Source: an uncultured Pseudomonadota bacterium (GTDB lineage Bacteria > Vulcanimicrobiota > Vulcanimicrobiia > Eremiobacterales > Eremiobacteraceae). From it: a stretch of 64,000 bases of DNA. Of this stretch, positions 1 to 64,000 are shown one piece after another. The first letter of the stretch is position 1. Each line of letters starts with the position of its first letter. The position numbers and the translations under genes are program-made. The notes beneath the pieces are model-generated. The model did not search any database. It was not told the origin of the DNA and saw nothing but the letters and a program-made list of their open reading frames with translations. The DNA lies in the NCBI GenBank assembly GCA_963736005.1, contig CAVTNB010000001.1:1888001-1952000 (forward strand), read 5' to 3'.

Positions 1-664
1 TTCTCCGTTTGCCTACGTGCCCGGTCCAGCTTCGAGTGGAGCTGTGCCGAACACCCAATTCATCGTCCTCGCGCATGTCGGCGTGACTCCAACAAGCCGC
101 GCACTCATAACGGGAAGCTGGGTTGAACTCCAAGGTTATAAGAACAACTTCTGGTGGACCTTGAAGCAGACGTACCAGCCGCTCCAGGCAAATTTGTCAG
201 TCGGCGCCATAGGCGCCAGCTACCAGTTCGGTCCCTCGCTCAATCTCGCGGTGCAAGGCTTGACTCGATTCGGCAACGACCCGACAACGTTGAAAGGATG
301 GACCGACAACAAGGCATTCTGGGGCGTTGTCAATGTGGGTCACACGGCTCAAAAAATCAACAACAACTTCATGGAGCTAGGGTGGATCGGTACTGGCGCG
401 CACTCCGTGCTCAACCCGGAGACGTGGGTCAACGGCACGCCCTTCTACACTTTTTACTATACCGGTCAGGCCAACGACCGTAAGATGGCCTACATCGGGG
501 TGCACCACTGGGTGAGCAATTACATGCGCGTTGGCCTTAACTACCAATATTGGGGGATCAACACGCCACTTCCGTTGTTCTCAGGCACGGGCGTTCCAGC
601 TGGTTCGTACATCATGAACAACGACAACCGCGCGCTCTTTCTGAACACGCTCATGCAATTCTAA
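1..664 (+). CDS. C-terminal part of a probable outer-membrane beta-barrel/porin (5' truncated by window edge)
   Basis: Frame open from base 2; amphipathic aromatic-rich beta-strand pattern; ends ALFLNTLMQF with terminal Phe typical of Bam substrates. Confidence 0.55.
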   Translation, partial: SPFAYVPGPASSGAVPNTQFIVLAHVGVTPTSRALITGSWVELQGYKNNFWWTLKQTYQPLQANLSVGAIGASYQFGPSLNLAVQGLTRFGNDPTTLKGWTDNKAFWGVVNVGHTAQKINNNFMELGWIGTGAHSVLNPETWVNGTPFYTFYYTGQANDRKMAYIGVHHWVSNYMRVGLNYQYWGINTPLPLFSGTGVPAGSYIMNNDNRALFLNTLMQF

Positions 665-670
665 AGGCGT

Positions 671-697
671 GGGGCGATTTTCCAATCGCCCCCTACA
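671..697 (-). repeat. GTAG-type REP palindrome, class A
   Basis: ggggcgatt-ttcc-aatcgcccc followed by ctaca (reverse complement of tGTAG); recurs across the window. Confidence 0.85.
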
Positions 698-731
698 GGT
701 CTGCTGCTACGAGCAGCAAGAACACGCTCCC

Positions 732-1541
732 ATGGCAAGGCCTTGGGAGCGGCTTTTTGTTGGGGCGGCTGGGCTTTTTGCTTGGTGCGTGATCCTCACG
801 CCATTTTCAATCGTGACGGTTCTCATGGTTGCCGCGCTCGCGGGTCAGCAGCGGCCCGATCCGTTGTTCTTTCTGGGGAATCTCGTCGTTGAGCTTTTTG
901 CCACGCTGCTCGTCGGGGTTGTGGGAGCGGTTATCGGCGCCAGCATCGGCATTGGCACGGCCCTGCTCACCCAGGAGCTCGTGACAGGAAGGCTGAGCCA
1001 AGCCATCGGCGCTGCCACTTCGGGTCTCTCAGTGTTTCCAGCCGTCGTGCTGGGCTGGTTCGGCGCGACCCTGATTCTGCCGGCTCTTTCCGGCCACACT
1101 CCGGGCGCCGTTTTTGCTGCCGCCTGCGTGGTGGTGTCCATCGCTGTCATTTCGCGATCGAACGTGCTCGCGGTCCGCTTGCTCGGCGCGCTCGCACCTT
1201 CGGTCCGCGAAGCCGCCGCAGCTGCGGGTGCCGGTGCGAGCCGAGTGACGGCACACGTGACGATCCCGGCGTGCAAGCGGCAATTGCTCGGTATCTATGC
1301 AGATGCGCTGTCCAGAGCAGTTGGTGAAGCAGCGGGCGTTTCCGTTGTGTTCCTGGCCGCTGCGCGGGCCGGATATCCCGTGTCTCTCTTTACGATACCG
1401 AGCTCGATCATGGCGCATGCGCACACGATGCAATTGATCGATGCGGGCATCGCGCAATCAGCGCTTGTGGTTTTGGCCTTTGCCGCGACGAGCAAGATCA
1501 TCGCAGCACGCCGAATTGGGAGCCTCCAGTGGGTCTCGTGA
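732..1541 (+). CDS. pstC: PstC-like ABC permease (divergent)
   Basis: Multiple TM segments, SVFPAVVLGWFG and EAAAAAGA EAA-loop motifs; first gene of a pstCAB-like cassette. Confidence 0.6.
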   Translation: MARPWERLFVGAAGLFAWCVILTPFSIVTVLMVAALAGQQRPDPLFFLGNLVVELFATLLVGVVGAVIGASIGIGTALLTQELVTGRLSQAIGAATSGLSVFPAVVLGWFGATLILPALSGHTPGAVFAAACVVVSIAVISRSNVLAVRLLGALAPSVREAAAAAGAGASRVTAHVTIPACKRQLLGIYADALSRAVGEAAGVSVVFLAAARAGYPVSLFTIPSSIMAHAHTMQLIDAGIAQSALVVLAFAATSKIIAARRIGSLQWVS

Positions 1542-2350
1542 CCGTCGGCACGCCGAAACCGGACACGTTTCGGTCGCGCGACGTGCTTGTCACGGCGCTC
1601 TCGTACATTGCCGGAACGGCCGGCGCGATGGCGTTCGTGGCCGTGCTGGTCGCGCTCGTTGCTCTTGGTTGGCAAGATTTCGCACGAGTGCTTGCGGTGC
1701 CGCAGGGGGCAGGGAGCGCGCTCGCCATTTCGGCACTCGTTCTTGCGATCGCCTTGCCAGTGACGTTTGCGATCGGCCTGTGCGCCGCGGTGTGCGCAAC
1801 GGATCCTAGCATCGGTGGCGTCGCGACTCGCGCGGTGCGTGAGTCCCTGGAGTGGTCGGTAGGCATACCGCCCGTTGTTATCGGCGTGGCCGTTTTTTTT
1901 ACGGTCGTGGCCTTCGTGCACTCATCGGTTGTCGGCGCGGCCGCTCTCGCCCTCATCGTCTTGAATCTACCCAACGCCACTGCCCGTTTGGCACAAGCAT
2001 TCTCGGGCGTTCCCGAAGTGGCGCGCGAAGCTGCAGCGGCCCTTGGAGCCTCGTCTGCGTCAGCGTTTTTTGGGTTGACGCTCCCGCAATCGGCATGGGC
2101 GGTCGCCGCAGTACTCTGTGCTCTCGCTGGGCAGATGGTCGGTGAGACCTCCGCGGTTGTGCTGGCAGTGAGCGCAAGCGGCGGAGCGCAACCACTCTCT
2201 GCCGCGATTTGGCACTTTGCTTCGAATGTGAGCCTAGCTGCGACCGAGGCCGCATCGTGTCTTGTTCTCGTGCTCGTCGTGGCGGCTTGCACGGCGCTGT
2301 CGAAAGATTTTTCCCGCAGACAGCTCGAAACATCGGCGACCAAAACGTGA
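1529..2350 (+). CDS. pstA: PstA-like ABC permease (divergent)
   Basis: GIPPVVIG, REAAAALGAS, GETSAV and QPLSAAIW motifs of Pst permeases; overlaps neighbours. Confidence 0.65.
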   Translation: MGLVTVGTPKPDTFRSRDVLVTALSYIAGTAGAMAFVAVLVALVALGWQDFARVLAVPQGAGSALAISALVLAIALPVTFAIGLCAAVCATDPSIGGVATRAVRESLEWSVGIPPVVIGVAVFFTVVAFVHSSVVGAAALALIVLNLPNATARLAQAFSGVPEVAREAAAALGASSASAFFGLTLPQSAWAVAAVLCALAGQMVGETSAVVLAVSASGGAQPLSAAIWHFASNVSLAATEAASCLVLVLVVAACTALSKDFSRRQLETSATKT

Positions 2351-3126
2351 GCACGCAAGGCGGACCAACGGTCGAGACGAAGCTGGAAGCATCGCAGTTG
2401 CACGTTTGGTTCGGCGATAAGCACGCACTGCGCGGCGTGAATATCTCAGTCGTTGCGGGCAGAACGGTCGCTTTCATAGGGGCATCCAAAAGTGGCAAGA
2501 CGACGCTGCTTCGATCGTTCAATCGGTTGCACGATCTCAATCCGCGAGCGCGGCTGCATGGCAGCGTCAAAATCGACGGAGCTGAGATTTTAGGACCAGG
2601 CGTCGACGTTGCCGCGCTGCGACGCCGTGTCGGAATGACCTTTTCCACACCCACCGTCCTCCCGACATCGATCTTCGACAACGTCGCGTTTGGGTTGCGC
2701 GCAAAAGGGCTGCGCGATCGCATCCTGATCGAAGAGAAAGTAGAGCGTTCGCTGCGTCGGGTGCTTCTTTGGGATGCGGTCAGCCCGCTGCTCGATCGTG
2801 CGCCCTCGGATCTCACCATCGAACAGCTCCAACGGCTCTGTCTCGCTCGCGCGATGGCGCTCGACCCAGAAGTGCTGCTTTTTGACGACCCAACCGCAAC
2901 ACTCGATCCCGTGGCCGGACTCGCCTTCGAAGAAGTCTTCATACCACTGCGCCGCGACCATACCGTGCTCATCGCCACAAATAATTTGGAACAGGCGGCC
3001 CGACTGTCGGACACGACGTGCTATCTCGCCAGCGGTGAAGTCATCGAGAGCGGCGAAACCCCGCTTGTTTTCAGCCGGCCGACGGATACGCGAACCGAAG
3101 ACTTCTTGGCCGGCAGATCGCCCTAA
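2347..3126 (+). CDS. pstB: PstB-like ABC ATPase with degenerate catalytic motifs
   Basis: LLRSFNRLHDL, LRRRVGM, SIFDNVAFG, QAARLSD and RTEDFLAGR are PstB-like; signature, Q-loop, Walker B Glu and H-switch are altered. Confidence 0.75.
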   Translation: MSTQGGPTVETKLEASQLHVWFGDKHALRGVNISVVAGRTVAFIGASKSGKTTLLRSFNRLHDLNPRARLHGSVKIDGAEILGPGVDVAALRRRVGMTFSTPTVLPTSIFDNVAFGLRAKGLRDRILIEEKVERSLRRVLLWDAVSPLLDRAPSDLTIEQLQRLCLARAMALDPEVLLFDDPTATLDPVAGLAFEEVFIPLRRDHTVLIATNNLEQAARLSDTTCYLASGEVIESGETPLVFSRPTDTRTEDFLAGRSP

Positions 3127-3145
3127 AGCCCTCGAGGAGGCCGTC

Positions 3146-4546
3146 ATGAAGCTGGACGTGACGACGCCAGCGCTCGGACCGTTGCGTGCGGATGGCATGC
3201 ACTACTACAACAACGCTCTTGAGACGATTGGCCATACGCCGCTCGTCAAGCTCAACCGCGTCATGGACAGTGCGTCTTGTCTCGTGCTAGCGAAGGTCGA
3301 GTACTTCAACCCCGGCGGATCGGTCAAAGATCGACCTGTGCTTGCGATGATTCGCGATGCCGAAGAGCGAGGATTGCTCCGGCCTTCGGGGACGATCGTC
3401 GAGGCGACATCGGGCAACACTGGGACGGGACTCGCGATGGTTGCGGCCATCAAGGGCTATCGGTGCATTCTGGTCATGCCGGACAAGGTGAGCGACGAAA
3501 AAGTGCGCTTGTTGCGGGCCTATGGCGCGGAAGTCGTGATCACGCCAACAAAAGCGCCCGCCAGCAGTCCCGAGTCTTATTACGGAGTGGCGGCACGCCT
3601 GGCGAGCGAGATTCCTGGCGCGTTTCAGCCCAACCAATTTGCCAATCTGCTCAATCCGCGAGCGCACGAAGAAACAACCGGTCCGGAAATTTGGCAGCAG
3701 ACCACGGGCAAGATCACCCACTTCGTCAGCGGGATCGGAACCGGCGGCACCATTTCAGGCGTTGCCCACTATCTCAAAGCGCAAAACGCCTCGATCACCG
3801 TGATCGGTGCGGATCCGGAAGGTTCCATTTATTCGGGAGATACGGCGAAATCGTACAAGGTCGAAGGCATCGGAGAAGATTTCTTACCCGCAACCGTTGA
3901 CTTGCGAGCGATTGACCGAATCGAGCGAGTTTCAGATAAGGAATCCTTTCTCATGACGCGCCGAGCATGCCGCGAAGAAGGGCTGCTGGTCGGTGGCTCA
4001 TCAGGCACGGCGCTCGTGGCGGCGCATCGGGTCGTCCGCGAGTTGGCGCCCGAGGCGATCGTCGTTGTCCTTTTGCCTGACAACGGCCGCGGCTACCTCT
4101 CGAAGATCTTCAACGATGAGTGGATGCGAACGAACGGATTTCTGGGTGAAGCGGGCCTCGCCGCAACTGTTGGCGAGGTGTTGCGTGCCAAGGGAGCACT
4201 CCCCAAGTTGATTACGGTCTCTCCCTCCGATACCGTCCGTCACGGCATTGAGCTGATGCGCGAGTTTCAGATTTCACAGATTCCCGTTGTGGAGAACGGG
4301 GATATGGTCGGCAGCATCAATGAGGTGGCCGTGATGCAGCTCATCTTCGATCACTCGGACATTGTGCATGCCGAAGTGAAGGACGTCATGGGGCGGCCCT
4401 TCCCGTTGCTCGATGAGAAAGAAGAGGTCAGCCGCGCCTATCGAGAGCTTTCTCTTGGCCACGCGGCCGTCGTGGTGAGTCACGAAGCAAAGGCGATCGG
4501 GGTGCTCACCAAGATGGACATCATCAACTATCTATCGGTGACCTAA
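3146..4546 (+). CDS. cbs: Cystathionine beta-synthase with C-terminal CBS domains
   Basis: NPGGSVKDR PLP lysine, EATSGNTG, GIGTGGT, YLSKIFNDEWM, CBS pair; GAGGAGG RBS. Confidence 0.9.
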   Translation: MKLDVTTPALGPLRADGMHYYNNALETIGHTPLVKLNRVMDSASCLVLAKVEYFNPGGSVKDRPVLAMIRDAEERGLLRPSGTIVEATSGNTGTGLAMVAAIKGYRCILVMPDKVSDEKVRLLRAYGAEVVITPTKAPASSPESYYGVAARLASEIPGAFQPNQFANLLNPRAHEETTGPEIWQQTTGKITHFVSGIGTGGTISGVAHYLKAQNASITVIGADPEGSIYSGDTAKSYKVEGIGEDFLPATVDLRAIDRIERVSDKESFLMTRRACREEGLLVGGSSGTALVAAHRVVRELAPEAIVVVLLPDNGRGYLSKIFNDEWMRTNGFLGEAGLAATVGEVLRAKGALPKLITVSPSDTVRHGIELMREFQISQIPVVENGDMVGSINEVAVMQLIFDHSDIVHAEVKDVMGRPFPLLDEKEEVSRAYRELSLGHAAVVVSHEAKAIGVLTKMDIINYLSVT

Positions 4547-4554
4547 GAGCGCAT

Positions 4555-5694
4555 ATGGATTTTGCAACCAAAGCCATCCACGTAGGCCAAGACGCGGATC
4601 CCACAACTGGCGCGACGATCGTGCCCATTTATCAGACCTCGACCTACACGCAGCGCGCGCCGGCCGAGCATCTCGGTTTCGACTACTCGCGCAGCGCAAA
4701 CCCTACGCGCCTCGCGCTCGAACGCTGTCTCGCGTCGCTAGAAAATGCCAAGCATGGCCTGTGTTTTGCAAGCGGTATGGCCGCGACGTCGGCCACGCTC
4801 AATCTCCTCTCGGCCGGCGATCACGTCGTCGTCACCGACGACCTGTATGGCGGCACGTTCCGGCTCTTCGATAAGGTGCTCAGGCGCTACGGTCTCACCT
4901 TCACCTATGTGGATGCGAGCGACCCTTCCGCGATAGCCGCCGCCCTGGGTGGATCCACGCGCATGGTCTGGCTTGAATCACCATCCAACCCGCTCATGAA
5001 GCTGGTCGACCTGAGTGCAACGGCGGCTCTTTGTAAACCGCGCGGCGTCCTCGTTGTGGTCGACAACACGTTTGCGACGCCGTTTTTGCAAAATCCACTC
5101 GACTTGGGGGCGGACGTCGTCGTGCATTCGACCACGAAGTACATCGGTGGGCACTCCGATGCGATCGGTGGTTTTGCAGCAACCAACCGTGACGATCTCC
5201 ATGAGGTGCTAAAGTTTCATCAAAACGCCGTTGGCGCCGTGCCCGGGCCGTTTGATTGTTTTCTGACGCTGCGCGGCGTCAAGACGCTAGCACTGCGCAT
5301 GCGCGAGCACGATCGCAACGCTGGAGCGATCGCCGCCTTTCTCGCCGAGCGGCCAGATGTCGAGAAAGTGTATTATCCGGGACTGGTGTCGCATCCACAC
5401 CATGACTTGGCAAAACGTCAAATGCGTGGTTTTGGCGGGATGATTTCATTCGTTCCCAGTGGTGGTGCCAAGCGAGCGCGAGCAATCGCGATGGGGACGA
5501 AGCTTTTTTCGCTGGCGGAGAGCCTTGGCGGCGTCGAATCGCTCATCAGCCATCCCGCATCAATGACCCACGGCGCTATTCCCAAGGAAGATCGGGAAGC
5601 GCGAGGCGTTTTAGATTCGCTGTTACGCTTGTCGGTGGGGATCGAGTCGTCGGCAGACCTCATCGCCGACCTTGCCCACGCTCTTAGCGTGTAG
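4555..5694 (+). CDS. Cystathionine gamma-lyase/synthase
   Basis: PIYQTSTY, YSRSANPTR, HSTTKYIGGHSD PLP motif, AESLGGVESL. Confidence 0.9.
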   Translation: MDFATKAIHVGQDADPTTGATIVPIYQTSTYTQRAPAEHLGFDYSRSANPTRLALERCLASLENAKHGLCFASGMAATSATLNLLSAGDHVVVTDDLYGGTFRLFDKVLRRYGLTFTYVDASDPSAIAAALGGSTRMVWLESPSNPLMKLVDLSATAALCKPRGVLVVVDNTFATPFLQNPLDLGADVVVHSTTKYIGGHSDAIGGFAATNRDDLHEVLKFHQNAVGAVPGPFDCFLTLRGVKTLALRMREHDRNAGAIAAFLAERPDVEKVYYPGLVSHPHHDLAKRQMRGFGGMISFVPSGGAKRARAIAMGTKLFSLAESLGGVESLISHPASMTHGAIPKEDREARGVLDSLLRLSVGIESSADLIADLAHALSV

Positions 5695-5714
5695 GGGGCG
5701 ATTGGAAAATCGCC
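5691..5714 (+). repeat. GTAG-type REP, class A (its TAG is the stop codon of the upstream gene)
   Basis: gtagggggcgattggaaaatcgcc. Confidence 0.8.
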
Positions 5715-5720
5715 ACGTTC

Positions 5721-6542
5721 TCAAATTCCCGTGAGCCGCCGGCTGATCTCGGCCGCTTCGCGAGCCACGGCTGACGCGATAAAATCTAAACGTTCCGAAT
5801 CGATGTGCCGCGAAAAGCCTGCAACCCAGAGAATCGCCACGAGTTTGTGTCCGGGGCCCATCACTGGGGCAGCGGCGGCGCGCACGCCGTCCACATACTC
5901 GTCCACGTCGATTGCCGCACCACGGGAAATTGCCTCGTCAATCGAGCGTTCGTACGTGTCCGGGTTGACGATGCTGGCCGCCGTAAACGCCGGCAGCGCG
6001 GATTTGGAAAGAAAGTCTCGACGCTTTTGCCCCTCCCAGGAGGCGAGGACCACCTTGCCCACGGCGCCTGCAAGCAGGGGTATCGAAGACCCAACTGGCG
6101 CGGAAATGGCCAAAGTCGGTCTGCCATGCACGATGTCTAAAATAGTGACGTGATCGTCGGCGGGAACCCCGAGGAAGCTCGTCTGCTCGGTTGCCTCCGC
6201 GAGCCGCTCGAGCGCGTCGCGCGCGCTCTGGCGCAAGTCTGGCTGAATCGCACTTCTCGACGAGAGCGCGGATAGCCGAGGTCCGAGATTGTACTTGCGC
6301 GAGCCGTTGACTGCTTCGAGGACGCCAAGCGATTCGAGAGTGGTGACGAGGCCGTGAACGGTGCTCTTCCCCAACTCTAGCCTGCGGGCGAGTTCGGAAA
6401 CACCAAGCGGCTTGTCAGATCGGCTGATGATGTCAAGAAGTTTGAAAGCTTTGAGAACCGCAGGAACTCTCGCGCTTGTGAGACCATTGGATGAGTTGCT
6501 CTCGGGCGAGGCAGTCCGCTGTCCGTTCGATGACGGGAACAT
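5721..6542 (-). CDS. IclR-family transcriptional regulator
   Basis: HTH LGVSELARRLELGKSTVHGLVTTL; C-terminal GAVGKVVLA and DEYVDGVRAAAAPV; start uncertain (6542 or 6608). Confidence 0.88.
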   Translation of the reverse strand: MFPSSNGQRTASPESNSSNGLTSARVPAVLKAFKLLDIISRSDKPLGVSELARRLELGKSTVHGLVTTLESLGVLEAVNGSRKYNLGPRLSALSSRSAIQPDLRQSARDALERLAEATEQTSFLGVPADDHVTILDIVHGRPTLAISAPVGSSIPLLAGAVGKVVLASWEGQKRRDFLSKSALPAFTAASIVNPDTYERSIDEAISRGAAIDVDEYVDGVRAAAAPVMGPGHKLVAILWVAGFSRHIDSERLDFIASAVAREAAEISRRLTGI

Positions 6543-6652
6543 CCGAGCGGATTTGCGCTTGCCTGCTCCCGAGCCTCTTTCGGCAAGGGCGCACTCTGGG
6601 ACACGCATAACTAGGGCATTTGGGGCCGTTTTGACCCCACGGAGGTTTCCAC

Positions 6653-8104
6653 TTGCAGTTCGAGTCCGAAGCGCAACGGGTCTTGGACACCGCTGCCAAA
6701 CTCGGTGCGGAATACGCCGATGTTCGATTCGGCGAAACTCGCGACGAACACATCGAAGTGCGCAACGGCGTCGTCAGTAGTCTTTCGGACGGTGAGAGTG
6801 CGGGATTCTCAGTTCGCGCTCTCGTCAACGGTGCTTGGGGATTTGCATCGAGCGCCGACATGAGTGACGCGGAGCTCGATCGGGTCGGAGCTCTCGCGGT
6901 GAGCATCGCCAAAGCGAGCGCGAAAGTGAAGGGTCACGGCATATCGCTTGTCCCAAGCAAGGCGTACGTCGATTCGTACAAGACCCCGTTTGAGATCGAT
7001 CCTGCCACGGTCACGCTTGGCGAACGCATCGGGTATCTACTCGCCGCCGAAAAGGAAGTGCGGGCGGCCAAGGGCGTCACCGTCGCGCGGGCGTGGATGG
7101 ACATCTGGCGGACCAACAAATATTTTGCCAACAGCGAGGGAAGCAAAATCGACCAAAGCCTGCTCCAATGCGGCAGCGCAGTCCACGCGCTAGCGGTTGG
7201 CGAAAACGACGTGCAAGACCGTTGCTTCCCCGGCACGGGCGGACTCTACCAAACCGGGGGCTACGAGATCATTCGCAAGGCAAACCTCCTTGACAACGGT
7301 TTGCGAATCGGAGAGGAGGCGGTTGCTCTGCTGAGCGCTGACCAGTGCCCCTCCGGCACGATGGACGTCATTCTTTCAGGCGACCAAGTCTCGCTGCAGA
7401 TTCACGAATCGATCGGCCACCCACTCGAGCTGGACAGGGTCTTGGGATGGGAGGCAAATTTTTCCGGCACGTCGTTTGCGACGCTCGACAAGCTCGGCAC
7501 GTTCCGCTACGGAAGCGAGCAAGTCAATGTGGTCATCGATATGACGTGTCCTCTGGCTCTGGCGACGCACGGGTACGATGATGAGGGCGTGAAGGCGACC
7601 CCAACCTACCTGATCCGCGACGGAATTCTCGTTGGGTACATGGCGGGGCGCGATACCGCGGGCACCGCAAACGTTGGGCTCTCCGGTTGCGTGCGAGCAG
7701 AGTACTGGGGCCGCTTGCCGATGATCCGCATCGGCAATGTGAATCTGGAAGCGGGGAGCGTGCCGGCAGAGCGGCTCTTCGATGACGTCAAGCAAGGCGT
7801 GTACATGGAGAGCAATCGCTCGTGGTCCATCGACGACAAACGCCTCAACTTCCAGTTCGGCTGCCAGCTGGGCTACGAGATCAAGGACGGCAAGAAAGGC
7901 AAAATGCTCAAGAATCCCACCTATGCCGGTATGACGCCGGCGTTTTGGCGTTCGTGCGATGCCATCGGCAACGCGCAATCGTGGGTTGCTTGGGGCACCC
8001 CCAACTGCGGCAAAGGGGAGCCTTTGCAAACAGCGCGGTCGTGCCAAGGGGCCGCGCCGACCCGCTTCCGCAATGTCACGGTGGGGGTCGCATATGGCGG
8101 CTGA
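6653..8104 (+). CDS. tldD: TldD metalloprotease subunit
   Basis: HESIGH zinc motif, YDDEGV, PMIRIGN, CGKGEP; GGAGG RBS before TTG start. Confidence 0.92.
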   Translation: MQFESEAQRVLDTAAKLGAEYADVRFGETRDEHIEVRNGVVSSLSDGESAGFSVRALVNGAWGFASSADMSDAELDRVGALAVSIAKASAKVKGHGISLVPSKAYVDSYKTPFEIDPATVTLGERIGYLLAAEKEVRAAKGVTVARAWMDIWRTNKYFANSEGSKIDQSLLQCGSAVHALAVGENDVQDRCFPGTGGLYQTGGYEIIRKANLLDNGLRIGEEAVALLSADQCPSGTMDVILSGDQVSLQIHESIGHPLELDRVLGWEANFSGTSFATLDKLGTFRYGSEQVNVVIDMTCPLALATHGYDDEGVKATPTYLIRDGILVGYMAGRDTAGTANVGLSGCVRAEYWGRLPMIRIGNVNLEAGSVPAERLFDDVKQGVYMESNRSWSIDDKRLNFQFGCQLGYEIKDGKKGKMLKNPTYAGMTPAFWRSCDAIGNAQSWVAWGTPNCGKGEPLQTARSCQGAAPTRFRNVTVGVAYGG

Positions 8105-9434
8105 GTTTGGCAATCGCGACGCGCTCGAGGCAATCCTTGCGCGCGCGCTTTCCGTCTCCAAGGCGGACCAAACCGAAGCATTGATCGCGGCGAGCGACAA
8201 CTCGCTGACCCGCTTCACCCACAATTTCGCACACGAAAGCGTCTCCGAGCGTAACTGCCAAATGTCGGTGCGAGCGGTGGTTGGCAATCGCACGGGCGTC
8301 GCGGCAAGCAACAAGCTTGATGATGCTGGCATCATCGAGCTTGTCAACCGGGCGTGCGCCATTGCCAAGCTCTCAACGGAGGATGCCAATTTTCCCGGGT
8401 TACCGGGACCCGAAGATGGAGTTGTCGATCTCCCAGGGGCTTTTGATCCGGCAACCGCGCAGGCAACGGCGGATCTGCGCGCTTCGGCTGTGGCCGACGT
8501 GTCTAAGATCATGCGCGTGTACGACCTCTACGCGGCCGGCTACGTGTCGACGCAAACAGATGCGTTCGCCATTGCAAACTCCAAAGGAGTGAAGCGCTTC
8601 TACCGGGGCACAGATAGTGCGATCAACATCAAGGCAATCGGCTCAGATTCGAGCGGCTACGCAGAAGGCTTTTCCCGGCGCTTCGACGATCTGAATCCAA
8701 CGGCGCTCGCCGAGCGGGCCGCAAAGAAAGCGGTTGCGGGAAAGAACCCGCGCGCGCTCGAGCCGGGCAAGTACACCGTCATCATGGAAGCGCCAGGCTT
8801 CCGCGAATTCTTGGGTTATCTTTCCTGGATCGGATTTGGGGCGCAATCCTTCGAGGAAGGATCTTCGTTCATGAGTGGGCACATTGGCGAGAAAATTGTC
8901 GGAGAGAACGTCACCGTGCGCGATGATTTTTCCCATCCGCTTGGGAGTGGCATCCCGTTTGATTTCGAAGGCGTTCCGCGCCAGCAAGTCGCGCTCGTCG
9001 AACGCGGCATTGCCAAGAGTGTGGTGTACGATTCGTATTATGCCGCCAAACTAAAACACCGCAACACAGGCCACGCGCTGCCAGCGCCCAATTCGGATGG
9101 GCCCATGCCGTTGAACATCGTTGTGGATCCTGGCAGCACGCCGCTGGAAGACATGATCAAAGAAGTGCAGCATGGGGTGCTTGTGACGCGCACGTGGTAC
9201 ATACGGCTGGTCGATCAAAAGCAGACGATCATCACGGGTATGACGCGCGACGGGCTCTTTCTTATCGAACGAGGCCGCGTGACCAAAGGTCTCAAGAACA
9301 TGCGCTTCAACGAATCGATCATCGGTGCGTTGGGGCGATGCGACCTCGCGTCAGCGCTCGTGCGATCTGAGAGTCATGTGCTGCCCGCCGTGCGCATCGA
9401 GGGATTCAATTTCTCAAGCGGTACCGAATTTTAG
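8094..9434 (+). CDS. pmbA: PmbA/TldE subunit
   Basis: LEPGKYTVIME, PFDFEGVP, TGMTRDGLFLIE, KNMRFNES; lacks HExxxH; overlaps tldD. Confidence 0.88.
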   Translation: MAAEFGNRDALEAILARALSVSKADQTEALIAASDNSLTRFTHNFAHESVSERNCQMSVRAVVGNRTGVAASNKLDDAGIIELVNRACAIAKLSTEDANFPGLPGPEDGVVDLPGAFDPATAQATADLRASAVADVSKIMRVYDLYAAGYVSTQTDAFAIANSKGVKRFYRGTDSAINIKAIGSDSSGYAEGFSRRFDDLNPTALAERAAKKAVAGKNPRALEPGKYTVIMEAPGFREFLGYLSWIGFGAQSFEEGSSFMSGHIGEKIVGENVTVRDDFSHPLGSGIPFDFEGVPRQQVALVERGIAKSVVYDSYYAAKLKHRNTGHALPAPNSDGPMPLNIVVDPGSTPLEDMIKEVQHGVLVTRTWYIRLVDQKQTIITGMTRDGLFLIERGRVTKGLKNMRFNESIIGALGRCDLASALVRSESHVLPAVRIEGFNFSSGTEF

Positions 9435-9453
9435 TGTGGCAGCGATTCACACT

Positions 9454-9957
9454 CTAACTCGGGGTCGGCAGCGGTCGATGCTGTTCGCCCGGCAACAGAG
9501 GACGCATGACTCCTCTCGTCCCATTGAGGTGCAGCTGGGCTGCGACGGCTGAGACATCGTCGACCAGCGCGCTACCCCGCGCACTCAAAAGACAGCTCAG
9601 GTCAGGCGAACGAGCGTGATTCCAATAGACAAAGAGCGAGGTGCCGAAGGAAGCGCTCTTCATGCACGCCTGGCTTCGGATTTGGTCGAGCGGCGAAGCC
9701 GCAGCCAGATCGGCGAACAGTTTTGTGGCAAGCCGCGTCGCTATCGTACCAGTCGCACGACCTGAGGCTGCAATAAACTCAGCGGTGCCTGCGTGCGTCA
9801 CGACGATGCGATAGCCTGTCGTGTTGGTAGAACCAGTCTGCATGATGACCGCTGCATCTTTGGGAACGGGCAAATACGGCGGAATTCTCGGGAAGGGCGT
9901 CAAGGTTACCGCGCCGAGCTGGATGGCCGCTGCAGCAGCTGCGATTGAAACTTTCAT
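9454..9957 (-). CDS. Hypothetical exported protein
   Basis: Signal-like N-terminus; two Cys (CMKSASFGTS...SPDLSC); no family recognised. Confidence 0.55.
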   Translation of the reverse strand: MKVSIAAAAAAIQLGAVTLTPFPRIPPYLPVPKDAAVIMQTGSTNTTGYRIVVTHAGTAEFIAASGRATGTIATRLATKLFADLAAASPLDQIRSQACMKSASFGTSLFVYWNHARSPDLSCLLSARGSALVDDVSAVAAQLHLNGTRGVMRPLLPGEQHRPLPTPS

Positions 9958-10023
9958 GCCTGAGAAACGCAGGCGCGCGCCGAGACGTTCCATAAAACCT
10001 TTCCACCAGTGTTCGAAAGCTTG

Positions 10024-11055
10024 ATGCCGCCCTCGCTGAGCCGTGTCGCGTCCGCTGCCGTGGCGTTGCTTGTGCTGTCAGCTGCGGCAGTTCCGAACAA
10101 CAATCCGCAGAGCCTGCGCGCGGGTTTGCAAAATGCGCGAACGCTTGCGGTCAGCCACTTCTCGCGCATTGCTTCCAATACCGGTTCCGCCGATCAAATC
10201 GTGGCGCGCTTGGATTCCGACCTGACGGCTGTCGCGTTGGTCGATCCAAAAGACACTGTCGCGTTCGATCAATTGAGTTTCCGCGTAGCGCTCGACGAAA
10301 GCCTTGTGAATCAACTGGTCGACGACTCGGCTGCGCCCGTTTCACAAACCCCAGGGACGTCCGCACTTCGTCTGGCCCGCTCGAGCGTGGACGGCACATT
10401 GCAGCCACTTGCGGTCTACTTGCCGGCTAGCTACGATGCCGAGAAATCGGCACCCCTCATCCTCATGCTTCATGGCCAGGGTCAAACGGAAACCGAACTC
10501 TTATCGGAACCCTCGCTTCGCAAATTGGCCGATGACAGCGGCGCAATCCTCGCCGTACCCTGGATGCGCGGCGATCGCACCTTCGACGCCCTGACCGGCA
10601 AGGATGCGTACGATGCATTGGCGCTTTTGGAATCAAACTACAAGGTTGATTTGCGGCGAACGTATCTCGCCGGCATATCGCTTGGAGCTTTCGATGTCTT
10701 CATGCTCGCGCCGCTCCATCCGGATCGCTGGACCGCGGTCTTGAGCATTGGCGGCACGCTCACCAATGATGACAAAGATAGCTTCGTCAAAGCCATGCGA
10801 GGCAAACCAGCGTTCCTCGTCATTGGGAGCGATGATCCCCTCGTCAAAGTCGAATACGTGCGAGGCGCCGCTGCGTATCTCACGGCCAATGGCGTCGACT
10901 GCCACTATTACGAGCAGCGCGGCGGCGTGCATTCGCTTGAAAGCTTGCAAGTTTCGCTGCAGCGCGCGTGGACTGACATGCTTGCGGGCGTGCGGTTTAG
11001 CTCACCGGAAGTCGATGTTCCATCACCCGTGCCGACAGGGTCGCAGCGCTATTAG
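10024..11055 (+). CDS. Exported alpha/beta-hydrolase (esterase/peptidase-like)
   Basis: Signal peptide, PLILMLHG, GISLG nucleophile elbow, GSDDPLV Asp and GGVH His. Confidence 0.75.
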   Translation: MPPSLSRVASAAVALLVLSAAAVPNNNPQSLRAGLQNARTLAVSHFSRIASNTGSADQIVARLDSDLTAVALVDPKDTVAFDQLSFRVALDESLVNQLVDDSAAPVSQTPGTSALRLARSSVDGTLQPLAVYLPASYDAEKSAPLILMLHGQGQTETELLSEPSLRKLADDSGAILAVPWMRGDRTFDALTGKDAYDALALLESNYKVDLRRTYLAGISLGAFDVFMLAPLHPDRWTAVLSIGGTLTNDDKDSFVKAMRGKPAFLVIGSDDPLVKVEYVRGAAAYLTANGVDCHYYEQRGGVHSLESLQVSLQRAWTDMLAGVRFSSPEVDVPSPVPTGSQRY

Positions 11056-11099
11056 CATGACGGCGCGCCCCACCTGAAGAAAGCATCGGACCGCACCAC

Positions 11100-11183
11100 G
11101 CCCTGGTGGCGGAATTGGTAGACGCGCTGGTTTCAGGTACCAGTGGCTGCAAGGCCTTAGGGGTTCGAGTCCCTTCCAGGGCA
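11100..11183 (+). tRNA. tRNA-Leu(CAG)
   Basis: Acceptor gccctgg/ccagggc, D-loop ggaattggtagac, anticodon arm ctggt-ttCAGgt-accag, long variable arm, T-loop gttcgagtc; CCA not encoded. Confidence 0.95.
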
Positions 11184-11269
11184 ACGGATGCGACATTAGT
11201 CCTTGAGGATTCACGAGCTTTTGGTCGAAGCGCGCGACCTCGCTGTTTTTGCCCACTTCTGGAGGTTCC

Positions 11270-12543
11270 ATGTCTTCGACGCTCGATCGTTCAGCTGTTC
11301 AAGCATCGCTCAACGTCTGGCAAATGGCGCAACGCCAGCTGGATAACATCGCGGAGATCATCGGGTTGGATTCTTCCATCCACGGTTACTTGCGCGAGCC
11401 AAAACGCATCTTGCAAGTGTCGGTGCCGGTCCGGATGGACTCGGGGACGCATCGCGTGTTCGCAGGCTATCGCGTGCAGCACAACATGGCGCGCGGGCCA
11501 GGCAAGGGTGGCATTCGCTACCATCCCGACGTGACGCTCGACGAAGTCAAGGCGCTCGCCATGTGGATGTCGTGGAAGTGCGCGCTCGTCAACATTCCGT
11601 TCGGCGGTGCCAAGGGCGGCGTGATCTGCGATCCTAAGAACATGTCGATGCAGGAACTTGAGAATCTCACCCGGCGCTTCACGAGCGAAATCTCGATCAT
11701 CATCGGCCCTGAAATAGACATTCCCGCTCCCGACGTCTACACGACGCCGCAAATCATGGCGTGGATCATGGACACATACTCCATGCAAAACGGCTATTCG
11801 ATTCCCGGGGTTGTGACCGGCAAGCCGATTTCCATCGGCGGGTCGCTCGGGCGCGACAAAGCGACCGCTCGCGGCTGCCTCTACGTCGTCGACGAGGCGA
11901 TGAAGGAACTGAAGCTGCCCGCAGGCGCGCGCGTAGCAATTCAAGGCTTCGGGAACGCCGGATTGCACGCCGCCGAGCTCATGGGCGCCGCGGGTATCGC
12001 ATCGTTGCTGTCTCTGACAGCCGAGGCGGCGTCGCCAGCAGTGCAGGGCTCGATGTGGCCAAGCTCATCGCGTACAAGGCTGAGACCGGCTCCGTTGTCG
12101 GGTTCTCAGGCGGCGAAAGAATCACGAACAAAGAAGTGCTCGAATACGATTGCGACGTGCTGGTTCCGGCCGCGCTCGAAAAGGTCATCACACAAGAGAA
12201 CGCGCCACGCATCAAGGCGAAAATCATCGCCGAAGCGGCCAACGGCCCAACGATGCCGGACGCAGACGACATCCTCTTCGATCGCGGCATCATGGTGCTG
12301 CCCGACATCTTGGCCAACGCCGGCGGCGTGACCGTATCGTACTTCGAGTGGGTGCAAGACCTGCAAGAGACTTTCTGGGAAGAGCAGACGATCAACGATC
12401 GCCTGCGCCGCATCATGGTGCGCGCGTTCCGAGACACGCTCGAGCAGGCCCGACGGTTGAAGGTGAGCATGCGGCGCGGTGCGTACGCGGTTGCGGTTGG
12501 TCGCGTGGCCGAAGCAACCAGTTTGCGCGGAGTGTATCCCTAG
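11270..12543 (+). CDS. gdhA: Glutamate dehydrogenase (Glu/Leu/Phe/Val DH), frameshift at ~11992
   Basis: GPGKGGIRY, PFGGAKGG and IQGFGNAG in the first frame; YRIVAVSD, EAANGP and PDILANAGGVTVSYFEWVQ in the -1 frame; one missing G joins them. Confidence 0.9.
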
Positions 12544-12549
12544 ACAATT

Positions 12550-12575
12550 GTAGGGGGCGATCGGAAAATCGCCCC
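12550..12575 (+). repeat. GTAG-type REP, class A
   Basis: gtagggggcgatcggaaaatcgcccc between convergent genes. Confidence 0.8.
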
Positions 12576-12586
12576 TAGTCTCGAAT

Positions 12587-13127
12587 TTATTCCCGCACCG
12601 CCATCGTAACCAATTCCGATTCATACACTGCCAGGTCGGTTGCGGAAAAGAGCACAAAGGTGACGAGTTTGATGCTCGTGCCGGAGCGCAAGTAGCGCGC
12701 TGACTGTTGACAACGCAATCGCAGCAGACTCTCGCAGCGGGTAGGCGTACGCGCCTGTGCCAAGCGACGGAAACGCGATCGATCGAGCTTGGGCCTCATC
12801 AGCAAGTTTGAGGCTGCTCAAGTAAGCGCTCGAGAGCAAATCGGGATCGTGAGGGTGTCCTCGCCAGCGTGGAGCTACCGCGTGAATCACGAAGTGTGCC
12901 GCTAGGTTGCCGGCGCAGGTCATGACGGCACTTCCGGTGGGGCATTGTCCGATCGACCTGCACTCCGCCAGTATCTGCGGCCCGCCCGCGCGGTGAATCG
13001 CGCCGTCGACGCCCCCACCACCGGCGAGTGAAGCGTTTGCCGCGTTGACGATCACATCGGCATGCACCGTCGTGATGTCGCCTTGCAACAACGTGATCGT
13101 GGAGTTGCCGAACAAAGCTTGTCTCAA
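12587..13127 (-). CDS. Macro-domain protein (O-acetyl-ADP-ribose deacetylase, YmdB-like), frameshift at ~12700
   Basis: GDIT, VNAAN, GGGVDGAIHRAGG, SIAFPSLGTG; the typical C-terminus IKLVTFVLFS lies in another frame ending at 12587. Confidence 0.85.
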
Positions 13128-13139
13128 TTTGTTTCGCGA

Positions 13140-13165
13140 GGGGCGACTTTCCAGTCGCCCCCTAC
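13140..13165 (-). repeat. GTAG-type REP, class A variant (its TAG is the pqqE stop)
   Basis: ggggcgact-ttcc-agtcgcccc-ctac. Confidence 0.8.
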
Positions 13166-14227
13166 AGACGACGCGGGATCAGCGCAGCCTCGGGTTCACT
13201 GGTCAACTGTTCTACCAAATGATGCTTGGGTGACTTCGAGCAGGCGGGGTCGGTGAGGCCGGCGTCGCCCGCCAGCAAGAACGCCTGGCAGCGACAACCG
13301 CCGAAATCGATCTCACGCCGTTCGCACGAGCGGCATGGCTCTGGCATCCATTCGATACCGCGGTAAGCGCGAAAAGCCTCGGACTCGTTCCAAATTTTGG
13401 AAAGCGGGTGATCGCGTACGTTTTCAAAGTGCAGTGTCGTTATCGATGCGGCAGCTGGACAGGGCAACACGCGACCATCGGGGACGATCGTCAAGAACTG
13501 TCTTCCCCAGCCATTCATACACGGTTTCGGGAATTCTTCGTAGTAATCCGCAAGGACATACGTGATCTCCATGCGGCCGCGCAAGCGCTCGCGCGCTGCC
13601 CGTACGATCGCACCGGCGCGCTCGACTTGGGCACGCGTCGGGATGAGCGCGCGACGGTTGCGAAAGCCCCAGCCGTAAAATTGTGTGTTGGCGAGCTCGA
13701 GCCGCTTGACGCCGATTTCTTCCGCGAGGGAGATGACGTCATCAATCTCATCGATATTGCGCGAATGCAGCACGCAGTTGATCGTTACCGCAACGTTGCG
13801 CGCAAGCGCCCGCTTCAGCGCTTCGAGCTTGCGCTCGTGCACCTGCGTGCCGGCGATGGAATCAGCCAATTCGGCGTGCGCCGCTTGCAGGCTGATCTGC
13901 ACGTGATCGAGGCCGGCGGCGAGCATGCGGTCGAGCAGGTTTTCGCTGAGGAACGTTCCTTGCGTGATCAGGTTGGAATACACGCTCCGTTCTCGCGCAC
14001 GCCGCAGAATCGCGCAGCAGTCGTCTGGACGCAAGAGTGGGTTCACCGCCCGAAAGATGAAGCTGCACGACGCCGAGCGCTGCGGCCTCGTCAATCACGC
14101 GGCACCACACGTCAGCATCGAGCTCTTCGCGGTACGCAGCAAGATCGAGCGGATTGTAACAGTACGGACACTGCAGGTTGCAACGGTACGTCAGCTCCGC
14201 GAGCAGCGACAATGGACGATACGGCAT
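13162..14227 (-). CDS. pqqE: PqqE radical-SAM/SPASM enzyme, frameshift at ~14040
   Basis: [19 protein letters not shown] and SGGEP, then in another frame [24 protein letters not shown]...DFGGCRCQA; one extra base in a G/C run. Confidence 0.92.
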
Positions 14228-14502
14228 TAGTGCGTTTGGGCCGCGGGAAGGACGAGCCAAGTTTTTGATGCCAACCGCTGGAGCAAGTCTTCGATGTCGC
14301 TTGCGATAGCTGCGACATCCATGCTATACCGAGTGGCGAGGAGCGCAGCGATCTCCATCGTGGTACGTTGGCCGTCAACGAGCTCGATGATTGCGGCGGC
14401 CGAGTCGTTGAGATTCACGACGCCTTCGGGAATGAGGAGTAAGCCTTGCCCGTCGGCTGACCGGCGGAACCGTACCCCCTGGGCAAGCGCCGGCGCGTTC
14501 AC
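14227..14502 (-). CDS. pqqD: PqqD peptide chaperone
   Basis: [26 protein letters not shown]; 91 aa between pqqC and pqqE. Confidence 0.92.
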
Positions 14503-15230
14503 GCCCGCGGCTCCGCTCGCCCAGCGCCATAGGCTAAGATGGTGGCGTCGAGAATCGCCCAAAGCACGTCGCATTTGAACTCGAGGGCGCGTACGCACGC
14601 GTCTTGCAAGTCTTCGGTGGTTGCGCCTTCAACGACCCAATCCAAAGCGTCGCGTGCGTCGCGCGGCGCGAGCGTCATCCGGTTGCGAAAATACGCAAGA
14701 CCCCGCTCGTCGATCCACGGATACTTTTCGCTGAGCACCACGATGCGCCGGGCCATCAGGTCTGGCGCGAAGAGCTCGGTGAGCGAAGACGCAACCGCCA
14801 TGAGCCATGGCTGCGTGCGAGCAAACGTCACGTACGCATCGACGGCAAATCGAGTCCCAGGCTGCACGTGCCGCTCGTCTGTTACTTCGTCGTCGCGAAA
14901 GCCGACGCCGCGAGCAAGAGCCAGCCACGAGTCGATGCCGCCGCCCCCGCGTTCGAGCGTCCCGTCATGGTCGGTAATGCGTGAAATCCATATCCGGCGT
15001 TTGTCGCGATCGGGAAGATTGGAGAGAATTGCGGCGTCTTTTACCGGGATGCTCTTTTGATAGTAGTAACGATTGGCCACCCAGCCGCGAATCTGATCGG
15101 GCGTCAGGATGCCCTCGTGCAGCGCGAGATGAAAAGGGTGCTTATCGTGATAGCGTGCGGTTCCGACGGCCCGCAAACGCTCAACGAACTTCGTCTGCGC
15201 GTGAGTATACGTCGGTTGCGTGGTCGCCAT
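14499..15230 (-). CDS. pqqC: PqqC pyrroloquinoline-quinone synthase
   Basis: RYHDKHPFH, WVANRYYYQ, SRITDHDG, ASSLTELFAP, FKCDVLW. Confidence 0.95.
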   Translation of the reverse strand: MATTQPTYTHAQTKFVERLRAVGTARYHDKHPFHLALHEGILTPDQIRGWVANRYYYQKSIPVKDAAILSNLPDRDKRRIWISRITDHDGTLERGGGGIDSWLALARGVGFRDDEVTDERHVQPGTRFAVDAYVTFARTQPWLMAVASSLTELFAPDLMARRIVVLSEKYPWIDERGLAYFRNRMTLAPRDARDALDWVVEGATTEDLQDACVRALEFKCDVLWAILDATILAYGAGRAEPRA

Positions 15231-16119
15231 CCAGCACGATCTCCAAGCCGTCATCAGGGACGGCGAATCCGGCCGCTGCAAGCTCGCTTGCCTGCGCCGA
15301 TGCCGGATCGAGAATCGGATTGGAATTGTTGACATGGGTGTAATACCGATACCGTGCACGAATTCGACGCATGTCGTCAAGCGAGCCACCAGGCCCAATC
15401 ATCGGCGCGTGGCCCATATCGCGAGCGGTGCGAGTGCCCAATCCGCATTGGATCATTTCGTCGTCCGTCCAGCAGGTTCCGTCCAAGAACACCGCGTCCG
15501 CACTCGCTGCCTCGCGCTTGAGCTTGTCGTCGACGGCCAGGAAGATCGGCGCGTATACAGCGCTTGCTCCCATGTGCTCGAATCGGTAAGCAACGGTAGC
15601 GGATGCGTGCTGCGCGTCACCCGCATAGGAAGGCAAACGACCGGGCACGGGGATGGCGGAAATTGTCAGACCGTCAATCTCCGGGAGGTCGCAACGCGCT
15701 GCCTCGGGCTTTGCATCGAAAGTGCGCCACGAATGCGGCGAATTCGCGAATCGGGCAAACATCGGCGCGGCGGTCAAGGTGTCTTTGACAAGTGTGGTCG
15801 ACCAGATTGAAAATGCTGGAGCTTGGCGAAATTCGAGCAATCCTGCGGTGTGATCGATATTCGCATCGGTGAGCAACAGCGCCGCAATCGGGCTGCTTCG
15901 TTTCCGAGTGGGCCATAACGATGGTGTCGCGGCCAGTTGAGCCGAGATGTCGCAACCGGCATTCACGAGAATCCAGCGCTGGCCGTCACCGGTCACCGCA
16001 AGCGAGGCGACTCGCCTGCTCGGCAGCCTCCCAGAGCGCACAGCCGTGCAGTTAGGGCAGTCGCAGTTCCACTGAGGGATCCCACCGCCGGCCGCAGTTC
16101 CTAAGACCTTAATTCGCAC
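15181..16119 (-). CDS. pqqB: PqqB
   Basis: VLGTAAGGGIPQWNCDCPNC, DHTAGL, DGTCWTDDEM, MGH, HVNNSNP. Confidence 0.93.
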   Translation of the reverse strand: MRIKVLGTAAGGGIPQWNCDCPNCTAVRSGRLPSRRVASLAVTGDGQRWILVNAGCDISAQLAATPSLWPTRKRSSPIAALLLTDANIDHTAGLLEFRQAPAFSIWSTTLVKDTLTAAPMFARFANSPHSWRTFDAKPEAARCDLPEIDGLTISAIPVPGRLPSYAGDAQHASATVAYRFEHMGASAVYAPIFLAVDDKLKREAASADAVFLDGTCWTDDEMIQCGLGTRTARDMGHAPMIGPGGSLDDMRRIRARYRYYTHVNNSNPILDPASAQASELAAAGFAVPDDGLEIVLDGDHATDVYSRADEVR

Positions 16120-16136
16120 GTCGCGCCCCACCAAAT

Positions 16137-16167
16137 GCATGAGCCACAGCGTTGCTGTGGCTCATGC
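16137..16167. terminator. Perfect 14-bp hairpin between pqqA and pqqB (attenuator/stabiliser)
   Basis: gcatgagccacagc-gtt-gctgtggctcatgc. Confidence 0.7.
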
Positions 16168-16188
16168 GCTTTTGACCGACGCGCCCGT

Positions 16189-16284
16189 TTAAACGGGGGT
16201 CGGGTCAGTGTCGCTTCCGAGGTACGCCGTTACCTCGGCGCCTAAGGAGATCACGGTAAAATTTGGCTTCTCCCACGTCGTCAT
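16189..16284 (-). CDS. pqqA: PqqA precursor peptide (31 aa, not in ORF track)
   Basis: MTTWEKPNFTVISLGAEVTAYLGSDTDPTPV; WxKP and ExxxY motifs; GAGGAG RBS; directly upstream of pqqB. Confidence 0.93.
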   Translation of the reverse strand: MTTWEKPNFTVISLGAEVTAYLGSDTDPTPV

Positions 16285-16473
16285 CGCTGTCACTCCTCAA
16301 GCGGATCTAGCATCAATCCTACAGCCCGCTTTCTTTGAGGCAACCAGTGCCTCCTTCGGAAGGAGAAAGGAATCTAGCTCACTGAAAATCCGCTCCCCCC
16401 ACTGGAGCTCAGCGGCAATTTTCCGACGAGCGAACGTATGCACGCTTTCGTGCACGACTGAGGAGAACCGCAT

Positions 16474-17382
16474 ATGGTAACTTCGGAGAAGATCGGCGTC
16501 GTCGGCGTCGGACGCATGGGCGCGAACATCGCGCGCCGCCTCAAGGATGTCGGGTATGCGGTCACGGCGGTGTACGATGTCCAACCCGAGGCGGCGCAAG
16601 CGCTTGCCAAGGAAATCGGCGCCGAAGCCGCTCCAACCCTGTCACGCGTCAACGAACTGGCAGATGTTGTCATCACCGTTGTCACTGACGACAAAGCGAT
16701 GCACGCAATTTATGGAACCTCAGGTGACAGTTTGCTCGCTGGAAGCAAGGGTCATCTCTTCATTAACTGCGCGACGATTTCACCCAGCGTGCATGTTGAG
16801 GTCGAGAAATTAGCGCAAGAGCGAGGCGCCCGCAGCCTTGAGGGATGCATGGCGAGTTCGATACCGCAAGCCCGTGAGGGGACGCTGTACCTCATGATCG
16901 GCGGGAGCAAGGAAGCCTTCGAGCGGGCCAAACCCATCTTGGAAACAATGAGCTCGTCCCTCAAATACGTCGGCAAGGCGGGTGAAGCCGCCAAGGTCAA
17001 AGCGCTCGTGAACATGGTCATGAACATTAACACTGCTGGCCTGGCCGAAGGACTCGGTCTCGGCGAGGCATTGGGGTTGGATCTGACCTTGTTGCGCGAA
17101 GTCTTTTCGCAAACAGGAGCAGCATCGCGCGTGCTGGTTACCGACGGCGAGGACATGCAAAACCGTGCGCACGATTGTTACTTCTCCGCGGCCCACGCGG
17201 CGAAAGACTCGGGGATCGCCGTCGCGCTTGCGAAGGAAGCAGGCCTGGAACTCCCCCTAGCAGAGGCGACAAAAGCTCAATTCGACAAAATGGTGGCGCA
17301 AGGACTTGGCGAACTGGACAAGTCCGGCGTCGCAGAACTGACCTTCGCATCCAGACATGCTAGGCAGCACGCGCCAGCATAA
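16474..17382 (+). CDS. NAD(P)-dependent oxidoreductase, 3-hydroxyisobutyrate dehydrogenase family
   Basis: GVVGVGRMG Rossmann motif, CATISP, KVKALVNM, HAAKDSGIA. Confidence 0.85.
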   Translation: MVTSEKIGVVGVGRMGANIARRLKDVGYAVTAVYDVQPEAAQALAKEIGAEAAPTLSRVNELADVVITVVTDDKAMHAIYGTSGDSLLAGSKGHLFINCATISPSVHVEVEKLAQERGARSLEGCMASSIPQAREGTLYLMIGGSKEAFERAKPILETMSSSLKYVGKAGEAAKVKALVNMVMNINTAGLAEGLGLGEALGLDLTLLREVFSQTGAASRVLVTDGEDMQNRAHDCYFSAAHAAKDSGIAVALAKEAGLELPLAEATKAQFDKMVAQGLGELDKSGVAELTFASRHARQHAPA

Positions 17383-17441
17383 GCGACAACTCATCGTTTT
17401 CTCGATCCTTATTGGCCGCTCAACCCTAAAGGAGGAATGAC

Positions 17442-17888
17442 ATGGCGGTAGCGTCTCACACGAAGATCACCCCACTTATCAGCTCGGGCACCGCGGGACC
17501 CCTCGGCGTCGTCCATCTTCCCCGCCTCTGGACGAAACTGACGCTCGCCGCAGCGGGCTTGTTGCCGGAAGGCTACGACGAGTGCGGTCCTGGCTTTGAC
17601 ACGATGACGATCAACAATCTCGGCCTGAACAAGGACGAGGTCATGACGTACGTGCGCACGCGCAAACCGACGTATGTCGAATTTGAAGAGTGGGTGCAAA
17701 CCAAGGGCAAGACCGACCCTGAGACAGTCAAGAAGCACAATGCGGCCGTCTTAGGCTACCATCACGCCGACGACAAGGCCGGACACATGCGAAAAGATAT
17801 GGGCGTGCCACACCATCACATCAAGGATGCCGTGACGCTCAACATGCTCGAGGATCTCCACGAGCTGCACCAAGCGATGACAAAATAG
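17442..17888 (+). CDS. DUF5069-like protein
   Basis: GPLGVVHLPRLWTK and GFD...LGL pattern recalled from the DUF5069 family; AGGAGG RBS. Confidence 0.65.
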   Translation: MAVASHTKITPLISSGTAGPLGVVHLPRLWTKLTLAAAGLLPEGYDECGPGFDTMTINNLGLNKDEVMTYVRTRKPTYVEFEEWVQTKGKTDPETVKKHNAAVLGYHHADDKAGHMRKDMGVPHHHIKDAVTLNMLEDLHELHQAMTK

Positions 17889-17939
17889 CGGGGCCTGTCA
17901 TCGAAACGGACCTCTCTAAAGTCCACTTGGGATCCATTT

Positions 17940-17966
17940 GGGGGTGACTTTCGCAGTTGCCCCTAC
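17940..17966 (-). repeat. Degenerate GTAG-type REP (its TAG is the stop of the hydrolase)
   Basis: gggggtgact-ttcgc-agttgcccc-tac. Confidence 0.6.
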
Positions 17967-18760
17967 GTGTTTTCTCGATTGAGAAAATCTTTCGTAGCAG
18001 CGATGTACCGACCGAAAGCCGTGCGGTGCAGGTTATGACCTTCGCCCTCAAAGATTTGCAGCTCGACGCGCGGGCCGCCCTGCGAGCGGACAAAACCTAG
18101 ATCTTCTTGTGACATGACCGATTCGTTCGGCCCCGCAGCCAAGATCAGAAGCGGTTTGGGGTAAGCGGCGACCTCGCCGCGCAAATCCCAGCCACCCTCG
18201 TCCACGCGGTTCTCACTTCCCAGATGCTCGACCGCGTCTGCCCGCATGTTCTGTACCGCGTGCAGCTTCCCGAGTAGATCGCTCTCGTCCCACGAGGCGA
18301 GGCGCCGGCGCAGCTCGGCTGCAAGTGCGGAGGGCGCCATCGCGAGGTCGAGTTCTGCGTCGTCGAGATATTCTTTGCGCCACGTGCCGGGCAGCACTCG
18401 AACCATCGGATCGATTGCAACAACTTTGGTTGCAAAGGGTTGTCGTCCACCGAGCAGCGCGACGGCTCCGCCCCACGAGTGCCCGATGATCGCCGCCCGC
18501 TCGCCAATTGCAAGTGCGATTGATCGTAAGTCGGCGAGGCTTCGCTCGAGCGTCATCGGACCACGAACAAAGGCAGAGTCGCCGTGGCCGCGTTGATCGT
18601 ATGCGAAGACTCGATGCGAATCGCAAAGAGCCGTTGCCGTTCGCTCCCAGGACTTGCGCGAGCTCGTGATGCCGTGAATGCAGAGAATGACCGGACCCGT
18701 TTCGCCCCAGGATTCAAGCGTCGTGCTCGTTCCGTCATCGAGCGAAATCTCTCGTTCCAC
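17963..18760 (-). CDS. Alpha/beta-fold hydrolase
   Basis: CIHGITSS, DQRGHGDS, GHSWGG, GEGHNLH. Confidence 0.88.
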   Translation of the reverse strand: MEREISLDDGTSTTLESWGETGPVILCIHGITSSRKSWERTATALCDSHRVFAYDQRGHGDSAFVRGPMTLERSLADLRSIALAIGERAAIIGHSWGGAVALLGGRQPFATKVVAIDPMVRVLPGTWRKEYLDDAELDLAMAPSALAAELRRRLASWDESDLLGKLHAVQNMRADAVEHLGSENRVDEGGWDLRGEVAAYPKPLLILAAGPNESVMSQEDLGFVRSQGGPRVELQIFEGEGHNLHRTAFGRYIAATKDFLNRENT

Positions 18761-18832
18761 GTCTCACCCCACTCGTCTTTAGCGTCCCGCTTCGAGAGAG
18801 CGATAACCCGTGCCCTGTGCGAATCAGCGGCG

Positions 18833-19789
18833 ATGCCATTTGGCGACGACGTCCTTGCGGGGCTCACTGCGCGCCCAAAGACCCTGAGCCCGAAGTATTT
18901 CTACGACGAACTCGGATCCAGGCTGTTCGAAGCGATTTCCGCGCTTCCCGAGTACTATCTGACCCGAGCGGAACTAGAAATCTTTTCGTCGCGAGCGGAT
19001 GAGATCGTTGAGCGAGCGGCAGCGCGCAGGCTCGTCGAGCTTGGCAGCGGGAGCGCGGTGAAAACCCGGTATCTCATTGAGGCCGCGCTGCGCCGAACCG
19101 AGACGCTTGCATACAGTGCCATTGATATCTCGGCTGCGGCGCTCGAATCGTCGTCGAAGGCGCTCCAATCGGAATATCCCACGTTGCGCATTCGCAGCTA
19201 TCAGGGTGATTACTTCGACGGATTGCGTCGTTTGGCACGAGCGGAGAGCGCGGCAAACGGGCGAACGCTCGCGCTCTTTTTGGGCTCCAACATCGGGAAC
19301 TTCGATCCGCCCGAAGCCGAAAGATTCTTGCGAGCAATTCGAGCCCTCCTCGCACCGGGCGACGCGCTGCTGTTAGGCACGGATCTTAAGAAAGACCCGC
19401 TGCTTCTCCAGGCCGCCTACGACGACGAGCTGGGCGTTACCGCGTCGTTTAACCTCAACATCCTGGCGCGCATTAATCGAGAACTGGGTGGACACTTCAC
19501 CCTAAGGCAGTTCCGCCATCGCGCATTTTACAATGACCAGGCCAGCAGAGTGGAGATGCATCTAGAAAGTCTTGTCGACCAAATGGTCAAGATCGATTCG
19601 CTCGACGTCAATATCGCTTTTCGCGCGGGGGAGACGATACACACGGAGTCGTCCTATAAGTTCTCGATGAACGACGTCGAGCGGCTCGCCCGCGCAGCCG
19701 GCTTTGACCTCGAGCGTTCGTGGTCTGACTCTGAGAATAGGTTTGCCTGTCATTTGTTGCGTTGCCCAGGATCGGGGGCGCGCGAATAA
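18833..19789 (+). CDS. egtD: L-histidine N-alpha-methyltransferase EgtD
   Basis: PKYFYDELGSRLFEAI, PEYYLTRAE, VELGSGS, GSNIGNF, AYDDELGVTA, IHTESSYKF. Confidence 0.9.
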   Translation: MPFGDDVLAGLTARPKTLSPKYFYDELGSRLFEAISALPEYYLTRAELEIFSSRADEIVERAAARRLVELGSGSAVKTRYLIEAALRRTETLAYSAIDISAAALESSSKALQSEYPTLRIRSYQGDYFDGLRRLARAESAANGRTLALFLGSNIGNFDPPEAERFLRAIRALLAPGDALLLGTDLKKDPLLLQAAYDDELGVTASFNLNILARINRELGGHFTLRQFRHRAFYNDQASRVEMHLESLVDQMVKIDSLDVNIAFRAGETIHTESSYKFSMNDVERLARAAGFDLERSWSDSENRFACHLLRCPGSGARE

Positions 19790-19866
19790 ATTCGCGCGAC
19801 TACATGGAACATACAGCTCGGGCGCACGAATAAATTCGTGAGGGGCGATTTTCCAATCGCCCCTAC
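19779..19866 (-). repeat. Composite REP locus (class B + class B hairpin + class A)
   Basis: cgcgcgaataaattcgcgcgactac; cacgaataaattcgtg; ggggcgattttccaatcgcccctac. Confidence 0.85.
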
Positions 19867-19869
19867 ACG

Positions 19870-20475
19870 CTACAAGCGCCGCTCGAGGTGGCGCAGCACG
19901 TAATCCGCCGCAAACGCGAGGACAACCGCTGCAAGCGCGCCCGCCACCGCTTTGGCAGCGTAATCGTGTTCGATGCCGTCAAGCACGAGCACGCCAAGAC
20001 CACCGGCATTGATCCAAGCCGCGATCGTGGCAATGCCAATGAGCGACACGGTGGCGACCCGAACGCCGGCAATGAAGACTGGCATCGCAAGTGGGCGCTG
20101 CACCTGCCATAGGACTTGCGCGTCGCTCATCCCCATTCCACGCGCCGCTTCAACAACTGCCGGATCCACGCCCACAAGCGCGGCGGAGGTGTTGCGAACC
20201 AAGATCATTTGAGCGTAGGCTGCCAATCCAGTCACCGCCGTCCAAAAGCCGAGACCGAGCAGCGGAATGAGCAGCGCAAAAAGCGCCAAGCTCGGTATGG
20301 TGTAGATGATGCTCAACAGCGCGAGCAGCGGCCCCGCCGCGCGGCGTTGGCGTGCCGCGAAGATGCCGATCGGGATTGCAAAAACGAGCGCGATGAAGAG
20401 CGACGTTCCAACGATTTCAAGATGCTGGAGTGTCAAGTGGGCCACGAGCAGCGGATGGCGGATAAGGTACGACAC
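19870..20475 (-). CDS. Osmoprotectant (Opu/Osm-type) ABC permease
   Basis: YTIPSLALF, EAARGMGM, INAGGLG. Confidence 0.9.
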   Translation of the reverse strand: MSYLIRHPLLVAHLTLQHLEIVGTSLFIALVFAIPIGIFAARQRRAAGPLLALLSIIYTIPSLALFALLIPLLGLGFWTAVTGLAAYAQMILVRNTSAALVGVDPAVVEAARGMGMSDAQVLWQVQRPLAMPVFIAGVRVATVSLIGIATIAAWINAGGLGVLVLDGIEHDYAAKAVAGALAAVVLAFAADYVLRHLERRL

Positions 20476-20480
20476 GTGCG

Positions 20481-21458
20481 TTATCCGGCTGCGGCGCGAG
20501 CCGCCGCAAGCATGTGATCGAGGCTTAAGGTTCCGACGAACTGCCCGGTTTCGTCAAGCACCCGCAACCGAAGATTCCCAGTGGCGAGCATCGCCGAGAG
20601 CGCCGAACGCAAGTCGTCATCGATGCGCACCGTTGCCTGGTTTGGTCCCTGCGTATCAGCCTGCGACGCTTCGTCCAACATCGCGTCGCGCACTCTCATC
20701 ACGCTGAAGCGGCGCACGAGATCGCCTGCGTTAACGAGTTCGGCGACGAAGTCGTCTCTAGGCCGCGCGAGTATCGCAACCGGGCGATCGCTTTGCACGA
20801 TTCGGCCGTTGCGCATGATCACAATGAAGTCCCCGAGCCGTAGGGCTTCATCGACATCGTGCGTCACGAACAAAACGGTCTTGTGCAGGCGTTGTTGCAG
20901 CCCGCACAGCTCGCTCTGCAAGCGAGCCCGCTCGATTGCATCCAACGCGCCAAACGGTTCGTCCATCAGCAAAATAGCCGGATCCGCTGCGAGCGCGCGC
21001 GCCAGACCAACTCGCTGCTGCTGTCCCCCAGAGAGCTGTGCCGGAGCGCGGTGACCGAATTGGTCCGCAGGCAAGCGAACGAGCTCTAACATCTCGCGAA
21101 CTCGCGCTTTGATTTTTTCGCGCGGCCACCTGAGCAACGAGGGCACGACCCCGGCGTTCTCTTCGACCGTCATGTGGGGAAACAATCCGATCTGCTGGAT
21201 CACATAGCCGATGTTGCGCCGCAGCGCCGTCGGCTCGAGTGACGCGACGTTGATCCCATTGACTGCAACGCTGCCAGAAGTGGGCTCGACGAGGCGGTTG
21301 ACGGTCTTCAGCAGCGTCGTCTTGCCGCAACCTGATGGTCCCAGCACGACCACGAACGTGCCAGGCTGCACGTCAAGCGTCACCTCATCAACGACCCGTT
21401 TGCCGTCTTGGTATGCTTTGGTGACCCGATCGAATCGAACGCTTGGGGTGGCGCTCAC
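20481..21458 (-). CDS. Osmoprotectant ABC ATPase with CBS-like C-terminus
   Basis: GPSGCGKTT, IGYVIQQIGLFPHMT, LSGGQQQR, LMDEPFGALD, VTHD. Confidence 0.92.
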   Translation of the reverse strand: MSATPSVRFDRVTKAYQDGKRVVDEVTLDVQPGTFVVVLGPSGCGKTTLLKTVNRLVEPTSGSVAVNGINVASLEPTALRRNIGYVIQQIGLFPHMTVEENAGVVPSLLRWPREKIKARVREMLELVRLPADQFGHRAPAQLSGGQQQRVGLARALAADPAILLMDEPFGALDAIERARLQSELCGLQQRLHKTVLFVTHDVDEALRLGDFIVIMRNGRIVQSDRPVAILARPRDDFVAELVNAGDLVRRFSVMRVRDAMLDEASQADTQGPNQATVRIDDDLRSALSAMLATGNLRLRVLDETGQFVGTLSLDHMLAAARAAAG

Positions 21459-22363
21459 GATGCGCTGGGAACCAAACCAATGCGGGCGAGGAAATCCGCG
21501 GCGACGTCAGCCGGCTCTTCATGCTGGCCGTCGACGCGCCAATTGAGGCGACGCATGACGTCGTCGGTCAGATGCGGTGCCAGCGGGTTGAGCGCGGCTG
21601 GAATGCCCGGATAACGCGCCAGCGCGTCGCGCCGCACGACCGGTGCGACTTGATAGGGTGGGAAGAAATGTTTGTCGTCTGTCAGCACAACGAGGTGGTC
21701 AGCATCAATCTGACCGTCGGTTCCAAAGGCAACGACGACGTCGACTTTTCCATCGAGCAGCGCAGTATACTTAAGTCCGATATCGATAAGGGTGATGGTT
21801 GCAAAACGAAAACCGCCATAAGCTGCTTGCAAGCCAGGCAAGCCGTCTGGGCGATCGGTGAATTCAGGCACGGCACCGAGACGCAGCTGCGGTGCTAGGC
21901 GCGCGCAGTCCGAGAGCGTATGCAACCCGAAGCGCTGCGCCGTTTGGGCCGTTGTCGCGAGCGCTTGCGTGTCGTTCATCGGAGCCGGTTGCAGCCACAT
22001 CAGGCCATACCGCGATTCGTAGTGCGCTTGCACGGTGCGAAAGACGGCGGCGCGGTCGTGCATCGGAGCGAGTTTCAATTGGGTCAACAAAGCGGTGCCG
22101 GTGTACTCGGGGTACAGGTCAATTTCGCCGCGCAAGATCGATGCCATCGCGATGTTCGTGCCACCCAGGTTGAGTTTGCGCTCGACCGAATAGCCCGCGT
22201 GCTCCAAAAGACGCGCGTACATTTCGCCCAGCAAGAGTTCTTCGGAAAAGTTCTTTGAGCCAATCCCAATTCCCGACGTCGTATGGCGCGCGCAAGAACT
22301 CAAACCGGCAACGCCGGCGAGCAATGCGAGCGCGCGCGCGCGGGTGAGTCTAGCGTGTGGCAT
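21455..22363 (-). CDS. Quaternary-amine/osmoprotectant substrate-binding lipoprotein
   Basis: Lipobox LSSC, GSKNFSE, YPEYTGT, RPDGLPGL, DDKHFFPPY. Confidence 0.9.
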   Translation of the reverse strand: MPHARLTRARALALLAGVAGLSSCARHTTSGIGIGSKNFSEELLLGEMYARLLEHAGYSVERKLNLGGTNIAMASILRGEIDLYPEYTGTALLTQLKLAPMHDRAAVFRTVQAHYESRYGLMWLQPAPMNDTQALATTAQTAQRFGLHTLSDCARLAPQLRLGAVPEFTDRPDGLPGLQAAYGGFRFATITLIDIGLKYTALLDGKVDVVVAFGTDGQIDADHLVVLTDDKHFFPPYQVAPVVRRDALARYPGIPAALNPLAPHLTDDVMRRLNWRVDGQHEEPADVAADFLARIGLVPSAS

Positions 22364-23006
22364 GCGCCGCCGACCCAAGACGTCGAGAACTCAAGAGCAA
22401 CATCGCGCTGAGCAGACCTTCAGCCGCCAGCGCAAGCAACGCAACGCTTGACCCTCCGAGTAGCAATTGGCGCATATCGTTATTGGCAAGGCCGTCAAGA
22501 ATAAAGTTGCCGAGCCCGCCGGCTCCGATGAACGCGGCGAGCGTCGCGGAAGCGATCACCTCGATGGTGCTCGTGCGCAACCCGGCGATCATCACCGGCG
22601 TCGCCAGCGGATATTCGATTCGGCGGAACATCTGCGCTGGTCGCATACCCATGCCCAACGCGGCCTCGCGAATCGACGGAGAGATGCCGCGAAAGGCAAC
22701 GTCGGTATTGATCAGGATGGGGGGAAACGCAAGCAAGGCCAGGGCGGCGAGTGCTGGAGCAAAACCTATGCCTAAAAGAGGCAGCATGAACGCGAGCAGT
22801 GCCAAACTCGGGATCACCCGCAGTGCAGTCACGAGGCTCACCACAGATTGACCACTGGGCGAGCGTGAAGTCCAAATGCCAAGTGGAACGCCCACAATGA
22901 CGGCGATGAGCAGCGCTGCAACGCTCAAAGCAACGTGCTCGCGCAACGCCAGCAAGACATCTTGGCGATGAGCCAGTGCATACGTGAACGTTTGTGCGAG
23001 CAGCAT
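22350..23006 (-). CDS. Osmoprotectant ABC permease
   Basis: RVIPSLALL, PPILINT, EAALGMGM, GAGGLG. Confidence 0.9.
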   Translation of the reverse strand: MLLAQTFTYALAHRQDVLLALREHVALSVAALLIAVIVGVPLGIWTSRSPSGQSVVSLVTALRVIPSLALLAFMLPLLGIGFAPALAALALLAFPPILINTDVAFRGISPSIREAALGMGMRPAQMFRRIEYPLATPVMIAGLRTSTIEVIASATLAAFIGAGGLGNFILDGLANNDMRQLLLGGSSVALLALAAEGLLSAMLLLSSRRLGSAAHATR

Positions 23007-23107
23007 GAGCGGCGTTCCGGATTCTGCGCGATTCCCTCCGACACCCGCACCGCAAGACCCCAAACTCTTAGAAGGCCTCGCGACTCGCTGCGCCAACTGC
23101 CTCGGAC

Positions 23108-23608
23108 ATGGAAGTGTATCTCTTACGGCATGGCGTCGCGCAAGAACGCGACCCAAAGAAGTACTCCGACGATCGTTTGCGACCGCTGACCATTGAAGGA
23201 CTCGAGCGCATGCGCGAGATCGTTCGCGGCTTATTGAAAATTGGAGTCGAGTTCGATGCTATCTTCGATAGCGGTTTTACCCGAGCGCGCCAAACCGCCG
23301 AAGTGATCACCGATGCATATCGAATCGACAGCCGCGACATCCAAACGACCCCGGCGCTCGAACCCGATCACGATCCTGCAGAAGTCATTGCCCTGCTCGA
23401 AGCAAACCGCACAAGCAAACGAATCTTGCTTGTTGGCCACGAGCCACACCTCTCAAGAACCGTTGCCTATCTCGTCGGCTTGCGTAGCGGCGCTGCGGTG
23501 GATTTCAAGAAAGGCGCCCTGTGCCGCATCGACTTCGATGCGCCGAAGAAGAGCGGCGGCACGATCGTGTGGCTCTTGCCGCCGAAGGTTTTGCGGAAGA
23601 TCCGCTGA
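23108..23608 (+). CDS. sixA: Phosphohistidine phosphatase SixA
   Basis: YLLRHG, RPLT, RARQTA, LVGHEP, FKKG. Confidence 0.9.
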   Translation: MEVYLLRHGVAQERDPKKYSDDRLRPLTIEGLERMREIVRGLLKIGVEFDAIFDSGFTRARQTAEVITDAYRIDSRDIQTTPALEPDHDPAEVIALLEANRTSKRILLVGHEPHLSRTVAYLVGLRSGAAVDFKKGALCRIDFDAPKKSGGTIVWLLPPKVLRKIR

Positions 23609-23610
23609 CG

Positions 23611-24303
23611 TTACGATGAACGGGCGCGGGCGCGCGCGAGTTCCTCGCGTACGCGCGCATCCGATACTTCTGCGAACATGAAATAAAAGCGGCCCACGGC
23701 GAACGGCAGGTCGCGCGAGGCGACCAGCACGATCAGCTCGTCGCAATGCGGTCGGAGGAGCTCCGCGCAATCTGCAGGCGCAACCGGCACCGCGGCGGCG
23801 ATGAAGCCGGCATTTCGTTTGCGGGCGGCCTCAATCGCACACAGCATCGTGGCCGACGTTGCGATCCCATCATCCACGATGATGACGGGTCGATCATCCA
23901 GCGGAAGCGGTTGAGCATCACCACGGAGCCGCTGATCGAGCGACAACGCTTGCTCCCGCGCCTTAGCAAACAGCGACTTGGCAACTGCAGCCGGAAATGC
24001 GGCCGAGTGCTCCGTGACCACAGCGTCGCCGTATGCAGACACCGCGCCGATGGCAAGCTCGGGCTGCATGGGGTGGCCAACCTTGCGCACGACGATCACA
24101 TCGAGTGGCGCATGCAGCGCCTCGGCAACCGCGCCAGCAACAATGACGCCGCCTCTGGCAATGCCAAGAACGACGCAGTTATCCCGGGGATTGAGAACTC
24201 GTGCGAGCGCGAGACCCGCAGCGCGCCTATCGAGAAATGGCAGAGCGGGCTCTTCGCTTGTGCCTTCCACGGTGTGGTCTTCAACTGCGGTGCAGCTGCG
24301 CAC
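23611..24303 (-). CDS. Phosphoribosyltransferase-family protein
   Basis: FLDRRAAG, LGIARGG, VRKVGHP, IVDDGIATS, AVGRFY. Confidence 0.85.
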   Translation of the reverse strand: MRSCTAVEDHTVEGTSEEPALPFLDRRAAGLALARVLNPRDNCVVLGIARGGVIVAGAVAEALHAPLDVIVVRKVGHPMQPELAIGAVSAYGDAVVTEHSAAFPAAVAKSLFAKAREQALSLDQRLRGDAQPLPLDDRPVIIVDDGIATSATMLCAIEAARKRNAGFIAAAVPVAPADCAELLRPHCDELIVLVASRDLPFAVGRFYFMFAEVSDARVREELARARARSS

Positions 24304-24311
24304 CGCCCCTG

Positions 24312-24734
24312 CTAAGGTTGTTCTCGCTCGAGGCTCGCTTGAAACGACCGTACGCCAAATTGTCGTCCGAATTTTTGCTCGACGACGAAATCGGAAATCT
24401 CATTGGCCTCGCGATCCGCTAAGCCAACGAAGCGTAAGCCATAGCGGGTTTGATAGCCGGAACTACTTGGGTTCGCGTACACCACGCGCCCCCGGGCATC
24501 AACGCGCCTCCCAACGCCCAGGCTAAGGAGCAAGGCGACTGTATCTCCCGGCTTCATACGAACGTGGGTACGAACGCAGGCGCCCCCGACGGAAATGTCT
24601 TCGAGCATGCCTTGCTGCTCGTGCGACCAGGGCGTGTTCAATCGCACCGGCTCGCTGATCATCACCCTGGGGTGTACGCGCGGTTGTCGCGTCACACGGC
24701 TCATCGCGTTGCGGAGCGATCGGAACAGTGGCAC
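24312..24734 (-). CDS. PilZ-domain protein
   Basis: RxxxR (RVHPR) and DISVGG c-di-GMP-binding motifs, GLRF. Confidence 0.85.
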   Translation of the reverse strand: MPLFRSLRNAMSRVTRQPRVHPRVMISEPVRLNTPWSHEQQGMLEDISVGGACVRTHVRMKPGDTVALLLSLGVGRRVDARGRVVYANPSSSGYQTRYGLRFVGLADREANEISDFVVEQKFGRQFGVRSFQASLEREQP

Positions 24735-24888
24735 TATTTGGCTCCAGTATGGACCAACCCGTTGGTTTTACGCTTAGCTTACTGCAAAACCCAAGCGGTC
24801 CCTCTCTCCATAATAAGCAAGCAGGCGAACTGACGCAAGGGAACCTTGTTGGATAAGGGCTTTAAGCCTAGCTTTTCGGGGCGGTGAG

Positions 24889-26820
24889 CTAGCCGATCCG
24901 CCGGGGAATCAGCTCGCCTGGCTTTATCAAGTTGCCGTCGAGGATAAAGGAGCTGCTGCGCAGCGTCCGTGCCGCTCGCTTGTGACGGGAGACGTTGGAT
25001 GCGACTGCCGCATACGAGGGGAGTGGTGTCCGCGAGCTGCGCAGGCCAACGACGGTTAAGGTCACTTCCGCGTCTGGCCGTCCCGAGCCGCCCGAATCAA
25101 GCAAAGGCAATTCCCGGCTCACGTGCAGCGCCGCTACTTTGCGCTCGAACTCGCTGATGATGGTGGTTGCGATCGGTTCGATTTTTCCCTCGGAGGAGAG
25201 GACGACGAAGTTGACGCCTCCCAAGTGACCGACAAGAGTCCCGGACGCATCGAACGCTTTCGCCGTGGTCGTGAGCGTCTCGGCGAGGACATTGATGACT
25301 TCATCGCCGCGCCCGAACCCGTAGCGTTCGTTATAGTGTCGTAGGTGATTGATGTCCACGTGCAACAGAGCGAATGAAGCCGTGCCCGCGGCTCGTCGTT
25401 CGATTTCTTGTTGAATGAGCATCCGGCTCGGTAGACCGGTAAGTGGATTTGAGTAGCGCGAAACCGAGGCCTGGAACTCCGTCATGGTGTGCAGCAGATC
25501 GCGGACTGACACAACCCCCGAATACGCACCATTCTCCAAGACGACGATCTCATCGTACATCTCCGAACGCCGGCGATGGACGACCTTGCGCGCAACATCG
25601 TCAATCGAGTCATTCACGTCGACGGCGAGATACGAGTCATCCATCACAAGCCGCACCGGACGCTTTGCGTAGATGGAATAGCCGAACTGGTGCGAAAGCC
25701 GTTCATACAGCTTCGTTCGGCTAACCAAACCCACGGGCGCTCCGGAATCGGTCAAGACCACGCTGTCGAGATCCGGGTTGCGATCGAAAATCTCCATGAC
25801 TTCCATTGTATACGCGGTCGGTGACAGCGCGGGTGACCGCCGCGTCACCGCGCTGACGGTCATTCGTTTTGGCGTAGGCGCCGTACGGCTGGCCGATGCG
25901 CGCTCTCGAATGAAGGCGGCGATTTCAGGTTTAGGTTCCGCGAAGACCGACGACGGTCGCGCTAACAGAAATCCCTGGCCATATTCGACGCCGATCTCGA
26001 TCAGCGTGGCCAGCTCTTCGACCGTTTCGATGCCTTCGGCGAGCACCTTCGCGTCGATGCGCCGTGCGAAGATGATGATGGCGGAGACAAGAGCATTCTT
26101 GGCACGATCGCGGTCGATATCGCGTACCAGCGCAATATCAAGTTTGATATAATGTGGGCGGAACTCCATCACCGCTCGAAGACTATTGTGCCCCGCTCCT
26201 GCATCATCGATGGCCACTTTAAAACCCTGGCGGTGGTAATGTTGCAAGGTTCGTTTGAAGAGATCGAAGTCGTCAATCGCCTGCTTCTCCGTAATTTCGA
26301 GCACAATGCGCTCCTGCGCCAATCGATTTTGATCGACGACATCACGAGAGAGGGCTTCGTTGCGTTCTTCGAAGACGCGCGGGCTGATGTTCAAAAAGAG
26401 ATAGCACCCGGGCGGAATGCCGGACGCATTGGCGATGGCGCGAAAGCGGCAAAGGCGTTCGAGCTGCGCGGCGACGCCTCGTTCGGCCGCTGTTGAAAAA
26501 AGCGCGTCGGCGCTCTCTAACCTCGTGCCGATTGGCCCGCGCGAAAGCGCTTCGTAACCAAGGACGCTGGCGTCTGAGAGCGAGACGATCGGTTGGAAGA
26601 GAGTTCGGATGCGCCCCTCTTTGAGAAGCCGATCGAAGTCATCCCCTGCGGCCTCGTTTGAGGCCAGCTGAGGTTCGTCGATGACGGGCGCGAGGGCGGT
26701 GGCGGACTCGGGTACGGTCGAAGTGACGTCAAGTTCGGAGCCTTGAGGCAACGGAGCACTATCGCCCGTAACGAATCCGAGCAAACGGCGAAAGCGATTG
26801 TTGATCTTAGAAGAGCTCAT
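24889..26820 (-). CDS. EAL-CBS-GGDEF(degenerate) protein
   Basis: FQPIV, YEALSRGP, LEITE, AIDDAGAG, IKLD, AEGIET, QGF; CBS pair; NPLTGLP followed by GGVNF in place of GGDEF. Confidence 0.9.
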   Translation of the reverse strand: MSSSKINNRFRRLLGFVTGDSAPLPQGSELDVTSTVPESATALAPVIDEPQLASNEAAGDDFDRLLKEGRIRTLFQPIVSLSDASVLGYEALSRGPIGTRLESADALFSTAAERGVAAQLERLCRFRAIANASGIPPGCYLFLNISPRVFEERNEALSRDVVDQNRLAQERIVLEITEKQAIDDFDLFKRTLQHYHRQGFKVAIDDAGAGHNSLRAVMEFRPHYIKLDIALVRDIDRDRAKNALVSAIIIFARRIDAKVLAEGIETVEELATLIEIGVEYGQGFLLARPSSVFAEPKPEIAAFIRERASASRTAPTPKRMTVSAVTRRSPALSPTAYTMEVMEIFDRNPDLDSVVLTDSGAPVGLVSRTKLYERLSHQFGYSIYAKRPVRLVMDDSYLAVDVNDSIDDVARKVVHRRRSEMYDEIVVLENGAYSGVVSVRDLLHTMTEFQASVSRYSNPLTGLPSRMLIQQEIERRAAGTASFALLHVDINHLRHYNERYGFGRGDEVINVLAETLTTTAKAFDASGTLVGHLGGVNFVVLSSEGKIEPIATTIISEFERKVAALHVSRELPLLDSGGSGRPDAEVTLTVVGLRSSRTPLPSYAAVASNVSRHKRAARTLRSSSFILDGNLIKPGELIPRRIG

Positions 26821-26922
26821 CTAAAGAAGGATGCCCTATCCGTGTCATCGGCGCAACCCAGGCTCATATGTAGGCGGGCGCCATATGAAGGTCGGTTTTG
26901 AGCAATCCCAAAAATCCCACCT

Positions 26923-28833
26923 ATGAGCAAGCATTTCGCGCGCCTGGAGCAACCCATGGTGCGCGACGGGCAGCGGCTTCGGGCTGCTTCGTGGGACGAA
27001 GCGCTCGATCGAGCTGCCGCTGGGTTTGCTTCCGCGAAGCGGGCGGCCGGTCCGAACGCTTTTGGGTTGTTTAGCTGCTCAAAGACGACCAACGAGCTGA
27101 ATTACCTCTCCCAGAAGTTTGCTCGTGCCGTCATGGGCTGCAACAACGTCGATAGCTGCAACCGGACCTGACACGCTCCAAGCGTCGCCGGTCTGGCGGC
27201 GGTTTTCGGAGCCGGCGGAGGCACGAACTCGTATCGGGAGGTTGAGGAAACCGACCTGATCATTCTTTGGGGGTCGAACGCGCGAGAAACGCATCCGATC
27301 TTCTTCCATCACGTCCTCAAGGGGATTCGCAACGGGGCTCGCTTGATCGTCGTCGATCCACGCCGCACGGGGACTGCGCAGTGGGCAGACACCTGGCTCG
27401 GACTCGATGTTGGAACGGATATCGCCCTTTCGAACGCGATGGCTCACGAAATCTTGCAAGGTGGGCTCGAACATCGCGCGTTCATCGAACATTCGACCAC
27501 TGGATTCGATGCCTACCGCGCGTCGCTTGGGCAGTACTCCCCACAAGCGGCGGAAAAAATGACCGGTGTGCCAGCAGAGGTTATCGCCGAAGTCGCTCGG
27601 GCGTACGCCAAGGCCGATCGAGCGATGATTTGCTGGACGCTTGGCATTACGGAGCACCACAACGCCGTCGACAACGTTTTCGCGCTCATCAACCTGGCGT
27701 TGCTGACAGGTCACGTGGGCCGATATGGTTGCGGGCTCAATCCTTTGCGCGGTCAAAACAACGTGCAGGGAGGCGGCGACATGGGCGCGATCCCGGATCG
27801 ATTGCCCGGTTTCCAAAGCGTGAGCGACCGCGAGTTGCGCGGAAAATTTGAGCGTGCCTGGGGTGTCGAGATTCCAGCACAGCGCGGCTGGCGCTTGAAC
27901 GAGATGTTCGAAGCGATCGAGCGCGGCGAACTTCGATCGCTGTACGTGATTGGTGAGAATCCGCTCGTCTCGGAAGCCGACCGCACTCGCGCCGAACATC
28001 TTTTGAGAAGCGTCGAACATCTCGTCGTCCAAGACATTGTCTTGACGCAGACCGCGGAAATTGCCGAGGTTGTCTTTCCAGCCGCAGCGGGGTGGTGTGA
28101 GTCTGAGGGCACCGTGACAAACAGCGAACGTCGCGTACAGCGCGTGCGCAAGCTCATGGAACCGCCGGGTGTGGCGCGCGACGACATCGACATTCTTTGC
28201 GAGCTGGCGCGTCGCTTGGGGCACGATCTCGGACATCCCACCGCCGAGGAGCTGTGGAACGAACTGCGCAGCTTGAGTCCGATGCATGCGGGCATGTCGT
28301 ACAAGCGCTTGGACGAACTGGGTGGCTTGCAATGGCCGTGCTACGACGGGCAGCATCCCGGGGAATTGTTCTTGCACGCTCGCCTGTGGGAGAACCCAGT
28401 GCGAGGTCCACTAGCCCCCTTCAATGTGGTCGAGCAAGAAGATCCGGTCGATACGTTGACTCCCGACTATCCCATTCGCCTGACCACCGGGCGAAGACTC
28501 GACTCGTTCAACTCAGGCGTGCAAAGCGGCGGGTACACCTCGCCGCTGCGTCGCGGCGAGTCGTTTGATATCTCTCCAGAGGATGCCGATCGCTACCGTG
28601 TAGCCGACGGTGAAGCCGTGCGCGTGACTTCGCGTCGGGGTTCGATAACAGTGCCAGTGCGCATCGATTCAACGCTGCGGCCGGGCTTGGCTTTCATGAC
28701 CTTTCATTTCGACGTGCCTACGAACGTGCTCACGATTGAAGCGAATGACCCGAAGTCGGGTACGGCCGAATTCAAGGCCTCGGCGGTACGTATCGAAAAG
28801 GTCGTCCCCGATACTGCCGGCGTCGGAGAGTAA
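26923..28833 (+). CDS. fdhF: Selenocysteine-containing formate dehydrogenase catalytic (Mo/W-bisPGD) subunit; UGA at 27169-27171
   Basis: In-frame NNVDSCNRT-UGA-HAPSVAGL matches the FDH Sec site; frame continues without stop through PLRGQNNVQG to 28833; SECIS-like hairpin follows. Confidence 0.9.
27172..27212 (+). promoter_or_regulatory. Bacterial SECIS element
   Basis: Upper stem cgtcgcc/ggcggcg with loop ggtct starting 11 nt after UGA; lower stem gctcc/ggagc. Confidence 0.75.
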
Positions 28834-28835
28834 CG

Positions 28836-30683
28836 TTGGACCTTCATTTCACGCAGGATCAGGCATCGGCGCACGAGCGAGAAGCAGTCGATTCGGTCCT
28901 AGGTTCGCCGAGCTCAGGCTGGCAGGGAGGTCGGCGCTCGGAGCTCGATGGCCACGTTTCGGTCGGCGGCGCTGCGGCGCGTTCGCAGCGGCACAAACTC
29001 CTGCCGGTCCTCCATGCCTTGTCCGACAGGATCGGTTGGATCAGCGCCGGCGCACTCAACTATGCGTGCCTGCGGCTTTCGGTGCCACCCGCAGACGCTT
29101 ATGGCGTCGCCAGCTTTTACGGACTTTTTTCGACGGTGCCGAGGCCACCCGCGATCGTGCACGTCTGCGACGACATCGCTTGCAAGCTTGCCGGCGCAGA
29201 CGAGCTGTGCGCCAAACTCGAGAGCGCTCTAGGTCCGCCGGGAACGCCACTGCGCAGCGGTGCCATGACCTGGTTGCGCAGTCCCTGCCTTGGTCTTTGC
29301 GATCGAGCTCCGGCTGCACTGTCGGTGATTGCGCAACCATCCGGTGAAGCAGCGAACGCGCCGGTTGCTCCCGTCAGTGCGCAAAGCATGCTCGATGGGG
29401 TCGGGGGCGGCGCCTGGACAAAGTCAAAATTCAAGCCCGCCGTCACCCTTGGCCAGCCCGAACGACGGCTTTTGCGTCGTGTTGGTAAGGTGGATCCGGA
29501 GAAGCTCTCTGACTATCGGGCGGCCGGCGGTTTTGCTGCGCTGCAACGTGCAATCGAGATCGGCCCAAGCCAGATCGTGCAAGAAGTGCTTGCATCCAAA
29601 CTCATGGGCCGGGGAGGCGCGGCATTTCCCACGGCGCGTAAGTGGGAAGCGGTCGCGCGCGAACCGGCGCAACCTCATTATCTTATCTGTAACGCCGACG
29701 AGTCGGAACCGGGCACGTTTAAGGATCGCATCCTGATGGAAGAGGATCCGTTTGCCATGGTCGAGGCCATGACGATCGCCGCATTGGCGGGCGGCTGCGA
29801 GCATGGCTACCTCTACGTTCGCGGCGAGTATCCGCTCGCAACGAAGCGCATGCAAAACGCCATCGACGCCGCACGCTCGTGCGGCATGCTGGGTCATGAT
29901 ATCCAAGCATCAGGCTTCCATTTCGACATCGAAGTACAACGCGGAGCCGGAGCATATATTTGCGGCGAGGAGACTGCGCTCTTCAATTCGATCGAAGGAT
30001 ACCGCGGTGAACCGCGCAACAAACCGCCATTTCCCGTACAAAAGGGACTTTTCGGCAAGCCGACGATCGTCAATAACGTCGAGACCCTGGCCAACATCCC
30101 TGAGATCGTCCTTGCGGGAGGCAAAGCATTTGCCGCAATCGGCACGCCAGATTCCACTGGCACGAAGCTTTTTTGCCTCTCCGGACACGTTGCGCAGCCG
30201 GGACTCTACGAGGTTCCTTTTGGCACCAGCCTGAGGCAGCTCCTCGACCTTGCGGGCGGGGTGCGTGATGGCCGCAAGCTCAAGGCTGTGCTTCTTGGCG
30301 GGGCGGCGGGCTCGTTTGTCGCTCCAAGCGAGATCGATGTGCCGTTGTCATTCGAAGGCGTGCGCGCCATCGGCGCCTCGCTCGGGTCGGGCGTGGTGAT
30401 GGTCTTGGACGAAACGGCCGACCTTGCCGGCATTCTGCTTCGCATCGCCGCGTTTTTTCGCGACGAGTCGTGCGGACAGTGCGTTCCCTGCCGCGTTGGT
30501 ACGGTACGCCAAGAAGAGCTGGTGCGGCGCCTCGAGTCTGGCAAGACGCTCGGGCCCAACGCGCAGGAACGCAAGCTTTTGGCCGACATCGGGCAAGTCA
30601 TGCGCGATGCTTCCATTTGCGGACTCGGTCAAACCGCCTCGAGTGCCATCGAATCAGCCCTGTCGAAGTTTGATGTCTTTTAG
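28836..30683 (+). CDS. NuoE-NuoF fusion (NAD(H)/FMN diaphorase subunit of FDH)
   Basis: CDDIAC...CLGLC 2Fe-2S; GRGGAAFPT, NADESEPGTFKDR, GAGAYICGEETAL, ESCGQCVPCRVG, SICGLG. Confidence 0.9.
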   Translation: MDLHFTQDQASAHEREAVDSVLGSPSSGWQGGRRSELDGHVSVGGAAARSQRHKLLPVLHALSDRIGWISAGALNYACLRLSVPPADAYGVASFYGLFSTVPRPPAIVHVCDDIACKLAGADELCAKLESALGPPGTPLRSGAMTWLRSPCLGLCDRAPAALSVIAQPSGEAANAPVAPVSAQSMLDGVGGGAWTKSKFKPAVTLGQPERRLLRRVGKVDPEKLSDYRAAGGFAALQRAIEIGPSQIVQEVLASKLMGRGGAAFPTARKWEAVAREPAQPHYLICNADESEPGTFKDRILMEEDPFAMVEAMTIAALAGGCEHGYLYVRGEYPLATKRMQNAIDAARSCGMLGHDIQASGFHFDIEVQRGAGAYICGEETALFNSIEGYRGEPRNKPPFPVQKGLFGKPTIVNNVETLANIPEIVLAGGKAFAAIGTPDSTGTKLFCLSGHVAQPGLYEVPFGTSLRQLLDLAGGVRDGRKLKAVLLGGAAGSFVAPSEIDVPLSFEGVRAIGASLGSGVVMVLDETADLAGILLRIAAFFRDESCGQCVPCRVGTVRQEELVRRLESGKTLGPNAQERKLLADIGQVMRDASICGLGQTASSAIESALSKFDVF

Positions 30684-30725
30684 ATGTGGCCGCGCGAACC
30701 ACTTCGCGCGTGCGAGAATCCGCAC

Positions 30726-31643
30726 ATGACCGACGCATCGAGCGTTGCGATCGAGATCGACGGCAAGAGCATCGCCGTGCCAGGCGGCGCTACGATTTTG
30801 CAAGCCTGCCGTACGGCCGGCATCGAGACGCCTACGCTCTGCTACCTGGAAAACTTGACCCCGGTCAACGTGTGTCGAGTGTGCGTCGTCGAGCTTGAAG
30901 GCTCGCGAGTACTCGTTCCCGCGTGTTCGCGCAAATGCGAGAACGGAATGAAGGTCAAGACGGACAGCGAGCGGGTGCGAACGAGCCGGCGCATGGTGCT
31001 CGAGTTTTTGGCTTCTACGGTTGACGTGTCGCTCGCAGACGACATGCAGGAACAAATGCGACGCTATGGTGCGAATCCGGAACGTTACGGCCAGCGCGAT
31101 CTGCCTTCGCCAGCCGGCAAGCGCGACGATGCTGTTTCCGGCCATCACCACGAGCCGTCAGGGACCGTTGCACAGACGGTGGCGCAGCCGGTCAAGGTGG
31201 ATAACGACCTCTACGTTCGCGACTACTCCAAGTGCATTCTGTGCTATAAGTGTGTCGAAGCCTGCGGCACGGATGCACAAAACACATTTGCCATCGCCGT
31301 TGCCGGGCGCGGCTTCGACGCACGGATCTCCACCGAGTATGCGGTGCCCTTGCCGGATTCGGCTTGCGTGTATTGCGGCAACTGCATCGGCGTGTGCCCG
31401 ACCGGCGCGCTGATGTTCAAAACAGAATACGATCGGCGAGCGGCCGATACGTGGGATGTTTCGCGTCAGACCGAAGGAGAGACGATCTGCCCGTACTGCG
31501 GCGTGGGGTGCAACCTAACGGTCCGCGTCCAAGAGGGAGAGATCGTTCGTGTGACCTCTCCTTTGGAGAGCAGCGTGACCCACGGTCACCTGTGCATCAA
31601 AGGGCGTTTTGGGTGGGAGTTCACGACGAAGCGCAAGACATAA
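30726..31643 (+). CDS. Fe-S subunit: NuoG-like 2Fe-2S + 2x4Fe-4S plus C-terminal molybdopterin-enzyme 4Fe-4S domain
   Basis: PTLC, CRVCVVE, CILCYKCVEAC, CVYCGNCIGVCP, then TICPYCGVGC...HLCIKGRFG. Confidence 0.88.
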   Translation: MTDASSVAIEIDGKSIAVPGGATILQACRTAGIETPTLCYLENLTPVNVCRVCVVELEGSRVLVPACSRKCENGMKVKTDSERVRTSRRMVLEFLASTVDVSLADDMQEQMRRYGANPERYGQRDLPSPAGKRDDAVSGHHHEPSGTVAQTVAQPVKVDNDLYVRDYSKCILCYKCVEACGTDAQNTFAIAVAGRGFDARISTEYAVPLPDSACVYCGNCIGVCPTGALMFKTEYDRRAADTWDVSRQTEGETICPYCGVGCNLTVRVQEGEIVRVTSPLESSVTHGHLCIKGRFGWEFTTKRKT

Positions 31644-31704
31644 TCGCGAATAAATTCGCGATACTACATTAAGAAAGATGTAGTCGCACGAATTTATTCG
31701 TGCG
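31643..31704. repeat. Inverted pair of class B REPs
   Basis: atcgcgaataaattcgcgatactac ... gtagtcgcacgaatttattcgtgcg. Confidence 0.85.
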
Positions 31705-31715
31705 TTCGTCGCGAT

Positions 31716-31958
31716 CTACTTGTTGAAATAGTCCGCGTTAATTTGCGTGTACTCTTTCCACTCTCCCGGCACTTCGGTCTCGTTGTAGATCGCGTTCACC
31801 GGACACGCCGCCACGCAAGCGCCACAATCGATGCAGACGCTGGGATCGATGTAGAGCTGGGGGTCTTCGTCATTGCCTTTGATGCAGTCAACCGGGCACA
31901 CATCGATGCACGATTTATCCTTCACGGTGATGCACGGCTGGCAGATAACGTAGGTCAA
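31716..31958 (-). CDS. Ferredoxin (FdxA-like dicluster)
   Basis: TYVICQPC...CIDVCPVDCI, CIDCGACVAACPVNAI. Confidence 0.92.
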   Translation of the reverse strand: MTYVICQPCITVKDKSCIDVCPVDCIKGNDEDPQLYIDPSVCIDCGACVAACPVNAIYNETEVPGEWKEYTQINADYFNK

Positions 31959-31996
31959 GAAGAGCCTCCTGGGTTATCGTGGATGCGAAGAGGGGT

Positions 31997-32746
31997 TCAG
32001 TCTTTGTTTTCTGGTCGTTCCGGTGATGAACCTACCGCGCGTTCGCCGCTCGGAGCGACTTTTTGGGGGTCAGGAGCAGCAATGCGCCGCGAGAGAACCG
32101 CTCCACCTGCGATATCTTGCACGAAGTGTCCGATCATGCACGGATAGAGAGAGCCGGTCAGCAAAAAGACAGCAGCATACAAGAGACCGCTCACCGTTGC
32201 GCCGACGACGCCGGCCTTGCCTTGGTACGCATGCGCGAAGCCAAAGGCAAGCGTTGAAGTGAGAACTCCTATGACGACACTCCCCGTCAGGCTGGCGATC
32301 AACACGAGCGCGTACCCGCGATACAAGAACTCCTCGCAAAGGCTCGCGCTGGCCGCCACCACCACAAAGCATGCCCACTGAATCCGATCTGTCGGCACAA
32401 CCGCGCGAAGCGCGACCACGTAGTCGGGACGAAGCGAGCGCGGCGCACCCGCGAGCGTGGCCAACAATGGTGCCAGCAGCGAAACAAGACCGAGAGCGAG
32501 CTGCGCTGGCTCGTGCGGTGGACGAACGCCGACAGAAGCCGCATCGAGGCCGTGCAAGCGAAGGGCGTACAATGCGAGAGCGGTAACTGACCAGAGGACC
32601 ACGACCGTACGGCCATATCGGAACAGTTTTGCTTGCTGCGTGAGCGGCACCGAGCGAATCCGTCGTCCGGTCAGCGCCGAATTGATCGGCAAGGCCGCAA
32701 TGAGTATCAGCAACGTGAGGAAGGTGAAGATGACCCGGTGCGGCAT
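31997..32746 (-). CDS. CPBP/CAAX-family intramembrane metalloprotease
   Basis: CEEFLYRGY, FGFAHAYQG, GHFVQD. Confidence 0.88.
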   Translation of the reverse strand: MPHRVIFTFLTLLILIAALPINSALTGRRIRSVPLTQQAKLFRYGRTVVVLWSVTALALYALRLHGLDAASVGVRPPHEPAQLALGLVSLLAPLLATLAGAPRSLRPDYVVALRAVVPTDRIQWACFVVVAASASLCEEFLYRGYALVLIASLTGSVVIGVLTSTLAFGFAHAYQGKAGVVGATVSGLLYAAVFLLTGSLYPCMIGHFVQDIAGGAVLSRRIAAPDPQKVAPSGERAVGSSPERPENKD

Positions 32747-32803
32747 CACCCCGCCGGTTTTGGCCACGAGCCCGCAAGCCCTGGTGGGAATGAAGGCGCG
32801 GTT

Positions 32804-33994
32804 ATGAATCGCAAGGTGTTGGGGATCTTGTCGCTGGGCCACCTCACCGTTGACATCGGCGCAGGTGGACTGCCCGCAATATTGCCGTTCCTGAAAGCGG
32901 AATTCGATTTCTCTTACTTTTGGCTCGCGGCACTCGTGATGATCTCGGGCATCACGTCTTCCATCATGCAGCCCATCTTTGGCATCGCAAGCGATAACCT
33001 TCGGACGCGCTTTTTGTTGCCGCTCGGCGTTTTTCTGGCCCTTGGGGGCTTCGCGGGTATCGGGGCCGCTCCGAGCTATGCTACCGTGATCGCGTTCGTG
33101 TGCGTCGCGGGCATCGGTTCTGCAATGTATCATCCCGAGGCGGCCAAATCCGCGCGGACCGTATCGGGTCGCCTGCCGGCCACGGCGAATTCAGTTTTTG
33201 CCGTAGGAGGCAATATCGGCGTGGCCCTTGGTCCTCTGCTGGTGATCGCGCTCATCGCATGGCGTGGCTTGCACGGAACGGCGCTCTTAGCTGTGCCGGC
33301 CACCATTGTGGCGCTCATCGTCGCGGCTATCGTACCCACGGTCAGCCGGGCGCATGACGCTCACGAGGCGCGTCTCGGCGTGTTGCCGCGCGGCCCTTGG
33401 CCCAAACCTATCAATCTGCTCGTCGCGGTAACCGCCTTGCGCTCAGCCGTCTACGGTGGCGTGCTGACCTTCGTGCCTCTATATGCCGTGAATGTGTTAC
33501 ACCAACCGGCCACCCACAATGGCTACTTGCTGTTTATCTTTTTGGCGACAGGAGCCGTCGCGAACTTGCTTGCTGGACCAATGACTGACCGTTACGGCAC
33601 GAAGCAGATGATCAGCATCAGCTTGGGCCTCGCGCCATTGGCGCTGGCCGCGTACCTGTGGTCGTCCGGCATCATTGCGTTCATCGCCCTTGGGCTGACC
33701 GGCGCTCTGATCATCGGCACGTTATCGACGACCGTTGTCATGGGCATGGAGTACATGCCCAATCGTGTTGGGCTCGCCTCGGCGCTCCTCATCGGCCTCT
33801 CGACCGGCCTTGGCGGTCTTGGCGTTGGCGCCTTGGGGAAAGTTGCCGACACTTTTGGCCTAACGCTGACGCTTTGGCTGCTCGTCGGCGTCGCCATCGT
33901 GGCCTACGCGCTGACCTTCACCTTGCCCGTCCACGCACCCGCGCCTCGTGCTTTCGTGGAAGAAACGCTGCCCGCAGACCTGCGGGCACGCTAA
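32804..33994 (+). CDS. MFS transporter (Fsr-like)
   Basis: GHLTVD, QPIFG, GSAMYHPEA, GGNIG; about 12 TM segments. Confidence 0.85.
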   Translation: MNRKVLGILSLGHLTVDIGAGGLPAILPFLKAEFDFSYFWLAALVMISGITSSIMQPIFGIASDNLRTRFLLPLGVFLALGGFAGIGAAPSYATVIAFVCVAGIGSAMYHPEAAKSARTVSGRLPATANSVFAVGGNIGVALGPLLVIALIAWRGLHGTALLAVPATIVALIVAAIVPTVSRAHDAHEARLGVLPRGPWPKPINLLVAVTALRSAVYGGVLTFVPLYAVNVLHQPATHNGYLLFIFLATGAVANLLAGPMTDRYGTKQMISISLGLAPLALAAYLWSSGIIAFIALGLTGALIIGTLSTTVVMGMEYMPNRVGLASALLIGLSTGLGGLGVGALGKVADTFGLTLTLWLLVGVAIVAYALTFTLPVHAPAPRAFVEETLPADLRAR

Positions 33995-34003
33995 GGCTTG
34001 CAC

Positions 34004-36718
34004 ATGACCCAGCAAGACAAAGTCATGCTCATCGACGTTTATTCGCTCGTGTATCGCGCATTTTTTGCGCTGCCGCCGCTTTCCACTTCCAGCGGCCGGC
34101 CGGTGAACGCGGCCTACGGCTTCCAACGAATGCTGCGGCGCATCCTCCGAGAAGAGAAGCCCTCGCACGTCGTCGCGTGCTTCGACGCAGGAATCCCGGC
34201 GGAGCGGCTCGCCGCAGTGCCCGAGTACAAAGCGCAACGCCCGGAGACGCCATCGGAGCTTCGTCCCCAATTTGATATCGTTCGCAGGATTTGCGAGGGA
34301 TATTCGATCCCCATCGTCGAGATCGAAGGCGAGGAAGCTGATGACTGCATTGCGACGATTGTGACCCTTGCCATGGAACGCCAATTGGAGACGATGGTTG
34401 TCTCAGGGGACTTGGACCTGTTACAGCTCGTCAGCCGCCATTGTACGGTCGTGGTCACAAAGCGCGGCATTAGCGATCTTGCGCGCTATGATGAAGCTGC
34501 CGTGCGCGAGCGATACGGCCTTGCGCCTGAGCAATTGCCCGATTTTCGTGGCCTCAAAGGAGACCCGTCCGACAATCTTCCGGGCGTCCCCGGGATCGGC
34601 GAGAAAACCGCGACCAAACTGATTGCACAATTTGGATCGCTCGATACCTTGCTGGCCAACGTTGACTCGGTGACTCCGAAACGCATTGGGGATCTGCTGC
34701 GCGTGCATGCCGATAAGGCGCGCGCGTGCCGAGCCGTCTCGACGGCAAAGCGCGATTTACCGATCGCTGCGGACTGGGAAGCTTGGCGCTATCGAGAGCC
34801 AAGCCCCGAGCACTTAGCCCAGCTCTTTTCTGAGTTGGAGTTTCGATCGCTCTTGTCACAGGTTGCAACGCCCGCCTTCGCAGCCATGGCCGGCTCTTCA
34901 GATGCTCTCGAGCCAAGCGAAGCGCCGGCCTTCGAGCTCGGGTCCTATCGCGTGCTGGATCACGCTGATGCGATCGGCGATGCGCTCGCTACCGCGCTCA
35001 AATCCGAACGCGTCGCGATGGCCGTCGTGCCTGCGCTTGCGAGCTGGAGGACGCAGGTGCCAGTCGCGCTCGCGCTTTCGTGGCGGCCAAACGAGGCGGT
35101 CGTCATGCCCGCGCAATTCTTGGTCGAACATCCAAAACTTCGGACGTTGTTCGAGCAATTGGTGAGACTCCCAAAGCCGGCCAAGGTTGTGTACGATGCA
35201 AAAAATCTTAGCGGATGGCTTGCCCGCTTTGATGTGGAGATCGGCGGGCTCGCCCTGGACGCTATGTTGGCCGCTGGGATCATGGATCCAGCGCGCGGCG
35301 AGCCCACGCTCGAGCAATCATTGGTTGGGACTCCGGGGGAAGGAGCGCCGCAACCAGATGTCAAGGCAAGCTCCGCAACGCTCTTTGCGGCAGGCGCTCC
35401 TGTGCTTCCCGAGTGGGCCGCTTCCGCCGACGCCTTGTTCCGTGCCTCTGGGGCTCGGCTCGATGCCGTGCGTCAGATAGGTTTGGAGAAAGTCTTGCTC
35501 GACATCGAGCAACCGCTCGCGCCCGTGCTAGCAAAGATGGAAGCAGTAGGTTTTCGATTGGATCGCGAGGAGCTCGATCGCATCCGTGTCTCTCTCGAGC
35601 GCCAAATCGACCACACCACGCGCGATATCTATCGTCTGGCCGGTGAAGAGTTCAACATCAACTCTCCGAAGGTCCTCGGTACGATTCTGTTCGAGCGACT
35701 CGGCTTGCCCGTTGGAACGAAGAAGAAAAGCGGCTATGGAACGGGCGCTGAGGTGCTTGCGCCCTTAGCTGCCGAGTATGAGATCGCGGCCAAGCTGCTG
35801 CAGTACCGGGAAGTAACAAAACTCAAGTCGACCTACGTCGACGCATTGCCGTCGCTCGTTGACCCAGCGACCGGTCTCCTGCACACAACGTTCCATCAAT
35901 TGGGGGCGGCGACTGGGCGACTCTCAAGCTCGAACCCTAACTTACAAAACATTCCCGTTCGATCGACGGTCGGTCGTGAGATCCGTCGCGCCTTCTTGCC
36001 GGCGACCCACGGCAACGTGCTCTTGGCGGCGGACTACTCGCAGATCGAGTTGCGCATTCTCGCGCACCTGTCGCAAGATGAAAACTTCATCGAAGCATTT
36101 CAACGCGGTGATGACATCCACGCCTTTACGGCGCGAGCTGTGTTCGGCATTGCGCCGAGCGAGCCCATTTCTGCCGAACTGCGACGACGCGCCAAAGCGG
36201 TGAATTTTGGCATCTTGTACGGCATCAGCGATTTTGGCCTGGCGCAAAGCGCCGGCATGAGTCGAGCTCAAGCCAAGCAATTCATCGCCGAATATTTGGC
36301 GCGCTTTCCCAAAATTAAAGGCTACATTGACGACACGCTGCGGCACGTACGCGAGACCGGCTTTGTCACGACACTCTTTGGCCGCCGGCGCTACTTGCCA
36401 GATGTGCGCTCGCGAGTGTATCCGCTCCGGGCGGCTGCCGAGCGCATGGCCATCAATGCTCCGGCCCAGGGCAGCGCTGCCGACCTCATCAAGCTTGCCA
36501 TGGTCGATGTCGACCGCGAATTGACCAAGCACAAGGCAGATGCCCGGCTCGTGCTGCAGGTTCACGACGAGTTGATTTTCGACGTGGCTCCTTCGCAGGT
36601 GCCGTCCGTGCGGGAAATAGTCCGCGACGCTATGGAACACGCCATGCAGCTTGCGGTGCCGATCGTCGTCGATTTCAAAGTCGGACCAAACTGGGAGCAA
36701 GTGGAAATAGTCGAGTAG
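34004..36718 (+). CDS. polA: DNA polymerase I
   Basis: YRAFFA, EADD, GDPSDNLPGVPGIGEKTA, TGRLSSSNPNLQNIP, DYSQIELR, KAVNFGILYG, LQVHDEL. Confidence 0.97.
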   Translation: MTQQDKVMLIDVYSLVYRAFFALPPLSTSSGRPVNAAYGFQRMLRRILREEKPSHVVACFDAGIPAERLAAVPEYKAQRPETPSELRPQFDIVRRICEGYSIPIVEIEGEEADDCIATIVTLAMERQLETMVVSGDLDLLQLVSRHCTVVVTKRGISDLARYDEAAVRERYGLAPEQLPDFRGLKGDPSDNLPGVPGIGEKTATKLIAQFGSLDTLLANVDSVTPKRIGDLLRVHADKARACRAVSTAKRDLPIAADWEAWRYREPSPEHLAQLFSELEFRSLLSQVATPAFAAMAGSSDALEPSEAPAFELGSYRVLDHADAIGDALATALKSERVAMAVVPALASWRTQVPVALALSWRPNEAVVMPAQFLVEHPKLRTLFEQLVRLPKPAKVVYDAKNLSGWLARFDVEIGGLALDAMLAAGIMDPARGEPTLEQSLVGTPGEGAPQPDVKASSATLFAAGAPVLPEWAASADALFRASGARLDAVRQIGLEKVLLDIEQPLAPVLAKMEAVGFRLDREELDRIRVSLERQIDHTTRDIYRLAGEEFNINSPKVLGTILFERLGLPVGTKKKSGYGTGAEVLAPLAAEYEIAAKLLQYREVTKLKSTYVDALPSLVDPATGLLHTTFHQLGAATGRLSSSNPNLQNIPVRSTVGREIRRAFLPATHGNVLLAADYSQIELRILAHLSQDENFIEAFQRGDDIHAFTARAVFGIAPSEPISAELRRRAKAVNFGILYGISDFGLAQSAGMSRAQAKQFIAEYLARFPKIKGYIDDTLRHVRETGFVTTLFGRRRYLPDVRSRVYPLRAAAERMAINAPAQGSAADLIKLAMVDVDRELTKHKADARLVLQVHDELIFDVAPSQVPSVREIVRDAMEHAMQLAVPIVVDFKVGPNWEQVEIVE

Positions 36719-36720
36719 CA

Positions 36721-37527
36721 ATGCCCGAACTTCCCGAAGTTGAAACGATCGCTCGCGATCTTGCGCCACAGATCACCGGCCGCACGATCGTGCGAACGCG
36801 TCACGCCCGCACACCGCCCGTGTTCGACAAACACAGCTTGCCTGCGGCGCTGCTCGTGGGCCGGAGCATCGAGCATGTTGGGCGGGCTGGCAAATTTCTG
36901 GTCATCACGCTCGATGACGATCTTCGTCTTGCCGTGCATCTACGGATGACTGGCAACCTGCTTTTTTCCAAGGACGGTCAACCGGTCGATCGCACGCGCG
37001 CGGTCATCGAGTTCGATAATGCAACGCGCTTGGTTTTTGCGGATGTCCGCAAGTTTGGCCGGATGCGCGTCTTCCGCGGGGAGGCACGCAGCGCGCTCGG
37101 TATCGGCGTGGATCCTCTGGCGTCCGAACTCGACGACGCCATGCTTCGCGACCTCACGAGGGGCCGCACGACGCCAGTGAAAGTTTGGCTCCTCGATCAA
37201 AAGCGTCTCGCTGGGGTGGGTAACATTTATGCGTGTGAATCGCTGTACGGTGCTGGGATTCGTCCCAAAAAGCCCGTTGGAAAACTCTCAAAGGTACAGC
37301 GCCACCGGTTGTTGGCCAGCCTACGCCGAGTATTGCGCAAAGCCATACAGCATCGAGGTTCCAGTGTTGACGACTACGTGGACGCGGGAGGAAAGGAAGG
37401 CGAGTTTCAGAAGCACTTGAAAGTTTATGGTCGAGCCGGCTTACCATGCCGGCGCTGCGGCGCGCCAATCCGGCGCATCGTGCTGGGGCAACGGGGCACC
37501 TTTTATTGCCCGGTCTGCCAGCGTTAG
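36721..37527 (+). CDS. mutM: Formamidopyrimidine-DNA glycosylase
   Basis: PELPEVET, HLRMTG, GVGNIYACE, C-terminal zinc finger. Confidence 0.97.
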   Translation: MPELPEVETIARDLAPQITGRTIVRTRHARTPPVFDKHSLPAALLVGRSIEHVGRAGKFLVITLDDDLRLAVHLRMTGNLLFSKDGQPVDRTRAVIEFDNATRLVFADVRKFGRMRVFRGEARSALGIGVDPLASELDDAMLRDLTRGRTTPVKVWLLDQKRLAGVGNIYACESLYGAGIRPKKPVGKLSKVQRHRLLASLRRVLRKAIQHRGSSVDDYVDAGGKEGEFQKHLKVYGRAGLPCRRCGAPIRRIVLGQRGTFYCPVCQR

Positions 37528-37587
37528 CACAAACACCCGCATCAAACGCTCCATATTCAAATCGCAAGTAAAGGTGATCCTCTTTTC

Positions 37588-38727
37588 ATGTCCGATACTC
37601 ACGTCCTCGAACCGCAGGGAGCCGTCGACGATCAATTTGGCCTCATCCAAAAGCTCTATGAGGAAAGTCTTAAAACTCTCGACGAAGGCCAAGTGCTTAC
37701 CGGTAAGATCGTTGCCAAGGCGAACGACGAACTGCTCGTCGACATCGGCGGAAAGTCCGAGGGCGTTGTCACGGCGCGCGAACTTTCACCCGGCATTTAT
37801 ATCTCCGATCTGAAGGTCGGCGATACCCTTGAAGTGCTCGTCTATCGCATTGACAGCGATGGCGACGGCACGATGTATCTCTCCGAAAAACGCGCGCGCG
37901 CCCTCAAGACCTGGGAAAAGGTGCTCGAGGCGCACGATCGCAACGAAGCGATCAACGCAACCGTGACCCAGGTGGTCAAGGGCGGAGTGCTCGTTGACCT
38001 GGGCATGCGGGGTTTCGTGCCCGCGTCGCAGATCCGCCGCCAACCAGTGGGTAACCTCGAGGAAATGGTTGGCAAACAGTTGCGTCTCAAGGTGATCGAT
38101 CTCGATCATAAGCGGCGCAGAGTGGTTCTTTCGCAACGCGTGGTGCTCGACGAAGAGCTCAATCAAAAGAAACAAGAATTGCTGTCAACGCTGCAGCCCG
38201 GTCAAATCCGCGAAGGTACGGTCGTGCGTCTCGCAGATTTTGGGGCGTTTGTGGATTTGGGCGGCATTGACGGTCTCATTCACAACACCGAGCTCTCGTT
38301 CGGGCGCATCAAGCATCCGAGCGAAGTCGTCAAGGTTGGGGACACCGTCCAAGTTGAGATCATGAAGTTTGACTCCGAAGCCAAAAAGGTGAGCCTTTCG
38401 CTCAAACACTCCCTTGACGATCCATGGAAGGCTGTTCCCGAAGCCCTGCACGAAGGCGACGTCGTACCGGCTTCGCTCAGCAAGGCGACGGCGAACTACT
38501 TGCTCGTCGAACTGCTGCCTGGGGTGACCGGCATGGTGCCAAAATCGGAATTCGATCCAGCATCGCCGCCGGAGCCAGGGGCCGCCTTGCAGGTCAAGAT
38601 ACTCTCTGTGAACGCCGGCTCTCGGCGCATTACGGCGAGCATCAACGCCCTCAACCCCCAAGCACCTGACGCGCAACCCGAGGGCGAGGTCAACGAGACC
38701 GAGCCTGTAGCTGCAGACCTCACGTAG
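37588..38727 (+). CDS. rpsA: 30S ribosomal protein S1 (4 S1 domains)
   Basis: VDIGGKSEG, VKGGVLVDLGMRGFVPAS, FGAFVDLGGIDGLIH. Confidence 0.9.
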   Translation: MSDTHVLEPQGAVDDQFGLIQKLYEESLKTLDEGQVLTGKIVAKANDELLVDIGGKSEGVVTARELSPGIYISDLKVGDTLEVLVYRIDSDGDGTMYLSEKRARALKTWEKVLEAHDRNEAINATVTQVVKGGVLVDLGMRGFVPASQIRRQPVGNLEEMVGKQLRLKVIDLDHKRRRVVLSQRVVLDEELNQKKQELLSTLQPGQIREGTVVRLADFGAFVDLGGIDGLIHNTELSFGRIKHPSEVVKVGDTVQVEIMKFDSEAKKVSLSLKHSLDDPWKAVPEALHEGDVVPASLSKATANYLLVELLPGVTGMVPKSEFDPASPPEPGAALQVKILSVNAGSRRITASINALNPQAPDAQPEGEVNETEPVAADLT

Positions 38728-38791
38728 CGGGAGATTGGAAGCTCTCCTCACGCGCGAATTTCCACACGCGCGAATACATTCGCGCGACTAC
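38724..38791. repeat. Composite REP locus (degenerate class A + partly duplicated class B); its TAG is the rpsA stop
   Basis: gtagcgggagattggaagctctcc ... cgcgcgaattt ... cgcgcgaatacattcgcgcgactac. Confidence 0.75.
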
Positions 38792-38805
38792 ACTATAGGT
38801 CGATT

Positions 38806-39429
38806 ATGATCGTTGGTCTGACCGGTGGTATCGGCTCCGGTAAGACGACCGTCGCGGCGCTCTTCGCACAGAAGGGCGCGTTTGTCATTGACACCGACGT
38901 CATCGCGCGTGAGGTCGTTGCGCCGCCGAGCCCACTCGTTGCGGCCATCCGCCGCGAATTCGGCGACGCCGTGATTGGCTCCGATGATCAAATCGATCGG
39001 CCCGCTCTTGCGCGCATCATTTTCGCCGACGAGCAAAAGCGCCTTCGGTTGAACCAACTGATGCATCCAGAAATTCTCAAGCGAGTGCTCGGTGCCATCG
39101 GCACGCAATCATCAAGCACGGTCATCGTCGTGGTCGTGCCGCTGCTCTTCGAATCAGAATTTGAATCCAATTGCGACCGAGTGGTTGCGGTGATCGCGCC
39201 ACCCGACCTACGGCGTCAGCGCATCGCAGAGCGCGATGGGCTCACAGGGAGCGAAATCGAGGCGCGCATGCGCGCTCAACTCCCTGAAACTGAATACGAG
39301 CGGCGCGCGAACATTCTTGTTCGCAACGATGGAAACTTGACCGCGCTGGGACGCGAAGTGGATAAGGCTTGGGAAAAAATTAACGATCGGACGAGTCAGG
39401 CGCATCATCCAGCAGCTGGGAAACCGTAA
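38806..39429 (+). CDS. coaE: Dephospho-CoA kinase
   Basis: GLTGGIGSGKT, DRPAL, HP, VPLLFE. Confidence 0.95.
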   Translation: MIVGLTGGIGSGKTTVAALFAQKGAFVIDTDVIAREVVAPPSPLVAAIRREFGDAVIGSDDQIDRPALARIIFADEQKRLRLNQLMHPEILKRVLGAIGTQSSSTVIVVVVPLLFESEFESNCDRVVAVIAPPDLRRQRIAERDGLTGSEIEARMRAQLPETEYERRANILVRNDGNLTALGREVDKAWEKINDRTSQAHHPAAGKP

Positions 39430-40138
39430 CGAATCGGTAGCCTCGGCCGCGAAGCCGATCGATGATGACAGGCAGCGCCTCGATGGTTCGGTATTGCCCG
39501 CTGTGCAGCAAGATGATGCCCCCTGGTCCCGCGTCGCTGACAACCCGTCGTACAATCAGCGCGGGCGGGATATCCTTGACGTCGTTTGGGGAATCGCTCC
39601 AAAAGATCGTGTGGTAACCAAGCTCGTGGGCGATGGTCATCACATGAAGGTTGAAGCGCCCGTGGGGTGGTCGAAAGAGCGAGATTGGCTGGTTCGTGAA
39701 CTGTTGCAAGAACGTTCCGTCGGCCAAAATTTGATATTGAATCTGCGCGTCCGGTAACTTCGTGAGGGCGACATGATTGAAGGTGTGATTTCCAAGCTCG
39801 TCACCCGAAGCGACAATGCGCGAAACAAGTTCGGGAAACTCCTGCGCCGAGCGGCCAACGAGGAAAAAGGTGGCATGTACCTGCGAGCGCCCCAACACGT
39901 GGAGCAGCAGCGGCGTGTAAAACGGATACGGGCCATCGTCAAAAGTGAGCGCGATATCCTTGCGCTGCGTGTGGACGCGCCAGACCTCGTCGTACTGCCC
40001 GTAGGCGGCGGCACCGTCGTTCTCGATGGCGGGTACTTCGAGTGGCAGGCTCGTGATCGAGCGTGGTGGCGCGTGGGCCGGCAAGAAAGCTGCGGCATTG
40101 AGAGCAAGCGTGAGCGCAACCACCGCAAGCAGCTTCAT
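39380..40138 (-). CDS. Polysaccharide deacetylase (NodB domain), exported
   Basis: ALTFDDGP, GNHTFNH, FRPPHG, IILLH. Confidence 0.92.
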   Translation of the reverse strand: MKLLAVVALTLALNAAAFLPAHAPPRSITSLPLEVPAIENDGAAAYGQYDEVWRVHTQRKDIALTFDDGPYPFYTPLLLHVLGRSQVHATFFLVGRSAQEFPELVSRIVASGDELGNHTFNHVALTKLPDAQIQYQILADGTFLQQFTNQPISLFRPPHGRFNLHVMTIAHELGYHTIFWSDSPNDVKDIPPALIVRRVVSDAGPGGIILLHSGQYRTIEALPVIIDRLRGRGYRFVTVSQLLDDAPDSSDR

Positions 40139-40680
40139 TGTGGCAACTCGGGTGCCGTCCAGACCTGACCGAAAGCTGCCAGAAAGTCTTCGTCGGTCAG
40201 CGCGGCATTATCTCGAAGGGTCTCGTATGTCTTGCGGTCTGCCGACACGGAAAAGACCGTGCTTTCAACTGCCGTGGCCTGCGCTTTTGCGACTGGTATG
40301 GTGGCCCAAACGTCGAGTGCCTGGATTTGCGGAAATTGATCGAACGTTGTTCGAATGAGCGCTACGGCTTCGCGGTCGAGCTCGGGCTCCGGCAGATCTT
40401 GTGGTTCGTGCGGCACGCGCGCCGAGAAGCGGATGCCTGCCGACTGGTAGCCGGCCGCATCGAAGACATAGACCTTCAATACGTTATGGGTCGGCAAAAC
40501 TTTGTACGTTGCGTCAAACAGGCGATCTTCTAGCGAGGGCGTGACGCCTTCGATCCATGGAGCGGCTTCGGCGTGGTGACCCACGAGGCGCGAGGATGCT
40601 CCATGAAGCGCGCCGAGCGAGGGCGTGGCCGCAACCAAAAAAAGGGCAGCTCCGTAGGCTGCGATTCCGATGACCTTCAT
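40135..40680 (-). CDS. Hypothetical exported protein
   Basis: Signal-like N-terminus; overlaps the deacetylase start. Confidence 0.55.
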   Translation of the reverse strand: MKVIGIAAYGAALFLVAATPSLGALHGASSRLVGHHAEAAPWIEGVTPSLEDRLFDATYKVLPTHNVLKVYVFDAAGYQSAGIRFSARVPHEPQDLPEPELDREAVALIRTTFDQFPQIQALDVWATIPVAKAQATAVESTVFSVSADRKTYETLRDNAALTDEDFLAAFGQVWTAPELPQ

Positions 40681-40785
40681 GGCAGTTGAGAAACGACAAA
40701 AAGCGACGTTTCGTTTCACGCTCCTGGACAGCATTATACCGCGTGCGCGACCTCGGTCAAGGCCTCCCGAGTGCGAACGAGTGGG

Positions 40786-42375
40786 TTAGAGGTCCCTTCC
40801 CCGGCGCAAAACGCGGCCGGAACGAATGCCGGTGACAGCTGCATTGCGCACCACCGCTTTACCGTTGACGAAGACGTGCACGATCCCGTCGGCATAGCGG
40901 TGGGGCTCCTCATAGGTGGCTGCGTCGGCGATCTGCTCGGCGTCGAAGACCACAAGGTCCGCAAAGTTCTCGGGCTCGAGGATGCCTCGCCCTCGCAGGC
41001 CGAGCCGGCGCGCAGCTAGGGAGGTTGCCCGGCGCACGGCTTCCGTCAATGAAAGCAGCGCCGTGTCGCGCACGTACCGTTTGAAAATTCGCGGGAACGT
41101 CCCATACGCGCGCGGGTGTGGCTTGCCCGCCGACGTGATTCCCTCGATCGCCCGGACTGAAGCGTCGCTTCCGATGGTCGTGTGTTGGTACGAGAGCACC
41201 GTGCGCACGTCATCCTCGCACATGGTAAAGTAGATGGCCGAGACGTCGAGCTTTTCGTCCACTAAGAGGCGCAAGGCAGCGGCCACGGGCGTGCGCCCCG
41301 TGGCCTGCGCGATATCCGCCACGCTCATGCCTTCGTAGTGACGGTTCGTTAGCGATCCAACCGAGGAGACGAACACTTCGTGCCAGCGCCCGCCGTAGTC
41401 GAGTTCGACCCGGGCGGCGACGAGCGTCGCATAGCGGGGATCGGAGAGCCGCGACGCAATCTGGTCGGCCGAGCCAACGCGAACGTCATCGGGAAGGATG
41501 ACGTCCAAGCCGGTCGACGAGGCCTTGTACGGATACTGATCCAAAACGACGTCTAATCCCAAATTGCGCGCGCGTTCAACGTTCGAGAGCGTGTCATGGA
41601 CTTTTCCCCAGTTCCGGCTTCGTGATGCTTTGTGGTGCGAAAGCTGCACTGCACATTGCGCTCTGCGTCCCACCTCGATCGCTTCATCCACGGCTTCAAT
41701 CAGACGGTCGCCTTCGCTGCGAATGTGCGATGCATACAGCGGGCTGCCAGCGGCCGCCGCCGCCTGTGCGAGGGCAACGAGTTCGTCCTCGTCAGCAAAG
41801 CTGCCAGGTGGATAGATAAGACCAGAAGAGACGCCAATCGCGCCCTGTTCGCAAGCCTCGCGCACGAGAAGCTGCGCCCGCAGTTGGGTCTCACGATCCA
41901 ACGGCTCAGGGGTGACGGCGTCCACAGCGCTGCGAATCGTTCCCAAACCGGCAAGGCAACAAAAGTTGATTGCGGGCGCAGCTTGTTCCAGCACGTGAAA
42001 GAATCCATCGACGTCGGTCCAGCTTGGTTCAAAGTCGTAGTGCCGGCGCAACTCTTCGCGGCGCTCGGCAAGGGCAAGGCCAGCAAGGGGAGCTGGAGAT
42101 GCGCCACAGTTGCCCCCGACCTCGGTCGTGATGCCTTGGAGGATCTTACTGTTAGCGCTGGGGAGGACCAGCAATATTTCATCTGAGTGACCATGCATGT
42201 CAATGAAACCAGGCGCGACAATAAGGCCACGACAGTTCACGCGAGTCGCCGCTTCTGTCTCGCTGCAGTCGCCGATGCGTGCGATTCTCTCCTCTTTGAT
42301 CGCGACATCAGTGGTAAACGGCTGGCGGCCGGTGCCGTCACAAATGCAACCACCTTCAAGAACGACGTCGAGCAT
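40786..42375 (-). CDS. N-acyl-D-amino-acid deacylase (amidohydrolase)
   Basis: APGFIDMHGHSD, GNCG, SSGLIYPPG, HIRSE, GSD, HPRAYGTFPR. Confidence 0.9.
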   Translation of the reverse strand: MLDVVLEGGCICDGTGRQPFTTDVAIKEERIARIGDCSETEAATRVNCRGLIVAPGFIDMHGHSDEILLVLPSANSKILQGITTEVGGNCGASPAPLAGLALAERREELRRHYDFEPSWTDVDGFFHVLEQAAPAINFCCLAGLGTIRSAVDAVTPEPLDRETQLRAQLLVREACEQGAIGVSSGLIYPPGSFADEDELVALAQAAAAAGSPLYASHIRSEGDRLIEAVDEAIEVGRRAQCAVQLSHHKASRSRNWGKVHDTLSNVERARNLGLDVVLDQYPYKASSTGLDVILPDDVRVGSADQIASRLSDPRYATLVAARVELDYGGRWHEVFVSSVGSLTNRHYEGMSVADIAQATGRTPVAAALRLLVDEKLDVSAIYFTMCEDDVRTVLSYQHTTIGSDASVRAIEGITSAGKPHPRAYGTFPRIFKRYVRDTALLSLTEAVRRATSLAARRLGLRGRGILEPENFADLVVFDAEQIADAATYEEPHRYADGIVHVFVNGKAVVRNAAVTGIRSGRVLRRGRDL

Positions 42376-42430
42376 CGCGGTAACATTTCGTCGTAGCCTC
42401 TCGTGCACGCCTGTATTGGAACGTTCTCGT

Positions 42431-42456
42431 GGTTTGCGAACAAGGCAAACGGGTAA
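42431..42456 (+). promoter_or_regulatory. SigB/SigF-type stress promoter candidate
   Basis: GGTTT-N15-GGGTAA, about 55 nt upstream of the KGG-protein start. Confidence 0.5.
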
Positions 42457-42511
42457 GAGCACCTCAGGTTAGAGCACACTCCGTACTCTCTTTTGGAGGA
42501 CCTCGATCGCA

Positions 42512-42727
42512 ATGAACCATGATGGAACAGGGATGACCGTCCGAGAAGCCGGGAAAAAAGGCGGGGATATCGTGAAGACCAAATACGGCCCGCAATTTTA
42601 TTCCGAGATTGGTCGCAAGGGCGGGGAAAGTACGAAGCGCCGCCACGGAACTCGCTTTTACGAAGCAATTGGCCACCGAGGTGGGCAACGCTCGAAAGCC
42701 CTCGGCAACGAAAGTCCAAGCGCATGA
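42512..42727 (+). CDS. KGG-repeat general stress protein (GsiB/Em-like)
   Basis: MTVREAGKKGG, FYSEIGRKGG repeats; GGAGG RBS. Confidence 0.85.
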   Translation: MNHDGTGMTVREAGKKGGDIVKTKYGPQFYSEIGRKGGESTKRRHGTRFYEAIGHRGGQRSKALGNESPSA

Positions 42728-43020
42728 CGCGGGAAGGGTCCCGCAAGATGGGCGGCGACATGAGCGTCCGCGAGGCTGGCAAACGTGGCGGAGATGCCGT
42801 GCGCGCGAAATACGGTCCGACGTTTTATGAAGAGATCGGGCGTAAAGGCGGAACGTCCACAAAACAACGCCACGGGCCGGAGTTTTTCGAAAGCATAGGA
42901 CAAAAAGGCGGCAACGCAGTCAAGGACAAGTACGGTCAGACGTTTTACGAAGAAATTGGTCACAAAGGTGGTCAAAAAGTAAAGCGACTGATCGAAGAGG
43001 CAAAGCGCGCGGCGCGCTAG
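42724..43020 (+). CDS. KGG-repeat general stress protein (GsiB/Em-like)
   Basis: MSVREAGKRGG, FYEEIGRKGG and related 20-aa repeats. Confidence 0.88.
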   Translation: MTREGSRKMGGDMSVREAGKRGGDAVRAKYGPTFYEEIGRKGGTSTKQRHGPEFFESIGQKGGNAVKDKYGQTFYEEIGHKGGQKVKRLIEEAKRAAR

Positions 43021-43076
43021 GGCGCAGGTGGCCGGCCAATCGTGACCGCGACAAGGTAGGCGGCGACCGTTAACAA

Positions 43077-44165
43077 ATGCCTACGCTATTCATGGGTAAC
43101 CTCGACGCATCATCATTTCGCTCGATCGACCCCGAGGATATGCTTGGGGCCATTTTGGGCTTGCCCGAACAAGTGGACGACGCCAAACGTCTTGCGCTCG
43201 GCGTTTCGTTTGACGCGCTCGCCGGGCGAACGTTTTCTTCGCTCGTCATTGCTGGTATGGGGGGCTCGGCCATCGGCGGTGATTTTCTCCGAGCGGGCTA
43301 TGAAGCGACCCTGCGCTTGCCGGTAACGGTCGTCCGTGACTATCATCTGCCAGGGTATGTGGATTCGGAAACGCTCGTTTTTGCGGCGAGCAATTCGGGC
43401 AAGACGGAAGAAACGCTGTCGTGCTACGACCTGGCCAAAAAAGCAAAGGCGGGTATCGTTGCCTTTACGACCGGCGGCCGGTTGGCGGAGCTGGCCTTGG
43501 CGGACGGGGTCACGCTCGTGTCGTTTCCAGGCGGGTTGCAGCCGCGGGCCGCGCTGGGGTATTCGTTCGTGCCGCTGATCGTCGCGTCTGCGCGTCTTGG
43601 GTTGCTACCCGAGGTGCTGCTCGACGACATCGACGAGGCGAGCGCCGTGCTGCGGGCCGTGCGCAACGAGTGCAATCCCGAAGTGGCGTCGGCGAATAAT
43701 CCTGCAAAGGCGCTGGCCCAGAGCTACCTTGGAAAGATCCCGGTTATCTACGGCTCGCAGGGTGAGCGCGGCGTCGTCGCCTATCGTTGGAAAACCCAGA
43801 TTAATGAGAACGCCAAGGCGTATGCGGTTGCAAACGTGTTCCCCGAGCTCAACCACAACGAGACCGTCGGATGGAGCGGTTCGCACGGCCAAGGTGATCC
43901 CGAACGCGCTCTCGTTGTCACCATGTTGCGCGACGACCGCGAGCCGTCGCAGATCCGCAAGCGCGTCGAGCTGACGAAGCAGATTATCAGCCGTCGCAAC
44001 ATCACCATGAGCGACGTGTGGGCGCGCGGCGAAAGCGTGCTCTCGCGAATGCTCTCGCTCGTCTATGTCGGAGATTTCGCATCATATTATCTCGCGATAG
44101 CGTACGGTGAGGATCCAACGCCCGTGCGCGTCATTGACTGGCTCAAGTCCGAACTCGCAAAATAA
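43077..44165 (+). CDS. Bifunctional phosphoglucose/phosphomannose isomerase
   Basis: GMGGSAIGG, SNSGKTEET, QPRAAL, RWKTQINENAK, PELNHNE. Confidence 0.92.
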   Translation: MPTLFMGNLDASSFRSIDPEDMLGAILGLPEQVDDAKRLALGVSFDALAGRTFSSLVIAGMGGSAIGGDFLRAGYEATLRLPVTVVRDYHLPGYVDSETLVFAASNSGKTEETLSCYDLAKKAKAGIVAFTTGGRLAELALADGVTLVSFPGGLQPRAALGYSFVPLIVASARLGLLPEVLLDDIDEASAVLRAVRNECNPEVASANNPAKALAQSYLGKIPVIYGSQGERGVVAYRWKTQINENAKAYAVANVFPELNHNETVGWSGSHGQGDPERALVVTMLRDDREPSQIRKRVELTKQIISRRNITMSDVWARGESVLSRMLSLVYVGDFASYYLAIAYGEDPTPVRVIDWLKSELAK

Positions 44166-44171
44166 GGTAAT

Positions 44172-44243
44172 GTAGTCGCGCGAATTTATTCGCGCTGGGG
44201 CGATTTTCCAATCGCCCAAGCGGACCTAAAGGTCCGCTGCTAC
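44172..44243. repeat. Three-class REP mosaic (B + A + D)
   Basis: gtagtcgcgcgaatttattcgcgc / gggcgattttccaatcgccc / agcggacctaaaggtccgctgctac. Confidence 0.85.
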
Positions 44244-44812
44244 ATGCCGCTGCCGTGGATTGATGTTGTGCCAAGCGACGACGTGCCGTTGACGAAATTG
44301 GCTTGCAGATGCGATGTCGCGAAATCGTAACCTTTGTAGCGCACGCGCACTTCGCTCGGGCAGGTGAGCATCTGCAGCGGATTGTTCCAGAGAACATTTT
44401 CGGTCCTAAGATCCGAGAGATCGCGCGGTCGAACGCTCCAGATGTGCACCGCCCCGCTTGCGGTATAGTTTTGCGAGCGCATGTCGAGCGTCACCTGAGC
44501 CGCGGTGAGCACGTACGCCGGCTTGCCGCCGAGGTAGTAGGTTCCGCGACGAACGTTGTGATAGGTGGTCATTTGCCCATCGGTGCTGAGTTCAGAACTA
44601 TCCGCAGCAAACTTCCAACCGAGTTGGGTGCCTCGCTCGCCTTGACCGACGATCTGGTGCATCTGGATTTGCGGCTGGCCGACCGTCGTGGGCTGGTCGG
44701 GAGTCAAGAGGGCGCTCACCAAGAAGTAGGCGGCCGTGCCAAAGAGCGCCAGGGCGATGATTGCAACCCACAGACCAGGTCGCTGCGAAAAAGATTGAGC
44801 GAGGTATTTCAC
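44240..44812 (-). CDS. LptC-like membrane-anchored beta-jellyroll protein
   Basis: Single N-terminal TM, beta-rich periplasmic part (LRTENVLWNN); coupled to lnt in an lpt cluster. Confidence 0.6.
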   Translation of the reverse strand: MKYLAQSFSQRPGLWVAIIALALFGTAAYFLVSALLTPDQPTTVGQPQIQMHQIVGQGERGTQLGWKFAADSSELSTDGQMTTYHNVRRGTYYLGGKPAYVLTAAQVTLDMRSQNYTASGAVHIWSVRPRDLSDLRTENVLWNNPLQMLTCPSEVRVRYKGYDFATSHLQANFVNGTSSLGTTSIHGSGM

Positions 44813-46374
44813 GCTCCGCCCCGCTTGGAACGCCATCCCACGGCGCCCGTTCGCGTCCTGATGAACCCCGCAATCAAAACCAGCAGCGCGAGGCTAAGCA
44901 ACCAGGCGATCCCAAAGCGATCATAGGGCGTCACGACTCCGCGCCCGATGTCCGCGACAATCGCACCCTGTCGATCGATGGGAAGGAGCGCGACGATGTT
45001 GCCCTTCGGATCGACGATCATCGAAATTCCGGTATCGGCGCCTCGAACGATCCAGCGACCTGTTGAAACCGCGTCAACGATCGCTACGTCTGCATGCTGA
45101 TCCGGGCCTGTCGTTCCGCCGAACCATGCGTCGTCAGTCGCGACAATGATGGCGTCCGAGCCCGCGTTGGCAGTCGCACGGGCGTATGGAGCGAACGCCG
45201 ATTCGTAACAAATGAGCACACCCCATTGGAACCCGGCTGCCGGGAGCAGATGAGGTCCGGGTCCGGAAAGAAAGCGCGACACGTTGTCCATGATTGGGAT
45301 CCGCGCCAGTACACCTTCCCATGGAAGATACTCAGCAAAAGGAACAAGCCAGCGCTTGTGATAGACGCCGCCCACCCTGCGCTTTGGGCTCAAATCAAGC
45401 ATCGAGTTGTAATAGGTGTCGGCGTTTGGTTTGTCGATCGCGCCCGTTATCAGCCAAACATTCGACCGTTGCGCAATTGACTCAAGCGCACTCAGGAGGA
45501 GCGGATCCTGCAGAGGCCAGGACGTCACTGCCGTCTCGGGCCAGACGACGAGCTTCGCGCCGCGCGCCGACGCTTTTTGCGTCAGCGCAGCATAGGTCGC
45601 GATGGTCTGGGCAAAGATGGCGGGCGACCACTTTTCGATTTGCGAGATATTTCCCTGAGCGATGCCCACGCGCAGGGAAGGAGGGGGCATCGTCATGTGG
45701 CTGCGCCGCGTGTCGCAAAAGACGATAAGCACCACGAGCACGACAAGCACGATGCCGCCAACGCGGCGCGCTTGAGGCGTGCCCGCAATGATCCCGGCGA
45801 TTGCTCCGTTGGCGAGCGCGATCACGCAAGTAAGGAGATAGACGCCGCCATAGGCGGCGAGCGGAAGCAACCAAGGCAGATGGACCGCCGCAAGACCAAG
45901 CTCTCCGAACGGCACGCCAAGCGATCCACGCGTGCGCCACGTTTCACCGAGCAGCCATGCAGCAGGCGCGGCAAAAATTGCGATGGTTCGAAATTCTCCG
46001 CGACAGACAAGCGACGTTGCGAGAGCGATGAACGCAATGTTGAGTCCCTGCCACAGACAGATGAGCACGAGTCCCAAAACCCACCAGCCGCCGATGAACG
46101 TGCTGAGCGAATGCGTAGTCCAATTCAGCAGCAAACCAAAGAGGATGACGCCCGCAAGCAAGCCCCAGGCGAATGCTTCTTTCCAGGACGATTTTGACCA
46201 GAGCAAGAAGAGCGGGACCAGCGCGATGAACGCAAAGATGCCCCAGTCAAGTTTCGGAAACGCAAGACTCAACAAGAGCGGTCCAAGCACGGATGCCCCC
46301 AGCGCCTGTGGCCAACGAATGGCAGGCTGGCTTGCGATGACATATCGAACTGCCGGGGCGGATACAGCGCTCAT
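44809..46374 (-). CDS. lnt: Apolipoprotein N-acyltransferase
   Basis: QGNI, VWPETA, YHKRWLVPFAEY, LICYES catalytic triad motifs; N-terminal TMs. Confidence 0.93.
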   Translation of the reverse strand: MSAVSAPAVRYVIASQPAIRWPQALGASVLGPLLLSLAFPKLDWGIFAFIALVPLFLLWSKSSWKEAFAWGLLAGVILFGLLLNWTTHSLSTFIGGWWVLGLVLICLWQGLNIAFIALATSLVCRGEFRTIAIFAAPAAWLLGETWRTRGSLGVPFGELGLAAVHLPWLLPLAAYGGVYLLTCVIALANGAIAGIIAGTPQARRVGGIVLVVLVVLIVFCDTRRSHMTMPPPSLRVGIAQGNISQIEKWSPAIFAQTIATYAALTQKASARGAKLVVWPETAVTSWPLQDPLLLSALESIAQRSNVWLITGAIDKPNADTYYNSMLDLSPKRRVGGVYHKRWLVPFAEYLPWEGVLARIPIMDNVSRFLSGPGPHLLPAAGFQWGVLICYESAFAPYARATANAGSDAIIVATDDAWFGGTTGPDQHADVAIVDAVSTGRWIVRGADTGISMIVDPKGNIVALLPIDRQGAIVADIGRGVVTPYDRFGIAWLLSLALLVLIAGFIRTRTGAVGWRSKRGGA

Positions 46375-47155
46375 GTGCATACGAACGATTCGGCGTCCAG
46401 CGGCGTTAGGCTTGGTGGCCATAGTGGCTGCGTTTGCGGTTTCGGGGTGCGGCCGTGGCCCCGTTGAGCCTCCACCGCTCATCACTACCCTTCCGTCAAT
46501 CCAATTCCAGCTCTACGTGCAAGGTCAAATCACCCCGAGTCAGGGGAACTACATCATCGCAATCAACGCCAACCTCAATTCAACGACGAATGTCAACGCA
46601 GTCGCAGGAGAGACGCCCGGCGAACCGACCGCCCAAGAAGCCCAGGGCACGCCCGCCCTGTATACCCACTGGGATCAGTCGCTCGTGTATGGGTCGTCAA
46701 CCATGGCACAACCCAACGGCTTTCTCTACAACTACAAAGTGTTAACGGGCGGAGCGGGGACCGCAACTGCGAGTTTTTTCCCGATCGTTCTAACGAGCAA
46801 CCAGTTCCAACTGATTCCCAACGGCAGCGTGGGCACCGGCAGCGGTAACGTCTTGAGCATCACCATACCCTTGTCTCAAATTTCGGTTCGAGGCAATCCC
46901 AACGGTTCCAACCCACCCACAATCTCAAAGCCAGCCGTGACGCAAATATATGTGAACTATATTACGACGGATACAACTGGCGCGCCGCAAGACCAACTTG
47001 GAGCGAATGGCCTCGGTACGTCTGGTTTCACGCTTACCGTGGATGCCAACCCATCCTCACCGACGACCGTTCAGATCCCAAACCTTTGCAACTCAACGTG
47101 TCCAAGCAATCCAAACCTGTTCATCACCGGCGGTCAAATCCTCGTGACGCCTTAA
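46373..47155 (+). CDS. Hypothetical lipoprotein, Asn/Thr/Pro-rich
   Basis: RTIRR n-region, hydrophobic h-region, lipobox VSGC; beta-rich body. Confidence 0.65.
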   Translation: MCIRTIRRPAALGLVAIVAAFAVSGCGRGPVEPPPLITTLPSIQFQLYVQGQITPSQGNYIIAINANLNSTTNVNAVAGETPGEPTAQEAQGTPALYTHWDQSLVYGSSTMAQPNGFLYNYKVLTGGAGTATASFFPIVLTSNQFQLIPNGSVGTGSGNVLSITIPLSQISVRGNPNGSNPPTISKPAVTQIYVNYITTDTTGAPQDQLGANGLGTSGFTLTVDANPSSPTTVQIPNLCNSTCPSNPNLFITGGQILVTP

Positions 47156-47163
47156 CGCTCACC

Positions 47164-49569
47164 TCAGCCTCCAAAGCCCTGCGCGATAATTGGACCATTG
47201 TTGTTGATGCCGAACGTCGCGCTTTGCGTTGGGAAGGCTAGCAGTCCGAGCGAGATGTCGACCTCTTTCAGAGGCTGGTGATAGGCGACGCGCACGACGT
47301 AACAGTTTCCAACCGTATGCGAGATAAACCAGTTCTGGCCTTGCAGCGAATGCTGGGTAAAGTCATAGTCGCCGCTAAACTCCAGGTAATCGGCTCGTGA
47401 CAACGGGGTCGCCAGCTGGATCACGACCGGCGAATAACCTCCGCCTGGGTTGTACGACGTTCCCAAACTAGCGTATGCATACGGAGTCGGGCTCAGGTTG
47501 AGTTGATAGTTGACAGTGCTGAGAAGTTTGGCTTGGAAATTATAGCTGGTTGACGCCGTGAAGCGGTACCAGCTGCCATTGTAGACATTCAGGACTTCGC
47601 CAATCTGGTCGGAGCCGGTGAGTTTGTCGAGTGAGGGCATCGGGGTGTATCCCCGCACGCTTTGCGCGGTGTAGAGGAGCGTGTTGTCCGCGTGGTGGTC
47701 GAAGTAATACTGGAGGGTGGCTTGGTAGCTGATGCTCCCCTGAAGGTCACCCGTTCCATACGCGTCTTGCCGGAAGGTGGCCGAGGCGTTGAAGAGCGCA
47801 TTGTTACCAACCCGGAAGATGCCCGGTCCAACTTGGGCATTGAACTCCAGCCGTGACGTTTCGATATTGTCGTAGCCATCATCGTAGTTGCCGTCGATGA
47901 GCGTGGCGCTGATGGGCAGTCGCAGCGAAGAGATCTGGAAGGGGTGCGCGCGAAGCGTCAGCTCCGGTATGCGCTGGATGCCGACCACTGGGGTCGTTGT
48001 TTGGGTCGTTCCTACCGTACTCGTGTCGAGTCCATGATTGGTTGACACGACCAGATCTGCATCGAAGGCTCGAGCGCTCACGTGCGTGTCGGTGTTCAGC
48101 CCAATTGCCCGAGAGAAAGACCCGGGGTTCGTATTGTCCTGCAAGTTCAACCCGATGCTCTGGCTAAAAAAAGGCGAGAAGGCGATAGTGTGTTGGAAGA
48201 TGCCGCCAAACGACTTTGACGGACCGGTTGCGGTATTCGTGACGATATAACTCGTTGTGCTGCGCGCCCCGGTGTGGGTGATCGAGATGTTGGTCGACGT
48301 GGTTGTCGGCAGCGCGGTAAAAATAGCCGACTGGCCTGAATAATTGAACGCCAGCGAGCCGGACAGATGATCGCTAAACATGCGTTGCATGTTGAGCGTT
48401 GCTTGCGTGGTGTTGCGCGTGCCCGTTAGTTGCTGCTGGGTGGCATTGTTATTGAGGTTGTAGACAGAGAGCTCGCCGTTGCCGCGGCCGTCTGCACGAT
48501 TGAAATAAAGATCTGCGCCGAGACCGATGCCAACTTTTTGATAAAAGTCGACGTGGTAGGTTCCATACCAATTTGGACCGCGATAGAAATTGATGAAGTC
48601 GCGGATGAAGAATCCGTAGGCGGAATTGTACCCCACGCGCGGAGCGAACTCGTTCGAGCGCCGCGCCGCCTCCTCGGTAAGCGGCAACGCAAGCACGCCA
48701 AGAGCGGCGACGAGCACACTCCCAAGGTACAGGGCGGAGCTGTGCGCGATGAGCCGATCGTGCGGCCTGATCTCGATTTCCTTGCCGCTGATGTGGTAGG
48801 CGGGGTGGCTCGGATCGCAGGTCGTGACCCAGCCATTCTTGATGATCGTGTGGCCGTTGGGCTCGAGGATTGCTTCTTTGCCCTTGTAGTATAGGCGCCC
48901 CTGAATTTGCTCGCCTTGGAAATAAATCGCCCCTGTGGAACCGGCCACGTCAAAGAGCTCAACCTGATCGGTGTCGGAGTGGTACTCGAGCGCTGACGCG
49001 GTTGCGGTATCGCCATCGGATTGGGTCATGACGACATGGCCCGTGGCACGCAAGATCTTGGTCGTGGCATCGTACACCGCTTGATCCGCGGTGACGGTTG
49101 CATCGGCGTAGTCGAGCTCCACATGTCCGTAGGCCGTGAATCCACCGGTTGGGGAGTTGTTGCCATAGAGCTGGTCTGCGGTGACTCTGGCGATGCCTGA
49201 GGGAAGTGGCACGGGCGTGGCGGTGGCACCCGCGCTGGTTTGCGGAGCGGGAGTTTCAGTGCTGACTGGGGCGACGCCGCTGTTGGCGCGCGGAAAATCA
49301 GCAGCTGCTGGCGTGGGTGTGATGAAAACGGGTTGCGGTGTTGCCGCGGTGCTTGGCAGCGAGGCAGAACTCGAAGGCGTGGGAGATGCTGATTGGATCG
49401 GGGCGACAGAGGCGGAGGCGGTCGGGGAGGTCGACGGAGACGCTGATGGCTCCGCTGCTGCCGCGCTGTGCGCGAGCGGTCGTGCAGCGAAGGCGGCAAT
49501 CAGGAAAAGGACAGCGCCCGCCGTCCCAAAGGTTAGTAAACCTTTGACCTCAGATGCGCGAGAGACCAC
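47164..49569 (-). CDS. lptD: LptD-like outer-membrane assembly protein
   Basis: Signal plus Pro/Ser linker, OstA-like jellyroll, TTC...YHI motif, PRVGYNSAYGFF, beta-barrel C-terminal region. Confidence 0.75.
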   Translation of the reverse strand: MVSRASEVKGLLTFGTAGAVLFLIAAFAARPLAHSAAAAEPSASPSTSPTASASVAPIQSASPTPSSSASLPSTAATPQPVFITPTPAAADFPRANSGVAPVSTETPAPQTSAGATATPVPLPSGIARVTADQLYGNNSPTGGFTAYGHVELDYADATVTADQAVYDATTKILRATGHVVMTQSDGDTATASALEYHSDTDQVELFDVAGSTGAIYFQGEQIQGRLYYKGKEAILEPNGHTIIKNGWVTTCDPSHPAYHISGKEIEIRPHDRLIAHSSALYLGSVLVAALGVLALPLTEEAARRSNEFAPRVGYNSAYGFFIRDFINFYRGPNWYGTYHVDFYQKVGIGLGADLYFNRADGRGNGELSVYNLNNNATQQQLTGTRNTTQATLNMQRMFSDHLSGSLAFNYSGQSAIFTALPTTTSTNISITHTGARSTTSYIVTNTATGPSKSFGGIFQHTIAFSPFFSQSIGLNLQDNTNPGSFSRAIGLNTDTHVSARAFDADLVVSTNHGLDTSTVGTTQTTTPVVGIQRIPELTLRAHPFQISSLRLPISATLIDGNYDDGYDNIETSRLEFNAQVGPGIFRVGNNALFNASATFRQDAYGTGDLQGSISYQATLQYYFDHHADNTLLYTAQSVRGYTPMPSLDKLTGSDQIGEVLNVYNGSWYRFTASTSYNFQAKLLSTVNYQLNLSPTPYAYASLGTSYNPGGGYSPVVIQLATPLSRADYLEFSGDYDFTQHSLQGQNWFISHTVGNCYVVRVAYHQPLKEVDISLGLLAFPTQSATFGINNNGPIIAQGFGG

Positions 49570-49586
49570 GAGTCTTGCTCATTGAC

Positions 49587-50822
49587 TCAACGTCCCTCTT
49601 TCCAAAGCAAAGCGATGCCCGTCGTCCCCATGAAGAGATTAGGTAGCCAGGCGGCAACAGGCGCCGGTATCGCACCATTTTTGCCGAGCGCGTTGGTCGC
49701 CGCCATAATCAACCAGTACATCAGAAGCACGATCAAGGAAAGCATTGCCGCAACGCCGCGGCCGCGCTTGCCATAACGCACGCCCAACGGGAGCGCAATC
49801 ATGATGCTAACGAGACAAGCGACCGGCATGGCAAACTTCTGTTGCAGCGTCATTTCGAATTGCCGGGTGTCCTCGCCGCTCCCCTTGAGCGCCTTGATTT
49901 CGCGAGCCAGTTCGGTGGAACTCATTTCGAATGGCCCTCTGGGTCCCTCGAACAGCAACGACGCATCGGCGAGCGGAAACTCAAGCGTGGCGAAGTGCTG
50001 TTGTTTGGTTACAAGGCCATTGACGCCGTAGGTCGTGTGAACGCCGTCGTAGAGCACGAGCTGTCCATTGATCTGCCGCGCGGACGCCGCGGTGAGCGTT
50101 TCAGGGAAGTAGCCCGAGCCGAGCGAGTAAATCTGAACGTTGTGCATGAGCCCGCTCTGCGGATCCATCGAGCCCACGAAGATGCTATGCTGTCCGTCCT
50201 CTGTTCGTACGAACTGGTCGGGAGCGATGATCGGCTGGCTTGAGTGGTAAGCGATCTCGCGAAAAATCGTTTGCGATTTATGCTGCGACTCGGGTGCGAT
50301 AAAATCGTTAATCAAAAAAGCGACGATGGTCAGCGCGATGCCAAGGGCAAAGACCGGTCGCGCGATGCGCTCGAGCGCGATGCCGCTCGTGCGCATGGCG
50401 GTCATCTCGTTATCGCCTGCAAGTCGGCCGAAGCCTTGTAGAACGCCGAACATCGTTCCAAACGGGAAAATGAGGTAGACAAATGACGGGATTTGGAGGA
50501 CGATGTAGCGCGCCACGAGCCCAAATGGCACGCTCTTATTGATGACATAGTCGGCGGCTAAGAAAAAGCTGTTAATGAGAAGGAAGATGGTGAATGCGGC
50601 TGCGCCAAAGGCGAACGGCGCACTCACTTCGCTCATGATGTAGCGATCGAGGATCGCAATGGGGTGGGCTTTCTTTTCGCGCGTCTTGACCGCGTCTGGT
50701 CCGCCAGCACCTAAGAGCCAATCCAAACGCCTGGCGTGCACGCCAACCGGCGCGCTCGGCGTTTCGGTCAGCTCGCTCGCCGCTTGCGTCTTGGGCGTCG
50801 ATGCTTCGCTTGAAGTCGACAT
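49587..50822 (-). CDS. LptF/LptG-family permease
   Basis: ILDRYI, GRLAGDNEMTAMRTSGI, KFAMP, AAWLPN. Confidence 0.9.
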   Translation of the reverse strand: MSTSSEASTPKTQAASELTETPSAPVGVHARRLDWLLGAGGPDAVKTREKKAHPIAILDRYIMSEVSAPFAFGAAAFTIFLLINSFFLAADYVINKSVPFGLVARYIVLQIPSFVYLIFPFGTMFGVLQGFGRLAGDNEMTAMRTSGIALERIARPVFALGIALTIVAFLINDFIAPESQHKSQTIFREIAYHSSQPIIAPDQFVRTEDGQHSIFVGSMDPQSGLMHNVQIYSLGSGYFPETLTAASARQINGQLVLYDGVHTTYGVNGLVTKQQHFATLEFPLADASLLFEGPRGPFEMSSTELAREIKALKGSGEDTRQFEMTLQQKFAMPVACLVSIMIALPLGVRYGKRGRGVAAMLSLIVLLMYWLIMAATNALGKNGAIPAPVAAWLPNLFMGTTGIALLWKEGR

Positions 50823-50875
50823 GCGTCGCCACTTCCTTCGCTTTCCGCGGCTATCCTGGAAACGCGTGAGAAGAA

Positions 50876-50938
50876 TGTAGCGGGCGACTGTCAAGTCGCC
50901 CATAAGAAATCTGTAGCGGGCGACTGTCAAGTCGCCCA
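50876..50938 (+). repeat. Tandem identical class C REPs (27 bp, period 36)
   Basis: tgtagcgggcgactgtcaagtcgccca at 50876 and 50912. Confidence 0.9.
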
Positions 50939-50948
50939 AGTTTCATAT

Positions 50949-51485
50949 TCAGTGCTTGACTTGCGCCGCGTGGTAAAGGGCGGTGACGCTTTGGACATAG
51001 CCGCGCGTTTCAGCGTACGGTGGAATGCCGCCGTACTTTGAGACCGCTCCGCTGCCCGCGTTGTAGGCTGCGAGTGCGAGGGAAACGTTGCCGTGATACC
51101 GTCGCAGCAAGTCATGCAAATAGGAAACACCGCCCGCAATATTTTCGTTCGGATCAAACGGATTGCTGACGCCGTATGTCGATGCGGTACCCGGCATCAA
51201 CTGCATGAGGCCCATGGCGCCGGCGGTAGAAATTGCGGAGGGATCGCCTCCGGATTCTTGCGTGATGACGGCGTGAACGAGCGTGGGTGGAACGTTGTAT
51301 GCCCGCGACTGCACTTGCACGATGGAGTTGAGACGCGTTGCATCCATCGAATGTGGTCCGTCGCCAAAAAGCAAGCCACCGCCGCTGCAACCAGCGACTG
51401 CGGCGCACACGATGACGAAAAGGACGTGTAGTCGCGCGACGTTCTTTGCGCGTGCGCTAATTTTCAATCTGAGCGCTACCACCAT
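50949..51485 (-). CDS. Lytic transglycosylase (SLT domain) lipoprotein
   Basis: Lipobox VAGC, QESGG, GAMGLMQLMP, ALAAYNAG, PPYAETRGYV. Confidence 0.9.
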   Translation of the reverse strand: MVVALRLKISARAKNVARLHVLFVIVCAAVAGCSGGGLLFGDGPHSMDATRLNSIVQVQSRAYNVPPTLVHAVITQESGGDPSAISTAGAMGLMQLMPGTASTYGVSNPFDPNENIAGGVSYLHDLLRRYHGNVSLALAAYNAGSGAVSKYGGIPPYAETRGYVQSVTALYHAAQVKH

Positions 51486-51514
51486 CTGCTGCTCGCGGAG
51501 GTTCGCGAGTCTAC
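51428..51514. repeat. Degenerate inverted REP pair spanning the slt start
   Basis: gtagtcgcgcgacgttctttgcgcg ... ctcgcggaggttcgcgagtctac. Confidence 0.55.
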
Positions 51515-51589
51515 ATTATGTATCGGCCGGTGGGTGGTTCGTCGCGACGAGGCTTAATACATAGCCTCAAGATGAACGCGGGGTGAAAC

Positions 51590-51886
51590 TTAGCGCCCCC
51601 GGCGGCCTGCAACCGATCGATAGCAATCTTGGCAGTACACCGGCTTATCTGGCCTGGGAGAAAAAGGTACCTGTGTGGCGGCCCCGCATTGCGAACACAC
51701 TGTGTCGAACATCATGCGCTCGCCGCTTCCTGCGCTTCGATCTCGTTTGCGAGCGCGCCGGCACTGAGGACACCTGGTCGGCTCGTGCTCGAAGCCTTTT
51801 TGAGCATAGAACTCCTGTTCGCCCGCGGTAAAGGCGAATTCAGCGCCGCAGTCACGGCAGGTGATGGTCCTGTCTTGAAACGCCAC
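51590..51886 (-). CDS. Zinc-ribbon / CxxC-x17-CxxC domain protein
   Basis: CRDCGAEF...GEQEFY...PTRCPQCR, CSQCG...VPF...PVYCQDCY. Confidence 0.9.
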   Translation of the reverse strand: MAFQDRTITCRDCGAEFAFTAGEQEFYAQKGFEHEPTRCPQCRRARKRDRSAGSGERMMFDTVCSQCGAATQVPFSPRPDKPVYCQDCYRSVAGRRGR

Positions 51887-52036
51887 AATAGCCCCCAGTT
51901 TTCACGATTTGGAAACAACAAGAGCCTGCGTCAAAGTAGACTTTGCGCAGGAACTCACCAAAAATCTAGCACGTTCAATTTCAAAAAGCAACCTCGCTGG
52001 GCGGTTGAAGCCTCGCACGAAGCGAAACGCCCGGAC

Positions 52037-53729
52037 ATGAACGTTCGACAGTCTATCTTTTGCTTCTCAACGGCGCGCTGGCTAACCGCCGCCGGCTTGG
52101 CTCTTTTCGCCCTCATGGCAGGGCGACAGCCGGCGTCGGCTTCGGGGCCTGCAGCAGGAAGCCAGGCGCCCATCTTCGCCCTTCGTTCGCTGGCCGGCTC
52201 GCCCTGGACGCTTTCGGATCTTCGGGGTCATGTCGTCGTCGTCAATTTTTTTGCGACGTGGTGCCCGCCGTGCAGAGCCGAAACGCCAGACCTCGTCGCC
52301 ATCGAGCGGCGTTATGCAAGCAAGGGTGTCATCTTCGTCGGCGTTGACGACCGGGAGGACGCCGCTCTCGTTTCCGTCTTTGCAAAAAATAAGGGCATCC
52401 GCTTTCCGATCGTCCTCGATAGTAATGGGGCCGTTGCCCAGACCTACGACGTGCGGGCGATTCCCACCACGTACGTGTTGGATCCTCATCGGAGTGATTC
52501 GTTACGAGCAAGTAGACGAACTCAGCGCCGCGGTCCTCGCGGGCGCCCTCGACGCGGTGATTGCAGGCGCACCGGTGCCCGAGAGCGTCGCCTCGCAGAA
52601 ATTCCATCAGACTGCTAAGGACGCGACGTCCTCCATTCAAAGCGATCTACAAACCGCCAACGCGTCTCCCCCCAATCCGCAAGCACTGACGTCAGCAATC
52701 AACACTGGGGTCGCCGCAAATAAGAAATTGGATGACATGCTCTCGGCGCCGGACAGCAATTCGATTGTCTATTTTGATGCAGCCGCGACGCGCGACGCAC
52801 TGAACTCTGTTCTCGCCAACGCTTATACGGCGCGGGCCGGTATCGCCAATTCATCCACTACGGTTTCAGACGAGGTCGAGGCGGCGTTGCTTCGCGGGCA
52901 AGTGCAAAGCGACCAAGAGCACTTCGCAGAAGCGCTCGCCCAATACGAGACCGCCGTACAGCTCGCTCCTAAGGACACGCGCGGCTACGACGGCGCTTAT
53001 TTGGCTGCCTACGAGCAAAAGCTCTATACCAAAGCAGCGCAGATTGCCGACGCGGAAGCGCTGCTCGTGCCGGACGATCCCGAAAGTTGGCTCACCGTCG
53101 CTTCGGCGCAGAACTCGCTGAAGAACTATCCAAAAGCGCTTGAAGCAGAACGCAAGGCACTGGCCTTGGCATCGCAGGCTTACGCGAAGAGTCCCGTATC
53201 GAAGCCAGCCGCGTACGAGCTTGGTCGCGTGTGGCTTAAAACAGCGAGAACGCAGTTGCTTGCCGGCAATCGAGCGGCAGCGCGCCCGCTCCTCATCCAG
53301 GCGCAGGCAGCTGCTCCGGCAACGATCGTGGAGCAGCAGGCGAGCGAGCAGTTCGCGGCACTGGCGCCGGCGCAAATTGCAATTGAAAAGACTGAAGCGA
53401 TGACCGCTCTTGGCGCCAATGCGGCGCCCGCAAAGGTGTATGTCCTCGTTCGCAACCCCTCTTCGCAGTCGCAGACGGTCAATCTCAAAGCGACCGGCTT
53501 GCCCCCGAAGTGGCTCGTTTCGTTCTGTTACAGCACTGTCTGCAATCCGTATAAAGTATCTTTCGGATTACCGGCAGGCGGCTCAAAGCGAATCGAACTC
53601 CTCGTGGCACCCCTTGGCGAAACCAACGGGCCCTGGCGAATGAGCGTCAGTGCATCGGGCGCTGCCACAGCGCAGGTTCACCTGGACGCAAGTACCGCGA
53701 AAGCGGCCATAACGATCAGCGCGACCTAG
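52037..53729 (+). CDS. TlpA-type thioredoxin fused to TPR region and Ig-like C-terminus, frameshift at ~52490
   Basis: NFFATWCPPC and IPTTYVLD in one frame; GVIRY and TPR-like helices continue in the +1 frame. Confidence 0.7.
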
Positions 53730-53730
53730 G

Positions 53731-53811
53731 GTAGCAGCGGACCCTTCGGGCCCGCGTGTGGGGCGATTTACCAATCGCTCCCTACGCAGGCATGGCGACT
53801 TGACAGTCGCC
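53731..53811. repeat. Three-class REP mosaic (D + A + C)
   Basis: gtagcagcggacccttcgggcccgc / gggcgatttaccaatcgctccctac / ggcgacttgacagtcgcc. Confidence 0.8.
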
Positions 53812-53884
53812 CACTCCAGCCTCTCCGGCAGCGTGGAGCCCAGAATCCATTAGGGGTCGAGCGTATGTTCGACCTCAATTTCCC

Positions 53885-53945
53885 TTGCAAATAAACCGAT
53901 GGTTCGGTATAGTGGGGCAAAGTGGTTCTTAGTGGGGCTCAGTGG
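53885..53945 (+). promoter_or_regulatory. dcw promoter with four MraZ-type direct repeats
   Basis: -35 TTGCAA, 17-nt spacer, -10 TATAGT; AGTGG at 53911, 53921, 53931 and 53941 (10-bp period). Confidence 0.8.
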
Positions 53946-53952
53946 CTAACTG

Positions 53953-54393
53953 ATGTCGGCATTTCCCAAGTTCACGGGACAATTCGAACATTCCCTAGAC
54001 GAGAAGGGCCGGTTAACCATTCCTGCCCGCATGCGGGCGCGCCTGGGCGACCATTTCGTGCTGACCATCGCGCCTCCTGAACCCTGCCTTGCCATGTATC
54101 CGGAACTAACCTGGTCGGAGTTCTGCAGCAAACTTGAAAGTGCGCCGCGCAAGGACGCTGCGTATCGTGCGTTCGTGCGGCATCTGTTCGCTCATACCGA
54201 GGAAATCTCACTCGACAGCCAAGGGCGCTTGCTGCTTCCTAGCACCTTGCGCGAGATGGCTGCGATCAAGAGAGACGCGGTCCTGGTTGGCACCCTAACG
54301 CGGGTTGAAATCTGGGCGGCGGAGACATGGCGCTCCATGGCAGCACCACCGGAGAACATGGCGGACCTTATGACCGAGCTTGGGCTCTACTAG
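53953..54393 (+). CDS. mraZ: Transcriptional regulator MraZ
   Basis: FTGQFEHSLDEKGRLTIP, DSQGRLLLP, RVEIW. Confidence 0.96.
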   Translation: MSAFPKFTGQFEHSLDEKGRLTIPARMRARLGDHFVLTIAPPEPCLAMYPELTWSEFCSKLESAPRKDAAYRAFVRHLFAHTEEISLDSQGRLLLPSTLREMAAIKRDAVLVGTLTRVEIWAAETWRSMAAPPENMADLMTELGLY

Positions 54394-55315
54394 CCATGAG
54401 CCGGTCATGCTCGAGGAGTGCTTGACCGTGTTAACATCCGCGGGCGAAGGCGCGCAGCAAAAAGTTTTTGTCGACGCGACGTTTGGCGCCGGAGGTCACG
54501 CAAGCGCATTGCTCGATGCCGTTGCGAAGAGCGTGGTGGTCGCAATCGATGCGGATCCCAAAGCAGTCGATCGAGCGAAACGTCTTGCCCGCAGGTATCC
54601 CGGACGGGTCATTGCGCAACACGCCAATTTCGGCGAACTCGATGCCGCACTCGATGCCGCAGGCGTGCGCAAGGTTGACGGCATTCTCTACGATCTGGGG
54701 CTCTCGTCGTTGCAGTTAGCGCAGCCAGAGCGCGGCTTTTCCTTTAGCGGCGACGAGCCATTGGACATGCGTCTCGATCCCTCATCAGATGTGCCCACCG
54801 CTGCGGATCTTCTCGAGCGCTTACCGCAAAGCGAATTAGAGTTGATCCTGCGGGAATACGGAGACGAACGTTTCGCGCGCTCGATAGCCCGCTCCATCGT
54901 GCGGCGTCGTCCACGCACGAAGATATGGCGTACGAGCGATCTCGTGGCCGCCGTTGTGCGGGCACTCCCTGCCAAGCGAGCGCACCAGCGCATCCATCCT
55001 GCCACTCGGACTTTTCAAGCGCTGCGCATTGCAGTGAATCAAGAATATCGCAATCTCGAGCGCAGTTTGGAGAGCGCAGTCCGTCGGCTAGGTCCGAACG
55101 GACGTGTCGTCGTCATCAGCTTTCATTCCGGCGAGGATCGCATCGTCAAACGGCGCTTCAAAGCGTTCCAAGAGTTGGGTCTCGCGCGCGTCTTGACCCG
55201 CAAGCCGCTACGCCCAAGCGCCGCAGAAATCGCGGCAAATCCGCGCAGCCGCAGCGCGAAACTGCGCGCGATCGCAACAGAAGACACCACAACAGCGAGG
55301 AGCATCACCGCATGA
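54380..55315 (+). CDS. rsmH: 16S rRNA m4C1402 methyltransferase
   Basis: HEPVM, DATFGAGGH, DLGLSS, PLDMR, HPATRTFQALRI, FHSGEDR, NPRSRSAKLR. Confidence 0.96.
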   Translation: MGSTSHEPVMLEECLTVLTSAGEGAQQKVFVDATFGAGGHASALLDAVAKSVVVAIDADPKAVDRAKRLARRYPGRVIAQHANFGELDAALDAAGVRKVDGILYDLGLSSLQLAQPERGFSFSGDEPLDMRLDPSSDVPTAADLLERLPQSELELILREYGDERFARSIARSIVRRRPRTKIWRTSDLVAAVVRALPAKRAHQRIHPATRTFQALRIAVNQEYRNLERSLESAVRRLGPNGRVVVISFHSGEDRIVKRRFKAFQELGLARVLTRKPLRPSAAEIAANPRSRSAKLRAIATEDTTTARSITA

Positions 55316-55746
55316 GTGCCCCAGCATACGCCTACAAGCCGCAGCTCGAACCAACGATCGATCCGCGAGATTCGGATTCGCGTCGGCGCCGGCGGCGCAT
55401 TGTGAAGGCCGCAGATTTTGCCCGCACGCTGACCTGGTGCATTATTCCGCTCGTGCTCGTTCTTCTCTACGTTGGCTTGATGGCAAGTCTCACGTCGCAG
55501 ACCTATCGCCTGTCCCTCGATCAGCGATTGCATGCATCCTTGGTCGAACGCAACAACGCACTCCACAGTCGCGAAGCACAGCTCGAGTCAGTCGAAAGCC
55601 TGCAGGCCGCCGCACGCAAGCTGCACATGAGCGAGCCCAAAAAAATCGCCTTCATTTATTCACCGGCAGCAGCTCAACCAACCCCGCGGCGACTCGCCCT
55701 CTTCGTTCAAATCCTTGGCGTCACGCGCTGGCTTGGCGTCCGGTAG
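55312..55746 (+). CDS. ftsL: FtsL-like cell division protein
   Basis: Position between rsmH and the PBP; single TM then coiled coil, AARKLHM. Confidence 0.7.
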   Translation: MSAPAYAYKPQLEPTIDPRDSDSRRRRRRIVKAADFARTLTWCIIPLVLVLLYVGLMASLTSQTYRLSLDQRLHASLVERNNALHSREAQLESVESLQAAARKLHMSEPKKIAFIYSPAAAQPTPRRLALFVQILGVTRWLGVR

Positions 55747-57580
55747 GCGCCGCACTGCTGCGCGTGGCACCAAGCGCAGCGCGAGGTTAAAAGACCAAGA
55801 GCGCTCTCGCTTGGGGATTCGCTCTTTCGTTGTCTTCTGGGTCTTTTTTGCGTTGAGCGCACTGCTCGTCACGCGCCTTTATATCGTGCAGATACGAGAG
55901 GGCGCGGGTTTGGCGGCGAATGCCAGCGAGGAACAGGAGGTCACCTTCCCGGTCAACCCGCACCGCGGGGACATCGTGGACCGCTTTGGCATCGTCTTCG
56001 CGACAACGCTTCCTTCCTATTATGTGTCTGCCCGGCCCAACGCATTGTCACACCCGGATAGCGAGGCTGCCGAACTGGCACCCATTCTCAGCATCAGTCC
56101 CCTCCAGATCGAACGAGCGATGCGCAGCAAGCAACCGTTTGTCTATCTGGCACGCAACGTGCCAAAAGCAGTCGCCAGTAGAGTAGGAACGCTCAATCTT
56201 GCGGGCGTTGGTGTCGACGAAGAACCGATGGGTCGCCGCGTCGCCCCGCAAGCCGAAGTTGGTTCGACCGTCATTGGTTTCACAGGGGTCGACGATCAGG
56301 GTCTGGCCGGCGTTGAGTATGAATTCAACGGCGAGCTTGCGGGGCGTGAGGGAAGCGTTACCGAGGAGACCGATGCCGCGGGCCGCCCCATTCCGTTTGG
56401 GAAGCGCATCGTGCACCAGGCAGCGTCCGGTGACACGGTTGTCTTGACGATCGATCGAACGCTGCAGTTTGACGCCGACCAGATCTTGCACGCCACGGTG
56501 CAGCGGTATCACGCGCAAGGCGGATCGATCGTGGTCATGCGCGCCCGAACCGGCGAAATTTTGGCGCTTGCGAACGCACCTGATTTCGATCCCAACCACT
56601 ACGACCGCTCCCCCGCAGCTGCGTGGCGAAATCAAGCCGTCACGGATCCGTACGAACCGGGTTCAACGTTCAAGCTCATTACGGCAACCGCAGCGCTGGA
56701 TTCAGGAAAAGTTTCGCTTCAAGACACCTTTCCAGCGCTCAACGAACTACGCATTGGCGGGCGCGTGATCCACAATGCCGACGACGGGCTGATGGCATCC
56801 GGCCATAGTTCGGAAACCGTCGACGACATCGTGACATTTTCGCACAATGTTGGCGCGGCGCAAATTGCTCTACGCATCGGCAAGCAAACGATGTACGATT
56901 ACATTCGGCGCTTCGGCTTTGACGACGCGACAGACATCAACTTGCCCGGTGAGAGCACGGGCATCGTCGGAACTCCCGATGACTGGTGGGGTTCGCGCCT
57001 CGCGACGATAGGTTTCGGACAGGGTGTCTCCGTAACGCCGCTGGCGCTAGCGCGCGCGTATGCGGTTATCGCGAACGGCGGCGAGCTCATGCGTCCACTG
57101 CTGGTGCGATACGTGGTTTCGACCGATGGTCACATTGTTAAAGCGTTCGATCCGATCGTTGTGCGTCGCGTCATGTCGCCGCAAACCGCCGCGAGCTTGC
57201 TGACCATCCTGCGCGATGTCGTGCGGCGCGGCACCGGCAGAGGTTTGTCGCTGCCCGGGTACGCGATCGCGGGCAAGACCGGCACTGCACAAATGGTGAT
57301 CGACGGCAACTACGTCATGGGCGCGTACACCGCTTCCTTTATAGGCATCGTGCCGGCCGACAAACCCCAATATGTCATCCTCGTGAAGATCGATCGTCCG
57401 CAAGGCGCGTACTATGGCAGCATTGTCGCTGGCCCAGCCTTCCGCGCTCTCGCGAGCAAGGTCTTATGGCGAGAAGGCGTGTTGCCACGGCACGCGGCGG
57501 CAGCTCTCGACACATTGCCGAGTCGAGCCGCGGGTTCGGCGGCGGGAGACGCAGCAGGCGAGACGAGAAATCAACTCTGA
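55715..57580 (+). CDS. ftsI: Class B penicillin-binding protein (FtsI)
   Basis: RGDIVDR, YEPGSTFK (SxxK), SHN (SxN), KTGT; start uncertain. Confidence 0.92.
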   Translation: MASRAGLASGRRRTAARGTKRSARLKDQERSRLGIRSFVVFWVFFALSALLVTRLYIVQIREGAGLAANASEEQEVTFPVNPHRGDIVDRFGIVFATTLPSYYVSARPNALSHPDSEAAELAPILSISPLQIERAMRSKQPFVYLARNVPKAVASRVGTLNLAGVGVDEEPMGRRVAPQAEVGSTVIGFTGVDDQGLAGVEYEFNGELAGREGSVTEETDAAGRPIPFGKRIVHQAASGDTVVLTIDRTLQFDADQILHATVQRYHAQGGSIVVMRARTGEILALANAPDFDPNHYDRSPAAAWRNQAVTDPYEPGSTFKLITATAALDSGKVSLQDTFPALNELRIGGRVIHNADDGLMASGHSSETVDDIVTFSHNVGAAQIALRIGKQTMYDYIRRFGFDDATDINLPGESTGIVGTPDDWWGSRLATIGFGQGVSVTPLALARAYAVIANGGELMRPLLVRYVVSTDGHIVKAFDPIVVRRVMSPQTAASLLTILRDVVRRGTGRGLSLPGYAIAGKTGTAQMVIDGNYVMGAYTASFIGIVPADKPQYVILVKIDRPQGAYYGSIVAGPAFRALASKVLWREGVLPRHAAAALDTLPSRAAGSAAGDAAGETRNQL

Positions 57581-59082
57581 TGCAGCCTGTCATAGCGCAA
57601 CCCCTCGAACGCCTCTTCGAGGGGATGCCGGTAACGATCAAGGGAGATGCGAGGCTGACGATCACCTCGCTTGCGACTGATTCGCGCCAGGTGCGGCCTG
57701 GCGCGCTGTTTTTCTGCTTGCGCGGCGAGCGCGCCGACGGCCACGCGTTTGCGCAGGCTGCGCTCGACGCTGGCGCTCTCGGCATCGTCGCCGACCACGA
57801 TCTTTGCGCAGCGAGCGCGACGCGCGTCATCGTGACAGACCCACTCGCCGCGCTCTCCAAAGTTGCAGCGCGGTTTTATCGCGATCCAAGTTCCAGCTTG
57901 ACCATGGTTGGCGTCACGGGAACGAATGGGAAGACCACGACAACGTATTTTATTGAAGCGATCGCGCGCGCAGCAGGCGAGAGCTTTGGGGTCATTGGAA
58001 CGCTCGGCGCGCGGCTGGGTCAGACGCCGGTTGAGGACCTTGCCAACACGACCCCGTTCGCGCATGATGTCCAGCGGCTGTTGGCAGGTTTCCGAGATGC
58101 CGGCGCGCGGGGTGCGGTTCTTGAAGTCTCAAGTCATGCTTTGGATTTGCACCGAGTCGACGACGTCAAGTTCGACGTTGCCGTTCTGACGAATCTGACC
58201 CAGGATCACCTGGACTTTCATCGCAGCTTCGATGATTATCGCACAGCCAAGCGTAAGCTCTTCGCCGCCTCGATGGGTAAAGGCGGCGCTCGTCCAGTCG
58301 CCGTTCTCAACCTCGATGACGCCGAGGGGCGCGCACTCGCCCGCAGTTTGCAATCCGAGCGCCAGGGGCGCTGCCTGACCTACGGCGTCAACAACCGCGA
58401 TGCATTGATCGATGCGACCGATGTAACGATGGGCCCATCTAGTTCGCGCTTTTGGGTGCGCGGTCTGCGACCGGCTCCCTTTACTATCCGCCTGCCAGGC
58501 GCATTCAACGTTGCAAATGCGGTCTGCGCGCTTGCAACCGCGACGGCTCTCGATATCGACGTCGAAGCAATCGCCGAAGGACTCGAGTCGCTTGAAGAGG
58601 TGCCCGGCCGGATGATTGCGATTCCGGCGGGCGAGGTCGCCGTCTACATTGACTACGCACACACGCCCGACGGCATGGAGCAGATCCTGCGCGCCGCTCG
58701 CACGCTCACGAAGGGAAGGATTGTGTGCGTTTTCGGCTGCGGAGGAAATCGGGATGCGTCCAAGCGGCCTGCCATGGGCCGCATCGCGCAAGAGCTTGCG
58801 GATTATGTCATACTGACCACCGATAATCCGCGTCACGAAGAGCCTAGAGCAATCATCGACGACATCCTGGCTGGGATGGACGCTGGTGCAGGCCGTCACG
58901 AGGTGGTCGTCGATCGCACCGCCGCGATCGCGCGCGCGGTTGAGCTTGCTCGTGCCAGTGATTCTGTGGTCATCGCGGGCAAGGGTCACGAGAACTATCA
59001 AATCTTTGGTGACGAACGTCGACCATTTTCGGATGCCATCGCAGCGCGCGCTGCGATCGCGAAGAAGGAAGCAGTGCGATGA
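57580..59082 (+). CDS. murE: UDP-MurNAc-tripeptide synthetase (meso-DAP type)
   Basis: DSR, GVTGTNGKTT, EVSSH, DYAHTPD, FGCGG, DNPR, AGKGHE. Confidence 0.96.
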   Translation: MQPVIAQPLERLFEGMPVTIKGDARLTITSLATDSRQVRPGALFFCLRGERADGHAFAQAALDAGALGIVADHDLCAASATRVIVTDPLAALSKVAARFYRDPSSSLTMVGVTGTNGKTTTTYFIEAIARAAGESFGVIGTLGARLGQTPVEDLANTTPFAHDVQRLLAGFRDAGARGAVLEVSSHALDLHRVDDVKFDVAVLTNLTQDHLDFHRSFDDYRTAKRKLFAASMGKGGARPVAVLNLDDAEGRALARSLQSERQGRCLTYGVNNRDALIDATDVTMGPSSSRFWVRGLRPAPFTIRLPGAFNVANAVCALATATALDIDVEAIAEGLESLEEVPGRMIAIPAGEVAVYIDYAHTPDGMEQILRAARTLTKGRIVCVFGCGGNRDASKRPAMGRIAQELADYVILTTDNPRHEEPRAIIDDILAGMDAGAGRHEVVVDRTAAIARAVELARASDSVVIAGKGHENYQIFGDERRPFSDAIAARAAIAKKEAVR

Positions 59083-60473
59083 GTCTTTCCTTCGCACGCT
59101 TTCTGGAAAAAAGCGGCGGGCGAGTACTCGCAGATGCCGCCTCGCTGCCGGCTCAGTTTCGACCAAGCACCGACTCGCGCACGCTCGCGTCCGGGGAAAC
59201 CTTCGTGTGCCTGCGCGGTCCCAATTTCGACGGCCACGACTACATCGCGCAAGCGATCTCCCGCGGAGCAGCCGCGATCCTTATCGACGACGACAGCAAG
59301 GTATCCCGCCCCGAGCGCGTCCCCGTCGTGCGCGTCGGCGACGTGAAGGAAGCCTATCTCATTGGTGCGACGACTGCGCGCCGTGCGTTTGCCGGTCAGG
59401 TCATCGCGATCACGGGGAGCAACGGCAAGACGACGACCAAGGAATTTGCCGCCCAGATCATCGGCGCGCAGCGGCGCGTCCTCGCGACGCCGCAAAATGA
59501 AAACAACGAGCTGGGCGTCGCCAAATTGTGCTACCAGCTCAACTCCGAGGCAGAGGTTGCGGTGGTTGAATTTGGCGCTCGCCATCCCGGCGAAATTGCG
59601 CAACTCGTCGACATAGCCGCGCCCGACATTGGCGTCCTCACAAACATTGCCGAAGCGCATCTTGAGTTTTTTAGCGATCAAGCAGAGCTCGCGCGAACGA
59701 AATTTGCTATTTTTTCCAAAGGAGCTCGCGCCGTTTGCAATGCTGCCGACGTGTGGTCGCGGATGCTGGCGGCGGAAGCAGGAGTGGATGGCAAGGCGTT
59801 GTGGGTCAGGCTGGTCGGCGATCCAGTCATGTCAGGCATCATGCTCGAGGCGGGCTTGCCCAAGGACGGCCAACTGGCCGTGACCTTTGGTGCATCACAC
59901 GCCTTTGCGGGGTGGCGTCTCGTTGGCGAGCATCACCTACGCGATGCTTTGCAAGCCGCCGGCGCAGCGATTCTCGCGGGCGTCGCATTTGAAGATGCGC
60001 TTGCGCAACTGCAGGGCTTGCGTTTGCCGCCCGGTCGCTTCGAGCTCCACCACGCGCCATCGGGGGCGACGATCGTCTACGATGCTTACAATGCAAGCCC
60101 GAGCTCGATGATGCACGCGTTACGGTCCTTCGCCGAGTTGCCGGCGACGCGGCGTATCGCAGTGCTTGGGAGCATGGCCGAACTCGGCGCACAGGCGGAG
60201 CGGCATCACGAGGCGGTCGGTGCGGCAGCGGTGGACGCGGGCATTGGCATCCTCTATGTCGGCGGACCATTCGCCGCCGCGCTGGCGGGCGGTGCGAAGC
60301 GCGCAGGCATGTCTGCCGAGAACGTGATCGCTTTTGCAAGCAATGACGAAATCGCTGACCGCTTGCGCCGCACGCTTGCCCCAGGCGATTGCGTGTTGCT
60401 CAAAGGGTCGCGCGTGCAAAAGATGGAGGAGATCTTGGCTCGCGTGCTCGGATCGGGAGTCCTCGCCTCGTGA
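59079..60473 (+). CDS. murF: UDP-MurNAc-pentapeptide synthetase
   Basis: TGSNGKTTTKE, NNELG, DAYNASP, LGSMAELG, LKGSR. Confidence 0.96.
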   Translation: MSLSFARFLEKSGGRVLADAASLPAQFRPSTDSRTLASGETFVCLRGPNFDGHDYIAQAISRGAAAILIDDDSKVSRPERVPVVRVGDVKEAYLIGATTARRAFAGQVIAITGSNGKTTTKEFAAQIIGAQRRVLATPQNENNELGVAKLCYQLNSEAEVAVVEFGARHPGEIAQLVDIAAPDIGVLTNIAEAHLEFFSDQAELARTKFAIFSKGARAVCNAADVWSRMLAAEAGVDGKALWVRLVGDPVMSGIMLEAGLPKDGQLAVTFGASHAFAGWRLVGEHHLRDALQAAGAAILAGVAFEDALAQLQGLRLPPGRFELHHAPSGATIVYDAYNASPSSMMHALRSFAELPATRRIAVLGSMAELGAQAERHHEAVGAAAVDAGIGILYVGGPFAAALAGGAKRAGMSAENVIAFASNDEIADRLRRTLAPGDCVLLKGSRVQKMEEILARVLGSGVLAS

Positions 60474-61186
60474 GCCCCACTTCGTTTGTGCTCGACATCG
60501 CGCTCTTGCCGCCGCGCATCGTCGCGCTGCCGGTGCGCACGCCGCTCGTCAAACCTGGAGATGATCTGCCGGCCATGCTGTGCGAGTGCCTGCGTGGCCT
60601 GCTTCGAGGCGACGACATCATCTGCGTTTCCGAAACAGCGGTGGCGATCTCGCAGGGTCGATCGATTCCGGCCGAGGCGATCCGGCCCTCGCGACTCGCG
60701 CGGCTCCTCGCTAGGCGCGCCGGTTCGTACGCGACAGTCAGCCAGCCCGAGTCGATGCAACTTGTTTTGGAGAGTGCGGGGACGCTGCGGGTGTTGGCGG
60801 CGGCAGCCGCAGGCGCTGCCGGGCGGCTCGTTGGGCGACGAGGCGATTTCTACCGCCTCTTGGGATCGGCCGTGGCGGAGATCGATGGTTACACAGGTAC
60901 CATGCCGCCCTACGAACGTCACATCGTGCTGGGTCCCCGCAATCCGCACATCGTTGCCCAAACCATCGCACAAGTCTGCGCCGCTCATGCCTGCATCGTC
61001 GACGCAAACGATTTGGGCAAGGCGGAAGTGCTCGGCGCAAGCGCAGGAGTCCGAACTGAAATCGTGCGCCGCTGTCTGTTGTTGAATCCAGCGGGCAACG
61101 CGGATGAGCAGACACCCGTGGTCGTTTTGAAATATCGACCAGAGCCTGGGTCGCCTGCTCGCTCTCCTTTGCTCGAAACAGCGTGA
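60470..61186 (+). CDS. CofE / F420-0:L-glutamate ligase-like protein inside the dcw cluster
   Basis: PVRTPLVKPGDD, VSETAVAISQGR, IDG, VDANDLG, NPAGNADEQTPVV resemble the F420_ligase fold family; 4-bp GTGA overlaps with murF and mraY. Confidence 0.75.
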   Translation: MSPTSFVLDIALLPPRIVALPVRTPLVKPGDDLPAMLCECLRGLLRGDDIICVSETAVAISQGRSIPAEAIRPSRLARLLARRAGSYATVSQPESMQLVLESAGTLRVLAAAAAGAAGRLVGRRGDFYRLLGSAVAEIDGYTGTMPPYERHIVLGPRNPHIVAQTIAQVCAAHACIVDANDLGKAEVLGASAGVRTEIVRRCLLLNPAGNADEQTPVVVLKYRPEPGSPARSPLLETA

Positions 61187-62181
61187 TCTTGGCCTCGCTG
61201 CTGGACGGATTGTTCGCCTTCGTACCCGTGCGTGCACTCGCAGTGATCTCGGGTTTGATCGTCGCGATCGCTGTTATTCCGTGGCTCATCAGCGCTCAGA
61301 AACGCCTGCATCTCGGACAGCAAGTCTACGATGATGCTCCGAAGACGCACGCGACAAAACAAGGAACCCCAACCATGGGTGGGGTTGCGTTCGTCTTGGC
61401 GGCGTTGGTTGGATGGATGCTGGGAGGTTTTCACAACTCGCTGCCGCTCATCGCGCTCGTGGTCGCTGCCGGGGCCATAGGGTTCATCGATGACCTGCTC
61501 ATCGTGCGCGGCCGACGCGCCCTTGGTTTGCGTGCGCGCGAAAAGTTTTCCCTGATCGCGGTTGCGGCGATCGCCTACGTCTTTTGGGTGTACAACACAG
61601 GCTTGGGTGGGCCCGAGCAGACGTGGTTTGGCGGCACCGCTTCGCTGCCACTGTGGCTGTGGAGTGGTCTGGCAGTGCTTGCCATCGTGGGTTCCGCGAA
61701 TGCGGTGAATCTTACCGACGGCCTTGATGGCTTGGCAGCTGGAGCGACCATTCCAACGCTGATTGGGCTCCAGCTCACCGCACAATATCTGGGCTTGCCG
61801 GGCGGGTCGACCACAGCAGATGCCGTGATTGGCGCGTTGCTTGGGTTCCTTTGGTTCAACCGACACCCCGCTCGCATTTTTATGGGCGATACCGGCTCGC
61901 TCGCCTTGGGAGCGCTTATCGCCGGCGTCGCGATCGAGTCCCATGCCCTGCTGCTGCTCCCTCTCTTTGGCATCGTCTTCGTTCTCGAAGCGCTCTCAGT
62001 CATTGCACAAGTCACAAGCTACAAGACAACAAGCCGTCGCATTTTCAAGATGAGTCCCTTGCATCACCACTTTGAACTCTCTGGTTGGCGCGAAACGGCA
62101 GTGACCTCAACGTTCGTCGCGTTTGCGGTGGTCGCCGCCGCTGCGACTTGGCTCACGTGGTGGTCGAGTAACAAGCTGTAG
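61183..62181 (+). CDS. mraY: Phospho-MurNAc-pentapeptide transferase
   Basis: KQGTPTMGG, GFIDD, NAVNLTDGLDGL, FMGDTGS, MSPLHHHFE. Confidence 0.97.
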   Translation: MILASLLDGLFAFVPVRALAVISGLIVAIAVIPWLISAQKRLHLGQQVYDDAPKTHATKQGTPTMGGVAFVLAALVGWMLGGFHNSLPLIALVVAAGAIGFIDDLLIVRGRRALGLRAREKFSLIAVAAIAYVFWVYNTGLGGPEQTWFGGTASLPLWLWSGLAVLAIVGSANAVNLTDGLDGLAAGATIPTLIGLQLTAQYLGLPGGSTTADAVIGALLGFLWFNRHPARIFMGDTGSLALGALIAGVAIESHALLLLPLFGIVFVLEALSVIAQVTSYKTTSRRIFKMSPLHHHFELSGWRETAVTSTFVAFAVVAAAATWLTWWSSNKL

Positions 62182-62210
62182 CAGCGGACCTTTTGGTTCG
62201 CCCGCGAATC
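62178..62210 (+). repeat. Degenerate class D REP (its TAG is the mraY stop)
   Basis: gtagcagcggaccttttggttcgc. Confidence 0.65.
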
Positions 62211-62227
62211 ACATGTCGAAAAGAAGA

Positions 62228-63610
62228 ATGTACAACAAGAACGATTCGATCATCATTATCGGCCTCGGGCGTAGCGGACTTGCGACCGCGCGCGTGCTTC
62301 GCAAACGCGGCGTGTCGGTCGTAGCCTATGACGATAAACCACCTCACTTGCTCGGTTCGGAAAACGCCGCGCTCCTCAAAATCGGCGTTCCGCTCATCGG
62401 AGCCGGCGAGCTCGACGCGGCGGCGAAAACAGCAACCTGTGCCGTGATCTCGCCCGGCGTACCCCAGACCAACCGTGCGGTGCGGCAGTTGCAAGATGCA
62501 GGGGTGACGGTCATTTCAGAAATCGAGCTTGCCTATCAGCTGGCGTCTAGCCCGATCATCGCGGTCACCGGGAGCAAGGGGAAGTCCACGACCACCGCAC
62601 TCATCGGTCACATCCTCACGACGGGCGGGATCGCCAATCGCGTGGGCGGCAACATCGGCAATCCGCTCGTGCTCGAGACCGTTTCGGCTCCGGCGGACGC
62701 TTGGGTCGTGGCAGAGGTATCGAGTTTCCAGCTTGAGGGCATTCGCACGTTTGCGCCGCGCATCAGCGTTCTCCTGAACATTTCTCCAGATCACCTCGAT
62801 CGCTATCCTTCGATGGAAGAATACGCGGAAGCGAAGTTTCGCATCTTCGCAAATCAAAAAACGAAAGATTTCTTCATCGGCAACGCCGATGACGAGTATT
62901 GTGCGTGGCTGCGCAGCGGAGCGGGCAGAAGCATTCCGGCTCGCGCACTCTGGTTTGGCATGGAACCAACCGACCGTGGCCTCTCGATGACGATGTTAGG
63001 CGACGCGATCGTGCTTCGCGACAAGCGCCGCGAGGTACCCGTCGTTCACGCGCACGATCTGAAGATTCGCGGGAAACACAATGTCGCCAACGCCATGGCG
63101 GCAGCCCTGGCTGCTTTGAGCGCGGGGGTCAAGCTGGAATTCGTGCGCCAAGCCTTATCGACGTTCGAGCCACTGCCGCACAGGCTCACGCCCGTGCATC
63201 GCGCTTTTGGGGTCACGTGGATTGACGATAGCAAGGCAACCAACCCAGCGTCTGCGACGGCGGCTCTCGAGGCCATGGAAGCGCCAGTCATCCTCATCGC
63301 AGGGGGCAAGAGCAAGAAGACCGATTTCACAAATTTTGCCGCGGCGGCATCTCGCATCGCCAAACGGGTCATCCTCATCGGTGAAGCCGCTCAAGAAATT
63401 GGCGAGCTCGTCGAAGGACCGCCGGTCTGCTACGCTCGTGATTTGCAAACTGCGGTGATCGATGCCGCGGCTGCTGCACGCAAAGGCGATGTCGTCCTCC
63501 TGTCGCCCGCGTGTTCATCCTTCGATATGTTTGAAAGCGCCGAGCAACGCGGCGAACACTTCGCCAAGCTCGCTCGCGAATACGGCAATCATAACGTGGC
63601 CGCGTCGTGA
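62228..63610 (+). CDS. murD: UDP-MurNAc-L-Ala:D-Glu ligase
   Basis: GLGRSG, SPGV, TGSKGKSTT, EVSSFQL, DHLDRY, DDSKATN, LSPACSSFD. Confidence 0.96.
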   Translation: MYNKNDSIIIIGLGRSGLATARVLRKRGVSVVAYDDKPPHLLGSENAALLKIGVPLIGAGELDAAAKTATCAVISPGVPQTNRAVRQLQDAGVTVISEIELAYQLASSPIIAVTGSKGKSTTTALIGHILTTGGIANRVGGNIGNPLVLETVSAPADAWVVAEVSSFQLEGIRTFAPRISVLLNISPDHLDRYPSMEEYAEAKFRIFANQKTKDFFIGNADDEYCAWLRSGAGRSIPARALWFGMEPTDRGLSMTMLGDAIVLRDKRREVPVVHAHDLKIRGKHNVANAMAAALAALSAGVKLEFVRQALSTFEPLPHRLTPVHRAFGVTWIDDSKATNPASATAALEAMEAPVILIAGGKSKKTDFTNFAAAASRIAKRVILIGEAAQEIGELVEGPPVCYARDLQTAVIDAAAAARKGDVVLLSPACSSFDMFESAEQRGEHFAKLAREYGNHNVAAS

Positions 63611-64000
63611 TCGATCGCCGGGCTCCCGATGCCTTGGTGCTGATCGTGACTGGGCTGCTGACTGCCATGGGCATCGTCATGGTCTTTTCTGCATCGTCTG
63701 CAGTGGCGTACATGCAATTTCACGACGCGGCCTACTATCTCAAGCGAGAGCTGCTGTGGGCTGCCGTCGGCGTTCTGGCGCTCGTCGTGGGCCTGCGCTT
63801 TGACTACGCAAAGCTGCGGCCGGCAGCCCCCTGGATTTTTGCGATCGCAATCGTGCTGCTTGTCGCAGTCTTGATTCCCAAGTTCGGCTTTATCGAGGGC
63901 GGCGCGCGGCGCTGGCTCTCGCTCGGCCCGTTCACGTTTGAACCCTCGGAGTTTGCCAAGCTCGCCCTCGTGCTTTTCTTGGCTGGCTTGTTTTCTGCTC
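63607..64000 (+). CDS. ftsW: FtsW (3' truncated by window edge)
   Basis: GTG at 63607; GIVMVFSAS, GARRWL, FEPSEFAK. Confidence 0.92.
   Translation, partial: MIDRRAPDALVLIVTGLLTAMGIVMVFSASSAVAYMQFHDAAYYLKRELLWAAVGVLALVVGLRFDYAKLRPAAPWIFAIAIVLLVAVLIPKFGFIEGGARRWLSLGPFTFEPSEFAKLALVLFLAGLFSA

Follow-up and report, generated by a model that had tools for sequence, protein, structure and literature searches.

A CofE-fold, ligase-like protein encoded between murF and mraY in Eremiobacterota: a candidate amide ligase of peptidoglycan precursor synthesis

The window, by which we mean the whole 64,000-nt stretch of DNA that was analysed, carries a dcw cluster whose Pfam domains give the gene order mraZ-rsmH-ftsI-murE-murF-X-mraY-murD-ftsW. 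The murF-mraY junction normally has no intervening gene; here it is occupied by X, an open reading frame of 238 codons. The genes and features referred to below are as follows.

1..664, + strand: 3′ part of an OmpM-like porin (577 aa; signal peptide, one SLH domain, long C-terminal region)
53953..55315, + strand: mraZ and rsmH, with which the dcw cluster opens (MraZ and MraW methylase domains)
55715..57580, + strand: ftsI-type class B penicillin-binding protein (Transpeptidase and PBP_dimer domains)
57466..59082, + strand: murE (DNPR at residue 453)
59079..60473, + strand: murF, UDP-MurNAc-tripeptide:D-Ala-D-Ala ligase (Mur_ligase, Mur_ligase_M and Mur_ligase_C domains)
60455..60459, + strand: Shine-Dalgarno-like GGGAG, 10 nt 5′ of the X GTG and within the 3′ end of murF (read from the sequence)
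60470..61186, + strand: X, 238-aa protein with a predicted CofE fold, ligase-like (open reading frame and translation)
61183..62181, + strand: mraY, phospho-MurNAc-pentapeptide translocase (Glycos_transf_4 at 121 bits, MraY_sig1)
62123..63610, + strand: murD (MurD-like_N, Mur_ligase_M and Mur_ligase_C domains)
63607..64000, + strand: 5′ part of ftsW, cut off by the end of the window (murG, murC, murB and ddl come next in the genome)

X is wedged between murF and mraY as the first-pass annotation described, at 60470-61186 and with 4-bp overlaps at both ends. Its GTG start at 60470 lies in a GTGA shared with the murF stop, and its TGA stop (61184-61186) lies in a GTGA shared with the mraY GTG at 61183. 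A longer frame could open at a TTG (60389) to give 265 aa; the GTG is favoured because 238-aa homologues align from residues 1-5. The DNPR motif that the same annotation had reported in MurE is also present. A search of sequencing runs with sampled words returned no RNA run and ten metagenome runs of DNA; a single one of the ten contained half or more of the words.

X was found in 198 of the 201 genomes of the phylum, and in 131 of the 132 that belong to the class of the window's genome. In the phylum survey the order murF-X-mraY-murD was present in 30 of 30 loci, which argues that the murF-X-mraY arrangement does not reflect chance. Of 513 relatives matched in a contig search with an 11-sequence alignment, the analysis covered the best 80, and each of these is Eremiobacterota-like. 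In these 80 public Eremiobacterota loci, murF lies upstream of X in 71 of 74 that were assessable under a strict rule, the other three having a partial murF match, and mraY lies downstream in 75 of 76, the remaining one having a later mraY match. MAGs labelled Vulcanimicrobiaceae are among those with the order murF-X-mraY (L082). Elsewhere in the phylum the X domain adjoins mur genes in none of 12 loci from other classes, indicating that only one class has X placed in the dcw cluster. Within the class, the median identity over 14 loci of other families was 58.7% for X, compared with 41.3% for MurF, 49.9% for MraY and 49.4% for MurD.

Gene fusions were also detected. MurF, a linker and X form one open frame in all four genomes of genus g4, and a MurF-X fusion of 736 aa occurs in P0122. 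A domain scan of 33 representatives placed the X domain with an AsnB-type GATase in six, with Amidase_3 (MurNAc-L-Ala amidase) in five, with TPR repeats in four (one of them mapped by phmmer only) and with a polysaccharide deacetylase in one (X part mapped by phmmer), in addition to single fusions with M20, GNAT and adenylate kinase domains. Prediction of a complex between MurF (A3 alignment) and X (A1 alignment) gave an ipSAE of 0.00 in both control-free runs, and speaks neither for nor against an interaction. Taken together, synteny, the MurF-X fusion and the fusions to other peptidoglycan enzymes support a tight linkage of X to peptidoglycan-precursor genes. The synteny survey that the first-pass annotation proposed as a check bears out the linkage within the class and fails to do so in the 12 loci from other classes.

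X could instead be a ligase that serves recycling or acts on some other envelope molecule, either by re-attaching recycled peptides in the manner of Mpl or by modifying a secondary wall polymer; the Amidase_3-X fusions could point to peptide recycling. A parallel may exist in Streptococcus pyogenes, a host that is not a known F420 maker, where the CofE-like gene qimC sits in a cell-surface (wall) modification operon and is given no clear function by its authors (PMC12803152). The likeness is one of description; the qim operon holds sugar and teichoic-acid-like genes, whereas the X locus holds mur genes. A recycling or secondary-polymer ligase is also hard to reconcile with the position of X in the window's class, between the last cytoplasmic and the first membrane step of precursor synthesis, with its fusion to MurF, and with the finding that no recycling or polymer genes lie alongside X in the window. 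We consider such a role unlikely.

The first-pass annotation had assigned X to the CofE family from motifs, and a profile search confirmed the assignment. PF01996, the sole Pfam match of X, scored 56.9 bits where the cut-off is 25. The match is partial and aligns residues 22-104, in the first third of the protein, with profile positions 2-82 of 218. An AlphaFold2 model of X (pLDDT 91.1) was then compared with known structures, the check that had been suggested for the fold. VIA aligned 185 residues of the model with CofE (2phn_A) at Z 15.4 and rmsd 3.1, the next chain having Z 4.2, and Foldseek matched the same chain at E 4.2e-9 over 251 columns with TM 0.61. The modelled structure therefore has a CofE fold, and CofE is its only structural match. 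A search of the ESM Atlas with a Sporomusa X-family protein returned only generic F420-ligase-named clusters.

CofE is an obligate homodimer that catalyses GTP/Mn-dependent addition of L-glutamate. X and the CofE/FbiB N-terminal domain (PF01996, TIGR01916; PDB 2PHN, 2G9I, 7ULD) have the same fold along almost their entire length. Both also contain PGDD...GD...(E/Q)GR in the N-terminal region, and X keeps the Asp from the D(S/T) motif of CofE. Alignment of 36 X proteins with 12 true CofE of the same phylum, which served as the motif reference, gave an hhalign probability of 98.3% over X residues 25-192, with PGDD, (E/Q)GR, G125, P156 and D178 in common. Two motifs differ. CofE TxKxxSKAEGR is replaced by SETAVAISQGR in X, with loss of both motif lysines, and the D(S/T)xGRxWR segment is replaced by DANDLG; nucleotide binding or chemistry may as a consequence differ from that of CofE, or be lost. 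We take the CofE metal ligands Asp150/Thr151 to correspond to X D178/A179, a mapping that comes partly from alignment. Elements of CofE that contact F420 include F92, G153-C155 and R234 of the dimer partner (PMC10861534). Of these, G153-C155 aligns with X D181-L182-G183 (offset of 2 from chain numbering), and R234 is without an aligned partner in X, the structural alignment stopping at chain residue 226.

X scored far below the NCBIfam equivalog cut-offs (TIGR01916, 37.7 vs. 180.65; NF009809, 43.8 vs. 274; NF009810, 13.2 vs. 304), and a quick tree placed true CofE on a long branch apart from X (SH-aLRT 99). By these sequence comparisons X is not a CofE orthologue and belongs to a distinct family. 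A search of representatives gave 735 matches at E <= 0.001, of which 93 were at E <= 1e-30. Motifs of the family run along its full length (SE..VAI.QGR, GRRG.FY, IDG..GT.PP, IVDANDLG and NP.G(N/Q)..EQTP in the 36- and 11-sequence alignments). D49, R64, D139, D178, N180, N206 and T215 are invariant or nearly so in very distant members, and E213 and Q214 are likewise conserved in the 11-sequence alignment. X lacks Mur_ligase_M and Mur_ligase_C domains and lies outside the Mur ligase superfamily (MurC-F, Mpl, MurT), although it may work like those enzymes.

Loss of both CofE-motif lysines and replacement of the GRxWR segment would also fit a protein in which ligase chemistry has been lost, leaving a nucleotide- or precursor-binding module that serves as a regulatory partner of MurF or MraY. 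Such a protein would scaffold or gate the hand-over of UDP-MurNAc-pentapeptide to MraY, and the fusion or translational coupling of X to MurF and MraY, together with its tethering elsewhere to a membrane anchor or TPR repeats, is what might be expected of it. On the other hand, the near-invariant polar residues of distant members form the kind of pattern that active sites typically show, conservation is higher in X than in the neighbouring enzymes, and the glutaminase and AsnB fusions suggest delivery of an amine to a catalytic site. A non-catalytic role is in our judgement improbable.

No F420 genes are present in the window, as the first-pass annotation had noted, and none were found in the 84%-complete genome to which it belongs. 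In that genome CofD (22.8 vs. 257), CofC (24.4 vs. 105) and FO synthase (two CofH-like matches, 296 and 288 vs. 374) all remained below cut-off. The co-occurrence survey extends this result to the class (Eremiobacterota), in which neither CofD nor true CofE was found in any of the 132 genomes, nearly all of which carry X. F420 producers in the phylum have a separate true CofE beside CofD, and in other classes an X-type paralogue is encoded separately in genomes that possess CofD and CofE (e.g. G058, G046, G108, G086, G082, G078 and G100). These distributions support the view that X is independent of F420; its genomic home, in contrast to that of CofE, is the dcw cluster of a genome in which no F420 pathway was found. 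That X might nonetheless be a genuine CofE making the glutamate tail of F420 is suggested by the PF01996 match, the CofE fold and the label "coenzyme F420-0:L-glutamate ligase" in public records. This candidate was rejected on the sub-cut-off equivalog scores and the failure to find CofD, CofC or FO synthase, and with a separate true CofE in the phylum's F420 producers it is scarcely credible. The public label misleads, as it wrongly implies that F420 is metabolised by organisms whose genomes yielded no pathway for it.

Re-use of a CofE homologue outside F420 synthesis has a precedent. An E. coli folC mutant is complemented by CT611 (FolC2), a COG1478/CofE homologue from Chlamydia, which has no cof genes (PMC1971073). 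By analogy, X could glutamylate dihydropteroate or folates. FolC2, however, stands in for an absent folC and lies among folate genes, whereas the genome that encodes X has a canonical folC (356.2 bits vs. a cut-off of 162.65), X has mur rather than folate neighbours, and its fusion partners are peptidoglycan enzymes. A FolC2-type function was rejected on these grounds and is very unlikely. Substitution of X for MurC, which the first-pass annotation had raised as a lesser option, was also rejected, since murC is present downstream in the murG-murC-murB-ddl segment after ftsW.

On balance, the most likely role of X, and one that we hold slightly more probable than not, is to join an amine to a free carboxyl of the peptidoglycan precursor in an NTP-dependent reaction. 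It would be an amide-bond ligase of the cytoplasm, with a CofE fold and dependent on a nucleotide, that has been recruited to precursor synthesis; its catalysis, nucleotide, acceptor carboxyl and amine are inferred by analogy. As in CofE, whose mechanism is described in PMC10861534, the chemistry is presumably that of an acyl-phosphate amide ligase. X would phosphorylate a free stem-peptide carboxylate to form an acyl phosphate, which would then be attacked by the amine, with a polyamine, ammonia or an amino acid as candidates. The substrate would be UDP-MurNAc-pentapeptide from MurF, or lipid I/II from MraY and MurG. The most likely site is the α-carboxyl of D-iso-Glu, with the ε-carboxyl of meso-DAP as an alternative.

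Enzymes that perform comparable reactions are familiar: MurT/GatD is the lipid II D-iso-glutamate amidotransferase, and AsnB/LtsA-type enzymes are meso-DAP amidotransferases. As is proposed for X, they use a nucleotide to activate a carboxyl of the stem peptide and then form an amide, and the proteins in which X is joined to a glutaminase or AsnB domain mirror the MurT-GatD pairing. The MurT/GatD fold is unrelated, since Mur ligase domains are absent from X. A search for MurT_C in the genome that encodes X gave no match, which suggests that no known enzyme there occupies the D-iso-Glu α-carboxyl.

An X-family gene with 62-90% identity occurs in Veillonella, Dialister, Megasphaera, Selenomonas, Mitsuokella, Anaerovibrio, Sporomusa, Pelosinus and others, the taxonomy of relatives outside the phylum being taken from cluster names. 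In metagenome loci of Negativicutes, a gene for a transmembrane helix plus a β-sandwich precedes X in 79 of 80 (76 of 76 with room), and would place X at the membrane, the site of lipid-linked precursors. murI lies upstream of X in 47 of 61 such loci with room. murI-rph-rdgB is a general Firmicute cluster, so inherited context may account for part of this adjacency. X-family forms of about 400 aa have an N-terminal domain that resembles generic β-sandwiches only (the best match, at Z 9.3, is the luminal domain of TMEM106B, and many more lie at Z 7-8), and these structural matches point to no function. A tblastn search of the window's own genome with four versions of this domain gave nothing significant (best E 0.065).

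Conservation in Negativicutes raises the possibility that the family is the peptidoglycan:polyamine ligase, which would couple putrescine, cadaverine or spermidine through an amide bond to the D-iso-Glu α-carboxyl of the precursor. We hold this more specific reading tentatively. Cadaverine or putrescine is attached to the D-Glu α-carboxyl of peptidoglycan in Selenomonas and Veillonella (PMC10628300, PMC5020339 and PMC12826042). That attaching activity would be expected to share the chemistry proposed for X, in which a carboxyl of the stem peptide is converted to an amide while still part of a precursor. In papers from the 1980s the activity was reportedly membrane-bound and ATP-dependent, and acted on a lipid intermediate. 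A gene for a peptidoglycan:polyamine ligase was named in no paper found by our literature search.

If X were this ligase, polyaminated D-iso-Glu would be the ligand for OmpM-type SLH porins, which would tether the outer membrane in double-membraned Terrabacteria (Negativicutes, Eremiobacterota). Tyr and TRYE features of SLH porins are tied to polyaminated peptidoglycan, ompM mutants show detachment of the outer membrane, and pyruvylated polymers are the ligands of SLH domains in Deinococcus-Thermus and Cyanobacteria (PMC10628300). The OmpM-like porin at the start of the window (ORF L149 1282-3015, genome C1:1886931-1888664; SLH 32.9 bits) has an SLH domain with F-A-Y...G...TRYE, in register by manual count with W34, Y36, G58 and TRYE 63-66 of Veillonella OmpM1, and the same genome encodes speE and AdoMet decarboxylase. 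These genes, the conservation of X in Negativicutes with its membrane anchor and murI, and the failure to find MurT are circumstantial evidence for a polyamine ligase, and we also counted in its favour that PF01996 had no match in control genomes of Thermus, Deinococcus, Synechococcus and Thermotoga. Several observations count against it. The genome also carries a pyruvyl-transferase family gene; some X-family members are labelled as Firmicute groups such as Oscillospiraceae, which we take to be single-membraned; and the glutaminase-domain fusions suggest ammonia as the amine in some members. The polyamine idea of the first-pass annotation thus gains circumstantial support, from Negativicutes and from the genome's own porin, and that annotation's interpretation as a whole is partly supported.

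Peptidoglycan precursor synthesis is among the best-charted of bacterial pathways. A conserved X at the murF-mraY junction, sometimes fused to MurF, implies a stem-peptide step or modification that has gone unrecognised in a widespread soil phylum. The peptidoglycan-associated, CofE-like family to which it appears to belong is undescribed, and is delimited here by its sequence motifs and its linkage to peptidoglycan genes. It is also a core gene of Negativicutes, whose peptidoglycan carries polyamines needed for outer-membrane tethering. If X is the polyamine ligase, a question dating from the 1980s would become directly testable by Veillonella genetics, and the answer would bear on how the outer membrane was tethered in early double-membraned bacteria.

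The CofE-like open reading frame studied here (X; CofE is the F420-0:L-glutamate ligase) lies in a dcw cluster whose order in the window, as assigned with Pfam, is mraZ, rsmH, ftsI, murE, murF, X, mraY, murD, ftsW.

60470-61186, + strand: X, 238 aa

The placement of X in the first-pass annotation, between murF and mraY with overlaps at both ends, was borne out by the sequence and the Pfam assignments: one GTGA is common to the X GTG start and the murF stop, and another to the X TGA stop and the mraY GTG start. GGGAG lies 10 nt 5′ of the X start. An alternative TTG start at 60389 would give 265 aa, and the GTG is preferred because 238-aa homologues align from residues 1-5. The GC content of X (0.642) is close to that of murF (0.630) and mraY (0.597). 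When murD is given its longest frame, from TTG 62123, it covers the last 59 nt of mraY (62123-62181), and the true murD start may therefore be further downstream. MurE carries DNPR at residue 453. PF02784 (Orn/DAP/Arg decarboxylase family, including LysA) had no match in the window's own genome, though murE is of the meso-DAP type; since this genome is 84% complete, such a gene may simply be unassembled.

Beyond the window end the cluster goes on with ftsW, murG, murC, murB and ddl. The set of four Mur ligases plus Ddl is thus complete, and the proposal that X substitutes for MurC fell with the finding of murC downstream of the window, after ftsW and murG. Following ddl (locus L054, 6384-8291) are a zinc-ribbon Tim44-like protein and a CBS-domain M50 peptidase; ftsQ-ftsA-ftsZ, usual there, do not come after ddl in this locus.

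X matches PF01996 at 56.9 bits (Pfam cut-off 25), with residues 22-104 alone aligned to profile positions 2-82 of 218. It widely missed the NCBIfam CofE equivalogs (37.7 vs 180.65 and 43.8 vs 274 bits), and a sequence search of the PDB reached CofE weakly (E about 4e-4, residues 16-92). An AlphaFold2 model built from 36 family members was confident (pLDDT 91.1, pTM 0.88), and CofE was its sole structural match, both with Foldseek (2phn_A, E 4.2e-9, TM 0.61, 251 columns; next entry E 1.5) and with VIA against 48,161 chains (CofE Z 15.4; next 4.2). From these matches X is predicted to be a CofE-fold protein over its full length with a diverged sequence, and its original CofE-like assignment holds.

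X was compared with 12 true CofE sequences that each exceed the TIGR01916 cut-off and come from the phylum's other classes. The two families align in hhalign with 98.3% probability over X residues 25-192, and share a PGDD turn, a GD before strand 2, the (E/Q)GR ending the first motif, G125, P156 and the Asp of IVD178. CofE has TxKVVSKAEGR where X has SETAVAISQGR, so that both lysines are lost, and D(S/T)FGRxWR where X has DANDLG. The F420-ring contacts described in excerpts of PMC10861534 are G153-C155, F92 and, contributed by the partner subunit, R234; once the chain numbering is shifted by 2, G153-C155 falls on X D181-L182-G183, and the structural alignment ends at chain residue 226. Invariant in the X family are T24, D49, R64, G125, F127, Y128, G132, D139, P147, P156, D178, N180, N206, P207, G209, T215 and P216. 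A quick, midpoint-rooted tree with SH-aLRT supports and no bootstrap placed true CofE on a separate long branch (99) and grouped the X proteins of the window's class as a clade (94) next to the rest of the X family (96). The lost lysines leave room for a different mode of nucleotide use or for a non-catalytic role; that X is a non-catalytic partner of MurF or MraY, for which this loss gives an opening, we regard as unlikely.

Genome content bears on two further alternatives. X is the one PF01996 locus in its own genome, where neither CofD (22.8 vs 257 bits) nor CofC (24.4 vs 105) was reached; a 378.9-bit match is to the broader PF01933 family, and the PF01933 model matches E. coli and B. subtilis too. 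Two CofH-like genes missed the CofH cut-off of 374 bits and are probably futalosine-pathway menaquinone radical-SAM enzymes, not FO synthase.

G000:C1:1354574-1357384 (a contig of the own genome): two adjacent CofH-like radical-SAM genes (L004, L005), 296 and 288 bits

Across the phylum sample X occurs in 198 of 201 genomes (196 of 199 without the unpublished G128 and G178). Of the 201, 38 have CofD at E <= 1e-20 and 39 have true CofE, every one of them from families f6 and f18-f21, and both were absent from the 132 genomes of f1-f3, the families of the window's class, in keeping with the earlier view that X is independent of F420. F420-capable genomes have a true CofE adjoining CofD plus a separate X-type gene (for example G058, G046, G108, G086, G082, G078 and G100). 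That X is a true CofE making F420 is accordingly excluded as far as genomics can exclude it, and we give it almost no weight. Substrate change is documented within COG1478, Chlamydia CT611 acting as FolC according to excerpts of PMC1971073; a FolC2-like role for X is very improbable, folC being present in the own genome (356 bits), and is likewise excluded to the extent that genomic evidence allows.

The tie to cell-wall genes is nearly constant in the window's class. The order murF-X-mraY-murD was found in 30/30 loci from the phylum search, all in families f1-f3 and including the own locus (29/29 without L023, from unpublished G128). Among 80 public Eremiobacterota loci, the best 80 of 513 relatives, murF lay directly upstream of X by a strict rule in 71 of 74 assessable cases, with a shorter murF match in the remaining three, and mraY followed X in 75 of 76, the last having a later mraY match. 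Six of the public contigs with an Eremiobacterota-type murF-X-mraY gene (57-80% identity) bear Casimicrobiaceae, Proteobacteria, Acidiferrales or Rhodospirillales labels (L068, L070, L075, L087, L088, L106) and were probably binned or labelled wrongly as MAG contigs.

In all four genus g4 genomes (L013, L015, L016, L022) MurF and X are encoded as a single frame, with an Ala-, Glu- and Pro-rich linker of some 50-60 residues between them, and a 736-aa metagenome protein (P0122) has the same architecture. Long frames at L027 and L037 were rejected as MurF-X fusions, being out-of-frame read-through. Over 14 loci from other families of the class, median identity to the window protein was 58.7% for X, 41.3% for MurF, 49.9% for MraY and 49.4% for MurD; judged by these identities, constraint on X is the stronger.

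A search of 1.84 billion representative proteins returned 735 relatives with E <= 0.001, of which 93 had E <= 1e-30. Many family members are about 400 aa long with the X domain at the C-terminus; this is the form present in the phylum's other classes, where none of 12 loci had mur genes beside it. Its model (pLDDT 88.1) comprises a transmembrane helix (2-30), a beta-sandwich (35-168) with generic fold matches only, a flexible linker and the CofE-like domain, and basic residues after the helix would, by the positive-inside rule, make everything beyond it cytoplasmic. Cluster names assign close homologues to Sporomusa, Methylomusa, Pelosinus, Thermosinus, Propionispora, Lucifera, Massilibacillus, Selenomonas sputigena, Mitsuokella, Anaerovibrio, Megasphaera, Dialister pneumosintes, Veillonella magna and V. 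montpellierensis; remoter members are labelled Limnochordales, Natranaerofaba, Oscillospiraceae and Caldisericia.

L155 5074-7660: Negativicutes operon of 4HBT thioesterase, glutamate racemase, ~183-aa anchor and X

After X this operon continues with rph, rdgB and a metallophosphoesterase. In 80 metagenome loci (L151-L230) retrieved with a Negativicutes alignment, whose counts are not independent because many are near-identical gut contigs, the ~183-aa gene lies directly 5′ of X in 79 (76/76 where the contig left 600 bp or more), and a glutamate-racemase-family gene is found upstream in 47 of the 61 loci long enough to show it. Other neighbours are a 4HBT thioesterase (65 loci), rdgB (55), rph (33) and, two or three genes downstream, an AdoMet-decarboxylase-family gene (24). 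The ~183-aa protein has an N-terminal transmembrane helix and no Pfam family. The X family thus exists as a membrane-anchored putative enzyme, split or fused; tblastn found no anchor in the own genome (best E 0.065).

A Pfam scan of 33 of the 150 listed representatives showed other fusions. The X domain follows Amidase_3 in 5/33, TPR repeats in 4/33 (in P0213 mapped by phmmer only) and an AsnB-type glutamine amidotransferase in 6/33. The Asn_synthase part is weak in three of these six, and P0261 has the glutaminase domain only; P0261, P0234 and P0238, which keep the glutaminase with this part weak or absent, look like a glutaminase supplying ammonia to the CofE-like domain, a MurT/GatD analogue. 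One 821-aa protein has a polysaccharide deacetylase, the only domain found by Pfam, with X at 247-467 by phmmer; M20 peptidase, GNAT and adenylate kinase were each joined to X once. Two joins to a MraY-like part may be gene-calling artefacts.

MurT/GatD uses ammonia as its amine; MurT_C had no match in the own genome. By analogy, and given the glutaminase fusions, the amine would be ammonia in some X-family members. In CofE, GTP on two divalent metals activates a carboxylate to an acyl phosphate that bound L-Glu, the amine, attacks, a mechanism its authors liken to MurD (excerpts of PMC10861534). The acyl substrate of X would be a carboxylate of a peptidoglycan precursor, as suggested by its position between MurF and MraY, its fusion to MurF, its membrane-anchored relatives and those fusion partners that act on stem peptides or their amide bonds; candidates in L-Ala-D-iGlu-mDAP-D-Ala-D-Ala are the D-iGlu alpha, mDAP epsilon and terminal D-Ala carboxyls. 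That X is instead a ligase for recycling or another wall polymer seems to us improbable.

Whether the amine might be a polyamine, added to D-iGlu, was considered from the Negativicutes, in which cadaverine or putrescine on the D-Glu alpha-carboxyl is required for the SLH domains of the outer-membrane porin OmpM to bind peptidoglycan (PMC10628300, PMC5020339, PMC12826042); excerpts of these papers name no ligase gene, and a literature search found no paper naming one. An outer membrane and thin peptidoglycan are described for the phylum's first cultured representative, in a paper that gives no wall chemistry (PMC9758169). The own genome encodes one SLH protein, in which a signal peptide and a lone SLH domain precede a long C-terminal region.

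Window 1-664 (3′ end; whole gene L149 1282-3015), + strand: OmpM-like porin, 577 aa

Its F-A-Y, G and TRYE are spaced, with the register counted by hand, as W34, Y36, G58 and TRYE 63-66 of Veillonella OmpM1, in which Y36 and Y65 are candidate polyamine contacts typical of double-membraned Firmicutes (excerpts of PMC10628300). speE adjoins an AdoMet-decarboxylase gene in the own genome. Against the polyamine reading stands a pyruvyl-transferase family gene (109.8 bits), although this match does not identify CsaB, as the family also matches E. coli. Polyamine transfer by X is possible but doubtful.

Taken together, the first-pass interpretation of X as a new peptidoglycan-precursor ligase is supported in part, by the CofE fold, the mur linkage and the lack of F420 genes, and loses its MurC replacement. 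X represents an undescribed, peptidoglycan-linked branch of CofE-fold ligases that in the window's class is tied to MurF and MraY instead of to a membrane anchor.
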